Source: Rhodosorus marinus CCMP1338 (Eukaryota; Plantae; Rhodophyta). Taken from it: DNA of 64,000 nt. Below the pieces are notes generated by a model. That model saw only the letters and a list, made by a program, of their open reading frames with translations. It ran no database searches and had not been told where the DNA came from. This document shows positions 1-64,000 of this stretch, in pieces. The position numbers and the translations under genes were made by a program. The stretch spans positions 496,001-560,000 of the forward strand of contig JAMWBK010000006.1 in assembly GCA_029953675.1 (NCBI GenBank). Reading direction: 5' to 3'. Numbering within the stretch: position 1 is the first letter of the stretch; each line of letters begins with the position of its first letter.

Positions 1-515
1 AAAGGACTATATGCGTGCGGTTCAGACTCTGGCGTGCTCAACCTCTACGAACGCGGAAATCCGACCCCGAGAAAGTCCTTTTTGAACCTGACAACACCGC
101 TGGATGGCATCGAGTTCAGCTCTGATGGGGAGATTTGTGCGTTCTTCTCGAACACCCTGAAAAGTGCGTTCAGGTAAGGCAATCTGGAATCTTGACGATC
201 GGCTTTCCAGTCGACTTCCCTCGCAGTTCAATGTTCTCCCCTCTTTTTTTGCTGGTCTCGGGAACGGTTAGTTAGAAACCGCTCCTGGTTGGGAATGTGA
301 AGCGTGCTGACCCTCGTCTTTCCGGAACGGCTATTCTCTCTTCTAGGGTCGCCCACGTTGGTTCTGGAACTGTATTTTCGAACTGGCCAACGGAGGCTAC
401 AAACTTGCGGAGAACGTTTTGTGCTGATTTTAGCCCGGGGAATGGATTCCTTGCGACAGGAAATGACAAAGGCAACGTTTGTTTGTTCAGACTGCATCAC
501 TATGCTCCTCGCTAA
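1..515 (+). CDS. UTP18: U3 snoRNP WD40 protein UTP18, 3' part (gene begins before the window)
   Basis: Frame 1 reads KGLYACGSDSGVLNLYE...KSFLNLTTPLDGIEFSSDGEICAF...KSAFR. A GT-AG intron at 174-346 (branch-like GCTGAC near 306) joins it to VAHVGSGTVFSNWPT...DFSPGNGFLATGNDKGNVCLFRLHHY, stop at 513-515. This matches the UTP18 C-terminal motifs. Confidence 0.85.
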
Positions 516-858
516 GACGAGTCCTGAGTGTTCCCTGACAAGAAACGGTACCTGGAGTCTTGAGGCAGTGTTAATATTGGTGTAGGGGAAGGTCTTCCAA
601 AGCGGGAATGTGTAATAATACTAACTTATGGCTAATAAACCCCACGATCACGGATGGCCCTTCAAGCTCCTAGGTGGCGGCAGCCGCACAGCAAGGGAAG
701 CTGCTCTATTATCTACGTCCGACCTCTGGCTAGCATTATTGCTAGCTGCCCGTCTTTTCCGCAGACATGGCCTCTATAAATGGGGTTGTTTCATTCCTGA
801 TTTCCAGATCCTTTGCTTCTACGAAATCAAGACGTTTAATCTGGTTATATTCACATGC

Positions 859-1893
859 CTACTGTGCCTGTGACTTGGCCTCAATGATCTGATCGACTAG
901 ACCATACTCTCTAGCCTGGTATGATGACATAAAGTTGTCTCGGTCCATATCCTGCAGCAGATTTTCGTACTCTTGACCAGTCATACGTGCATACTCGTGG
1001 GTCAGGTTCTCTCGAATTCGCAAGATCTGCTGGGCTTCGACCTGGATGTCCGACGCTTGTCCCTGGGCTCCTCCCATCGGCTGATGAATCATCACTCGCG
1101 AGTGTGGAAGTGCAAATCGTTTTCCCTATCAATCGAACATTGAGGTCGTACTTTAGAACGCTCTTTGAACTCCGATAAGGTCTAGCACTGTGACATGGTT
1201 ACCTTCGATCCTGCAGCGAGGAGGAATGAGGCCATAGAAGCGGCAAGTCCAACGTTGATTGTTACAATCTCAGACTTAATATGTTGCATGGTGTCAAAGA
1301 TCGCCATTCCTGCGATCACAGATCCTCCCGGAGAATTGATATACAGGTAAATGGGCTTCTCGCTGTCCTCCGATTCGAGATACAGCATAACTGCAATGAT
1401 CTGATTCGCGATCTGGCCAGAGAGAAAGAAGAGTTAAGCATGCACGTCGAGCCAAGTCAAGCTAACTGATTAGCACAGCTACCTCATCGTCAATCTCCTG
1501 TCCCAAAAAGATGATTCGCTCGCGGTACAGACGGTTGTAAATATCCACCCACTCAGCCTGTTGCCCTCCAGGCACACGATAAGCGACCTTGGGTACACCA
1601 ATAGGCATCATAGTCCATCGTGCTCTGCTAGCGCTGCTAAAACCAAGCAGCCCCATCAAAAGCAAGTCAGCACCACATATCCATTCAAAAAGAAACTCTC
1701 AAAGTGCAAAACCGCCATTGCACAGCCGAATTCGAAAGGAAAACCAAAACAAACGAAAAAAACAACTTCCAACTCACCTCTTCACCTCAGCGGTCGCGAA
1801 AACCTCCCCGTGAAACCCAGATCCCTGCATCCTACCGCAGAACGAGCTTGTGCTCGACCGCAAAGTACCCACTCCAGTCCCTACAAACGCCAT
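859..1893 (-). CDS. clpP: Plastid-targeted ATP-dependent Clp protease proteolytic subunit (cyanobacterial ClpP3/plastid ClpP1-like), 4 exons
   Basis: Exons 1893-1778, 1636-1483, 1412-1203 and 1125-859, all with GT-AG borders. Transit peptide [14 protein letters not shown]... precedes [14 protein letters not shown]...[32 protein letters not shown] (Ser), RVMIHQP (His) and DMDRDNFMS (Asp). Confidence 0.95.
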
Positions 1894-3008
1894 TTCTCTC
1901 CCGCCCAAGATCTCACAAATCGCCCTCAATCCCCTCCCAAAAAGCTCTCCTTAATTCCCTCTTGTGACGATGAGGTTAGTAACCCAAACTCCTTTGATCC
2001 TTTTTATCCAATTCCAATACCTTCCAAGGACCCTTCTTCACCCCAACCCGAAGAGAGTAACTCCTCACCCTCCTTTCATATACATCCTCCCCAAACCCCC
2101 TTTCCCCCCCCCCTTCGAGATGGCAAAAATCTACATCTCAATCCAGAAAAAAAATCCAAAAAAACGCTGTCCACGTCCCGCAATCTCACAAACATGATCA
2201 TCAATCACCTCAAGATAGATGACCTTCCCCTTATTTTTCATCAGCAATTCATAAATCGTCTCCCATCCTGCGTTTCCTGTCATCTACGCTGACGCCTGAG
2301 GCCTAAAAGTAATATTACTGATATACCCCCCTTATTAAAAGTCAATTAATGACCACATTTTAATATAATACATATAACAGCAAAATTGAAAACTGGGGAT
2401 ACCCCCCGATCTCAAGAATCTATTATTCAGTCCAAAATATTTTGACTGAATTTCAGTCTTTATTGAGGAGCTGGGTTGTGGGGGTTTGGTGGTGGTCTCC
2501 AGGTATCGAACATTGCTGATAGGAAGGAGGAGGGTTTTACCGTAGATCCCTATCTCCATCATGGCTTATCCAAACAGTACGAAGAAGTAATTTAGGTTGA
2601 AATGGAACAATTTCTTCCAAGCACTTTCCACGTCCAAAGTGATTGCGAATCGGTGATCGATCTCCTCCGGAGGGGGGTGGTGTTGTGTTAGTTTAGGCCC
2701 TCTTTGCTTTGTTTTCACGGCGCTCCAAGCTGGACAAGGTGTCGACCTCTATATTTAGATCAACTACCGTTGACCGCGATCAATGGCGAGATTCCCGAGA
2801 TGAGAAACCTTCCGACAGACCTCAAGCTCTTCCTGTTGATGCCCGCATTGGCTCGTGCTCAGTTGGAATCCCGGAAGGGGCGATGTGGGGCTAAGCATTT
2901 CACTCAAAGGGCAGGTTTTTACTGAAGCTGTTACGGCAGCCTGGCCTCGGTTAGTCTGCGTTGGAGCTGACCCTGTTGGCTGTCGTTGAGAGATCCAGCT
3001 AGTCGTCT

Positions 3009-5306
3009 GTGCAGACCTCTTTTTTCTTTTTTTTTCAGTTGCTGAAGACTTTCACTCTGGCGGCGCGGGAGAGTGAAGATGATGAACAAAACGGGGAGAA
3101 AATATCAGAGTTGGAGGGTAAGGCTCAAGGCCCCCGGAAACATCTGGAAGCAGAGAGCTCGTTGGCGGTCTCTAAAACGCTTGAGAGAGTGAAGCTTAAG
3201 AAACGGCAGAAGGAGGAGAGGCTTAGGAGGGCGGGGAAAGAGCTTCCCAATCCCTCCCATGGGGAGGACAGTGACAACCTCCAGTGGATAGCTGCTGATG
3301 ATGACCTCGAGTGGGTAGATGCTGATGATAATCCCGGCGAGGTAGAAGACAGATCTATTGACAGGCCCGGTAACCTTGAATCTGGAGTAGATGAGATTGA
3401 AGTGGTTTATAGTGACGGACCGGAGACCAAAACGACTTCTGTAGAGAAGGGGGATGGATACGATGAGGGGTGTGAGTCTGTTGTGAGAGATTTACAGGCA
3501 GGAGTACTACCACATGAACAAATCAGTGAAGAAAAGCAGCCCTTGCTCTCAGAGGACGACGATGAGATAATTGTTGACCTCGGAACGCCAAATAATTCTG
3601 AGGGCGGTGCTGATGAGACGGAGCCCAAACCTAAGCGCGCGAGAGTGAGCGCTGAGGAGAAACGCTACTACTTGAGCATACATAGTGCCCATCTGACGGT
3701 GCTAGTTTGCCTGATTCCTGGAAAAGCAGACCAGGTGGCCTCGGATGCGACCCTGCAAGAAACTGCTTCAAGCTTGTTAGCAACTGGAGAAATAAGCGAC
3801 ATTCCGTCCTTGCGTCGTTCAGTAATTCTGTTCTGTGCAAATATTGCACAAGCGGCGAGAGGACTATCGGTCAAGAGTGCAGACCTCAGAGAGAGGGCCA
3901 AGCTTTTGGTTCAGAGGAAAATCGGCGGGCCCCTGGAAGCCATGGTTGTCTTGGCGGCGGCGCTCCGTTGGAAGGGTCTTCGCACCAGAACCGTGGCCTC
4001 TTTAATTCCCGTGTCGCATAGACACAGTGTGGTGAACCAGAGCGTGGACGCCAACACAGAACACTGGTGCGAAGTATTCTTGAGCGGTCGATGGATCCCC
4101 GCGAGCGCAGTAAACGGATCTGTCGACAAAGTGCAATCCATGTTCGCCAAAACTGGAACTCCGAAGAGAAGGGGACCGGCTGCCAGTAGCGAGCGGAAGA
4201 GGTCCGCTTTACACACACATGTCATTGCGTGCGAACGTGGACGCTACTACGATGTTACCCCGAGGTACAACAAGGAATGGCACAAGGTTCAAGCGCATCG
4301 GGCTCCGGATAATCTTCTGGGGGAGCTTCTAAAGCGTCTATCGGTGACCCGCACTCTCGAAAGCCCCGACTCAGGCTCTGAGGCAGATAAGGTGGAGCTG
4401 GAGGGGATCGCTCTAAGCGAGCCATTGCCTACTTCTCAGGCAGCGTATGTAAACCATCCGCGTTTCGCTCTAGAGAAACATTTGCTTAAGTTTGAAATCC
4501 TCCATCCGAAAGAGCCAGTATTGGGATACTGTTCTGGTTTACCAGTCTATCCAAGGCGATGCGTTCACACACTTCGATCTAAAGAGAGATGGATTCGAGA
4601 AATGCGAATAGTTCGAGATGATGCTGAACCAGTGAAACTCATGGCTGCAAGGAAAGGTTCTTCTCGTGAAGGCCAGCAGATAGAGCTCTTCGGGTTTTGG
4701 CAGACTAATAAGTACGTGCCTCCTTTCGCGTTTGACGGCATCGTGCCCAAGGATGAAAACAACAAGCTGGACATATGGACTCCGGAGCACGTTCCAGGCG
4801 GCTGCGTACATGTAAAGATGAAGTACGCGGCGCAGATGGCTCGACGGTTGCAAATAGATTACGCGGTTGCTATGACGGGATTTGACGTAAGGCCAGGCGG
4901 AAAATCCGTCCCAAAGTTTGAAGGTGTCGTAGTCCTGGAGGAGAACAAAGAACTGCTCGAAGATGCCGCTCGCGCTGGAATGGGAATGAAAATAGAAGCT
5001 GACGCCCGAAAAGAGTACGACCAACTGATTAGCCTGTGGCGAAAGGTTATTCGAGCAGTCCGAGCAAAGGAAAAGGTTCGAAGGAAGTACGGAGGTGCCC
5101 TGGAGCATGATCTGACATATCTCCAGTCCAAGAGACTTGGAGTCGAGCAGAAGCTACTGGAACCGGAAGGTCCTTCGGCTTCTGTCGAGAATAGAGCTCA
5201 CATACATGAGTATCTTCCCGCGGTGGCGGATCGGAACAAGCCGTGGGAGTTTGTTGAGATCTGCAAGACATGTGGGGTGAAACATCGATTCTCAAAGCTT
5301 TGCTGA
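3009..5306 (+). CDS. XPC: DNA damage recognition protein XPC/RAD4 (5' end uncertain; likely splice acceptor at ~3038)
   Basis: 765-aa ORF with the transglutaminase-like motif HWCEVF...RWIP, YDVTPRY, BHD-region EPLPTSQAAYVNHPRFALEKHLLKFE, ELFGFWQT..Y.PP...DGIVPK and AMTGFD...VPKFEGVVV. The N-terminus is acidic and low-complexity. Confidence 0.92.
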   Translation: MQTSFFFFFQLLKTFTLAARESEDDEQNGEKISELEGKAQGPRKHLEAESSLAVSKTLERVKLKKRQKEERLRRAGKELPNPSHGEDSDNLQWIAADDDLEWVDADDNPGEVEDRSIDRPGNLESGVDEIEVVYSDGPETKTTSVEKGDGYDEGCESVVRDLQAGVLPHEQISEEKQPLLSEDDDEIIVDLGTPNNSEGGADETEPKPKRARVSAEEKRYYLSIHSAHLTVLVCLIPGKADQVASDATLQETASSLLATGEISDIPSLRRSVILFCANIAQAARGLSVKSADLRERAKLLVQRKIGGPLEAMVVLAAALRWKGLRTRTVASLIPVSHRHSVVNQSVDANTEHWCEVFLSGRWIPASAVNGSVDKVQSMFAKTGTPKRRGPAASSERKRSALHTHVIACERGRYYDVTPRYNKEWHKVQAHRAPDNLLGELLKRLSVTRTLESPDSGSEADKVELEGIALSEPLPTSQAAYVNHPRFALEKHLLKFEILHPKEPVLGYCSGLPVYPRRCVHTLRSKERWIREMRIVRDDAEPVKLMAARKGSSREGQQIELFGFWQTNKYVPPFAFDGIVPKDENNKLDIWTPEHVPGGCVHVKMKYAAQMARRLQIDYAVAMTGFDVRPGGKSVPKFEGVVVLEENKELLEDAARAGMGMKIEADARKEYDQLISLWRKVIRAVRAKEKVRRKYGGALEHDLTYLQSKRLGVEQKLLEPEGPSASVENRAHIHEYLPAVADRNKPWEFVEICKTCGVKHRFSKLC

Positions 5307-5426
5307 TCAGCGCGAACAGCCTATCATCTTCTCGACGGTGCCACTGGCTCACTCCTCGATTCGCAAGGTAAATGGACGCCGTTCCAAGCAGAATGCTTCA
5401 ATCGCCATCGAGGAAAGCATTCTTGC

Positions 5427-5932
5427 TTGCATTGCAATGCCAACGAGTGGCACATTCACGGCTCTATTCAAAAAGCTATGAGCGAATTGGATTGCTGGGA
5501 TATCGAAATAGTTATTTATGAGATAAAAGATGATCAAACGACTCAAGAAAGCTGTTGTCCTCCCCAGCCAAGCCAAAAATTCTACTTCCTGCCAACCATA
5601 CCTTCGCCAACCTGCTTTGCTTTCAAAGTCGAGCGTGACGCAGATGGGAAGTCGCCAGATATAAGATAAAGCAGGCGGTTCTACGCAATAATTGTCGCTA
5701 CCAGGAGTTGTTTGGTAGCCTAATATTCTTGGCCCACGCGGACGTGACCAGATATTTTCTATGCGGTGCGATAGTTGTCAAGCCACCCTCGCGCTATGCA
5801 GAGCACAGGATGATGGCAAAAGGAATCCTGCTCTATTTGCAGAGGACCAAGAATTACCAACTGGAGATGGGAGCAAGCAACCATTCGACGAAGGATGTTG
5901 AGTTGTACACTGATTCACCTTGGCGGGGTTAA
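5427..5932 (+). mobile_element. Degenerate Ty1/copia retrotransposon pol fragment (RT start plus RT end/RNase H start)
   Basis: FKVERDADGK..(RYK) resembles the copia RT start. YQELFGSLIFLA, a frameshifted T*PDIFYAV and AKGILLYLQRTKNYQL...VELYTDSPW resemble the copia YQSLVGSLMYL..TRPDI..AV...AKRVLRYLKGT...GY.DADW region. Stops and frameshifts are present. Confidence 0.7.
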
Positions 5933-7056
5933 AGGAGAGAGACTTTATGTGACTGGCCATATTCTTATGTACACACCGTTGGCATCATCGTAACCTTAAT
6001 CCTTCGCTCGCTGACTTGATCCTATCAACCTACACCAGAGAACACTACAAAACATTAAAAGTTTTCATACCCTATCGTGTTCATTGGTTGAATACCATAT
6101 CCGATTTCGACATTTCCAAACGTGTTCCATCGATGCTCACCACAAATCAGCAACTCTCTTCCATTCATGGCTTTAAAAATCCAATTAGATCCTAATTATA
6201 TATATAAATCAAGCTTTATTCTATACATGTAAGTTTTTCATTCGTGATACTTAACACGTGTCTATATATTATTCAATTACTTTTTAGTCAGTGAACGTTC
6301 ACCAATAATGTTGAAGAATATTTGTAAAACTTGAAATTTACATGAAAGTCTGATCATAATTACCATCTCATGGAGAGAAAGATACTAAATCCAAGGGGTA
6401 CATGGTCAAACAACTGTTACCATGGTATGGCCACAACTTGACCCCTACAGAGCTTCAGGAGCAGAAGCATTTTAACGATATATTACTCATAAATTATTTA
6501 TCTATATAGTTTTTTATAAATAAATAAATTAAGAACGGTATAATAATCGATACGTAAATATCTAAGTAGGGGTGGAAAGATGTTCAGATAAATATATGCT
6601 TTGAAAAGGGTTTGAGGGGTACTATAGAATAGATTGTAGAATAGCTCAAAACTTCTTATTTCTTCCAAGTTTTTGGGGAGAAAGGCGGAGACGATGAAAA
6701 TCGACATTTTCGATGGAATTTAGAAAAATGGTGTTTTGTTTTTATTTTTCGTTGCTGCCGGTGGTCCACTACTTGACATATAAATGTTGAGACGCTCCTA
6801 CAGCAAGCAGAGGCGGGAGTTGCGTGAGGGAGGGTGGAGGGAGGTTTGGTTACATCACGTGAGGGTAGCAAAGGTTGAAAGATGATCGAAGCAGGATAAA
6901 GGAGACATTTGTGGGTGAGCTGTGTTGCGTGGGCGGGGCGCAGCGGGGGTTGAGTGTCTGTGAGAGTTGAGGTGGGTTGGTCCGCGACTGGGGAGGTGGA
7001 GGGGGTCTGGATAGGGATTGGATTGGATTGGCTTGTTGATTTTTTAACTTGTGAGC

Positions 7057-8788
7057 ATGTCGGGGATGTGCGGGTTTGTTAATTCGGCTGGGTTTGCCGG
7101 GAGGCGAGGTTCTGCCTCGGTTACTTGCAATGTCGCTCAGCGGCCGCTATCGATGGTAGGGTTTTTCGCCTTATTTTTCGCTCGATTCTTCAGAGCTGTT
7201 TTCGGTTGCTAACCGTTTTCGTTTTCATTACAGACTTTGGCGGAGAAGGAAACTGGAAAGACCACACGAATGTCGAAAAAGCAGGGCCAGGGACAACGGG
7301 GAAGGAGGCGTTATTACTCTCAAGCACGCATGGAGGAGGACCGCAGGCAGAGAAAGCATGTAGAGAGAAGAAGAGCCGTCCAAACCGAGCCCGACTCGAA
7401 GCTTCTCGACATGCTCGATTACCTGCGGGAAATTGGTCTCTCAATCGAAGACTGTGGACGAGTGGTACGTAGTATCAATAAGAACTCGGACCAGTTCGTC
7501 TTTCTTCTTCTTCCGCTGCTGATGCATGCGTGCCTCTTCAATTTCTCCCGGCTCGAACAATGCGCAGGTACAGAAACGACCGCAGGTTGTGGATCTTGAT
7601 GTGGGCAAGGACATTGAACCCTGCCTTCATTTCCTAGCTGGTCCTGTGTTCGGAATGAATGAGAAGCAAATAGCCCGAACTATTCGCAATGCCCCCCAAA
7701 TCTTTATGAAGAGCAGGAGCTCTATGCTTCCCCGAATTGACTTTCTGAAGAGACTGGGAATCGAGGGTCCCGAGCTCGCGAATGTGGCAAGTTCTAGGCC
7801 GCATGTCCTGTGGATGGATTTGAGCAACGCCAAGCGAGTAGTGGATTGGGTGAAAATCGAGCTTGAAATGGATGATAAGAAGAACCTGGCAAGGTTCTTT
7901 TCTGCAGCCCCGCAGGTTCTACTTGAGGTAGGATGGGTTTCGATTTGTCGTTCGTCTCCAGTCTCTCTTCTTTTTTTCTAATATGGAAATGGTTCGGCCT
8001 CGTGTTTAGTCTCCTCGAAGGCTCCAAATAACGATTAACTGGTTCAAGGACAAAGTTGGGCTGTCCGAGGCGCAAGCGAAAAAGGCTGGGGAGAAGTGGC
8101 CATATGTCTTCGGGTACAGGCCGGATTCGACTTTTAACAGCCGAGTTGAGTGCCTTGCGAAGTTTGGTCTAAGCAAGGAGACCATTAGTAGAGTTGTCGA
8201 GTCGACCCCGAAAGTAGTCGCAATGTCAGTCAATGCACAACTGGGGAAACAGATGGAGATTTTACTTGATCTGGGGATACGCGAGGAGAACCTGGACAAG
8301 ATAATTAGTACTGTACCTACGTTCTTCGGTACCTGCCCGCAAGCAAGGATAGAATTTTTCCTTTCTATTGGTTTGGACAAGGAGAGCTTGGCAAAGATGG
8401 TTGAGGCTCAGCCAGGCATTCTCTTCCTATCTCTGAAAGCGAACCTTCGGCCGAAGTGGGAGTATTTCACGAAGGTGATGGGGGGTAGCGCGGAAGACTT
8501 GAAACAAGTGCCTGGCTACTTTGTACTGAATCTGGAACAGCGGATAATGCCAAGGTTCGCATTTTGCTGCTCGAGAAATGTCTCAGCACCCATCAAGGAC
8601 ATGGTAAGCATTTCAGAAAAGCTGGATTTAGCTGCTCGAGACACTTTTTCTGACGTTGACGGTTTCTCCTTCAGGTGAGCGGCACGGATGAATACTTTTG
8701 CAGAAAGATTGCCAAGGTTCCGTATCAGGAGTATCGACGTTTCGAAGAAACCGGTGACTGGATGATGTTCAGTACACCGCTAATGTAG
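7057..8788 (+). CDS. mTERF family protein, probably plastid-targeted, multi-exon
   Basis: ATG at 7057 gives MSGMCGFVNSAGFAGRRGS (transit-like), first intron 7156-7233. mTERF repeats follow (MLPRIDFLKRLG, FLSLKANLRPKWEYF, PGYFVLNLEQRIMPRF). The last exon reads VSGTDEYFCRKIAKVPYQEY..., stop at 8786-8788. Confidence 0.88.
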
Positions 8789-9997
8789 ATTTGGAGTGTA
8801 AGAAAGCTCTATTTTTAGGGGGGATATCGGAACAACATGGATCTAGAGGACCGGATGAATTGTTGAGTACCGCTTATTGTTATGAATCTAATAGTCAGTC
8901 CAAGAGACTTGAACGTACAGTGCCTGTACCCGTGGTATATAGATGAGAGTTCTACCATTATTTAAGTAAAGTAGATGGGTTACAAAAATTTCCTTGCCAA
9001 TCTCGTCCCGAGGGGAGGTGTGGCCATTCGCCAGCTTGATCCGAGCTATAACCGTAGGGAAACATCAAATTCCTGCCGGTACCAAGTAACTGTATCCTTT
9101 ACTGGGCATGTGATGACGCACCTTCAGGACCACAATAAACTCCCCAAAGCCATGAGAACTCAGCAGGTTTCCACCCTCCTCCCAAACCGAACGCCGTGAT
9201 GAACAGCTTCCAGAGAATTCCATTCACCTCAGCATTGTATGCCGATCATAACAAACAAACTTCATACCCCTCCTTCATACCCCTCCTACCACATCGTCCT
9301 CGATCACGTAGAATAGGGCTTAAATATTAATAATTTATAATATCCCGCTTTTTCAAATGTTCCATTAGGGGGTTACTGGGATACGTTGACAATTTCCAAA
9401 CCGCGATGAGTTTCCATGACAGCTGTCCACCATTTTGATCCTGTTATTTCAAAAAATTAGACTTACCCGTCCAGGAGAAAAAATTTAAAATTTTAGAAGT
9501 TTCTGCTCTGGAACTCCCAATTTTTTTGTTTTTTGAAACTAATTTGTACGGTAGATTAGTTTGTTTTTGTTTTGCGTTTATTTCTGATGCCATGGTGACC
9601 TCTTTTTGGGACATTCGCCTCTATTTGCGTCGAAGCGTTGGCTGGGTAAAAGTTTTTGCTTTATGAACTAGGAGTGTCGCTTGAGGGTTGGAGGTAATTT
9701 TGGAGTTTTTTGCTGAAGTTAGGTCTTTTGGGGAAGATGTTGAGTTCAGGTTGGGGGGGGGGGGAGGAAGGAAGTGGTAGTGTGAGAGAGGTATGATAAG
9801 ATTTTGAAGGTATGGGGACTGTAAATGTATGAAGTATGATGTGAATTGTGCTTCTGGGTTTGGTTGAGTAATGGAGGTTTGTGGGGACGGTTTTGTGTGA
9901 GGGAAGGTTGTGTTGTGTGGGGGGAGGGGGTGTTTTTGTGGAGAGTGGTTTTGGTTGCTGATTACGAAGGCGGTTTGTAGATAAGAGGAAAACAAGA

Positions 9998-12900
9998 ATG
10001 ACCGCTTATGGGGACCGAGTTATGGCCTGGGGCTCCTGTGAAAGTGGGCAGCTAGGAGCTTGCGGTGAGGAGGAGGAGGTTGTTTCCAACCCTCGACATG
10101 TCCCAGGATTTGGTTCAGATGTTGCGGTGCTGACATGTGGGCCGTGGGGAACTGTCTCGGTAGGAGATTCTCCGAATGAGGTCTATACTTCTGGAGAGAG
10201 AGGCAAGCCTGTTGCTACCGTTAGTGGATTGGAATCAGCGGCGAGGGTTGTAGGTGCCGGCCGCGGCGAGGATTTTCTGGTTGTTCTGACGGAGGACTCG
10301 AAAATTCTCACTCTAGGAGGATCGGCGTATGGACAACTGGGTAGAGGGGATAATGTTGTAGAATCGACATCACTGCGCTCTGTCAAGTGGCCTAGAAGCA
10401 GTAGAGACATTGTGAAGATTCGCGCTGGTGCTTACCATTGGTTGGCTATGTCAAGCACTGGAAAAGTTTTCGGCAGTGGATCGAATTCGAAGGGCCAATT
10501 GGGAATACCCGAGAGAAGGTCTATTCCTGAACCGGAAAGGATCTACAACTTGTGGGCATTTCCAGTTGTTGATATTGCAACGGGAGCGAACCATTCCGCG
10601 GTTCTAACAGCCCACGGGCACATATACACCTTTGGATCTAACCGATATGGTCAATTAGGCGTAAGAAGCGTGGGAGAGCAGTCAAATGATGCTGGAGGAG
10701 AGACAAGCATAGCTTCCCCCGGTGGCTCTATCCAGGTGAAGGATTTTTCCGAGTACCCGCATCGGGTCCCGTGCCCAGACGGACTACACTACAAGGCCGT
10801 CGCATGCGGGGCTGACCACACGTTGGCCATACGAAGCGATGGAAAACTTGTGACATTTGGGAAAGGGACCTCGGGACAGCTTGGGTGCGGTTCCACGGGA
10901 AGCAGCTCTAATCCAATGGTTGTCCGACTGCCATCAGACGAAGTGTTTGTATCTGTAGTAGGTGGTGGAAGGCACAGTGCTTGTTTGAGTTTAGCCGGTA
11001 ATTTGTACACTTGGGGAGCTGGCGAAAGTGGACAACTTGGAAACATGGACGTTTCCGACAAACTATATCCCGTCAAAGTTGAAAAGCCCAAAAAAGGCAG
11101 AAAACGCTCGAGGGGCTCGGCCTCCATGGATCCAGATGGATGTGGCATGTCTACAAGTGAAGATCAACTTGCTAACGTGACTGACGGGATTCACGAGGAG
11201 AGCTTTTGGACGATGGTAGCTTGTGGTGCGAATCATACGGTTGCTACTCTATCGAATTCGTTGGATCGAATCGAGGCTATGAAGGAGAACCTGGAATGCA
11301 GAGCAAACACAATAGCAACGGTAAGCGGTTCCCAAGCATTTGGATGCGCCGGATACCTGTCGAAGGAGTTCATACGCTATGGTGCTGGTGAGCTTGAGCT
11401 GGATGCTGAAAGAGCAGCAGCTGAGTATTCGAAGTTCCTAGATGATTTTGACGGGAACGGGCCCCAAGCATTGGAGGAGGCTGCTTTGTATTTGGCTGTT
11501 GATAGCAAGGACGCGTTTGCTCGCGGGTGGGATTGTAGCGGTCAGCTTGTGTCTGTTTCAAGCGTCGCAAACCAAATCGAACCTGCAATGGTATTGCTGC
11601 TAGCTATGTTGAATCCATCTCTGACATCAGAGAACGGGCTGAGGTATCTCGGATTCTTAGTTGAAATGGCCAAGTATTTGCGAATACGTGGAAAGAGGAG
11701 TTTTATCCACGCTGTGTCAAATGACATTCCAACTAACATGTTAATAACAAGACTAATTACGCCAATTCAGATGCTCATTGATATGGAGCTGAGGACTGAG
11801 CGAGCGATCACCGAGACTGTCATCAACAGTGTAAAGACACTCTACCTGCTGTTCTGCGCTGTGAAAGCTAGAGGGCCCGGTCATGAGCCTATATCCTTAA
11901 AAGAGTTCTACAATTCGACCATAACCCAGGAGGTGAATCTAAGTCGAGACTATGAAAGAAAGTTTTTGCTTGAGGGCGAGAAATCGTTCTCTTTTTGCAG
12001 CTATCCATTCATTCTTGACCAGGAAGCCAAGGGCATCCTGCTGAGGAAGGAAATGAAGAGCGTTCAGCATAAGTGCGCAATGGACTCCCTGATGTCTCCT
12101 AACCGCATGATGTCACCGAACTGCGAGATAGAAGTGAGAAGAGATCATTTGATTCAAGATTCGTTATCGGAGCTACTGCGCCGACACCAGTTCCCGATGG
12201 AACTCAGGAAACCGCTTAAGGTTCGTTTCGTGGGAGAGGCTGGTGAGGATGCCGGAGGTCTGCGGAAGGAGTTCTTCCAGATAGCTATTGAAAAGTTGTT
12301 TTCACCGGACTTCGGAATGTTCACGTACGACGAAGAGAATCGTTATCACTGGTTCCGTTGTGACTCGCTGGAAGCCAACGACGCGTTCAATTTGGTGGGG
12401 ACTCTAGTTGGACTGGCCATTTACAACGATACTATCCTTGACCTCCACTTTCCACCTGTAGTATACAAGAAGCTGCAGGACCTAGCGCCAAACTTCGAAG
12501 ACCTCAAGGTTATGTCTCCGAGAGTCGCCCAATCTCTTCAGGCGGTACTTGACTACGATGGAGACGACTTGGAGGACGTGCTGTGCGTCACTTTCACTGT
12601 CCCGTATGAGTCTATTTATGGCGAGCGCGTGGAGCACGAGCTCGTCGAAGGAGGGAAAGATCGGTTTGTGACCCAGGAGAACAAGCATGAATTCGTCCGC
12701 CTCTACACAGAGTGGGTAATGGAAAAGTCCGTGGATAAGGCTTTTGGGGCATTCAAGGGAGGAATGCGAAGAATGATCCCCGGACATATGCTCAACCTAT
12801 TTGAGCCTGAGGAATTCGAAGTGCTTGTTTGCGGGGAAAAGTTCGACGACGTGGGCCAGTTGGAGAAGCACACCAGATATGACGGGGGCTACACCCAGAA

Positions 12901-13274
12901 CTCCGAGGTGATTACTTGGTTTTGGGAGGTTCTGAATGGCCTGAGCCCGGACAGAAAAAGAAGCTTCCTAGCCTTTGTTACGGGGACCGACAGAGTTCCG
13001 GCCGGTGGAGTTGAGAAGCTGAACTTTGTGATTCAGCGTTCGGGTAAGTGTTTCTGCATACAATGTGGTCAGGGCAATGCTCGTCCGCGCTCAGCAGCAA
13101 CAAGCCATCTAATTACGGAGCAACTTTTCCGCCGCAGGTCCCGATTCAGATCGTTTACCAACATCACACACGTGCTTCAACGTGTTGCTCCTTCCTGAAT
13201 ACAGCTCACTGGAGAAGACAAAGAACCGTCTTCTGCTATCGATAGAAAACTCGCAAGGGTTTGGGCTTCGCTAG
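9998..13274 (+). CDS. RCC1-repeat plus HECT E3 ubiquitin ligase (HERC-like), 2 exons
   Basis: RCC1 repeats ([40 protein letters not shown]) then a HECT domain ([36 protein letters not shown]). Intron 13044-13137 leads to [22 protein letters not shown]...GFGLR* with the catalytic Cys, stop at 13272-13274. Confidence 0.93.
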
Positions 13275-13712
13275 CTGAGCTGACAGTTAAGGCTATACCG
13301 CCCAGTGAGGTGTGCTCGCTACTGGGGCTACCGTCTTGTGCGGGAACTTGTTTTACTACCCCGAAAACTTGCAAAACTGTAGATGTAACATGAACATATA
13401 GCTCTTGTTCGCAACTAGCTAATACATACTTACTAATCTAAAATTTGATTTACTGCGTTTGTCGCTTATCAATTTCCATCCATCACAGTCAGAGCCGCTA
13501 GCACGGGGGTTCTGGGTGGCCTTCGGGAACAAGTTTTTTTGGGCCAGAAATACTCAACGCGGTAAGGACAAGGCTCAGGTCTCGGATATAGCTTGTCCAA
13601 TGTCCTTCCGTAGTTAGCCAGTTCGTTATTTGCCCGTTTTGGACCTGGATCTTCACTCTGGACTGCTTTTCATTGATCCGGTTCTCGGGATGTGGGGCTG
13701 CTTCTGTAGATT

Positions 13713-15466
13713 CTACTCCTCATCGTCAGTTAGTTCCGATTCATCGTCAGTTTCTCCCTCAGTCTTCGTATGCCGAAGCTGTTCTATAATATGCCGTCCC
13801 TTGCGCGAGACCCTCTCTATCTCCTCCAAGTTGTCAACGTCCAGTCCATAAACCTCGGTAACGAGCCCATTCATTTTTTCTCGGATGGCGAGATACTGCT
13901 CAAACTTTCTATAGAGAGAAAGTTTGCCTGAATTGAAAAGGACGTAGAATCAACGTAAGACAGAGAAGGTGAGCAACCCAAGGAGAAACCTTTGATACGG
14001 AATCCGAAGTAGCTCGTAGGCTTTCCCCGCAAGCTGGTTTGAGGAGCACTATACTCTGCGAGCAACTCAAACTTGAACCAAAATTTAACGGTTGCCCGTC
14101 ATACCTGATTGCTCTATATCACTCAGGGCAGGGACTCGCCCCTCTCGTTCCTTGAAATCGTCTGAGAATCGTTTCAGTTCCTTCCGCAGCTGAATGAATG
14201 TGTGAATGTCATTGTTTTCCATTAGCCGGTATTGGCCAATAAGGCGGTAATCGCTCTTGGTCAAACCCCTCCGACCGCTTTCCTCAGATTCAGACTCATC
14301 CTCAAATATCTCGTCTTCACCGATCGCCTGTACGATTCCATCAGGGGACGACCTCTCAACACGAACGGCATCCTTCTGCAGACGAGGACTAGCCACCGGG
14401 ACCTCTTCGGGATCCACGCTCCCTGAGAAGTTGAAAGCAATTTCCAACCCCCTTCTTAGCAGCTTGCAGTATCACCCGTTCTTTTCGGATGAAAATTCTG
14501 ACCGCCGCTTACCGTAAACATCTTTCGCTAATCCTCTGATACGATCGCGAATTCTCAGATACCGTTCGAACTTGGAGGCCACTTCATTGGAAGCTATTCT
14601 CCTTACATCAGTGATGCTTGGGCGGCGCCCAATCCGATCTGCAAACTCATCCGACCACACTCTAAGATCCCGACGTAGAGACACGAATTCGTGGATGTGA
14701 TCTGTATCAACCTGAGCAGCACAATCAGTGAAACGGAAACGAGCCCGTTCAGAATATGCCAAGAAGGGACTATTCTGGTACTAGCTGTGGAGATTGCACT
14801 TTTGAAAGACCTAGAGTGGAGAATATTCCAGCTGAAGCTTACCAAGGCAAAGTTTCCCTCCTTATCATCAACGTCCTTGCTCCGTGAGCTGACAACGACA
14901 TCATCCCCGGGACGCCTCCTCGCCATTCTCAGCTTCTTTCTTGTGTCCTCGGAGACTTTTCTACCCGCCATCTTCTCAGATATCTTTCGACGATGTGCAC
15001 TGGACAAACGTCGCCCTTTGTTCCAGGGCGTCCTCCCGAACTGTGATTTCGACATCTTCGTCCGCGTTTCCGAGTCTAGCTTCTTCCCCTTGTTCCACGG
15101 AACTTTACCTCGATGAGCTTCTGAAAGCTTGCTCTTCATAGCTTCTGACTTCTTCTTCCCCAACATCGAAGCAGATATCCTCGCCTTGGTCTCTTCCGTT
15201 AAGCTTCGACGTCGCGTGCGTTCCTCCTCGCTTTTGGCCGTCCGAACTCCAGGATCCTCCACCGCTCTTTTTTCCTCCTTGTCTGCATTCGGAGCCATCC
15301 ATCTCTCGCCCTCTCCAAACTTCCCATCGCCAATCAAACTTACTTGCTCGGACAAGTGTATTGTAACAACCTTTCGTGAACAAGTAAGCTCGTTTCTTCT
15401 CCAATAAGCTGTATTCCCAAGCCTTCTATCGCCACACGCAAAACTCACAAACCCAAGCAGTGCCAT
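13713..15466 (-). CDS. Putative plastid DNA-binding protein: transit peptide, ~5 NUMOD3 motifs, two Sld2/RecQL4-N-like modules; 4 exons
   Basis: ATG at 15466 (MALLGFVSFACG). NUMOD3-like units such as LTEETKARISASMLG and KKLDSETRTKMSKSQFGRTPWNKG. Three GT-AG introns (about 14842-14712, 14513-14425, 14101-13926) join exons coding two homologous ~70-aa units (LRRDLRVWSDEF...GRRPS..DV and LRKELKRFSDDF...GRVP..SDI). Acidic tail, stop at 13713-13715. Confidence 0.8.
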
Positions 15467-16894
15467 GCTCGCCCATCTAAACTCCACACACTGCCCAGCT
15501 CGCTCTGCGTGCCAAGTCTCAATCCTGCTCTTCACAACAACTCCCTTCAACCCCGCCAGCCCTTACAAACCGCAGAAACCTCCACTAAACACAAAAGGTA
15601 CCCATCACATCCTCTTCCGTTCCGTACCAAAAATAAACACAACGAGCTCACAAACCCAGCAGACCTCTTGACCGCGCAATCGAAACCTCGTCTTCTTCAC
15701 ACCGTCTCATAAAAGCATATCAAGACACCAATACAAAAAGCACGCTCTCCCTCAACACCTAAACGCCCTCGTCCGCCCTCAAACCAAATCCAGCAACGCG
15801 GACACCCACCCAACTGCTTCACTCCTCTCGCCCAGAAAAACTTCTACCCAAACAAAAGCAAAACACGTCTGCTAACAAAAAAAAAAAACACAACCAAACT
15901 CAGGTGAAGTCACCAAATCTCACATCCGTTTCCAAGACCTGGCCCGGAGATCTCCTCCAAAAAAAAACAACAAAAAACCTTCCGCCTCCTCCCCACCAAA
16001 ATACAAAACTTCCAGCTCAAAGCTTTGCACAAACACAAAACAGAACACTCCTTCCTCTGACTGCTTCAAAACTTCTACCACAATGACAACCCACAGCCAT
16101 GAGCTAGCGCTTTATCACAGTCTACCTCTTACTAACTTCACTCCTTTCTTTCCCTCTCGCCTATGTTATCTCACCCCCAAACCTTCAATCCCCTCAAAAG
16201 CCGAAGAAGAAGAAGAAGAAGCTCCTGCACCTGGCAGTCAAAAACTTGTGTAGGTAAACGAAATGCCTTTACCTCCAAACGAAAATCTGGCGAGGAAGAC
16301 GAACACGAAGTAAAGAGATTTCACTCTCAGCCAACCGCACGATTCCGATTCCCCCTGTATTAGATGATATCCTCAAAAACAATGGTTTCTTACGAGGAGT
16401 TTTCGAGATCTCATTGAATATTTGAAGTTTTTGTCGTATGAGCTGAGGATCGTAGGTTTTCGGGATCTTCGTTGAGCTGGAGATGGTGGGAGAGAGATAT
16501 TGTAACAAGATACCTCGATGTGATGGACTTTCATAAAGTGGGGAGTTGTTGTTGGATGTAGAGTGATGAGGAAGAGGACGGATCAAGGTCTTCTGTTGGA
16601 CTTTAGAAAAATAAATTTCTGGCGGTTTGTTTTTGGGGGAGGACCTCCATCTGTGGGTTTGTGTTCGGGCGATCGTGTTCTGCACGGATTTCCAGTTATC
16701 GCTCTCGGACGGGCTAGGATGTTATAGGTCGATTCGAAGTTCGAGTTTTGAGTGTCCTGGTTGCTTTCTTACTTGGTGTTCGCAAGCTTTTCTCGCCCGC
16801 CTCCTTTCATATGCAGAGCAACGTCCTGACCTTATTGAGCTTGGATGCTACGAGTTGGGCCTTGGCTCTTGGGTGAGGATCGCTGCGGTGGGTT

Positions 16895-17123
16895 TGGGAG
16901 CTTTTTTAATCTGCTGCAGCGCATGGATCGCACTTTCATCCGAGGACCAGTGGCAGACTTGACAAGTCCCACTGATGCTCTCAGACAGGCTTCAAGAGAC
17001 ACGAATATGGGAGCTTTCTTAATCTGCCGTGGCGGATGGATCGCACTCTCATCCGAGGACCAGTGGAATCCTTGACAAGTCACACCGATGCTCTCAGACA
17101 GTCTTCAAGAGATACGAGTATGG
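16895..17123. repeat. 113-bp tandem duplication, 2 copies, about 88% identical
   Basis: Copy 1 is 16895-17007 and copy 2 is 17008-17120, both starting tgggagcttt. Hand alignment gives 14 mismatches in 113 nt and no gaps. Confidence 0.9.
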
Positions 17124-19625
17124 TCCCCACCCTCCCCCCCCACCCCCCAGACCTGTAGACTTAAAACACTCCATACGATGTGGCTCACCAGCGTGTCGTA
17201 AACGAGTTTCCGCACAAGCTCCCGGTATCCCTGACGATCAGGCGCAAATTTCCTGCTCGTCGCTTGTGCAGAGACGATCCATCCTTTTTTTTTCCTCTGG
17301 GTGGAAGAAACCTTATGTACACAGCTCGCAAAACGCTCAGGTCAACCCAGCAATTGGACATCATTCGGACATCCAGTTCTCGCTTTACTTTGATAACCTG
17401 TAGCCCAAAAGTACAGCGTCATCAAGGTCTCCAGGCAGACTTCCTCCTCGTCATTCAACACGCGCATCAGTGGTGTGGCGCGTGCCCGACACCTGGCAAA
17501 CTCCTCAGAAATCTGACTTTTGAGGGTAATCGAAACCTCCAAAGACAGCCATTCCGGGTTTCATGAAAGACTCACCCAGAATAATCATCTTCATCATCAT
17601 CATCATGCCTACTGCTGATGTAAAGTCCATTCTTGGGAAAGGCTTGGGGCTCTCGTTAGTAGTAGATTTGAAGGACCGCTCTGACCCTGGTACGGAGTCA
17701 CGTCAAACTCGACCGGCCAATATGCCTGCCCTCGTTTCCTCTTCCGTACGGTCCAGGAGGGCACGTGCTACTACTACCGGCAAACGGTGACTAGATGAGG
17801 GTCCACATCCCTCCGCAGCGCACAAAACGGCTACGGAGTCTGACGGGAAACCCTTTGGGACCGAGGCCTCACAATCTACGAGGAGTCCGGGCACCACAGA
17901 ATCCGTTCGCAAAGTCCTGAACTCCACCGATATCAAGCACCTAACGATGGAACAACTAGGAATCAAATACGTCGAGGAGGAGTGGGAGGTTGGAAGATGA
18001 CGGATTGATTCCTAATCGCCGGTTTCTCTTGGTGATCTTTCACCGTCACTCTCTGGATCTAACTCTTGTCGATCCTCCTCGAGCAGCTCTGAAAGCCTTT
18101 CCAGTTGAGGACTGAAAGCCCTATACCACGAGTTGATCGTCAGGCACCTCCCAATGCCATCTTCGACGCCTCCGTTTCAAGTTTTGAAAATCATCAATCC
18201 AATAGGACACCTGTCACCGATATCGACCCAGTTTTTTTCAAAAAGAAGGCATTAATGCCGACATTCTAATACAAAACTCTTTATTGGCGTAAAACCAGAA
18301 AACCAAAAACCCAACTGTCAATTTCCTGACGAGAAGGGTGTGTAAATAAGGTTGAAAATTTGGACTTTTGAACGAAAAACCCTTTTGCCTGTGTTGGTGC
18401 TCTTATCACACTTTCCGCGGTTTTTTAATTTTGCTTCTCATGCATCTTGTATGGTCTTTTATAGTTTGGGTTTATGGGCATTTCGGAACTGGTGATTCTT
18501 TTTTTTGTTTGGAAAAATGTCAGAAAATTGGAGGATTATTCCCAACGTTATTTTTTTCGTTGAATTTAGGAAATACGGCACAAAAATACAACGGAATTGA
18601 TCGATGTCAGCCTCAGATGAAGGAAGTGTGGCCGGGAGGCGGAGGCGGGGGGGTGGTGGAGTGTAATAGATTTCCAACATATTTATGAAAGCCCTATCAT
18701 GAGCCAAATGGACAACATTTACTTGATCGCCAAAATTCTACGCTCCTGCTTCACCCCCGTAAATAGTTTTATCGCGTACGACATTCCCACTACCTCCACT
18801 CGCTCCACTACGTGATTGATTAAGCGGATTTTTCATAATTTCGAACAAATTCTATATGATATGTGGCGATCTCAAGATTCTACCCCTGGAACTCTATGTC
18901 ACACTAAATAGATCAGCTTTGATTTCTTTGTGACCAATTTTCGCGCTAGCCGCACCTTTTCAAGGAACCCCCACAAAACAACCGCTACTCTAAGGGGGGG
19001 GTTCCAAACGGAACGTGCGGCTTCTCGAGGATCGGCACAAAATTGATTTGATTATTAGATATTTTCCAACCGTTTTTGAAAAAGGACGAGCACTTCTAAA
19101 GGGGTGTAAGTACGGGAGCGCATCACATTTTCATATATTATTGATGATTTTTTTCTTCTGTCGTGTGAGTGTTGTTCGGAAAGCCTTCCAAAATCTTATA
19201 CCCGAAAGGTGGGTTCGGGGTTGGAAACGGCCATGTCCGTTAAGAAAACCTGGAACTTTTTCGTGGCAGGGGGGTGCGTGTGTATATGTGTGTAGGTAGG
19301 AGAGGTAATGACAGTGCCATTGCATTGCCTGTAGAAAGTCTCTCAGCTTCACGCAGATGGACGCGGTTGTGTCCTTCATAGTTGGGGAATGTAAAGTACT
19401 GGCCCCGGGGGATGCTAAGCAATCGCGCAAGGTCGAGGTTGTGCTCTAGGCCGTGCGTTGACAGATTGAAACTCCGTTTCTTCATTTTTTGTTGGGAAAA
19501 AATATTCAAAATCTTAGTAGGTCTCATCTTCCGGTGAGAAGAAATATTCCATGCTTAGTAGGTCTCCTCCTCGTCTTTCGAGCAGTAAGAAATGTTCAAA
19601 CTCTTAAGTAGGTCTCACAAAATCA

Positions 19626-20668
19626 TCAATAAGTAGTTAGTCTCCTCGGATTGTGCAGCGCGTCCAAAAACTCAATGACAATCTGCTTCTCGTCTTCGGC
19701 TGGGACCGAGTTGGTAGCAAAGTGGTCTGTCACGGCAGACACAAGATCCTGCTTTGTGGATTTCTTATTGTAGTGCAAATCGTAGTGCTTGCAGTATCTA
19801 CGGTTCCAGATTGTTAGAGCTTCTGGTCAGTTTCCGGACAATGATGTACTGTCATGGCCATTGTGCTCTGTACATACCGTTGCAAAGAAGCCCCTTCTAG
19901 CTTGGAGAGATTTAGCGAAACATCTGGTACCACAGGTCTCCTCTTCTTTGGTGATTGCGGTCTTGGAGATTCGCAGGATGTGACTGGCGACATCACGTCC
20001 GTATTAAGCGATTCCGACGACGATTGTTGGATACTGTCACTCCATCCGTTGCTTGAGGTCTTGTTCAACTTTCGCTTTCGCTCAGTTGCACTTCCTGGAT
20101 TCCGCTCGTTCCTGTGTCCTTTGTCCATGCTCGGGATCTCTGGCGGTGCCTTAAAATGCGCCTTCTCGTACTGCTCCAGGTACTTCGTGTAATGCAATCG
20201 AAGCCTAAACCCCGAGTCCGTACACGAGGCGGGCAGATTAAGGGCATCGGCAACTTCCTTCCACTGCTTCTTTGCAATCACGGCATCCACCCCTCTTCTC
20301 CTCGTGACCTCCTTGTAGAGCACCCAAAGGTCCAATTCCTTGAAACCGAGAGTTGGCAAGCGCTGGATGGGCTGTCCAACCGATGCCATGAACTCATGTA
20401 GATTGTGGTAAAACCGGAGCCTAAGCTTTATCTCCTCGTCGCTGAAAGTTGTCGCCCCGAATGACCCCGATTGCACTGTCTGGGTCTCAATCGATCCCTT
20501 CTCAGTTGCGTCTCCATTGCGGGCAGTCTTGCCTTTCGAGCCACCTAGAGCCTTCTTAGATTGCGCGTGCGACTTCTTCACAGAGCTCGGTGCGTCAATC
20601 GGTACCGCAGCGGGCATCATCCGCCCGTCCACAGCTAGACCTCCATTCACATGCACTACACGCCCCAT
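19626..20668 (-). CDS. ARID-domain protein fused to a C-terminal SAP30 Sin3-binding domain, 2 exons
   Basis: ARID core: FYHNLHEFMASVGQPIQRLPTLGFKELDLWVLYKEVTRRRGVDAVIAKKQWKEVADALNLPASCTDSGFRLRLHYTKYLEQYE. Intron 19877-19798 joins LNLSKLEGASLQR to YCKHYDLHYNKKSTKQDLVSAVTDHF...EKQIVIEFL, which resembles the SAP30 motif DLSKL...LRRY..HY.L......K.QLV.AV..HF. Stop at 19626-19628. Confidence 0.85.
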
Positions 20669-23600
20669 CGCCAAAACCCTAATCCACTAGCGAAACACGA
20701 AACCACCTAAATCCCAGATTTCAACACTCACCGATTCCTCCCTTCCCCCCGCCCAACCCTAACTCCCTCGTACCTCAGTGAGTCTTCAATCCTGATACTG
20801 CCGGCAAAAGGTCCTCTAGTACTCCATACGCGCTCCACTACCTCACCAGTCATATTGCCCGAACGTGAAATGTATCTTATTAGCTGCTGGCTCAAAAAAA
20901 ATACTTAAAGGAAGGAAAAAAAAACCTAGCGTCCCCGAAGAAAAAAAAAAGAAAATTGATTTGTACTCTGCAGCACTGTCCTATCCGAGTAGTAAATTTA
21001 TTCAAATTACAAATCTCAAATTTAGAACACTTTCTTATATTGCTTTCTAGTACCCCAACCCCTCGTTCCCGGTAAAATTTTCATTTCGTACCAGCTGGGT
21101 ATGAAGCAAAATTGCACCTTCCCAAAGCGACAACGCGCAGGGGGGGGGGGATTTGGCTTTGAAGAAACTGAAAATACGGCTTTTATGTATTTTTACAGGC
21201 TGGGTAGTGCGGTCCCGGACGTCATTCTCTTTTCGTAATATAAGTGTCAGGGGGTAGGAAATTAGGGGTCTACCGTTCCCGACTGCCCATAGGAAATTGG
21301 TCAGCCCTAATGATATTGATGTTTCCTTTAGTAGTTTATAATTTCTTGGCGCAATGAGATTTTCCCTTCGCCGAGCAATTCGATTCTTCCCTTGCAACAA
21401 TAGATCAGCATGTGTTCCCCATTCTCCCCCCCCCCCACTCTTTCGCGCCTTTCGATGTAAATCGTGACTATCCATGGGAACACGTTCTGATTCTGATGGA
21501 TAAGAAGGTGATAAAAATCATAGATATTTTTAATATCGAATATTTCCGACTTTCCCAGCCCTGCCACGGAGTGCTCTAGACTATGGTCCCAGGCGACTCA
21601 TCTTCCCCCCCCCCTTTTTCCTTAGGGAGCGACTCCGCACTGCACCCCATTTCATTTTTTTTTTTAACCTCCACTGCGAAGATTCATGCCACGGCCACGC
21701 ACATATATCAAATTTTATTCCAAAACTCATTCAATCTATCCATTCAGAAGCACCCATTAGATTACTCATTTCCCAGATATAATATTTCTCCAATAAGGAA
21801 GATATGAATTGTTCAATATTTTGATAGGGGAATATCTTTCCTACCTCAAAATGGATGCATTCTGATGCACCGTAAATTTTATAGACACAATTGATACAAA
21901 TAAGACCCCACATCCCGAACATGTCATTTCCCTCCTATAGTAAAATTTTAAATTCAGGACTCGAAGAGATGGGGCTTGAGTTGGATTCAGAATTAAATAC
22001 TATACCAAGGGGTGGTGGGGGTCTTATCCACCTCAGTACACTCATTAGGGGCATATCGGGTTCCCCTCCGTTTCAAACTGACGAAATTACTTCGTACCCC
22101 TTCTGAGTGGGCTACATTTCCATTTCAGGTCGCGGAAATCTTGGTGGGTACCCGTAACCTTCGAAATCCGGTTCGATCTACATCCAGAACCAAAACAATT
22201 GCGTTCCATGAAAATAGCACTCCAAATATATTCATTTAAGAAACTTTCAAACTCATCCGTGATTTTAGGGGGGTAGAAAAAGCTATTGGCCCTTCCAAAG
22301 TGTTGCGTTTCACCCCCCCCCCCCACATGCTGCCTTGCCGATCCAGATTTGTCATACTACCCCTCCTTAAATCGGAGGCGTTCGTGGGAGGACCGCAGGG
22401 TTGCATTGCCTGTCGAAACGACGTACGGGGAGGGGGGGAAAAGCAACTGGAAGCGGATGATTAAGTCATTAAAATCCAGCCACTTGCCTATAATTGGCTA
22501 CTGAAAGTTTGGAGAATAACTCGACGCGAGAATAATCCAACAGAAGAGGAGTATTTCGTTCAGAAAGCTTCTAATTGGAGATTTTGGGATCGGCCGGGAA
22601 CTTCATCTGGCCAATCATCAATAGGATTCTACAGCTCTACGACGCGAGATCTTGACCAAGGGAGTCCGCTGCGTTGTAGATCAGCATTGGGTATAAAAAA
22701 AGGAAGTGTTGAATATTTGTTCCCGAAACTTAATTGTAGAGATTAAAGTACCTAGAATAAGAACAAATAAGAATAAATTTCTAATTTTGAAACAGGCGGC
22801 TATAATTCAAATTTTTCTACGTCGTTTCAAGTGGTAGAGAGCCAGGCAAACCTGGCCCATTATTTTGTCTATAGTAATAAATGTGGGCGGGGAGTGAATC
22901 ATTGAGGTCATACGCACGAATACAACAAGTCCCGCCCCAGCCTCATCAGGGGCTCAAAATTGAGCTTGCGGGAAGCCGCCAAGGTCTGCCTTAGTGCCTT
23001 TCGCTCCATCGTCAGATCGCTCAATAGGAAAAGGATCTACTATTGACACCTTTGGAAATTTCCGAAATTCCTTCCATCTTCAAGGGTTTGCTTGGCGGTA
23101 TTGGGTTGGGGTCCCCCTCTGCGACTGGGCGACTTGAGGCTAGCTCCTGGTGTTTGGAGTCGGCAACGGATTCGTAGTGTACCCCCCACAGACCGCTCAA
23201 ACCGCAATTAGTGCAAAACAGAGAGGTCCCCCATATTTTTCGTTTCTTTGTTAAGATTCAAGCGGGTATTATCATCGAACGACGTAAGGATCCATTGCAT
23301 TGATTTGATTCGAGGGACCAGGTAGATACCTTGAGGCCGTGCCAGGGTACCTCATGACACTGGTTAACTCGGAGATAGGTATGAGATTCTATTTGCAATC
23401 GTCCGCGCACGATGCGCGATCTGGTTTCTTCAAGTAAACCCATGATCATATAGCTCTCTTGCGAGTAGCTAGACGAAACCCGCCGAGGTTGCCCCGAAAA
23501 TGGCCAAGGTTTGCGCAAGGCAGGCGAAGACTCGGCGAAGACTCGGCGAAGACTCGGTCCAATATCAGTTTCACTTACTGGATCCTAACGATCGATCTAT

Positions 23601-24628
23601 CACAAGACATGTAGCTGTTCTCCAGTTCGAATCCTCTCCCAGTTTGCTGTTTCTGAATAGTCCATGTTTTTGTCCCCCCCCCCCCCAAAGTATCGGGAAA
23701 GCTGCGAGTCCGCTGATCGTACCAGCCCTCTACTCCCCTCTGAGAAGTACTAGGCTTGTTCCCCATCACTCGATCATGATCCACATCAGAAACCAATCTT
23801 CCATAAAGCTGACTGGTCGCGGTCCAGATTCTGGCTTCACTTTGAAATGGCATTGTCATGCTCCCCACAACCAGAATCAGAGAACCCTCACGAATTCGAT
23901 GATGTCATCAAATGTACCCGCTGAGATCTCAAAACATGTAATGTTTTTCAAAAACAAAATCGTATACTGAAGATTTTTACAAGGCAACCATCAGTCTATC
24001 TCTTTAAACAACGCAAAACAGGTGTGATACCAAAATAACGATAATTATATAAGTAAATGCCTACTCCAAGCGTTATATTCACTGTAGCAGAACAATTCCT
24101 CTTTTCTGGGTACAAAATTGGTGGCCACAAACTGCTCAAAGCATTATTGAAATAATTAGGACTCTTTAGTTCTTGGCCAATGACACCGATGATTTACGTC
24201 GAAATCAATCATTAATTGCAAAATAGCAATCTTTATCCAAGAAGATGCTCTAATTCATTAAGTATTCACGTTTAAATTGATTGATCTAGTCATTTTTGTC
24301 CATAACCTGATCGTCTTCGAATTCTAGTAGGAAGGCGTCTGCTAATGCCTTTTGATGAGGACGATGAGGATGGTGGCGAAGCTATAGGCGGGTGTGAATA
24401 GGAGAGATCTTGGATTTGGTGGAATATGTGTTTGGGTATATTAAGGAGCTGATTTTGTTCCAAAGACTCTTTCGAGTCGTTGTATAAGTTTCGGTCTTTT
24501 TGTTGCTGACTGTTTTCTTGCTTTTTGGATCGGTTTTGGTGAGAGTTGTTCCAAACGTTTGGTTCTTTGTCGTTGAGGTAGGCTGTGGGCCGGGGGAAGT
24601 GAGATAGACTATCTTTTAATTTTGTAAT

Positions 24629-24912
24629 ATGGCACAGTATTGGAGAGTTGCTGGGCTAACTTATTTAAGATTTACAAACCTCAGTGCGGAGTATTTGAGG
24701 AAAGCGATGAAGGAACCGATGAGGTCGAAAGCTCTTGCTGGAGTTGAGTATTCCATGGTTAAGGGTCTTTGGGAGGACGGCAAGATCGTTAGCAGGGGTA
24801 AGATGGCTGTTTGGGATGTTCATTTAGTGGATTATGGGACTAATGTCCGATTGTTGTTTTTTTTGGTTTTGCTTTTGTTTTAGAAACTGTGGAACCCGCC
24901 GCTCAGGAATGA
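24629..24912 (+). CDS. ATP5F1E: Mitochondrial F1 ATP synthase epsilon subunit, 2 exons
   Basis: MAQYWRVAGLTYLRFTNLSAEYLRKAMKEP matches the epsilon consensus WR.AG.SY..Y..I.A..VR..LKE. A gtaag...ttttag intron leads to a short last exon ETVEPAAQE*, stop at 24910-24912. Confidence 0.9.
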
Positions 24913-26372
24913 TCGAATTAGAATCTAAACGTGTTACGAACTTGGGCCCAGCCGCGCGCTTACTTGATTTACGATCCTGCCCAACGCTAGCAATGCAGCT
25001 CACAACAGTCGAAAGGATTATTGCAATGGTAACATTCAAGAAACCTAACCTGTTTTCGAGAATAAAATGAGACGTATTGTCTCATCAAAACATAAAATCT
25101 GAAGTACAGTCTAGCCAACAGTTTAGTACATTGATGCTGGGAATATCGATAGAAGGAGGTCGTGAAACCGAACGTGTTAGTTACGTAGTGACACGATTTC
25201 CGTGCAGATGCGCTGAATCTATGGGGATGATAACGAGGGGGAAAGCGTAGTCTCCCAAAGCGGTGATACGGGAAGGAAGCCTGGTAAGGGTGTTCTTAGG
25301 TGATGGTGTTGTTTTTTGCGTGAAGCACAGAGGTTGAGTCGCCTTGTTCAGTAACTATTCCACACACTTCACCGCTACCACAGCTGTCTAAATATAGCAC
25401 CAGTGGACTTCACAGTTGCTCCTTTCTATGCATGGAACCTAAGAAAGAACTCACCGTCCGAGTTGTAGGGTTCTCAATAGTACTGTGGCCTAACTTCCAG
25501 CAATAGCGCGAGCGAAGGAGTCCCGGGAAGTTTAATGCTAAAAAACTGCAGCTTGCCGGACAAGCCTATAACCGCTAAAGCTCTTTCTATTTGCTGTGTG
25601 ATAACGCTTGGAGCTACACCCGTTCATGAGAGCGTTGCAGATAAAAAACATATGGACGCTATTGGTCAGAGAGTGAAGCTCCAAAATGCGAAGAGCGACC
25701 TCCCTCATCTGACCGTTTGGCTCGCACCAGCGCATTGGCAAATTTCGGCAACCCCCTTCTTCCTGCGTGAAACCAGCCAAACTTGTTCCAAGTCAATCAA
25801 AGGAGGAAACAGCGTCCACCGGGGTAGATAGTACGTCCACTGTGATAGGTAGTATGAACTAGGCAACTGAATCGCACGTCCAAGATGGTTCCACAAAGCA
25901 TCAATTGAAAGCGGGGCTGATCAAATGAACGCGGTTTTTTAACTTCAGCAACGTCTCGTTACATTTTCATCTCTAGATTCTAGTCACTGCCAAGAGCTGC
26001 GTGCTCTGCAGAACCCCCTCCCATCTCCAATCGCAGTAGTGCAAGGTACCATTGCTCTCGTTAATGAATCAATGCCTCCCCTGATGCAAATTTCAGGCAA
26101 TCTAAGTTTTACGAAAATATAATACACCTATTACATGGGGGTAACGGCATAGAGTTTCGAATTTTAAATATTGTATGTATTTTCTAAACTTTTGCGTAAG
26201 CAAATTCCATGTTGGCGGAGCGATGAAAAATTACTAGGGGTGGTCTGGCCACTGCTCTTGTGAAAGAACTGATCAGTGAGAGGAAGAAGCAAATGCGAAC
26301 AAATGTAAAGGATCGTAGAGCTCAGTTGTTTGCATTGAACTTGGATGATACGGAAGCTGAGGGGAAGACATC

Positions 26373-27036
26373 ATGGCATTGTCGATATCAGAAACTGGAC
26401 TGCAAGAGCTTGAGCTCAGCTTTGATGCAGTTGCGAGCAAAGTCCTTACGAGGGGCAATACCAATGCAGACCACGAGGTAATGGCCATGAAGGTTGAGGA
26501 AATGAAGAAGCTGTTCATGAGAAGGGTAAAAAATGAGCTCAAGGTGGAAGGAACCGATAGGAAAGGTAGGTTGAGAACGACGTTCTGTCATGCAAGTTTC
26601 GGCCCGTCGCTAAAGAGAAGCAAACTTTTTATTATCTACTGCCAAATTATTCTAAGGTTTGGCCGTGGAGCTAGAGCGCTCTCTCGAGGAGTCTAAAATG
26701 GAGACTCGGAAGCTTCAGGACGAGCTTGTTACTGCCCGAACTCGAATACCTGCAGCCTTGGAGCCTGTCATGTCCACTGCGCTCGAAGAGGCTGTCATGG
26801 AGACAGATATTACAGCTCCAGCTGAGGAGATGGAAGACTCAACTTCTAAGGCATTTAAACCAGAAGATCCTGAAAATATGCCCACAACCGCGCAGCTTGA
26901 AGAGGTTGCCAGGAAGTTTGCAGCTGCGATTGATGAGGCAAGGAGTCTGGGAAGCTCAGTTCCAAAAATCGTTGAGGAAATGAGGATCGCTAGGTCGGTA
27001 ATGGAGCAGCAGATCGCTGAGGCGGAGCAAAGATGA
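26373..27036 (+). CDS. Coiled-coil protein, possibly kinetochore Nsl1/Mis14, 2 exons
   Basis: Phase-compatible intron 26566-26656 joins ...KKLFMRRVKNELKVEGTDRK to GLAVELERSLEESKMETRKLQDELVTARTRIPAAL...; the protein is helical and E/K-rich. The coding call is reasonable; the family call is weak. Confidence 0.5.
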
Positions 27037-27908
27037 GGCTCTCACACAGTCAGCTTGTGGATATATATTAAAAGAATCTCTAAGTAACAAGAATCCAACG
27101 GAAATTTTGTGCGTTCTGTGTGCGTACACGGGCTGTTGTCTTCGAAGTTCTTAATGGTCGGGTTTTCAGATACGTAGGATTCTGAATAGTGCTTGTCGAG
27201 TTACTGAAACTCACCTCTGTCGAGAGATCGCTCAAGACTTGTTGCATTCCCTCCTGTCGCGGACCGAGTTCGGCCATGTTCGTTCAATCACAGTGCTATC
27301 GACCTGAGCAAGCACTTCTGCAATGGATATTGCCAGTATTCAAGAAACCATCCAAGCTCAGAGATGCATTTTCCGCATTTGTCTTCTCTTGTTCAGCTCA
27401 ATCGATTCCAGGGTCGGTTCATCGCCCCAGAGCTGAACATGATGAATCCGGCAAACAAATCCCATAGTTCTTCTGAGGACCTCACCGTCACTCCACGAGC
27501 AAGACGTCTCTCTTGACAACTAAATCCAATCGCATCGATGTTGCGGATGCAAACACGGACTTCAGAACGCTACGTTCCTTTCTGAATCTGCCAGTGACGC
27601 GACTGTCTCCTATTTGATCGTCACAGTCCATGGTTTCCTATAAAAGAAACAGAACCTGGAACTTCACATATGTGTTGTGGTGTCTTGTTGCTTCATAACG
27701 ATGTGCGTAAAAGCTTCAATAAACTCTACGACCTTCTTCAAATTATGCGTTCCCTGCACTCGCGCTGTGTCTCTCGCCAATTCCATAGTCTCTTTCGTTG
27801 ACACTAGTGAGGCTCATTGGGATCGAAGAGGTATTCTTCGCGGGAAATTTTGAGTCTTCCAGACTTGGGGAGATCTAAAGCATAGTATAGAAGTACCTTG
27901 AATTCATA

Positions 27909-28425
27909 TTGGAGAATTCGACTGATCTGAGCAGATCTTCTTCACGAAGGATCTCAACGGATGTGCAGGACGATGGAGTTTGCGAGATCTATTATTGTGA
28001 GAACAATGATGCGCTAAATGTCAAAAGTGAAGAGATGAGGCGTGCGGTAGTTTCTGCTGAAGGTGCTGCGAGTGCTCGAGGTCTTTATAGGAAGGTTCAA
28101 AGGATGGCGAGGAGTCACAATGTAGATCCAAGGAACTCAAGTCTCCTAGCCCAAACTCGGGATGGGTTCGAGATTTGCTTCATGCAGGGCCAACTCTTGT
28201 TGAGGCGCGATGAACCTCCGGCCAAGGTCGAAGAGTACTTCAAAAAGAAGAGAGACGAATTCTCATTGATTGTAGGTAATTCTCGCAGCAAGCCCGTTTT
28301 CTTTGTTTTTGTCTTTAGCGCACTGAACTGAGTTTGGAGTTACGGTAGATGTATGGAACAGTGTCTTGAAGAATCCACGAGAAGGACAGCGGGGGAGCAG
28401 CCGGAAAGACACGAGAACTTCTTAG
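27909..28425 (+). CDS. Hypothetical protein (start uncertain), probable intron 28276-28348
   Basis: A 120-codon open frame is followed by a gtaatt...cggtag intron with a pyrimidine tract and a short phase-compatible exon DVWNSVLKNPREGQ...TS*. I recognise no family. Confidence 0.35.
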
Positions 28426-29694
28426 CGAGCTCAAGGAGAGATCTACGCCAACACGGAATGCGACCCCCCCGGCGTAATTGGAACTTTTCTGTTCGATGTC
28501 CCTCGATTCTGGAGGACAAACGTGATCAGCCTCTTCGTGCGCATCGAGCAACTAGGAATTTGATCTATGGCCATCCCCATCCGTTTGGGGGACTATACCT
28601 CGGACCGGCTGGGGCACACATGAGCCTGCACAGACTGTAATCGCGACTAAAACCAACATCCAAAATGGTACTCCAGTCTTGTGTTGTACATTGCCTTTGA
28701 GGTAGAACGGCTGGAGAATACTGTCGTAGTCTCGCCATAACCGCAAACATTTTGAACTCGAACGGGCTCCGGAATGACACGAACACGTTCAGCCGGGGTG
28801 GGTGAAAACAAGGGAGAAGTGGAGAACTCCAGTGAGACTTGAACAGGTTGGATGAATGTAGATAACCTTGCGAACCTCCCTGAGACTGACATGGACTGTT
28901 GAACACATCCCCTCGCCAAAAGAAAGGGTGTGGAGCGGCGCTGTGTTGTATCTGCTAGGACAACTGCGCGAGGGCGACAACCTACTCGGACCCTCTGTTC
29001 AGGATCGATCAGCTATGCCACAGTTCTACAGGTGTTAAGGGTGTTGATGAAGCTGGACATGAGGGCTAGACTCTTGGCACATGGGCTCCACAGGAGCTGA
29101 AGTACCAAAGACTTAACAACTTCGATCGTCTGGTTCACGTAACCCTTTAACGATCCAACAAACCATATTATCAATATAACACCAAAAATACGATGAAAAG
29201 TCCAAAAAAACCAAGCAGACACCCAGGGGCTATTTTGTCAACTCAAAATCTTCAATAGAACTTTATCCCCATCTCCTCCCCCTCCAGCTTTCGATGAGTT
29301 TGCAATAGAAACCTACCAAAATAGTTTTTAATACTTGAAATGAATTTCTTAGAGATCTACCAAGGCGTAGAGTATGTTGAGGTTGAGAATGTTTGCAGAA
29401 AAGTTACTAGGGTAACTTGCAGTCGGCGATGTTTCCTTTTTTTTTTTTTTTTTTTTTCTTCTCGGGATTCATATGTCCCGATGGGAAACTCTAAATTCTC
29501 GCGGGGAATTTAAGGCAATCGAGATGAGCTTCGGATGAGCAGGTGGGGTCTCGGGGAGGAAGGTATTGGGGAGAGGATTGGTGGTTGGGGGCGGGGGGGG
29601 GAGAAGGAGAGACTACTGGGAGTAATCACTTACTTTTGAATAGTAGTTTACTTGTACCATTTTGTTTTAGTTTTCTGAATTTTGTGGAATAGGG

Positions 29695-30468
29695 ATGTCC
29701 TTGTTGGCGAAGGGTTCGGGAGTACTCACCCGAGTGGTGAGGAGATGCGGTGTGAGGTCGATGGGGGCAGCGACTAACGATCCTTCACAAACGATAACTC
29801 CGACAAAACCGCCAGTTTCTGTTGCTGTGGAGTCTGACTATGTCCGTGAGATTTCGAAGTGGCCTTTGGGTTATGATTCTGAATGTTTTCACACAGTGGA
29901 GCACAGCCAAGGTGAGCGGTTGCATTCAATACGCCTGTGCCTTTTTTCTCGGTTTTTTTTTTTTTTGCTTTTAAGAGCGTTTTCCGAGGAGAAACTAGGG
30001 ATTGTTTGGTTCTGGAAGCGGCGGGGAACAATTATTCTTTCGTGAATCTGACTCTAGTTTGGCTTTCTCTCTGCCTCTGCTTGCGAACGGATTTATTTCA
30101 TTTAGCTAGTTCTGCGAAGTGGCTAAAAATTTCTTTGTGGGGTAGTGGGATCACCGGCTCATTTATGGCGTATCAGTTCCTATTTAAAAATCATCATGGA
30201 GATGCTCACCCACCAGTGGAGTACGAATATCACACGTACAGGCATAGAGTAAGTCAACACGAGAAAGAGATATCGGCTGATTTCCACACTAGGGAATTGG
30301 TTTGTGATGTAACCGTAGCGTTGGAATAGTTCCTGGTGGAGGGCTGATCTTGCTCATGCTCATGACCTCCCGATTCACCAGGTCCCAAGGTTTCCGTGGG
30401 GTGATCGCAATCTGATCGGTACACCCTACCAGCGAGAGGAATGGGCAAAGGAGGACGCGGAGGCTTAA
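29695..30468 (+). CDS. COX6A: Cytochrome c oxidase subunit 6a, 3 exons
   Basis: A mitochondrial presequence MSLLAKGSGVLTRVVRRCGVR is followed by intron 29912-30105, then SAKWLKISLW, a TM helix, HHGDAHPPVEYEYHTYRHR, a second intron and VPRFPWGDRNLIG. This matches COX6A W..IS....TM...PP.Y.Y...R...FPWGD. Stop at 30466-30468. Confidence 0.88.
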
Positions 30469-31030
30469 TAAGACAGTTTCCTTGTTCCTGAAGCGTTCAA
30501 GGGTGTTCAATCGACCAACCAAGGTAAACGAATAAGGTAGTGCCAGGTGGTTGAAGTCTATATTGGAAGTTCTAGTGCTCGGAGACTTTTTAGCGAAAGA
30601 CGTTCTCCCAGCAAGTCTTGTCGTCTTATATTCATGTTTTCTATTCATAAAAATCATCTTCCTTCCACGATTGTTAGTGAGCGCTATGAGAACTCTGGCT
30701 TGCTCGAACTTCGGCACCGAACTAATGCGTTCCCGTCGGAGGCACTGGAAAGTCTGGCTTCTGGCCCAAGAAAAACACACAACCATCACTGCTCAACGCG
30801 ATATCTCCGCGTGCCATCACAAGCTCTTTCCTGTCCTGTACGATCTACTCAGCTACAGGATCCTCCTGGGACAACAGCTGCAGAGGTACCTCAAGCCGAG
30901 TGCTTTTTGAGCTGAAGGGCTTCTGCGAGCTACAATATTGGCACAAGCGCGCATGATGCCCTTGCTTGTAAATCCGCTGGTTAGTCGTTGTCTACGTTTT
31001 CGATTAAAGTCATGATCCACTGCATCGTTT

Positions 31031-32446
31031 TTATGTGCCAGTAGTATCGTCTGTCCCACCATCTTGCGGATCACCTTCCAACTTTTCCACTCTTTCGTTG
31101 CTCGGTTCCTCTCCACGTCCCTCACCCCTCCCATCAGGGCCAGCCTCCTGTCTTGGTTTCTTCGCTGGCGGTTCCTCCGTCTTTGGTGAAGGGTCCACGG
31201 CCATTTCTGTCGGTTGCTTCTCTACGGTGAGGGTGGGCTTGCTCTCTTTGAATTCCACCATTTCTTCGTCGTCTTCCATAGCTTCACCTTCAGCGGGAAG
31301 CTTCGCTGAAACTTCCTCCTTGGCAACGCGCGCAGAAGGATGAGAAGCGCCTTCCGGGTTCTCCTCTTCTTTCGCGCCTGCTACGTACACCTTGCCATCC
31401 AGTTCCTGCTGTCCGGAAAGGAGCTTCTGCTCCAGCGAAGCGACCTTCGCCAATAGTGAACCCTGGGTATCCATGAGAGAGCCAGTTAAGGATTGTACCG
31501 AGTCTCGCAACCCCTTCATCTCTCTAACACTGCTGTGGAGTTCTCTCAGTAGAAGGCTGCTGATCTCATCCATACGACCGAGAAGCTGGTTTCTAATGGC
31601 TTCCAGAGCCTTTCCGTCCCGATTTATATCTTCAGATCCCCATCCGTCCATTGGAGTGTCGGTCCGGTGCCTTGGATGGGGAGTGTCCGGCCTCCTTTTC
31701 CCTCGGCGGCTGTGATCGTTAATCTGCGGGCTCTTTCCGACTCCGCGCCCGTTGGAGGTCGATTCCCGTTTTCTCTTTGCAGGTGTCTCCACGACTCCCT
31801 TTACCTCGTCAGCTGCCACAGCTTCCTCCGCAGCCATGAGCTGCAGCGCCCTCTTTTCAACCGCAATTTCTGCGGTCTCCAGGAGAAGCCGCGCGTGTTG
31901 AACTATCCATTCTACGTCCTCGGTCGCGTTGAACGTCGCGCTGTTTTGGTGAAGGAGGCGCATATCCCCCAGATACTCCTCCGCCGATCGGTACTTGTTG
32001 TGTCGCGTCTTATCCCGAATCTGATTCAGGGTGATCGGGGTCTTGATCAGCGCCGTATATCCAGCCACTTTCACGGGAATCGTGAAGTCCACTCCAGTAT
32101 CCTTTGGTCTAGACAAAAAGGTTGCATGCTTCGGGATCGGTTCTTCTTCTTTACATCTGACAATAACGAGCGGGGGCCCTGCATCCGCGACATAACCTTT
32201 CGCATCGCGAACTTCCTTCTCACACTCTGCAAGGATCATATTAAGATTTCCTAAAGCTGAAAGCACCTTCCCTCCCCTGCCACGACCGGAAGACGGTGTG
32301 CGCGGTGCGGGTGGCGGAGTTGACAGAACAGCCGGCGCAGGCATCGTATCCAATTCCTGAAGCTCCCTGAGAATCAACTCCTCCTCATCGTCCAGGGCAA
32401 CCTTCTTATCCTCCAAATCATGTATCATCGTATTTTTATCCCCCAT
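31031..32446 (-). CDS. Single-bromodomain protein with coiled-coil and acidic tail
   Basis: F..PVKVAGYTALIKTPITLNQIRDK...KYRSAEEYLGDMRLLHQNSATFN is a bromodomain with the conserved Asn. First in-frame ATG is at 32446. Confidence 0.8.
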   Translation of the reverse strand: MGDKNTMIHDLEDKKVALDDEEELILRELQELDTMPAPAVLSTPPPAPRTPSSGRGRGGKVLSALGNLNMILAECEKEVRDAKGYVADAGPPLVIVRCKEEEPIPKHATFLSRPKDTGVDFTIPVKVAGYTALIKTPITLNQIRDKTRHNKYRSAEEYLGDMRLLHQNSATFNATEDVEWIVQHARLLLETAEIAVEKRALQLMAAEEAVAADEVKGVVETPAKRKRESTSNGRGVGKSPQINDHSRRGKRRPDTPHPRHRTDTPMDGWGSEDINRDGKALEAIRNQLLGRMDEISSLLLRELHSSVREMKGLRDSVQSLTGSLMDTQGSLLAKVASLEQKLLSGQQELDGKVYVAGAKEEENPEGASHPSARVAKEEVSAKLPAEGEAMEDDEEMVEFKESKPTLTVEKQPTEMAVDPSPKTEEPPAKKPRQEAGPDGRGEGRGEEPSNERVEKLEGDPQDGGTDDTTGT

Positions 32447-34144
32447 GATTCCAAAACCCACCCCAACGCCCCAAACCCAAACTCTCTTAAAACCCCTCCC
32501 TCCCCCTCACCGCCCTCGCTCAAAAGTCCACCCAATCCCCGAGAAAATCCGACGAACCCCTACCAAATCACCCGCTTCCCACCTTTCCTAACAAATTTCA
32601 AACATATCTCCCAACCCAAACCCAAAGCAAACACCTATCCCATCCCATATCCCACCGGAATCCGAACCCCACACATAGGACAGTTGTTCCAAAAAAAAGG
32701 AACAGAAAAAAGAAGAAGACGTAAAGAGCTCGCGAACCTACAGATTTTTCTTCCCTCCGATTTATACTCCAAGCAAAAAAAAAATTTGCATTCGTAGACC
32801 TCGACAATACCAAACTTAATACCAAACCGTACCTGTCCTCCTCACCCTCCCGCCTCAAAAAAACATTTCACCTCCCTCATTTACATCCCACCCAGGGAAT
32901 AAAAAAAAATCACTACCCTCGAAAAATCGTTTCCGCCCAAAAAAAGAAAACAAGGGCGCTTAGTACGTAAATAATGATATGGGTATAGAATGAAATCGGT
33001 TTAGGAGACTGATAATTCGTTCATTCCATAAGAAACCGGCGAAAAAGTAGGTCTTTTTCGTTGGTTTTCGTAGACGTTTTTATGGTCTGGATTCTTCATA
33101 AATTAGTTCTCGAAAAGTCCTTCAAAAAAGAGGGGGAACCCACAATCCACATAAAATCCAAAACAGCCGTTTTTCAGCTCAGGTGAGTGTTCCAATATTT
33201 TAGCTGTGCACTTGAATGTTGTGCGGATCTGTTAGACCCGTCCATCCGAAACCAGAATTTTTTTAATATTGTATTTCCTAAACTTAATTAACATTATTGC
33301 TAGATGCCGAACGTGTTTTGCCCGTATGGTCTGACTGTCTTAGGCTGGCTATCAGTGCATATAAAATGGAACGTTCCAGTTTACTCTCTTTCGTGTATCT
33401 CGATCCAAACCGACCAATGAAAATCAGCAATTTTTAACTGGTACTATCGACGGCAAAATTAAGATCAATATTGCTTCAGTTTATGCTCGTTAATAAAAAG
33501 CTCGCTAAGCATCGCAATTGCCCCTGTACGATCCCTGAACACCGACGTGATTGTATTTAAATATTTCGCTTAATCCATTCGTATCCTAGAATAGCCAATG
33601 CGTACTTGAATCATGTTCAAATATGGTGAAGATTCAATTTTTAGTACCATTTGTACAGAGTAGAGTCTTAATTTTCGGTAACGCCCACGGCCCTCGCAGA
33701 ATGCAGAAGTGACTACGGGTGACACTTAGACCCTTTCCTTCCTCTTTGAGCAGAGCCAGGATTGTATTAGTCAATATCATTGAATATTGACTGAACTGTT
33801 GAGCTGGCGGAGGTACCGTACCTAAGTTGGGTCGACGGGGTGAAGGTAAGACTAGGTGCTCATATGAATGATTAGTTTCCTTGAATCCTAGAAATTAGTC
33901 TGGAATCTTTTGCTTTCATCCATCCGAGTCATGAGTTAGTCTTGAAGAAAGGGAGTGAGAGGATTTGAAGCAGTTCACGGCGTGCTGGAAGTATGCCGAT
34001 TAGAATGACCCTTACAGACACAATCGACCATATCCTCAACAAGTTCGGTACTTTCCGACGAGGCGAGGAGATGCTGTATAATCCCCTATTTTGAGAATCA
34101 AGAAGTCACCGGTATCCGATCGCCATGATCGCTTAGAGCAGCAC

Positions 34145-36041
34145 CTATGCGCCCACTGGCTGGCCAAATAGAGTTGTGGTGGTAGCTCGATCGACCTGAA
34201 CATTTACAAACTGTCCGGGTCGAATCTCCGGATCGCTAGGATCTGAATGAAAGAATGCCCTGGTGTTGAACTCACTGCGTCCAGTGAGAGAACCGTCCTT
34301 CAAATCTGACTTGCCTTCCACCAAGACTCTCTGGACCGTCCCAACTGCAGAAAACGAAGACGCTTAGTAACCAACAGATGATTCAACAACCTAAACTTAC
34401 GGAATCGCGTAGTAGGACAGATATCCGGATCTCATACCTCTCTTCGAGTTCCGAGAAAAGGCTGTGTCCTTCCAAGCCTCCCCGATCTCCTGCAATCTTC
34501 TGATTTTCGTTTCATGGGGTACATCATCCTCTAAATGTCGTGCAGCAAAAGTCTTTTCACGCTGTGAATACGCAAATACGAAAGCACTCTCAAACTCAAC
34601 CTGCTTGACCAAGCGCATCGTGTCTTCGTGGTCTGATTCTGATTCACCACAAAATCCGGTGATTATATCCGTGGACAGTGCAAGGTCAGGCAACGCGGAT
34701 CTCATTTGCATGACAAGTTCAAGGAACGCCTTGCGGGTATATCCTCTTCTCATCCTTTCCAAAATTTCGTCCGATCCGCCTAAGTTCAACGGTATAGCGC
34801 TCTGGTTAGGAGATGGAATTCCGTGGAATAGTTCTGATGGTACGTTCTCAAGAACTTACTCTGAAGCGGTAGGTGTATGTGACGCGGGAGGTTCCTATGA
34901 GTTTTGTACAACTCAATCAAATCTTGAGGAAAGTCCTTTGGGTGTGGGGACGTATAGCGGACCCTCAAATCTTTGCTGATTCGGCATACAGCGTCAACAA
35001 GATCGGAGAATGTTCTCCCGGACTTGGGTGGCCGGTAGACAGTCTTGAACCCGGGCGCATAGGTCATACTCATGTTCGATTGACCTGAAGATATGTCGTT
35101 GTAAGAGTTCACATTCTGGCCGAGTAGCACGACTTCCTATAACATCCAGCAACCATGATTCTTCAGGAAAAAAGGTCGCAAGCCCTTGTTGGCAATATTA
35201 TGGGCTACTCATTTTCCGTCTTCGGCCTCACCTTATACCCTGCTTCAACTAGTCCGGTGATCTCATCGACGATGGATTCCAATGGTCTCGATCTCTCGCG
35301 CCCGCGAGTAAACGGTACAATACAATAAGTGCACATGTTTGCACAACCTCTCATGATTGAGACAAAAGCGGATACACCGTTACCAGAGGTTCGGACGGGC
35401 CTGAGATCGGCATACGTTTCGTCCAAAGACAGCTGTACATTGTAAGCCTTTGCCCCAGAATCCCCGTCCCTAACAATAGACAACAGGCGAGGGAGATCTC
35501 GATAGGCATCCGGTCCGACCACCACATCAGCAAGCAGCATCTCTTCCAGGAGCTTGGTTTTCAGACGTTCCGCCATGCATCCCAACACGCAGACAATCGG
35601 TCTGCGATCTTTCCTAAGCCTTAGCTTCTGCTTCCGAAAGCTGGACAATTTGCTTAACACCTTTCGCTCGGCTTTGTCCCTGATTGAGCATGTGTTTACC
35701 ATGAGAATGTTCGCGGTGTCTCTATCTTGAACTTCACTAAACCCTCGATCATTCAAAATCGACCTCACAAGCTCAGAATCCGCAACGTTCATCTGACATC
35801 CGTACGTCTCAATGTGGTAGGTCGCGCCACGACCCAGATCACGCTCACCAGGATTAACCTCGGCGACAGGACCTCTTACCCCTACTCCTCTTCCAACGGG
35901 GAAGAAGTCCTTCATCTCAAGCCCATCATTCGGTATTCTACGCTCAGAACTCGTCGCCATCCATCTTTGCCAAACGCGGGCAGCACCTGAACATCTCGTT
36001 GATTCAGGCAGAATCGCTCTAAAACCCTTAGAAAAAGCCAT
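34145..36041 (-). CDS. CDK5RAP1: tRNA 2-methylthio-i6A methylthiotransferase MiaB/CDK5RAP1, likely mitochondrial, 4 exons
   Basis: YHIETYGCQMNVADSE, NTCSIRDKAE, VLGCMAERLK, the radical-SAM motif GCANMCTYCIVPFTRGRERSR, LLGQNVNSY, RYTSPHPKDF and STDIITGFCGE. The last exon encodes a TRAM domain (VLVEGKS...GQFVNVQVDRATTTTLFG), stop at 34145-34147. Confidence 0.95.
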
Positions 36042-36654
36042 CTATTCCACAATTGACCTCAAAACCAACTCACAGGAAGACATCAATCATACAAGCTTCA
36101 AGCATGTGCTGTTCTTCTTCAATGTCAAAACGTCAACCCCTATCAGAATTTGCCTAAGCCTGAGGAGCGATCAACGCAATCTCCGTTTTCATTCGAACAG
36201 ACTGCTAGCCATCATGGAAACCTAGCGACGTTGACAAGCACTTTCCGTCCCTCTTCCATGTCAAAAACCAGTGAAACGATGAAACAAAGCTATACCTCTA
36301 TTCGCCTTCCACTGGAATAGCTTCTCAATCAAGTCACCGTTGATCCCAATTTTTGCTGTCGTTCTCTAGGGATGACTACCCGATGAGAGTGAACCCATCG
36401 GTTCTTGCTTGGACAGTCATAGGAGTAAATCATCCCGCCGAGTTTGGCTGTGCAACGAGCTGGGCTCTATTTGACTAGTTCTGGAAGCAGTCGACAATGA
36501 GTAAACTACGTGGCAAGTATGAGAACATTGCTCTTATCCAATGCTCTTCGCCGTTGACTTGACTGGGAACTTATCAACCAGATTCATTTTCTTAGTTTTG
36601 CGATGTACAGTTGCGCCTAGTCCTGTGGCTTAACCAAGGACCCACGCACGATTT

Positions 36655-38096
36655 CTAAATTATTTTTGTGCTCACGGGAGCCGCTCTCGGTTTGATTCTA
36701 AAGCATTCGATACCCAAATGGGAGCAGATCTCTCCTGTCATTCCCATGATTCTCCTGCAGTTAACAAGGAGCTCAACGCCGAGAAGCAACCATAGCAGAA
36801 CATACTGATCAAGCAGGCCGTCCCTGGAGCCCACAAACGTACCCGCAACAGCATTTGCAGCTCCGATAGCCATCACTAATTGAACACCCATCACGGTCGG
36901 AAAATTGGTGTTCGTAAGGTGAGCGACTATGAGCCTCGAAATGAGGTAGAAAAAGTTGATGCCAGCACACCAGAGGAACAAATGGGGATGTTTCTCAAAC
37001 GCTGTCGAGGTTTGCTGCCAGGTGACCATGCAAACACTGAACACCAGAAAAGGGATGGACGCCCTAAGGGAGTCCAGGATATCCCCTCTCCTGTTGTCAG
37101 TGATGGCCTTCCTCCATATCTAAATGAAAAACCAAGTCATGTCAGCAGCCTCTCTGACTCAACACAGAGGAAAGCCGTTGATCTGCGTTAACGGTGCGAT
37201 AGACTTACAGCAATATAGTTAGCGAGAACAGTTGGTACAGACATCGGAAGCAAAACCCAGAAGAAGAGCTCGCCGCGGCGGATCTGCCATGTGCCTATGC
37301 TCAACGGGGCTTCCCAGATCGACGGTCCGAACAAGAAGGAAGCCAAGTACATTGCCTCGATTAGGAGGATTCCCTCACTCGGTCCATTGATATACCCAAG
37401 ATTAAGAGCGCCGTTGAAGAACTCTTCCAGAGTTGCTCCAAAGAACTGAATCATCGCAACCAGCCACACCAACCCCAGCGAATAAAAGCTTGTGCTTCCA
37501 AGTTTCAACGCGGCAGCACAGTTGAGTCCGGACAGAAACACGTTCAAAGTATCGCAGCCGTGATCGAATAGATGCCCTAGTGGGCTTGATGAGCCAGTTC
37601 TCCGGGCTTGTCGCCCATCGAGATTGTCGAGAACTCTATAACTTGCCAGCCCGATCCACAAGAGCAAGTACACCTGTTGGAATAGAGCGCTGCGGTGAGC
37701 TGTGTGCTAAGAGACGTACCGGACATGTCAAGCACGTCTATAGCTTACCCATCTCGGTGCCTCCTCTTGCAAAGTCGGTACATAAACTGCAGTGAGCAGG
37801 TTGCCGATTAGAACAGAAACCAACCCCATCAAAGTGATAGTATTTGGAGCCACCCAGATCGGAACCAGCGGGAGGATCATATCATAAGTCGGGGAAAGGA
37901 CGTACTTGTACGTCAAGGAGTTGTCTGTTCCATGGTTTCGGTAGTTGCACAGCTCCTCGATTTCCAAATCTGAAAAATACTTCTTCCCCAAAAACGACGG
38001 CTTCTTCTCTAAAGAATCGGGGCTGGTTCCATCGGAAAACACAGGTAGAGCCCCAACATCCGGATTACTCCCATTCCTCTGCATCACAACATCCAT
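36655..38096 (-). CDS. Choline/ethanolamine (aminoalcohol) phosphotransferase, CDP-alcohol phosphatidyltransferase family, 3 exons
   Basis: YRNHGTDNSLTYKYVLSP...WVAPNTITLMG and the signature LDNLDGRQARRTGSSSPLGHLFDHGCD, several TM helices and C-terminal ICSHLGIECFRIK. Introns lie near 37742-37674 and 37210-37125. Confidence 0.92.
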
Positions 38097-38894
38097 CCTA
38101 AACGCTCACTCCCAAAAGCGTCAATAAACCTTGGAAGACGCCCAAAAAAACACAATCCTCCCTCACCCCCGCAGGAAAAGTAAAACCTCTAGATCCCCAC
38201 CGCCACCTCAAAAAACACTATCCATAAATAAAATAAAAACACTACACCAAAACACCAAACCAAAACACCAAAAAAAAATTTGTCCTAACCTATCCAAGGT
38301 GGCTTCCTTTATCCCTTCTCCTCCATCCTCCCCCGGCCACGGACTTCCTAAAGTAAAAACGAAACAACAACAACAACAACAACAATACCAACCGAAATCA
38401 CCAGACCCCACCCCTTCCCCTCTCCCTTTTGCCCTGTTAACCCTTTCAGTTAAGAAAATACTATCGATCCTCCCGATCCATACACCCTCACCTTCCTCAC
38501 GGCCTCCTTCGTCATTCTCGATAGTCGACAGGGTCCGTCCCACAAAGTGAGGGTTGCTAACCTACGCTAGGCTGATTGACTTCTCACAACCCTCAGACAA
38601 AAAAAAAGAAAAAAGCACACCGCAATCAATTATTTGACGATCTATCCAATAAATAATAGCTTAAGGAGGATATTATATTTATTGATTGAGTTATCAATCT
38701 ATTAGAAATGTTTTCGTGACTGTTTAAGTGTCATTGGATATTCAGTCTGTTTTGACTTGATTAACCAATTGTTAGAAGTTATTATGTTTATTGATTGCGT
38801 TTTGTATCAATATGTAGGTGACACTGTTTTGGGGGTGGGTTTTGAGCGGGAATGATGAACGGACTGAGTGGGGTCGGGTTTGGGTGCGGGGTTG

Positions 38895-38916
38895 GAGAGA
38901 GAGAGAGAGAGAGAGA
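38895..38916. repeat. (GA)n microsatellite
   Basis: About 11 GA units within a G-rich tract. Confidence 0.85.
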
Positions 38917-41205
38917 TGGCTTGGAGGAGAAGGTATGTACCAGATTCTTCTGGGGTTTAAGAGCGCCGTGAAACTGTTTTGTTCGGAGGTCTTGATGAGG
39001 TGCTGGCGGGGACTTGATTCTGTGAGATGTTAGATGTTCTGTCGGTTGAGAGGCGTTTGTGCTTGAGATCGTTGCGAAAAGGTACTGAGTAGGACAGAGA
39101 AGCGTCGTTCTGAGCGGTTCTGTTGTAGAGCGTTCGCTGTCCATGCTCGGGGTTTTCCTCGCCGTGTTTCGTTCATCCGCAACGCGTTATCCACTGTGGT
39201 TCTGTTCATACGAACTGAACTGCCGTGTGTCAAAGCGTAGGAACTGCGGCCGATTATCTCACCCTGTTTGAGGGTTCCGTACATGTCCATTGGTCCGTCC
39301 GGAAACCACGACGGGCATCTTCTACGAACCTTTCGTCATCCGTTCGCGTTGCTCTTCCTGCTTCTGCCTATGCAAACTTGCTCTAGCGGCTGCCAACGAA
39401 TGCAAGAGGCCTTTGGCACTATCGTGCTTCCTCAAGCCATGCAAATCCACAACGAGAAAAGTCCTGAACACCATCCAGTGCCCGGCTGCGCATCAAAGAC
39501 AAGAAAACTGACTCTCTTTCCGCTCAACCCCATTAGAATTTTCTTTGATTTACCTATCACTTTTCCAGTCAAAAACAAGAATCATTTAGGCTCCCCCCGT
39601 CTCCACAATAGCGTTCCTCCCCTCACAAGGTCCTTTTTTCAACGAGAAACCTTGTCCAATACCCCTACAACAAATAAGACAAACAGAGAACCAGAAAACG
39701 ACTCTTACAGTTCTTCAAGTACGCAGAAACGAATGGCAATATCTCAGATATAGAACTATTAGTCCAACAATAAGGAACTCAAACAATCGACATGTTTATG
39801 CAATGAATATTCAAGGGACAAAAGTTCTAAATCATATTTACCCCAGCAAACCCTCGGCCGGCCCCTCTCCAAACCGACTCCCCAACCCCCCCCCCCTCGC
39901 CCAACCCCCGGGGTGGTATTGTCTCTCCCCTTAGTGAGCACCTGATCTCTTTTTTTGGGACCGATCTCCTTCGAGAATAGCATTGATTTTTTGACACGTT
40001 CCACAAAACGTTCCCCACCTCTAAACCCAAGCCAATAGTGTATGTTTTCTAAAAGAGTCCTGCGAGTGAAACAAACCAAGCCGAAGTATTTAGTACCCCC
40101 CCTTTACTACCAACGGAATATTTCCTACGAATAATATAATATATTATGTAAAGGTAGATATGTTCCCGACTACCAAAGGGTGAGAAATACTCTAGGAAAT
40201 TTCTTCAAGCGGGGTGTACAACCTCCTCCCCCCCCCCCCCTCGCCTTCCTTGCTCCCGGGATCGGTCACTCAATGCCCTCTTTTTAAAATGCGATATATT
40301 TAGGGGGAAAAAAAAACAACAACAAGGCGACTGCAATCCTTCCAAAAATAAAAACATTTTTACTAACTCAACCAATCAGCACCGACAAAGTACTTTCTTT
40401 TCTTCTTACAAAATAAGTCTGGCTTTACATATTTATAAACAGCTTATATTTTTAGAAAGTAAATATATATAGCAATATATATTCAATATTAGGAAACAAT
40501 GTCTTCATATATTAGGTTAAAAGTCCGAAATTCGATCCAAAATAGTGCTATGTTCAAGATATAGAAATATTAGGACGTATATAATTTAAAATGAGTATAT
40601 TATGGAATAGATTGATTAACATGTTTAGATTTGAGATTAAATTATTTTAATCTCCCGTTTTTTGGATTTCGATTTTGTTGTGGGGTTTTTGGTACTTGGT
40701 CGTGAAATGGGGAAGTAAACGAGGGTGGGGAGGTTGTTGATGACGAGCAGGAGTTCCACTGGCTTTGGGCGGGTTGGGGATATGGAGATGGTCAAATTTG
40801 TGGGTTCTGAGGGGGAATCGGCTGTTCGGTTTCAGGATTGGATATGTATAGTATAATTACGTAGTTCTTCTGTTCTGGTTTATGCGGGATTGGAAGACGA
40901 GAAGGAAGTTTTTTTGTGCGGTTTTTTGGGGGAACGGTGTGTTCGGTTTTAATTGTCACTGGTTCAGCTCCGTGCGTCGGTTTTTTTTTGGGTTGCGTCC
41001 CAAGGCGTTTATTTTGGTGCTATTTTTGCTGAGAGTTAACTGGGAACGACGCTTGACTGAAGCGGGATTACGTTGTGAGGAGAGAGGGTTGTTGTAGTGC
41101 TCCGACAGTGACTAGTTGGCTGGCTCAGCCCGGGCTGTGGATAGGTGGGAAGGGTTTCTGCAAACTGCTGCGTGGCATTTTTATAGGAGGGTCTAGAAAA
41201 GATAA

Positions 41206-43202
41206 ATGAAAGAAGGGTGTGGATTTGTTGGGAGTGGTGTAGCAGGGTTGGCGAATGGTGCGATGGTTTCACACTCTTTTTGCCGTAATATACTCTGTTT
41301 GTTTCGTGATGCGAATGCCACGCTTTTGATCCTCTGTACTGATTGCGTTTGTATTCTCCAATTCTTGCGCCCAGGGTCGAGGAGAAAAGGTGTCTCTTCC
41401 TATCGTCGATTGAGACGGTCTAGTTTCGTGTCCTCGTGGGGAACGGAGTCTAGTGAAGAGAGTCCGGTGAATCGCTGCAGAAGCAGAACAACTCCTACTG
41501 CAGTTTTCCTGTGGCTCCGCTCTCCAGACGAGAACGGTGACCACGACGACCGAGATGACAGTCAGAACGATGCCGATGATTTTGGCAGACCGAGAGATGA
41601 AGAAGATATGGATCTGAATTCGTATGGAAAAGGCGCTTCTGACCAGGGTCAATTACCAATTTCCGGGTAAGATCTACGAGTTGCTGTGTTTGAAACATGG
41701 GAGTTAGATGCTTGAAATTGGTGTCTTTCCTGACTGTTGTGAACTTCACGGTTACTTATACAGACGATATAACAGTTTCGGATTCCCACGGAAGTCAGCG
41801 ACAACTTTTTCAAAATCGCTGTCGATCTACAATGAATTGAAGGATGCTTCTCCGGTAAGCCAACTTGTCCCTCATTTACGATTGTCAGTGAAAGAACTCG
41901 ACAGTGTTACGGGGCTGCATACTTTTAGGAGCTTAATCGTTGTGGCCAAACTAGAGTGGTTTGACGGGACTAATTGAACTTATTGTTCCGTAAGTATAGG
42001 AAAATATTGAGTCGCTAAGAATGAGCGTCTCGTCAGAGGCTTTTCTGGTGTTCCAGCGCACTGCCCAAGGCATGGTTGGTTCTCTCCCCGCGAAAACGTT
42101 TGAGATAAGAGTCGGAACGGATGTGTCTGGAATGGAGCAGCTCCTGTATTCTTCCATGGTTACTGGGTACGTTGTAAGAAATGCTGAGTTCCGCATGAAA
42201 ATGAACGAGAAGGTTAGAGAAGGCGCCGCGCAGGTGTTCACCTCCGTAAACCCAGATGGTAAGTGCGGTGCCTCCAACTCCATTCTTCTCCGGGCCGAAT
42301 ACGTACTGGATACCCTGGCTCGCTTTGCGGTGTAGAGTCTGACTGTGGGCGTTAATGTCATATGACTACTGCAACAGCAGGGGATAGCAAGGAAGATGAT
42401 GACCTTGGAAGCGTTGACTATATGCGAGGTGTTCCTGACAAGCACAAGCTTATTCGCGAGGTAAAGAGAAACTGCTCCGCGCTTCTGCTCAACACCTATA
42501 GCAATAGACAAACGTGCCTTTTTCTTTTTGCTGAATCGGGTCGTGAATTTTCCTACAGGAACTGAATGGCAGAGTGTCCTGGTTTGATGAAAGGCAGAAT
42601 AAGCGAATCGATATTGACGGAGAAGAGTACATTGACAGGCTCGAGAAGAAGCTTAGCCAAATGCAAGAGAAAATCAGGCCACAAGTATCCGGAGACGTGA
42701 CAAACAAGTAAGCGCGTGCTCTGATCTCCGAGCGTTACTGTTTCGATCAAGTAGATGGCTCTGCTCTAACACGTAATGCGCTTTTACCTGGCTCCTCTTA
42801 TTTTCGGTTAGGTTGCTTTTATATTTGACTCGATTGCCGCACCGAACCGTTTCGTCTTTTGGTGCTGAGATCAGTGAACCTGCCACAGTTGCAATGTGTA
42901 GAATATTAAGCGATAGATTGGGGCTGCTGAACCCGAGCAAGATGAAGATGGGATTCAGCGTGTCTAGAGAGCACGTTTCGCAGTATATTTGCTGGTGCCT
43001 CTTGGTAAGTGTGAAATCACTATGGACAATGGAGTATTGAGCTGGTCTGAATGCTCACGGGTGCCCATTGGATGTACAGGTTGGCTATAGCATACGAAAT
43101 TTGGAGATGCGGGAGGATATTTCTGAGTTGACAAGTTCGTACAGAAGAGGAATGCATATGCGCCAGAATACATCTCCACCAGAGAAAGAAGACGACAAAT
43201 AG
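41206..43202 (+). CDS. Plastid-targeted DUF760 protein (two DUF760 units), multi-exon
   Basis: Transit-like MKEGCGFVGSG. First unit: QRTAQGMVGSLP..FEIRVGT...MEQLLYSSMVTGYVVRNAEFRM. Linker IDGEEYIDRLEKKL. Second unit: NKLLLYLTRL...SREHVSQYICWCLL/VGYSIRNLEMR. GT-AG introns connect the exons in frame; stop at 43200-43202. Confidence 0.82.
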
Positions 43203-44207
43203 GCATTTTTGTTTTCCCACGGGCCTTTGAAGCAATGGATGCTTGGCTGGGGTTGGCTTTACTACAATATTGCTAGATTGCCGGCTGGCAGTCTTTGATG
43301 CCGAGCTAAGACTCGCTCCACATTCGAGCCAAAGCCTAGGGAAGCTTGTTTAGATGACAACTGTATGCTAATATGATGAACAACGCAACGTAAAGACTGA
43401 AGACTGAAATCTTTCTAATACTTTCTTTGGCCGATAGTATTTTGAGAGTCCCCACGCTGAGTTCACTATAGCGCGATTGATCCCCCATAGCCATTATCCC
43501 ACAGCAGATCTGCTGAGCTCCTACCATCAACAAACTCGATCCAAGAAGCCCCAAACAGCTCCAGGAGAAGTGGGGGGGATACGCGTGAAGTATCCATAGC
43601 CTATGTTCCCAGTCAACAGCTTCCTCTGGGCGCTCAAACCCCCCAAAACAACGCTCGCCCCCACCGCCCAAAGTCAACCAAACTCAAATTCTAATTTTAA
43701 GAAGTAATTTATCCGCTTCGTACTTAATTGACTAACAGAAAAACAAATCAATAAAAAAACGAATAATACTGACTGAAATTTCCTAGTAATGACTAGAGCT
43801 CAGTCAAATTTGATTCGATGGGGATGTAGGAGAAAACGTGGTGATGGTGAAGGATGACGAGAATGAGAATGACTAGCGTGAGTGCGTAGGTGGGGTACAA
43901 AGTATTTGAAAAGGTAACCCCAGACTACTTTGTGAGAATAACACTGGATATCTGAGAGTCAGAGAGTCTGCTGGTTGAAGTAGATTGGTGTGGGGTGGAT
44001 GAATGTATGGTTTTCACTTGTTTGTTGTAGGGGCTTGTGGAGTTCTCGAGATGGTTGAGGCGAACTGGTCAGTGGCTTGCGGGGAAGGGTTTAGGAGTTT
44101 CTGATTTGTGTGCTTTGGTAGTTAATTACTATATTTCGGGGGAGGGTTGGGCGGGTCTGAGCGTTTGGTGTGTGATGTTATGGTACAGCGAGAAGGTGAA
44201 AGAGGCG

Positions 44208-44888
44208 ATGAGCCTCGAAGAAAATGCGAAGGTGGAGGAGAATGTGAGTAGTGGAAAGAATTGGACTTTGTGGTATGACAATGCCGCTGGGTTAAAAGAC
44301 ACAGGATCTGGGTTCAGTGCAAGAGGCCGTTCGAGGAGCGGGATGGGCAAGGTCGACCTGCATAATTGGGAATCATTTCTCCACAATCTGTCGGAGATTG
44401 ATAGCATAGACACGTTTTGGGCTCTCTTTAACTGCATCCTCGAGCCTTCGAAGCTACCGCGAGGAAGTAATTATCACTTCTTTCGGACGGGAGTGGAACC
44501 AAAGTGGGAGGATAAGTTCAATGAAGCAGGTGGGAAGTGGGTTCTGACAATTCCGAAAGGGAGAAAGGATTTGTTGGATATTTTTTGGCTGCATCTCGTA
44601 CTGGCTGTGGTTGGAGAAGTGTTCCCTCCAACCGCGGCGAACGATATTGCCGGGATCGTAACAAGCGTCAGGAAAAACCAAGACAGAATTGCGCTTTGGA
44701 CATGCAGCGCTTTAAATGTGGAGCTTCAAGAGCTTATTGGAAAGAGTTGGTCAGCTCTGGCGTGCCCTGGAGGTCTTCCAGTTGGGTTCACTCTGGAATA
44801 CCAGGTTCACAAAGATGCGATGGCGAAAACTTCGAGTTTCTATAACAAAGTCCGTTACTCAGTGCGTGGTGATTCTCCTCCTATCTAA
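44208..44888 (+). CDS. eIF4E: Translation initiation factor eIF4E (class I-like); start tentative
   Basis: Conserved Trp pattern: WTLWYD, NWE, FWALFN, PSKL..GSNYHFFRTGVEPKWED...GGKW, IFWLHLVLAVVGE, SVRKNQDRIALWT. Confidence 0.93.
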   Translation: MSLEENAKVEENVSSGKNWTLWYDNAAGLKDTGSGFSARGRSRSGMGKVDLHNWESFLHNLSEIDSIDTFWALFNCILEPSKLPRGSNYHFFRTGVEPKWEDKFNEAGGKWVLTIPKGRKDLLDIFWLHLVLAVVGEVFPPTAANDIAGIVTSVRKNQDRIALWTCSALNVELQELIGKSWSALACPGGLPVGFTLEYQVHKDAMAKTSSFYNKVRYSVRGDSPPI

Positions 44889-45759
44889 CCGGAAGGCAAG
44901 CAGAGATTGCCACTTACGAAGCTTTCTCCTCAGAGCGCGCCTTGGAGAACATTGGAATACACTACCGCTATCTCAAAAGACTAGCGATGATTCCAACAAC
45001 ACGCAAATAAGAAACAAGCTGATTATATATACTAAAGAGAGCATATCTTCAAAACAAATGCACCGGGCTGTCATTTCCAAGATCAGATCAGCAGCTTAAG
45101 AACCGAAAACAAGGAAGGTTAAGAGCCACTACAAGCGATGACAAAACCTGATCATCCAGCTAAATGCTTCTGTGCAGAGCTGATCCCGATCAGTCAGCCA
45201 CGACATGCCCCCGCGACAAAAGCAAGCGGACACTCAACAGACTCAAATATATCCCTTCGTCCAAAAAAAGGCCCCAGAAAATAAAAAGCGTTCTAGGAGG
45301 GAAACTCAAGGTGAGCCAAAATTTCGACACCTAAATCCTTTATTAAACTTCAACTTTTCTCATGGTACCCCAAAATGAACAGATTTCGCAAATACGAGAT
45401 CCAGATCTGAACAATTATTGGGTGCGTCAATTCTAGATGTGGCTAAGCTTTGTACAATAGAAGTTTCGTACTAATATTGTGCAAGTTCGTGTGGAGAAGG
45501 GTTTTTGAAATTGTTTGCTTGGGATGAGGAAGAAGACGGGCGGAAGTTTCTGCCTGTCTTCGTCATTCTTTCCCCTTTCTTTTTGGTTTTTGGGCGTTTT
45601 TTTGAGTCTCTGGACAGTTTCACGGATACGGAAATGTTTTTCTTTTTGGAGGCTTTTTTTTTGTTTCGTTTGAGTAAAGGGTGAATACTAGATTCCAAAC
45701 GAAAAGGGGGTTGGTCTCTGTGGTTTCGTTTTAGGGCGGGAACGGTTGTGGGGGGAGTT

Positions 45760-47603
45760 ATGGGTGAACTAGCGAAGGGGTCTGAGTACGCTAATTTTAG
45801 AGCGTGGGTACCGAGGAAGAGAATTCCTATTGGCAGCAACAAGGCTCAGACATGGATTTACTTCGACTGGGGTCCGACGGATTATCCGGAGCCGCTTGTA
45901 TTTATTCACTCAACGGCGGGATCTGCTGATGTTTTCTACAATCAGATGTTGGATCTCGGCAAGAGGGGATACCGGGTTGTGTCTGTTGAGATTGCTTCGT
46001 ACTATCATGTGGAGGAGTTCATAGATGCGTTCCAGTTGTTTTTGGATATGTTGAACCTTCGCGTTATTCACATGTATGGGGCTGGTTTGGGCGGCTACCT
46101 AGCGTTGGTATACTCGGCGCATCGACCGGAGGCTGTGAAGTCGTTGGTATTGACACATTCTTATGCGAACACTTCCAAAGTCTTCACACCTTTGCGCCAG
46201 GGGCCGAACACGCTTCGTTGGATGCCAGATTTTGTTATCAGGAAGGCGACCCAATCACTTCTTCCGACGGGTAGAGCAGAACTGCACGTAGCCATGGCTG
46301 TCGAATTTATTCTTGCAAGAATCGAAGAAACAGAACATACCAAGCTTGCTGGACGCCTGGCCTTAATGCGTTCGTCCGAATCTGTAAAATCGCTGAAGCT
46401 CCCAGATAGTCGAATCACAATCATCGATGCGGTCAACTGGGGCAATGCAAAGGGAGAAGAGGCATCCAATGACCTGGTGGAAATGTTCCCAAGAGCTCGA
46501 ATCGCGTATGTTAAAACGCAGGGAGAATTCATCTACCTTTCGGATCCGGATGAAGTAAACGTGCATCTCGTGGTGCACATGCGCCGAAACGCACCAGAAC
46601 CTAGCGAAGCGCAAAGGCTTCCTCTACCGGCGCGAGCTCGTGTGAAGGATCCAATAGAGGCTCGGAAACTGAGAGAATTGGCGAAGGAAGATCATCTCGA
46701 GCCAGAGTACAAATATATTGAGGAAGTGCAGTCCCTTAAAACCGCTTTTCCGAACGCGGACGTCCCAATGCTCGCTTCTGCACTGAGCGCTTTTAACGGT
46801 GACTTAGATGTAGTCTCCAGACTCATCTACGACGGATCGATAAAACAGAGCTGGAAAGGCCCGATCGCACCATACATCATAAACAAGTTAAGTAAGTTGA
46901 GCAAACCTGTGTCTTGCGTTGCGAGAAGCAGTGAAACAGAAGAAAGAAGAATGCGATCACGCTATCTTCGGACTCCCTTATTTCTGAACTCAAATTTGTT
47001 CCTTTGAACTATTACGACTTGATAGAACCTAGGGATGGTGCCGCTCCAGCAAGAGTTCGGCTGTCGCCCGCGATCATTGAGGAAGAGCATCCTAAACATT
47101 CCCATGATTATATCGCTCGTGGTCCAATTTCCCATCAAGCTCGTGAGGTAAGGTCCTTTCCACCTTCAGCACAGCAGGCTTTGACCTGACCCTCATCTGA
47201 TTTTTCGCAGCACCGCGAATCCCCGTCACGTGAACGTCAAAACGAGAAAGCCGAACCTGCGTTTCCCGTTCCAGCTAAGCCTGCCAGGTTTCCTTCGGGT
47301 GTCGACGACGACGAAGAAAATCCTCTGCTGCTTGTAGCAGAAAAGGCTCTGGTAGCTGGTCCCGAGACTACCCAAGGCCACGAACCGCAAGGGTTGGTTG
47401 GAATTCTAACAGCAGAAGAGGCGAATTCCAAATCACCCACACTGAAGATCACGAACGAGGACAATCAATTGCCCCAAAACAAGTCTACTGAAGACGTCAA
47501 CCCTGCGCACATAACGTCAATGAGCTCGCAGAGGAAGAGCCCGTCAAAGTCCACTGAAAAAGATGAGGATGACCCCTGGAAGCGGTACCGGAATGTTCGA
47601 TAG
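45760..47603 (+). CDS. SPG21: Maspardin (SPG21)-like alpha/beta-hydrolase-fold protein with CUE-like domain and low-complexity tail, 3 exons
   Basis: YANFRAWVPRKRI...WIYFDWGP...PLVFIHSTAGSADVFYNQM...GYRVVSV, FIDAFQLFLD and EFIYLSDPDEVNVHLVVHMRR match maspardin. Two downstream GT-AG introns extend the frame to the stop at 47603. Confidence 0.85.
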
Positions 47604-48284
47604 TGGTCATGTAATCCCCAGGGGATCCCTTTGCAAAGTACTCGTCATCTGCGGAGCGATTGCGGTGGCTAAACGAAGGGTTGTAATCTTGTACAACACA
47701 ATTAAATATAAGACACTAGATACAAAATTTTGCAGTAAAACCATCACTCCGATATGGCTCCGGATGAGGTCGCTCTAAGCATACGCCCAGAGGTCATTCA
47801 GGAGAGTCGTAAGAAGCGATGGGGGAAGAGTCAGGCTCCTTGCTCGAATTCGTTGCGATACTGGAGTACAAACACCTCACGGCCTGGAGTAACGGCCTGC
47901 CCGGAGCAAGAGTTTTGGCTTTCAGTCCTGGAGGCTGCTCGTAGTGTCTCCATGTCCATCCACAGAGCTGCGGTTTGCACGTCTGTAAGGTACGGATCCT
48001 TATAGGACACAGCCCTAGAAAGGAAGACGTTAAGGAATTTGGAAGGCTCCAATTTGGCCTCGAGAGGGGAGTTCCTTGAGTTCCTTGAGTTCCTTGAGTT
48101 CCATGATGCCTCGGTTATTCCTCGGTGTAGCGCTGGTTCAAACCGAGCGCAACGATTCGACGGGAATGCAAATTGTCGACGTCTCTCGCCCGGCTACCTT
48201 CCGGATCCGTTGGAAGGGGGGTTAGAGCGAGGAGCTTCAATAACTTGTATACTTTACAATGTCGAGTCAGTTCTTTTGAATCAG

Positions 48285-51200
48285 TTAGTTCAGGAATAGA
48301 CGACAATTAGAAGCTCCACAATTGCACGGCAGTTTTGCTTCCTCGTCATCAAAGTTGAATTTGTAGTCATAGGTTAGCTCCTCATCGACCCTGATGACCC
48401 GCTTCGTTGTGATAACAATAGCCCGACGCCCGTCGACTTTGATAGTCCTCGAGTAGCAATTCGGGTCGCACGAGTGGTTGATGAACCTCGCATAGTTGCC
48501 AGTCATTGTCGCGTCAACAATTTGATCGTCATCCAAGCGGAACATGTAGCATCCAATCCCTTTGCTGTCATAGTACGCTTCGCGCCCGTCCGACAAGGAC
48601 GGTCGAATGATCTCCCCGCAATACTCAATCACCATCTCTTCTGGAGTAAACTCTCTCATTGCATAAAGGCCAAGCCCTTGTATGCCACTCATTCTGATCT
48701 GCGTCTTTACCTTCCATTTTCGCAGCATGGACTTGTGCTGCAGTGAATCCTCAATTTCACTCTTCCGCCGGACGTTTTGAGCTTCCCCATCCTCTTCCTC
48801 GTCATCAACCTTAGCCTGCAGGGACACAACCGAGAACCATATCAGAACCAAATTCCGGAGGTGAACACAATCACAAGCGAAACGTCTTAGCCCTACCTCA
48901 GGATCTGCGCTCGCCACAACAGAGCTCTTACTCAACTGCAGACCGCTCGAAATTCCCTCCGTTCGGACACAGCCGCTGACGTTGTAGCCAAACGCACGCC
49001 CAGTAGGCTGAAAATACTGGAATTCATACTCTCTTGCATGTGTCGCTTCTGGCAACAGCTCCAGAATCGAACGGACAGATGGCAGGGACAGTCCAAACGC
49101 GCGAAGTGCATCTGATCGAGGAACTCGAGCACACAGGTCCGGAGCGTACCATGTGGGGTCAAGCCCGCTGAATAACTCTTTCCGAGAGGAATTCACTCGA
49201 TTGAGCACCTGCGACATGAAAAGGGCAAAGGAGAAAGCTGAGGATTCGCAAAGGTGCAGCTCTAAGGTGATTCCCGTTATCAAGAAGGGTGAGAAATTGT
49301 CCTACCTCCCCCCATGCAGCAGCTGGTGTTCGTTGTACGATTCTAAAGTCGTCGTCTTCACACTGAACGCAGAATATAGGCCCGGACTGGTCATCCCCCA
49401 CGACAGATAAGAAGTACAGGCATCGGGTGAAGGGTGACTTTACACTAAAAAATCGTCGAACTGCTTTATACCCGATTGGGTAGAGCACCTCTTTCTCCTG
49501 ATAAATCGACAGGTACGGGATGATTTGCCCAGTAGCGACTAGAGCATATGCACCACACCGAACCGACTCCACCGTATCATTCCGACCTCGGATCCCAGGC
49601 GGGGTCATATCTGCCTGAAGACGCTTTCGTACTTCACGTACTGAGAGCCCAACACTGCATCCGCGCTGCTCAGCATGCTCAGCACAAAGGAGGAGCTTGT
49701 ATCCCGCTTTTCCATATTTGTGAATACATTTAGTTTTCAACGAGCAGCTCAAGTGGTAGTTATGCTTACAAAGGCGGCTGGCACACCCCACACTGGCCCC
49801 AGATTTCTTGCAGTAGAAGCATTTCAATCCTCGCGCCCGAAAGACCGCAGAAGTAACGTGACAGAGCAGAGCAGGTGTTGAAGGCTCTTCATAGACCTCC
49901 GAGCTCCAGAGCGCGCACATCACATGCACCCACAAACCGTTCCCGACAGGTATAAACCGACCGGCAACTTCAGTTTCTTCTTCAGATCGGCATAATTCAC
50001 ACTGACGAGTTGATTTTTTGATGTCAAGACCCCAGGTCGAAATCGGTTCAAGGCCCAAATCGAAGTCCAGCGACTCCTCGCTAAGGTCGGACTCATCCAT
50101 TGGAATGTCCTGTGTGGTCCGGTCTTCTTCAACCACTTTCACGACGGAGACAGCCTCCGCGTCCTTCCCACCAGGAGCAGAGTTTCTTGCTTTGGCAGTA
50201 CCCTCATTTCGTCCGTGCTCAGGAACGGCCGAATCCGCTCCAGATCCGTCATGGACCTCGTCTCTACAAGAGAAACACAAGTATTTCTTGCCAAGACTCT
50301 TGGCCACAAACTCTTCGTCACATGACTGATGGATTAGCGAATGACACTCGCCACATTTCAAAACCGCTCGTCCTCGAGGAGGACCCGTGCACTTTCTGCA
50401 TGAGATCCACTTTTCTCTTGTGCTCCAGCATCTTTCACACGATAGCACTGAATGATCTTGCATCTCGCCGTCTAATGAATAGCCTCCAATCCGGCGAGAG
50501 ACGCCTGTCGGTCCTGCAAAACGTTCAGGTCGAGAGTGACAAATTTCACATGTCCTGCACTCCCTACAGCGCATAGCTCCACTGCCGCTTCGGAGGCTTC
50601 CCAATTTGTCGTCTTCCGCTATGCACTCGATATGGAACCTCTTCTCACATGAGGTGCATTTGACGCAATGAGTGGTTTCCCTATTCGAACAGTAAGGACA
50701 ACTAGAGCACCATTCACAAAACCAAGCTGGCGCGTCACTGGCCAACATTCCCGCCCGAACTCGCGAGTAAGCAGTTCGAAGCATCTCTGGTTCGGGGATT
50801 TCCGATTCTCCAAGCGATGCTTTGCGCCCTTGCAAGCAGAACGTGTGGAAACCATCGCCACAGGAAGCGCAGAATCGCATTGGCGATGAACCTGATGAAC
50901 ATCCGCAGACCAAGCACAACTCTGCATCCAATGCTAGTCTTGAAAACATTTGCCTAGACTTGATTGTAACCTCAGTGGTCTCCGGCAACTCTTGGCCTCT
51001 CTTTTGTGGTTCCTCGAGTTTCTTCTCCTCCTCCTTCTCTTCTACGCCTGAATTCTCATCCGAAAGCGACTCGTGCTCGTCTGGAGCAGTGATCAGCGTC
51101 TTCCTCTTTCGGTTCATGATGTTATCGTTTTCCATGAAACTCGAGAGCTCCTCCATCACAAAAGCCTTTCCGCGGCCTGCGCGCCGGTTGCCGCTCTTCA

Positions 51201-54200
51201 CATCCTTAAGCCGCTCTTTTAATAGTCCTCTGCTCTTCCTGACCTTAGTCCTCGTGCAGATTGTGCAATACCATTTCTTTAGAGAGTCCTGACCCATTCG
51301 TTCCAGTTCACCTTCTGCAATTCCTTCGCAAGCAATGTGCACCCATTTCTCACATCCATCGCATACGACCATGTCGAGGTCTTCTGCCCTGTACGCTTTA
51401 TCACAAACAGGGCAAAAGTCGCCATGGTAGTATCCCTTGCGGCATTCTGCGCAAAACCCATCGTCGGCAACTTTTCCTTTCGTATCAGTACGCTCGCAGT
51501 GGTCACATATATTACAAATGTCGCACTTAAAGCCCCCAGGAAAGTCCGCAGTCTTGTTCTCTTTCGACTCTGTAGCAGCCGGTTTCAGGCACTCGGCGTG
51601 GAAACCACGCTTGCACTTCGCGCATCTTATAGAAACACATTTCGATTCCATACCCTCCTTCTCGGAACAGATCACGCAACAATCGCAGCGCGGACAAGTC
51701 CACCCATCCGGGATTGACATGGTGATCAGAGGAGGGTCTATGCACAAAGCATGCGAACTGCTGTGACACTTAGTGCACTCAAGAAGCGGACCGCGTCGGG
51801 TTTCAATATCATCATCTTCGCATATTTTGCAATGAGCCACATCCTCAATCCCCTCTTGACCCCCTTTCCGAATCGGCAGGAATAATCCCTTGCTTAGAGT
51901 TCTGTCTAGCTCGCTGTGCTCGGGACAAAACGTTTCGAATGTAGCTGTGAACGCTGCCCCGTTGTATACTCCGCAAGCAAAGTGGAACGGTTGACAACAA
52001 GCTGTCTTCATGTGCATACACGACATGGATGCTCCAGGCTTTCCACAAACGATGCAAATCAGCTCCGAGAACTGTCCTATGGCCTTGTCCAGACCTCCAA
52101 ATACTTGTGGGCCTTCGCTCTCGGTGACCCCGGGGCACCACAACGCGCAATTCCGATGTACGTAGACTTCTTCGTCCTCCGCAATTTCAATAGGGCCTTC
52201 CAGAATTCCTTGACACGCAACGCGATCTCCGCTCTCGCAGCAGAACACACAAACAGCTTCTGCCCCAACGCCTGACAGAACTTCCAGCGGAGTCCACGCT
52301 TTCAATTTTTCGGCTCGGAGGTCCCCTGTTGCTGTCCTTGGTCCGTCCATCTGATCAGCATTCAACACCTTCTCGAGTGACTCAATTGATGGCTTAAACT
52401 TTCTCTTAGTCTCAGCCGAGGCTGCCGAAGGAGGGGAGTCGCCTAAGCTCTTCGATGTTAAACCTAGTACTTTTGGAGGTTTTCCCGGCGAAGCGTGTGG
52501 GCCGAATTTTCGCTTGGTAGTAGACGTGGCCCAATTCTTCTTTTTCATAATTTTAGCCCTTGAAGCCGAACGAAGGCGACCTTTCTCGCCTTTGGTTCTC
52601 CCTCTTTTTGAATTCTCCGATTGCTTCAAATCTGTAACTGCCACTTCAGACTTCATTTCGCCTTTAGTGTGCAGTCCAGTTGTCTCCTTCGGGCGCTTCA
52701 AGTCTCTGACTGTAACCTCAGATTTTCTCTCGCCTTTTGTGTGCGGTTCTGTTGTCTTCTTCGGGCGCTTCAAACCTGTGACCGCAACCTCAGACTTCAT
52801 CTGGCCTTTAACGCGTGGTCCTGTTGTCTTCTTCGGGCGCTTCAAGTCTCTGACTGCAACCTCAGACTTTGTCTCGCCTTTACCCGGCGGTATTGTTGTC
52901 TTTACCGCGTGCTTCAAGTCCGTGGCCTTAACCCCAGGCTTCATCTCGCCTTCAGCGTGCGGTCCTGTTGTCTTCGCCGGATGCCATAAATCTGTGCTGA
53001 TGACCTTAGACTTGGTTTCGCCTACAGTTCTCGGTCTTTTGGTATTCTCGGCGTGCTTCAGGTCTCTCGCCTCAGACTTCGTCTTGTCCTTAGTTCTCGG
53101 TCTTCTCGTCTTCCCCGAGTGCTTCAAATCTGGCACTGTGGCCTCAGACTTAACCTCGCCTTCAGTTCGGGGTCTTGTTGTCTCCCTTGAATGCTTTGAA
53201 TCTGTGCCTGTGACCTCAGACTTCAAATTTATCAAAAGATCATCGGTTGCCTTCTCCGCATGGACCGGCTCTGGGGAAATGGCAACAGTCGGGAAATCTA
53301 GAGCTGTAAGGTCCTTCCTTTGTACCTTCTCAGTTGGTGGTATACTACAACGGAAGCGCCTTGCCAGTTTTGTGGATCCACCCAAGGAAGTTTCCGTACT
53401 CTTCAATCCTTCGGGATCTTCCGTACTCTTCGATCCTTCGGAATCTTCAGCACTTTTCAGTCTTTCAGACTTTTCCCTATTCTCGGGTTCTTTGGAATTT
53501 TCCCTACTCTTCAATCCCTCGCGAACGGGTTTGGCAGGTGGAATAACCCAGCCTTCCGCCTCCACAACTTCGGTCTCCATTTCGCCAGAGGCGACTTCCT
53601 GTTTTCTTTTCGTCTTCTTCAAATTCGCCAAATTGAGCCCGTTCACGAGAGGTGCCTTCTTCGCAAGCTGCTCCTGCGGTTTAACCCAACCAAGCGTCAC
53701 CTCCTTTGAATGTGATTCAATGCCGCGTAAGTGCAGTTTTGTTTGTACATGTTTTGTGTTCGACTGCATACGACGTGCTTGTCCTTTGGTTTCCTTAGAA
53801 GCTTTCTTCCCAGCCCCAATATGGTGTTTCAGAGCCTGGCTCTTACTAGCGTTCAAACCTTTCGTGTTCATGTCACGTTCGTCTTGTCCTCGCTGAGTGC
53901 TGCTTCTGCTCTTTCGGTTCAGAGGCTTCTTCTTGATCTGTGGAAGCATATCGTCACTAGAGCTACTTTGTGGTAGATCCCCATTACTCCCAGGCGATTC
54001 ACCGAGCCGCGAGTTCTTCTGAATACCAAGTTCAACTCTCCGACGTCTTGGCAGTCTACAGTCCACTGCTGGAGGCTCAGACCCTGCAACCACATCCGCC
54101 CTACGTCCAGGATCTTTACCATTAACAGCTAAGGATGGACCGCGGGGGACACAAGGAACACCAATTTCTTGCAGCCCTCCGACGGCGGCAACTGTTCCTT

Positions 54201-54513
54201 TTGAAGGACCAAGCTCATTGACTAGTCTTCCACTGTTCCCCTGCTTGGTACCTTCCCTGTGTTTAGGGCTGCGATGGCCAGCAATCTTGGAGCTTAAATA
54301 ATCTTGCCCGGGTGACATCGGCCCGTTGCGATTTGGTCTGGTCGCGTACTTTGTCCCGCGGTCTCCATCCAAATCGTTGTCTTTCGAGCCGACCCTGTCG
54401 AAAAAATCTTCTTCAGTTCCAGGCATTCTGTCATTTACAGGCTTGACCCGTTTCCTAAGTAACAGAACCCCCCGATATCCTCCGCTCTGGGACCAGTTCT
54501 CCTCATCTTCCAT
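48285..54513 (-). CDS. Trithorax/MLL-like H3K4 methyltransferase (ePHD, multiple PHD, ePHD, FYRN, FYRC, SET, post-SET), 3 exons
   Basis: A long ORF with many C4HC3 fingers (e.g. CPVCDKAY...MVVCDGCEKWVHIACE) and ePHD motifs (VHRNCALWCPGV, VHVMCALWSSEV). FYRN: LYPIGYKAVRRFFS. SET: SGIQGLGLYA...MVIEYCGE...YMFRLD...ARFINHSCDPNC...ELTYDY. Post-SET: CNCGASNCR. Introns 49305-49209 and 48896-48816. First in-frame ATG is 54513; the true start may lie upstream. Confidence 0.93.
52581..53225 (-). repeat. Coding tandem repeat, 9 copies of a 72-nt / 24-aa unit inside the SET gene
   Basis: The translated units align as KSEV(A/T)VxDLKxxxxTTxPxTKGEx; one copy is 22 aa. Confidence 0.92.
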
Positions 54514-56077
54514 CAAGGGTAACCCTTCGTAGGCGTCCTTTTCGCCTGCCAAACCTTCGCATTACCGCTTCTAATCCTTCTATACATCAGTAGATAGCTT
54601 AAATTCCTCCAAGCTCTCGAACTCTCGTTTCCAGGCCCTCCCATTCCTACCTCCCTTCCCAATACCGGAATCCCCATAAACCAAAGCTTCCACTTTTCTC
54701 GTCATCCCGACAATCTGCAAGTAAGGAACCCCCAGTCGGACAAAACAAAAGTTGTCCCAAACAGATTATCAAATCCAAGGAAAAAAAATTACATAAATAC
54801 TCAATCCAACCGCTCCGTGTCCCCCGTGGACACATCAGAGAATTTTCGCTTAGCAGATGAACTATTTTAAGATCGTACTGCCATCAAAATATCTTCGAAA
54901 TCTTAATCTAGCTCTTCCTTTAACCCCTAGGATGTTCTGACTACAAAAAAATATTCTTCTGAAAAACAAAATAAATTACGTATTAATCGTTTGATGAAGA
55001 AGACTATAAGGGCTGGATCTTCTTTGAGGTACGAAGGTATTATGACAATTCTGTACTATAATTTAGATTATTTTGGGGAGGGTTAGTTTTGCGCGGGAAT
55101 TATGCGGCGTGTGGTAACTGGAGGTAATGCAAATGGCGGGTCTGGGTAAGGGATGGTTGAGCAGCTGAGATTAGACTCTTGAAGTACGAAAGGTGGGTCT
55201 GATTCGAGACGATGGAAGGATTCCTGATCTGTACGGCCCCAGAGAGATCAGAATATTCTACTGTTTCAATCGTTCACTGGGGTGCGCTCCAACTCACCCG
55301 CGGTGTGAGCAGATCACAGAGACTGGAGATAGATCCTCACCGAATCGAAACAACACCGTGCCTTGGGGTCTGAGCTCTCTTGTCTGACTGAAAAGTCCTC
55401 GTACATATGCACGCGGCTGACGAGAAGGGGATTGTTCTGGTCTGCTGTTGCTAGAGAGAGAATCACACCCTTGGAAAAAACGACGTTGTTGTCTGCATAT
55501 CGGACTCCGCTTGCCGAAATCCAAAAAATAGAGCAACGAGATTGTTCACCCTGGGACCAATATATTCAGAACACCATAGCCACCGTAGGCGTCGGTCCGT
55601 TCCTGGATATACGCCTACTCACCCCCAGCTACTTGCCCAGAGAAAATCCTAAACGAAGCCTTTCTTGCATTGACCTCTTGCATGTTCATGAGCGTCTGTC
55701 AGAGAGATAGCCTCAGCGGTCCAGAGTTTTCAACAGGGAATTGTGCTCTACATGATAGCAGAAAAACACATCAAAAGCATTGGAAGGCAACCAGCAGCTT
55801 ACTATTGTTAAGGTCGCATGATCCTCAAAGCTTCTGACCAGGTTCCGAAAATACAGTCAATTTCAATGGGGTCAATCAATTTTCAGTCTTTCAGGTGCTT
55901 TTTTTGAAAGACAAGTGTTGTACTTTCCCCGAAAATGACTGAATCTCTGCAACACGCTTTTGAGGACGGATAGATCGGAGAGGTGTTTAGTGATGGAGGA
56001 GATCCTTTGTTGTGTTAAGGACACCGGGGTTAATGAGGGTGAAGCGAACCGAACTGGAGTAGAAAGCAAGAATCAAA

Positions 56078-56898
56078 ATGATACGAGCTGTTTTAGTGAT
56101 AAACAATAATGGAAAGCCTCGTCTGTTGAAGTTTTATGAGTATACGCGTGAGGATCGACAACAGGAGATTATAAAGTGAGTCCGTTTGCATTGTGTGAAC
56201 GCTAGCTTTTCAGCTTTGTCTTAACGCAAAGCTTAACGCAATTCTGGTGCGACGTTTTATTTTAGAGAATGTTATAACCTCGTGACCAAGAGAGGTGACG
56301 AATTGTGCAAGTTCGTTGAATGTGATAACCTCTTCGAGGAGGAAACCCTTGTTGTTTACAGGTATGCGACATGCGTAAAGTCTTTCACACCTTGAACAAA
56401 CCTGACGTTGGGACCTTGTTCGCTTGTTTGAGCAGAAAATATGCTACGCTTTTCTTCATCTTCTGCGTCGACAAAGCAGAGAGTGAGCTTGGAATCATTG
56501 ACCTGATCCAGGTAATCCTAGATTGAGAAGGGTTAGAATGTTGAAGGGTCCTGATTCCTAACAGGTCGTAAACGAATTCTTATCAGGTGTTTGTAGAGAC
56601 TCTTGACAAGTACTTCGAGAATGTGTGTGAGTTGGACATAATCTTTCACATGGACAAGGTAATTGTTTTATCCGAAATTCCGACTCGCTCAAATTCGTGG
56701 AGAGGAAATCTCTGAAATACTCTGCTGATCACGGCCTAGGTTAATTACATTTTGGACGAGATTGTCGTTGGTGGGTTAGTGATGGAACCAAACAATGCCG
56801 ACGTCCTGGCAGCGCTTGCGGCGACTAAACGGGAAGAACATGGCTACAGACCTTCGACCCTTCCTGCAATTTCGAGAATCATGCCTGCACCGCGTTAA
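56078..56898 (+). CDS. AP3S: AP-3 adaptor complex sigma subunit, 5 exons (absent from the ORF track)
   Basis: The spliced translation MIRAVLVINNNGKPRLLKFY...QQEIIK/ECYNLVTKRGDELCKFVE.../KYATLFFIFCVDKAESELGIIDLIQ/VFVETLDKYFENVCELDIIFHMDK/VNYILDEIVVGGLVME matches AP3 sigma. All four introns are GT-AG. Confidence 0.93.
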
Positions 56899-58661
56899 AG
56901 AATAAACGCCCAGCCGGTAGATATGAGACTTGACGGTTTTCGTGCGCACCAATGGCGACTTCTTAAGAGTCCTACAACTGTGAGGACGAGATGGACCACA
57001 GTAGGATTCCCGTTAGCAACCGCGTGTTTCTTTTTGCACCAACTGTGAGTGAGCCAGACGGCCACTACGAAGGCCCTTGAAGAAGGAATTCTTTGATGGA
57101 CGTTCGCTGAAGAGCCCAAGGTATGATGCCTGAACGCGTTCTTTATTCTGGAATTTACTATGGAATGTGTAATCAACTTCTGGCTAAGACTTGCGATGCC
57201 CATAGTTCAGCGGAAAACGGGATTCTTGATGACTGCTTGTATAGATAAATATTGCGAGCCAGCATTATCTTGCAGAAACGGGCAAATGATCAAATGAGAA
57301 GGCTTGACTCTTAGAGTGACCAGTTTAGCAACCCTCTGGCTCAAATACCTCAACAGCCTGCAGGAACGATTGAACAGTGGCCCCGCATCTTGGGAGGGAG
57401 CTGGGACGGGCTCACTTGGATTTGTCATTGTTGGAAACATTTTCTTTCTTGAGCAAGCTCTGATCGTCATGGGCTCTGCGCAAAACGCGGTCAGAAATCA
57501 CGACTTTCTGAAATACTCGACATGGAGGGTGGGTAGCAGACGGTCAAGAGGACACCTTGCATGATTGACGATCACACTCGGGGTGCAATCCATTTCAATC
57601 AGAATGACCTTTCTGATAGAAATCTTAAGTGCACCGCCGTGAGAACACGATCACCCAGTGCCCCAAAATTCCTTTCGAACCGAGCTCTTAGACATCGAGC
57701 ATTCCACGAGTCCCGTTCTTCCAACAGAGGTTCCCCCGCAACCCTCAACCAAAAAAAGAAACTACCTAGATCAAGACATAATTCGACCTACATGAACAAA
57801 ATTCGAGAACATTTTCCATCTTTTTAGAAGTTTATCCTACGCTTGGCTATCTTTAGAAACCAAATCTACCCCAAAAAAGGAAAATGAACAATGGAAACAA
57901 AATAGAGTTCACAGCCCGGTTAGAAAATTCCTTTTTTTCTATGGAAGAAAAGATCGACGCGGGACAGAAATATCCGGTGTACCCTCTGTTACCCATCCCA
58001 CGTGAAAAAAGTTGTGGTTTCTGGATTTTTCATAAGAAAAACCAATTCCCGGTTAACCAATCCCTGAACCACAACAACAAGCTTTGGCCTTAAAAAACTT
58101 TTTATTAGAGGATTAAATGGTTTTGAGAACGAGAACATTGGCTGGGTAAACGAATGGCTGAAACTTGTTTGCCGTCGGTCGATATCGGAGGATGGATGTC
58201 TTCTTTTTTGTGTGTTTTTTTGTTTTTTGTCAATTTATTCAGTGAATTTTCATTTTTCTTGGAAGTCAGAAATCGATGGTGGCGCGGAATTGATGTCATC
58301 GAATGATTTCGATATGTTGGGGAGGCTCTGAATGGAAGAGATGATGTTTTTGTTTTTTGTTTTTCTGTTTTTGCTTCGTTGGATTTTGGGGGATGTGTGA
58401 TGAAGCCTACTGGAAACTTCGGATATTCTTTCTTTGTTTTTTCTTTTGTTTTGGCGCATGATGAAGGGGAGGTATCGCGGGCAGAATGGACTTCGAAGAT
58501 ATACTTATAAAGCATGAACTGAGCAAATGTCTGTTAAGGTAGTGTGGAGGGGGAGGGGAGCGGAGGAGAGTGGCAGTGAAATTTCGGGAGTTCGGGAGGG
58601 GAGGAGTAGGATCTTTGTAGGTATATTCGCAGTGTGAGGAGAAAGTCTTTTTTATTGAACG

Positions 58662-59265
58662 ATGGCGTTTGTTGTGGGTGGGTTCACTGGATTGAATGGC
58701 CGGTCTGGCGCTCGTGCGGTTTCGAGAAGAGCCGCCGGTGTTGTTATGATGGCCTCGTCCGAGAAGCTTGCGGCGGATGTGGATCTTAAGAAAATGTCGT
58801 TGAAGGATTGGGAGAGAGTGCTGACGCCGGAGCAGTTTAGGGTTCTCAGGATGAAGGGAACGGAGTACCCGGGGACGGGAGAGTACAACAAGTTCTTTCC
58901 TACGGCGGGAACTTTTGCATGCGCTGGGTGTGGAAATCCCCTGTTTGACGCGGAGACCAAGTTTAACTCCGGCTCCGGTTGGCCCGCGTTCTACGATGTG
59001 ATCGAGGATAATGTGAAGGAAGTGCCTGATATTGATGGCAGCCGAATCGAGATTTTGTGCAACAATTGTGGTGAGTTTGACTGCGAGCCCAAGCACTTCA
59101 ATAAGTTAAAAAGTTTATTTCGGACGCTGAACCCGTACTTGCAACTTGTTCTTGAATGAAACAGATGGTCATCTCGGCCACGTGTTCAAAAACGAAGGAT
59201 TTCCGACCCCGAAGCCCAACCGCCACTGCGTTAACTCGGCATGCCTCGAGTACAGGGAGAACTAG
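58662..59265 (+). CDS. msrB: Plastid-targeted methionine-R-sulfoxide reductase B (Zn-binding), 2 exons
   Basis: MAFVVGG transit peptide, LTPEQFRVLRMKGTE, CAGC, KFNSGSGWPAF and RIEILCNNC. After an intron: DGHLGHVFKNEGF....RHCVNS, stop at 59263-59265. Confidence 0.95.
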
Positions 59266-59680
59266 CGCCTCAAACTTATGTATAGCCCAGCTAGTCGAAA
59301 GAATCAACTTAATACACTCTGATAAAGCTCAGAAGCTAACCCATAACAAAACCCAAAATTTTGGACATTCAGTGAGAGGCAGCAATGGCAGTCCTACGTT
59401 CCCATAGCCGTACAACGACGAGACTCGGGGGGGGCTTTTTCCTCTTCCCTTTGAGCGGAATTTCTCCTTGGAAAAGACCGTCGAGATGCCCTCAAGCAGT
59501 TGTTCTCAGCACCGCTGCAATCTTGCGCGGTACTATTTAATCGTACCGCCGTAAAAAGTGGATACAGTTTGGCATAGTACAAAGACAACCCGGGCACCAT
59601 CCCATCATTGTCCACCGTTCACGCTGGCCCAATATAGCTGGCAGAGATCGACCACTCATCCTAGCTTCTCCAGGCGCACA

Positions 59681-60946
59681 CTACTCTACCTCTTCTAAAA
59701 CGCTCAACAGCGTCTGCTCGTATGCTCCCACCATGTGATTCATAAGCATTGTATCTGAAACCATCAGCTCGCTCAGAGTTCCTGGTTTCACCAATCTGAA
59801 GTCGTCTTTGCCCCACATCCAGTAGATTTGTCCGGGTAGCTGGAGGTCCTCCGAATCAGGTCGTTTCGAGAATCGACCTTGCATCTTGTCCTCAAGAAAC
59901 TCAACAGGATTAGCACAATTTAGCGCCCTCCATCTATCCATCCAGCCAACTCTGTGCAAAATCCAACATTCACAAGTCCACACTTAACTTCCAGAACCCT
60001 GTTGAAGTCTGTGTCGGCTTCTAATCCATTTGTCTTCTGTACAATCTTACCTATCTAGCATTCTGAGGTGCTCAAAAATCTTTCCCACCCTCGCAAAGGA
60101 AAGGGTTGGTACTACATCATCGCGATTTACAAAACAGTTAATTTGGTTGCACACTCGAGGAACCAGTTTCCTAATACCCTTGAAGACCGGCGGTGACGCA
60201 TAGGCCCAGCAGGATATGTCGGTTTTTCTTCTGAAATTTGACTCTAGCTGGTCCGTCAGCAGATGAAGGGCCGTAAGGATTGCAATACCCCCGCCAAGGC
60301 TGTGTCCAACGATCTTCAAGCTGTATCCATCGGGTAGGATCTTCTTCACGTATGTGCCCAGATGATTCCACAAGGATCTTGCGGAGCTTGCCATCCCCTC
60401 ATGAGCATATCCCCCACCGAAAGGCCAAGGTCGACAAACCAGGTTTGTATACACGTCAGAAAAGCTCATGGTTCCCCTTACGGCAACAACGAGAGATCGA
60501 CTGGCGTGGTCAAGAAGAATGAAATGCCGTGGTACCTCCGGTCGCAAATCATTTCCTAAGCTGATCTTGACAATGCTCTCCGGGTCCAGTTTGCCTTTCG
60601 CTGCAACCAAATCCACTTCCAGCAGTGAACCTGAACGAGCAGACACCTTTAGCTTGTTCTTAGCTCCCATTGCATAAGTTGCACCAGAGATCCGCAGCAT
60701 TTTCAGGGAGTTTCGTATGAAATCCGCATCAGGAGACATCACTCCTTCTCTACTCGCCATTTTAGAGTTCAACCGCTCTCGATGTGCAGCACGCAGGACG
60801 GGAAGATGAAAAACAGACGGAATACCAATCCTTCCATGGTTCCTCCTTGCCTCCCCGATCAATTCCCCAGCCTGTCTTAAAATTACAGGCACAGATCCAC
60901 CTCCGTTTGGATTCCAAGCATTTCTACACATTCCCGGAGAAGCCAT
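59681..60946 (-). CDS. Class-3 lipase (DAG lipase-like), 2 exons; 5' end uncertain
   Basis: VVAVRGTMSFSDVYTNL, AHEGMASSA, the nucleophile elbow IVGHSLGGG, YASPP, FVNRDDVVP and, after an intron (about 60050-59952), LPGQIYW...MNHMVGAY. Confidence 0.88.
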
Positions 60947-63758
60947 CACTCCTCAGAACAAAAAAATAGCCACAACACACCACCACAGCAACCCCGACCC
61001 TTCCCTTCCAAAAAGGTCTCAGCAACAACAAGAACAACCCAACGCCAGTCAAGCCCCGTCACGAAATATCTCGAGTTCACATCGTCTTCATTTCCAAAAA
61101 AATATCTCTCTCCCCCCCCCCCCCAAACTCAACCCATCCAAGTACAAGCAGGCTCCTCGTTCAGCTACTCCAGTCCAACCTCATTCCGTCCAAACATCCA
61201 CCAGACCAAAACCCTCCGCCGGTCTTCATTCCAATACTCCCTCCCTCCCAACAGCTAAGTACTTATCCAATCCCGGCTTAGGCCATTTGGGCTCCTCGCT
61301 CTCAATCAGTTCCTCCTACTCCCCAGGGGTTCAACAAACTCGTTAAGCACTCGCAGATACTTAATCCGACGCAAAATTTAGATACATATATATAATTTCC
61401 TCCTTTCAACACGAATCCCCCCCCCTTCTCCCTGCGAAGGAAAAAAATTCCCCCCTTGGCTTTATTCGGGCAAGATAGATACTTAGTCTGAACACAAAAA
61501 AATAAAAAATATATATATATATATCTATATATGTTCATATGGAACTTCCTACCTTTCCAGCTGCCCCCAGCTGAACGCCCATCCTCGTGTAGCAGATGGA
61601 CCAAAAAGAATAGCAAAATCACCCAACTGTAGTCTTTTTTTTTAAGGGTTAGACATCCCAAAGTCAACACACAGCGCGGGCAGCGGAAGCCACGGGATGT
61701 CCAGGAGCTGACGACAGAGCTGGTGATTAGTTGGAACACGGGGTAAACTCAGTTTGGGCTTACGAAAACAACCTATAGTTGCATTTTGGAGGATTAGGTT
61801 TTTTACTCAGATTCGCGTGTCTTACCCTTGGCTTGTTAATAATTTCCAACCTTTCTGTTCTTGCCTTTGAGTAATCGTGAATCGATTGGGTGACGGATTG
61901 GAAGCTAAGGCTTGCTGAACTTTGTACGAGAGGGTCAATGAGAAGTATGAACCCCCCAGGAACCCCGAGTTACTCCGAACATCTCGTTCTTTCATCTGGT
62001 ACTCTGGGCGCTTTCAGCAAAGGAAAGACTGGGTGGAGGACCTGTTACGTGAGGAGCATCACAGCGAACAGTCCGCCAGCTCGGGCTTTTCGGGTGTGTG
62101 ACGATCATAAGAGAAGTCTTTTGCTGCGGACATAATGGTTACTAAGATTCAGTTCTACCCGTGCAATGGGAGCATCAAAGCTGACTCATACAAACTTCGA
62201 CATTGAACTTGTTTTCTTGTTTTTTCCATTGTTTCGAGAGGTCCGTAATTTAAGGTAACTTGAAGTTCTTATTTTGAGCTATGGATTCTTATTTTATCCT
62301 TTTTGTATATTTATTCGTGCTCTGCGTATTTATAGTATATTTTGGTTCTGACGGGGAATGTTTGGGGCTTACTTTACTCTAGGCTATTTTCACCCCAATT
62401 GAAATATCCCGTTTTTATTTTGACAAAAGTGTATCTCACGTGATATCTGCCAAATTCCACGCACTTACAAACTTACACCCAATTCCGGTTAAATGAGATG
62501 TAGAATTTACAATGTATTATGGTTGATTTCGGAAATAGATACACCAATTGTCCAATCTTGTGCTCCGATGTCACACGAGAGCAAGTAAAATCTAATTTTT
62601 AGGCTGTATTGTTATTTTTAATACTTATATAATTTACCATGTCCAATGAGACGTAAATATCATAAATTTGTGGATTCGATGATTGAAGTGATTGAGGGTG
62701 ACCTAGAGCATTGATTTTCCCTACTTTCTGAGTGGCGATCATCAAGCTTGGAGTTGGATTGGGGAGGTCATAGACGAAAGCATGGACATGTATGCGTTCC
62801 AGGGACTATTGCTGTGTGATAGTAGAGACGCTCAGAGGTATAAGCACTGATAGACTCAAGGACATGTAACATTTTTTGATCGAGCGTTTCAAGGCACGGT
62901 TATACAAGTCGCTTATGGAATTTAGAAAGCTGAGATTATCCGGTTCCGGGAGCATTCTCCGGGGGGATGGCTAAAGCACATGTACTGGGAATTTATGTGC
63001 GAACTAGGGGTAACCCCCTGCATTCCAAGGTTTCTAGCTACGTCAGAGTAATGGAATAGTGCCTGATCCTGGTGATCGGCAGGTAGCGCCAATGTGCAAT
63101 ATCAGCACTGTCCTACAAAGGCTTTGGTTGAGCTGCTCGTAGGCATCGGCAAAAGCTCCTTTTCATCGTTCAGAAAATGGTAGCATCTACCCCTGGATAA
63201 TTCTTCTGCTGGTATTCCCAGCCCCTAGAAAGGCCCAATACAAATGGCTACCCGATAACAACTGGAACGGATCATGTTCAGCCGCTCTGCCCTTCTACAG
63301 CAGCTCTACTCCTAACACACAAGAGATCTACCATTCAACAGCAGCTCTACGCTTCTACAGAACACATTCGACTTTGTTCGACATTGTCAGAGATCGGTAC
63401 TCCAAGAGCTTCTAGTGGATGGAAGCGGACCAGCATCGAGCACCTTGACGGATGCCCTAGACTCAATCAACCGCGACTAGGTTGCTCTTCACTGGCGTTG
63501 TAGTTCAAGGCCTTCATGCTCAAATCCAATAGTAACTTGTGAAGTGGACTAAACAGCCCTCAACACGTGTCTCGCGACGGCTTCTTCAACGTGCAAGTCG
63601 TCGTTTTTAGTGATGGTATGCAAACTGCTACAGAATCAGTTGTCCAAAATGGGCAACCGATCTTTGCTTCTGCGCACAGCAGGGGTAGCTACTTTTGATC
63701 AATCGAGTGGAACAGCTACACTTTTGAGCACCAGGACGTACGAAAACTAGCCAATGGG

Positions 63759-64000
63759 ATGATGAAGAGAAAGTACCAGACAACTATGGAGTCATTCATC
63801 AAGACCGCTGCCAACAGTGACGAGGGTTTAGAGGAGTACAATTTGAAGTGGAGTCGTGATGACGACGTCCTCTGGGCAGCTACGAAGAACTTTTCTCTCA
63901 AGGAGGAAGAAAAGGAACTAAAAGTTGCGGCTTATGATTTAGATGGAACCATAATAGGTACCAAATCTGGAAAAGCTGTTGGAAAGCATGCTCACGACTG
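63759..64000 (+). CDS. PNKP: Polynucleotide kinase 3'-phosphatase-like gene, 5' part (runs off the window)
   Basis: An open frame from ATG 63759 ends in KVAAYDLDGTIIGTKSGKAVGKHAHD(W), matching the PNK3P HAD motif I KVAxFDLDGTLIxTxSG...DW. Confidence 0.8.
   Translation, partial: MMKRKYQTTMESFIKTAANSDEGLEEYNLKWSRDDDVLWAATKNFSLKEEEKELKVAAYDLDGTIIGTKSGKAVGKHAHD

What the first reader, a model, noticed from the sequence alone, without database searches (positions are those of the whole stretch)
13713..15466. Plastid-targeted protein fusing homing-endonuclease NUMOD3 motifs to two Sld2/RecQL4-N-like DNA-binding modules
Seen in sequence: after splicing 3 introns the protein has a red-algal-type transit peptide and ~5 tandem NUMOD3-like motifs (about 15207-14915). 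I see no GIY-YIG or HNH nuclease motif. Two ~70-aa homologous units follow: DHIHEFVSLRRDLRVWSDEFADRIGRRPSITDVRRIASNEVASKFERYLRIRDRIRGLAKDVYG and NDIHTFIQLRKELKRFSDDFKEREGRVPALSDIEQSGKLSLYREFEQYLAIREKMNGLVTEVYG. Established: NUMOD3 is a DNA-binding motif from intron homing endonucleases, and the RecQL4/Sld2 N-terminal homeodomain-like module has the pattern L..W...F....GRRPS..DV......Y..Y..L (FAM13 C-termini share it). Inference: a chimera of a domesticated mobile-element motif and a nuclear replication-initiation-type module, imported into plastids, may be an undescribed nucleoid or organellar replication/expression factor. The ORF track hides it by splitting it over 4 ORFs.
Basis: partly seen in the sequence, partly recalled or inferred. 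Interest (0 to 1): 0.72.

Follow-up and report, generated by a model that had tools for sequence, protein, structure and literature searches.

The report
Nuclease-free algal NUMOD3 plus Sld2-like protein
This red-alga gene encodes an uncharacterised protein, with relatives in red, green and glaucophyte algae, that joins DNA-binding motifs borrowed from intron homing endonucleases to two small helical domains like the tip of the replication factor Sld2/RecQL4; it has no nuclease part and its cellular address is unproven.

Summary
On the minus strand, four exons (15466-14843, 14711-14513, 14422-14105, 13927-13713) give a 451-aa protein. It is identical to GenBank KAJ8903897.1 (Rhodosorus marinus, 'hypothetical protein'). 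A 92%-identical MMETSP transcript joins the same three junctions.

Pfam finds NUMOD3 (E 5.9e-15) and no nuclease domain. The AlphaFold2 model shows five short helices in the NUMOD3 region. Two ~85-aa units are 39% identical (E 4e-22) and occur in all ~30 red-algal homologues checked.

The units resemble the N-terminal three-helix domain of Sld2/RecQL4:
- 29 of 33 units hit Pfam Drc1-Sld2 positions 3-47.
- The best PDB sequence hit is 2KMU (E 0.003).
- hhalign gives 97.5% to repeats that score 1e-63 on that Pfam model.
- The aromatic core residues are kept.
- Foldseek gave nothing significant.

The architecture is not unique to this genome. NUMOD3 plus one or two units occurs in Cyanidioschyzon (CMK009C), Galdieria, Cyanophora, Coccomyxa, Pyramimonas and Chlorokybus. 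I found no functional literature.

Plastid targeting is plausible: an 85-residue disordered presequence with Phe at positions 6 and 9. It is untested, and florideophyte orthologues carry an NLS-like KRPR motif.

Most likely this is a non-catalytic, multi-module DNA-binding protein, perhaps in the plastid nucleoid.

The parts
13713..15466 (-). Whole coding region (ATG 15466 to stop TAG 13715-13713), 4 exons, 451 aa
   Evidence: Product is 100% identical to GenBank KAJ8903897.1.
14843..15466 (-). Exon 1 (aa 1-208): presequence-like N-terminus, NUMOD3 array, RMARRRPGD motif, start of unit 1
14712..14842 (-). Intron 1 (131 nt, GTAAGC..CTCAG). It is retained in MMETSP isoform P0003.
14513..14711 (-). 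Exon 2 (aa 209-275): three-helix core of unit 1
14423..14512 (-). Intron 2 (90 nt, GTAAGC..CTCAG)
   Evidence: The junction is confirmed by transcript P0001.
14105..14422 (-). Exon 3 (aa 275-381): disordered acidic linker and first half of unit 2
13928..14104 (-). Intron 3 (177 nt, GTATGA..TTCAG). It interrupts unit 2 between helix 2 and helix 3.
   Evidence: The junction is confirmed by transcript P0001.
13713..13927 (-). Exon 4 (aa 381-451 plus stop): helix 3 of unit 2, C-terminal helix, acidic tail
15212..15466 (-). N-terminal 85 residues. No conserved domain, pLDDT below 50, Phe at positions 6 and 9, net basic start. Candidate organelle presequence.
   Evidence: This is inference, not a tested localisation.
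14912..15205 (-). NUMOD3 array, aa 88-185: five short basic helices (91-101, 108-118, 132-142, 156-166, 173-182)
   Evidence: Pfam PF07460 E 5.9e-15. AF2 helices. Best PDB sequence hit is the I-TevI DNA-binding domain 1I3J, E 0.085.
14903..14929 (-). RMARRRPGD motif (aa 180-188), nearly invariant across red-algal orthologues
14514..14705 (-). Unit 1 core (aa 211-274): Sld2/RecQL4-N-like three-helix domain, pLDDT about 91
13815..14249 (-). Unit 2 (aa 333-418, spans intron 3): second Sld2/RecQL4-N-like domain, preceded by the conserved YRLIGxYRLME helix
13749..13829 (-). C-terminal conserved helix (aa 414-440, VDNLEEIERVSRKGRHIIEQLR), followed by an acidic tail

Best explanation
The gene encodes a nucleus-encoded, catalytically inert, modular DNA-binding protein. 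It belongs to an uncharacterised family found in red, green and glaucophyte algae.

Shown:
- An 85-residue disordered N-terminus.
- Five NUMOD3 helices, the DNA-contacting motif of GIY-YIG/HNH homing endonucleases such as I-TevI, with no nuclease domain.
- A conserved RMARRRPGD motif.
- Two copies of an ~85-residue helical unit. Its core is a long helix, a GRxP(S/T) loop, a one-turn helix and a long helix, and it is homologous to the N-terminal homeodomain-like domain of Sld2/RecQL4.
- A disordered acidic linker between the units, and a C-terminal helix.

Inferred mechanism: the NUMOD3 array lies along DNA, as it does in I-TevI. Each Sld2-N-type unit adds a low-specificity DNA contact that prefers branched DNA, or alternatively a partner-docking contact, as shown for RecQL4 residues 1-54. 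Three DNA-binding blocks on flexible linkers would let the protein coat, bridge or mark DNA rather than cut it.

Inferred location: the presequence-like N-terminus, with Phe near the start, suggests import into the plastid. So does the day-phased expression of the Cyanidioschyzon orthologue. There the protein would act as a nucleoid-associated DNA maintenance or expression factor. This localisation step is the weakest link.
For: Gene model and expression.

NUMOD3 is significant and no nuclease domain is present. The model shows five helices. I-TevI 1I3J is the best PDB sequence hit, though weak (E 0.085).

The duplicated unit is real (39% identity, E 4e-22) and conserved in about 30 homologues.

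Sld2-N similarity:
- Pfam PF11719 positions 3-47 are hit by 29 of 33 units, best E 5.4e-5.
- Homologues P0010, P0011 and P0022 score 28.1-30.6 bits, at or above the 28-bit cut-off.
- The best PDB sequence hit of the unit profile is 2KMU, the RecQL4 N-terminus, E 0.0032.
- The unit profile finds multi-repeat proteins at E 1e-30. These score 1e-63 to 1e-67 on PF11719. hhalign between the two sets gives 97.5% probability, E 5e-12, over all three helices.
- The AF2 unit model has helices 12-36, 42-48 and 51-75. This matches the published RecQL4_N54 topology.
- The aromatic core W16/F20/Y44/Y47 aligns to conserved W(F)/F/F/Y.
- RecQL4_N54 binds DNA with a preference for branched DNA and binds TopBP1 (PMC3458545).

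Family distribution with the same domain order (NUMOD3 then unit): Cyanidiococcus, Cyanidioschyzon CMK009C, Galdieria, Cyanophora, Coccomyxa, Pyramimonas and Chlorokybus.

N-termini: the first 40 residues of 50 family members average 1.9 acidic residues, against 4.5 per 40 in the whole proteins. Many start MAF.., MVFVSV.., MAAFAP...

Expression: CMK009C mRNA peaks at 4-8 h of light and is lowest at 16-20 h, when nuclear S/M genes peak.
Against: - No localisation predictor or experiment was available.
- The window protein's own PF11719 score (21.5 bits) is below Pfam's cut-off.
- Foldseek against the PDB and BFVD gave no significant match. 2KMU was not in the top 50.
- Florideophyte orthologues have a conserved KRPR motif in the N-terminal region that fits a monopartite NLS.
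- A Chlamydomonas protein annotated 'NUMOD3 motif' (Cre06.g287350, 71 aa) was predicted chloroplastic but was seen in the nucleus and nucleolus. Its orthology to this family is unproven.
- The Sld2-N-type module also occurs in proteins that are clearly not plastid DNA-binding factors, for example one fused to an ion-channel domain.
- The CMK009C expression amplitude is only about 2.3-fold, from one replicate sheet.
- DNA binding itself was not measured.
Confidence: 0.5

Rival explanations
1. Same architecture, but the protein works in the nucleus. It would be a chromatin, transcription or DNA-repair factor, possibly dual-targeted. The N-terminal extension would be a disordered regulatory region rather than a transit peptide.
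For: - A conserved KRPR (K-R-x-R type) motif sits in the otherwise unconserved N-termini of florideophyte orthologues, and RRQR sits in small one-unit paralogues.
- Cre06.g287350, annotated 'NUMOD3 motif', was seen in the nucleoplasm and nucleolus despite a chloroplast prediction.
- The known relatives of the unit, Sld2 and RecQL4, are nuclear.
- The window protein has 3 acidic residues in its first 40.
Against: - The Rhodosorus protein itself lacks KRPR.
- Phe-containing MAF/MVF-type starts typical of red-algal and glaucophyte presequences recur across the family.
- All named members come from primary-plastid algae.
- The C. merolae orthologue is lowest when nuclear replication and mitosis genes peak.
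- Cre06.g287350 is only 71 aa, so it is probably not the orthologue.
Confidence: 0.3
2. The whole DNA-binding region is a domesticated homing-endonuclease remnant. On this view the two units descend from the homing-endonuclease-associated HTH repeat (Pfam HNH_repeat, PF18780) or a KfrA_N-like HTH, not from an Sld2-type module. The Sld2 resemblance would then reflect only a shared ancient HTH superfamily.
For: - The unit profile also detects a protein made of classic HNH_repeat units (P0174, E 3.5e-4) and a KfrA_N x7 protein (P0131, E 1.3e-6).
- hhalign gives 81.5% and 79.6% probability to these.
- There are weak Pfam HNH_repeat hits in P0001 and in one of 33 units.
- The top weak Foldseek hits are HTH domains, namely sigma factor and LexA.
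- NUMOD3 is itself a homing-endonuclease motif.
Against: - Drc1-Sld2 is hit by 29 of 33 units, HNH_repeat by 1 of 33.
- hhalign to Sld2-type repeats is much stronger (97.5%, E 5e-12, 50 columns) than to HNH_repeat or KfrA_N (E about 1e-5).
- None of the NUMOD3 homing endonucleases recovered carried PF18780.
- The comparison targets were themselves picked by the unit profile, so all these probabilities are inflated.
Confidence: 0.12
3. The two Sld2-N-type units are mainly protein-docking modules, as RecQL4 residues 1-54 dock TopBP1. The protein would then be an adaptor: NUMOD3 tethers it to DNA and the units recruit partner proteins.
For: - RecQL4_N54 is the minimal TopBP1-binding region.
- The units carry extra conserved elements beyond the three-helix core: YRLIGxYRLME, IRGLAxDVYG and the C-terminal helix.
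- The module is repeated 7-12 times in giant proteins that are unlikely to be DNA-binding, one with an ion channel.
Against: - The same RecQL4 domain binds DNA through helix 3.
- No partner is known.
- This reading does not exclude DNA binding.
Confidence: 0.08

Closest known systems
I-TevI-type homing endonuclease DNA-binding region (NUMOD3 motif, Pfam PF07460; PDB 1I3J/1T2T)
   Same: There is a significant PF07460 match (E 5.9e-15) with tandem short basic helices carrying the S-x-E-T/H-R/K-x-K-I/M-S and PWNKG signatures. The best PDB sequence hit of the array profile is the I-TevI DNA-binding domain.
   Different: There is no GIY-YIG, HNH or other catalytic domain. The gene is a nuclear gene with spliceosomal introns and conserved orthologues, not an ORF inside a group I intron. 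The five NUMOD3 helices are followed by unrelated helical units.
Sld2 / RecQL4 N-terminal homeodomain-like domain (Pfam Drc1-Sld2 PF11719 positions ~3-48; PDB 2KMU)
   Same: The signature L..W...F....GR.PS..DV......(F/Y)..Y is shared. So is the topology of long helix, six-residue loop, one-turn helix, long helix, and so is the aromatic core.
   Different: Only the first ~45 of 416 profile positions match. There is no CDK-site/Dpb11-binding region and no RecQ helicase. The domain is internal and duplicated rather than N-terminal and single. The units are longer (~85 aa), with extra conserved flanks. Foldseek did not recover 2KMU.
Multi-repeat Sld2-N proteins of unidentified protists (P0075, P0076, P0079, P0080)
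   Same: They carry the same module. They are found at E 1e-27 to 1e-30 by the algal unit profile, and hhalign gives 97.5%.
   Different: They have 7-12 repeats, no NUMOD3, MGQ-type N-termini, and in one case an ion-transport domain.
HNH_repeat (PF18780) and KfrA_N (PF11740) helix-turn-helix DNA-binding repeats
   Same: They share the helix, GRxPT and helix-turn-helix pattern. There are weak reciprocal profile hits.
   Different: The similarity is much weaker than to Sld2-N. The third-helix signature differs: FGSWN in HNH_repeat against KFExY in the algal units.
Green-algal and glaucophyte NUMOD3 + one-unit proteins (Coccomyxa KAK9908909.1, Chlorokybus, Pyramimonas, Cyanophora P0093) and cyanidiophyte orthologues (CMK009C, Gasu_04350, Cyanidiococcus KAF6002585.1)
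   Same: The domain order is the same, NUMOD3 array then unit. hhalign between the red-algal and green/other unit profiles gives 99.6%.
   Different: Green and glaucophyte members have one unit and a different third-helix flank (TGIxWL..YKQY). Cyanidiophyte members have two units separated by a ~450-residue linker.

Membership tests
NUMOD3-containing DNA-binding module (Pfam PF07460) | Profile match above Pfam's gathering score | tested here: met
   55.4 bits against a cut-off of 20.4, E 5.9e-15, 4 stretches
NUMOD3-containing DNA-binding module (Pfam PF07460) | Tandem short basic helices | tested here: met
   Five helices at 91-101, 108-118, 132-142, 156-166 and 173-182 in the AF2 model, with block-mean pLDDT about 54-82 across the array and residues 143-145 below 50
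Homing endonuclease (GIY-YIG or HNH, intron- or intein-encoded) | A nuclease catalytic domain | tested here: not met
   No nuclease family at E<=10 in Pfam. All structured parts are accounted for by NUMOD3 and the two units.
Homing endonuclease (GIY-YIG or HNH, intron- or intein-encoded) | Encoded inside a self-splicing intron, intein or mobile element | tested here: not met
   Nuclear gene with three GT-AG introns, spliced transcripts and orthologues in many algae
Sld2/RecQL4 N-terminal homeodomain-like domain (PF11719 N-terminus, 2KMU) | Sequence-profile similarity to the N-terminal ~45 positions | tested here: met
   The window protein alone scores 21.5 bits, below the 28-bit cut-off. At family level the feature is met: three homologues reach 28.1-30.6 bits; 29 of 33 units hit positions 3-47; 2KMU is the best PDB hit, E 0.0032; hhalign gives 97.5% to repeats scoring 1e-63 on PF11719.
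Sld2/RecQL4 N-terminal homeodomain-like domain (PF11719 N-terminus, 2KMU) | Long helix 1, ~6-residue loop, one-turn helix 2, long helix 3 | tested here: met
   AF2 unit model: H12-36, loop 37-41 (GRxPS), H42-48, H51-75, pLDDT 78.7. In the full-length model the block-mean pLDDT over unit 1 (residues 211-260) is 84-93.
Sld2/RecQL4 N-terminal homeodomain-like domain (PF11719 N-terminus, 2KMU) | Stacked aromatic core (W16, F20, Y44, Y47 of RecQL4) | tested here: met
   In the HMM alignment these fall on unit columns W28 (F in window unit 2), F32, F57 and Y60. The last two are invariant.
Sld2/RecQL4 N-terminal homeodomain-like domain (PF11719 N-terminus, 2KMU) | Significant 3D similarity to 2KMU | tested here: inconclusive
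   Foldseek against the PDB: best E 0.74 (sigma factor, LexA), and 2KMU is not in the top 50. Such small helical domains rarely reach significance.
Sld2 / RecQ4 orthologue (replication initiation factor) | Remainder of Sld2 (CDK sites, Dpb11/TopBP1 region) or a RecQ helicase domain | tested here: not met
   Only profile positions 3-48 of 416 are matched, and there is no helicase domain
HNH_repeat (PF18780) / KfrA_N HTH repeats | Profile match | tested here: inconclusive
   1 of 33 units at E 0.021. hhalign gives about 80%, E 1e-5, to one protein of each type.
Red-algal plastid-targeted protein | N-terminal extension with Phe near the start and few acidic residues | tested here: inconclusive
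   MALLGFVSFACG.. has F6 and F9. There are 3 acidic and 6 basic residues in the first 40. Residues 1-85 are disordered. The family mean is 1.9 acidic residues per 40 against 4.5 background. The KRPR motif in florideophytes points the other way.
Red-algal plastid-targeted protein | Predicted or observed plastid localisation | not testable with these tools
   No TargetP-type predictor was available, and I found no localisation data for an orthologue.
   No FAM13 sequence was retrieved. Pfam PF26116, precomputed on several homologues, could not be named with the library at hand.

The most novel reading that the evidence does not exclude
Before red, green and glaucophyte algae diverged, the DNA-binding arm of a group I intron homing endonuclease lost its nuclease and moved to the nucleus. 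It fused to an Sld2-N-type helix-turn-helix module and became a conserved plastid nucleoid protein for DNA maintenance or replication. It still exists in algae, from Cyanidioschyzon to Chlorokybus, and has never been studied.
Probability: 0.25. Interest if true: 0.7.

Novelty: new variant of a known kind. Interest (0 to 1): 0.5.

Why it matters
Plastid nucleoid and DNA-maintenance proteins of red algae are poorly known, and few components are shared by all three primary-plastid lineages. A conserved, nuclease-free protein built from a homing-endonuclease DNA-binding motif plus an Sld2/RecQL4-type domain would be a clear case of mobile-element domestication. It would also be a new handle on organelle (or nuclear) DNA organisation. 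The family has an orthologue (CMK009C) in the genetically tractable Cyanidioschyzon merolae, so the question can be tested directly. The work also shows that the Sld2-N module is a widely reused DNA- or protein-binding unit rather than a marker of replication initiation.

Tried and rejected
- Foldseek of the unit model against the PDB and BFVD, and of the full-length model against the PDB: nothing at E<=0.001. The full-length model has pTM 0.29, so its matches mean nothing.
- phmmer of the whole protein against PDB sequences: no hit.
- A word-indexed search with a short profile of green-type units (A2): one hit only, uninformative.
- The search with the green-algal NUMOD3+unit profile (A3): many unnamed metagenome proteins and homing endonucleases, with no named Chlamydomonas or land-plant orthologue.
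- Look-up of the neighbouring 1066-aa ORF to name the organism: not on record. The organism was identified through cluster members instead.
- Contig look-ups of two green-type homologues: anonymous metagenome scaffolds only.
- Literature searches for NUMOD3 with chloroplast, alga, Arabidopsis, Chlamydomonas or nucleoid, for 'nuclease associated modular', and for CMK009C: no paper on this family.
- The bacterial promoter/terminator scan is irrelevant for a eukaryotic gene.
- tblastn of the protein against the window: no second copy.
- Pseudogene or mis-splice: rejected, because the transcript, the deposited annotation and conservation all agree.
- Active homing endonuclease: rejected, because there is no catalytic domain.
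- Sld2 orthologue: rejected, because only the first ~45 profile positions match.
Full report
**What is in the sequence**

Reading the minus strand of 13300-15900 and joining four exons gives a 1356-nt reading frame of 451 codons. The exons are 15466-14843, 14711-14513, 14422-14105 and 13927-13713. The three introns are 131, 90 and 177 nt and all start GT and end AG. The mechanical ORF list does break the gene into four pieces.

The model is independently confirmed. An MMETSP transcript product (P0001, 447 aa, 92% identical) runs through all three junctions at exactly the modelled residues. A second transcript (P0003) is an intron-1-retained form. The 90%-identity cluster of P0001 contains GenBank KAJ8903897.1, 'hypothetical protein NDN08_000428 [Rhodosorus marinus]', 451 aa. 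This is 100% identical to my model. So the window is nuclear DNA of the red alga Rhodosorus marinus, and the gene is already deposited but unnamed.

**Domain content**

Pfam gives NUMOD3 at E 5.9e-15 (55.4 bits, cut-off 20.4, four stretches). It finds nothing resembling a GIY-YIG, HNH or other nuclease even at E<=10.

An AlphaFold2 model made with 25 family members has these features:
- a disordered N-terminus (residues 1-85, pLDDT below 50);
- five short helices between 91 and 182, which are the NUMOD3 array;
- a confident helical unit at 211-274 (block-mean pLDDT 84-93);
- a disordered acidic linker at 283-324;
- a second helical unit at 330-406, plus a C-terminal helix at 414-440.

A profile of the NUMOD3 array finds the I-TevI DNA-binding domain (1I3J/1T2T) as its best PDB sequence match. 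The match is weak (E 0.085).

The two units are 39% identical without gaps (BLASTP E 4e-22). Both are present in every full-length red-algal homologue.

**Is the unit Sld2/RecQL4-like?**

Several lines agree.
- The window protein hits Pfam Drc1-Sld2 (PF11719) positions 3-47 at E 2e-4. That is below the curated cut-off (21.5 against 28 bits). Three florideophyte homologues reach 28.1-30.6 bits.
- 29 of 33 isolated units hit the same profile region.
- A profile of the units finds the NMR structure of the RecQL4 N-terminus (2KMU) as its best match among 177,635 PDB sequences (E 0.0032).
- An exhaustive HMM search of 1.84 billion representatives found 146 proteins at E<=1e-3. Among them are giant proteins with 7-12 copies of the module, found at E down to 1e-30. 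These score 1e-63 to 1e-67 on PF11719.
- Local hhalign between the algal unit profile and those repeats gives 97.5% probability, E 5e-12, over 50 columns spanning all three helices.
- The predicted unit has helix 12-36, a GRxPS loop, a short helix 42-48 and helix 51-75. This matches the published description of RecQL4_N54: helix Glu4-Gln23, a six-residue loop, the one-turn helix Gln30-Val33, and helix Glu38-Thr54.
- The RecQL4 aromatic core W16/F20/Y44/Y47 (PMC3458545) aligns with conserved W(F)/F/F/Y columns of the units.

Against this, Foldseek recovered no significant structural neighbour. Its best weak hits were sigma-factor and LexA helix-turn-helix domains.

The module also grades into a wider helix-turn-helix group. 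The unit profile weakly finds a protein made of classic HNH_repeat units and one made of KfrA_N repeats. hhalign to these gives about 80%, E about 1e-5. These targets were selected by the same profile, so all these probabilities are optimistic, but the ranking is clear: Sld2-N first, then HNH_repeat and KfrA_N.

The protein is not an Sld2 or RecQ4 orthologue. Only the first ~45 of 416 profile positions match, and there is no helicase.

**Distribution**

The architecture is not peculiar to this genome. About 30 red-algal proteins have NUMOD3 plus two units, including ones from Gracilariopsis, Chondrus and Agarophyton.

Of 134 further representatives found with the unit profile, 10 have NUMOD3 plus two units and 29 have NUMOD3 plus one unit. 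NUMOD3 always comes first.

Named members:
- Cyanidiococcus KAF6002585.1;
- Cyanidioschyzon merolae CMK009C;
- Galdieria sulphuraria Gasu_04350;
- the glaucophyte Cyanophora paradoxa;
- the green algae Coccomyxa subellipsoidea and Pyramimonas parkeae;
- the streptophyte alga Chlorokybus.

The red and green unit profiles match at 99.6% by hhalign.

PMC3458545 already remarked that Sld2-N-like sequences occur sporadically in green algae, oomycetes and dinoflagellates. I found no paper on NUMOD3 proteins of algae or on CMK009C.

**Where does it act?**

This is the weak point.

For plastid import:
- The first 85 residues are unconserved and disordered.
- The protein starts MALLGFVSFACG, with Phe at positions 6 and 9.
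- Across 50 family members, the first 40 residues hold 1.9 acidic residues on average, against 4.5 per 40 in the whole proteins.
- Many relatives start MAF.., MVFVSV.. or MAAFAP... From general knowledge, this fits the Phe-containing transit peptides of red algae and glaucophytes.
- In a published diel microarray, CMK009C reads 2749, 3949, 3505, 2831, 1711, 1821 and 2490 at 0-24 h. It peaks in the light and is lowest at 16-20 h, when nuclear S/M-phase genes peak. This speaks mildly against a nuclear replication-initiation role.

Against plastid import:
- Florideophyte orthologues share a KRPR motif in the N-terminal region that fits a nuclear localisation signal.
- A 71-aa Chlamydomonas protein annotated 'NUMOD3 motif' was predicted chloroplastic but observed in the nucleus and nucleolus. 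Its orthology is unproven.

No targeting predictor was available.

**Most likely mechanism**

Shown: a nuclease-free protein with a NUMOD3 array and two Sld2-N-type three-helix domains on flexible linkers. It is conserved and expressed.

Inferred: the array and the units bind DNA. NUMOD3 would do so as in I-TevI. The units would do so as RecQL4_N54 does, without sequence specificity and with a preference for branched DNA. The protein would then coat, bridge or mark DNA, or tether partners to it.

I put this in the plastid nucleoid with roughly even odds. A nuclear or dual location is the main rival.

**Novelty and score**

Both building blocks are known. Their fusion in a non-catalytic eukaryotic protein family found in red, green and glaucophyte algae appears undescribed, so I call it a new variant of a known kind. 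It is a good candidate for study in C. merolae, but it is not a startling finding, and its function rests on inference. Interest: 0.5.

Noticed in passing
window 9998-13198 (+): An uninterrupted 1066-aa ORF with RCC1-like repeats in the N-terminal third and a HECT-like C-terminal end. It looks like a HERC-type E3 ubiquitin ligase. It converges on the 3' end of the NUMOD3 gene. An exact-sequence look-up found no record.
   Followed up: partly
window 14712-14842 (intron 1); proteins P0003, P0329, P0330: The MMETSP Rhodosorus transcriptome holds an intron-1-retained isoform. It would end after the NUMOD3 array (251 aa), giving a NUMOD3-only product. Two shorter isoforms of the same gene are also present.
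   Followed up: partly
homologues P0007, P0012-P0015, P0019, P0020, P0024, P0026, P0033, P0059-P0061 (N-termini): Florideophyte orthologues share a KRPR (or KRRR) motif close to an AF..P motif in otherwise unconserved N-termini. Small one-unit paralogues (P0089, P0099, P0115, P0123, P0126) have RRQR..AF. This could be a nuclear localisation signal, a feature of the lineage's presequences, or a dual-targeting signal.
   Followed up: partly
proteins P0075, P0076, P0079, P0080, P0083, P0084, P0087: These are giant proteins of unidentified eukaryotes with 7-12 Sld2-N-type repeats (Pfam Drc1-Sld2 E 1e-63 to 1e-67). Six of the seven start MGQ/MGG/MGS, which looks like an N-myristoylation signal; P0087 starts MSTPEE. 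P0087 combines nine repeats with an ion-transport channel domain.
   Followed up: partly
proteins P0131 and P0174: P0131 consists of seven KfrA_N-type repeats. P0174 consists of four classic HNH_repeat units. Both are weakly found by the algal unit profile, so the GRxPT three-helix module links Sld2-N, HNH_repeat and KfrA_N into one helix-turn-helix group.
   Followed up: partly
alignment A4 columns ~575-690 (florideophyte homologues): Between the two units, florideophyte proteins have extra conserved motifs (NNN..V.VTKHGN.RLV and DMWDMYDRP). These are absent from the Rhodosorus protein. Their function is unknown.
   Followed up: no
window 49159-54552 (-) and 3009-5306 (+): Two further long ORFs of 1797 aa and 765 aa lie elsewhere in the window. 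I did not examine them.
   Followed up: no
homologues (P0001, P0010, P0011, P0014, P0015, P0021): The precomputed annotation lists Pfam PF26116.1 on several homologues. That accession is absent from the Pfam copy available here, so its name and extent are unknown. It may already describe this unit.
   Followed up: no
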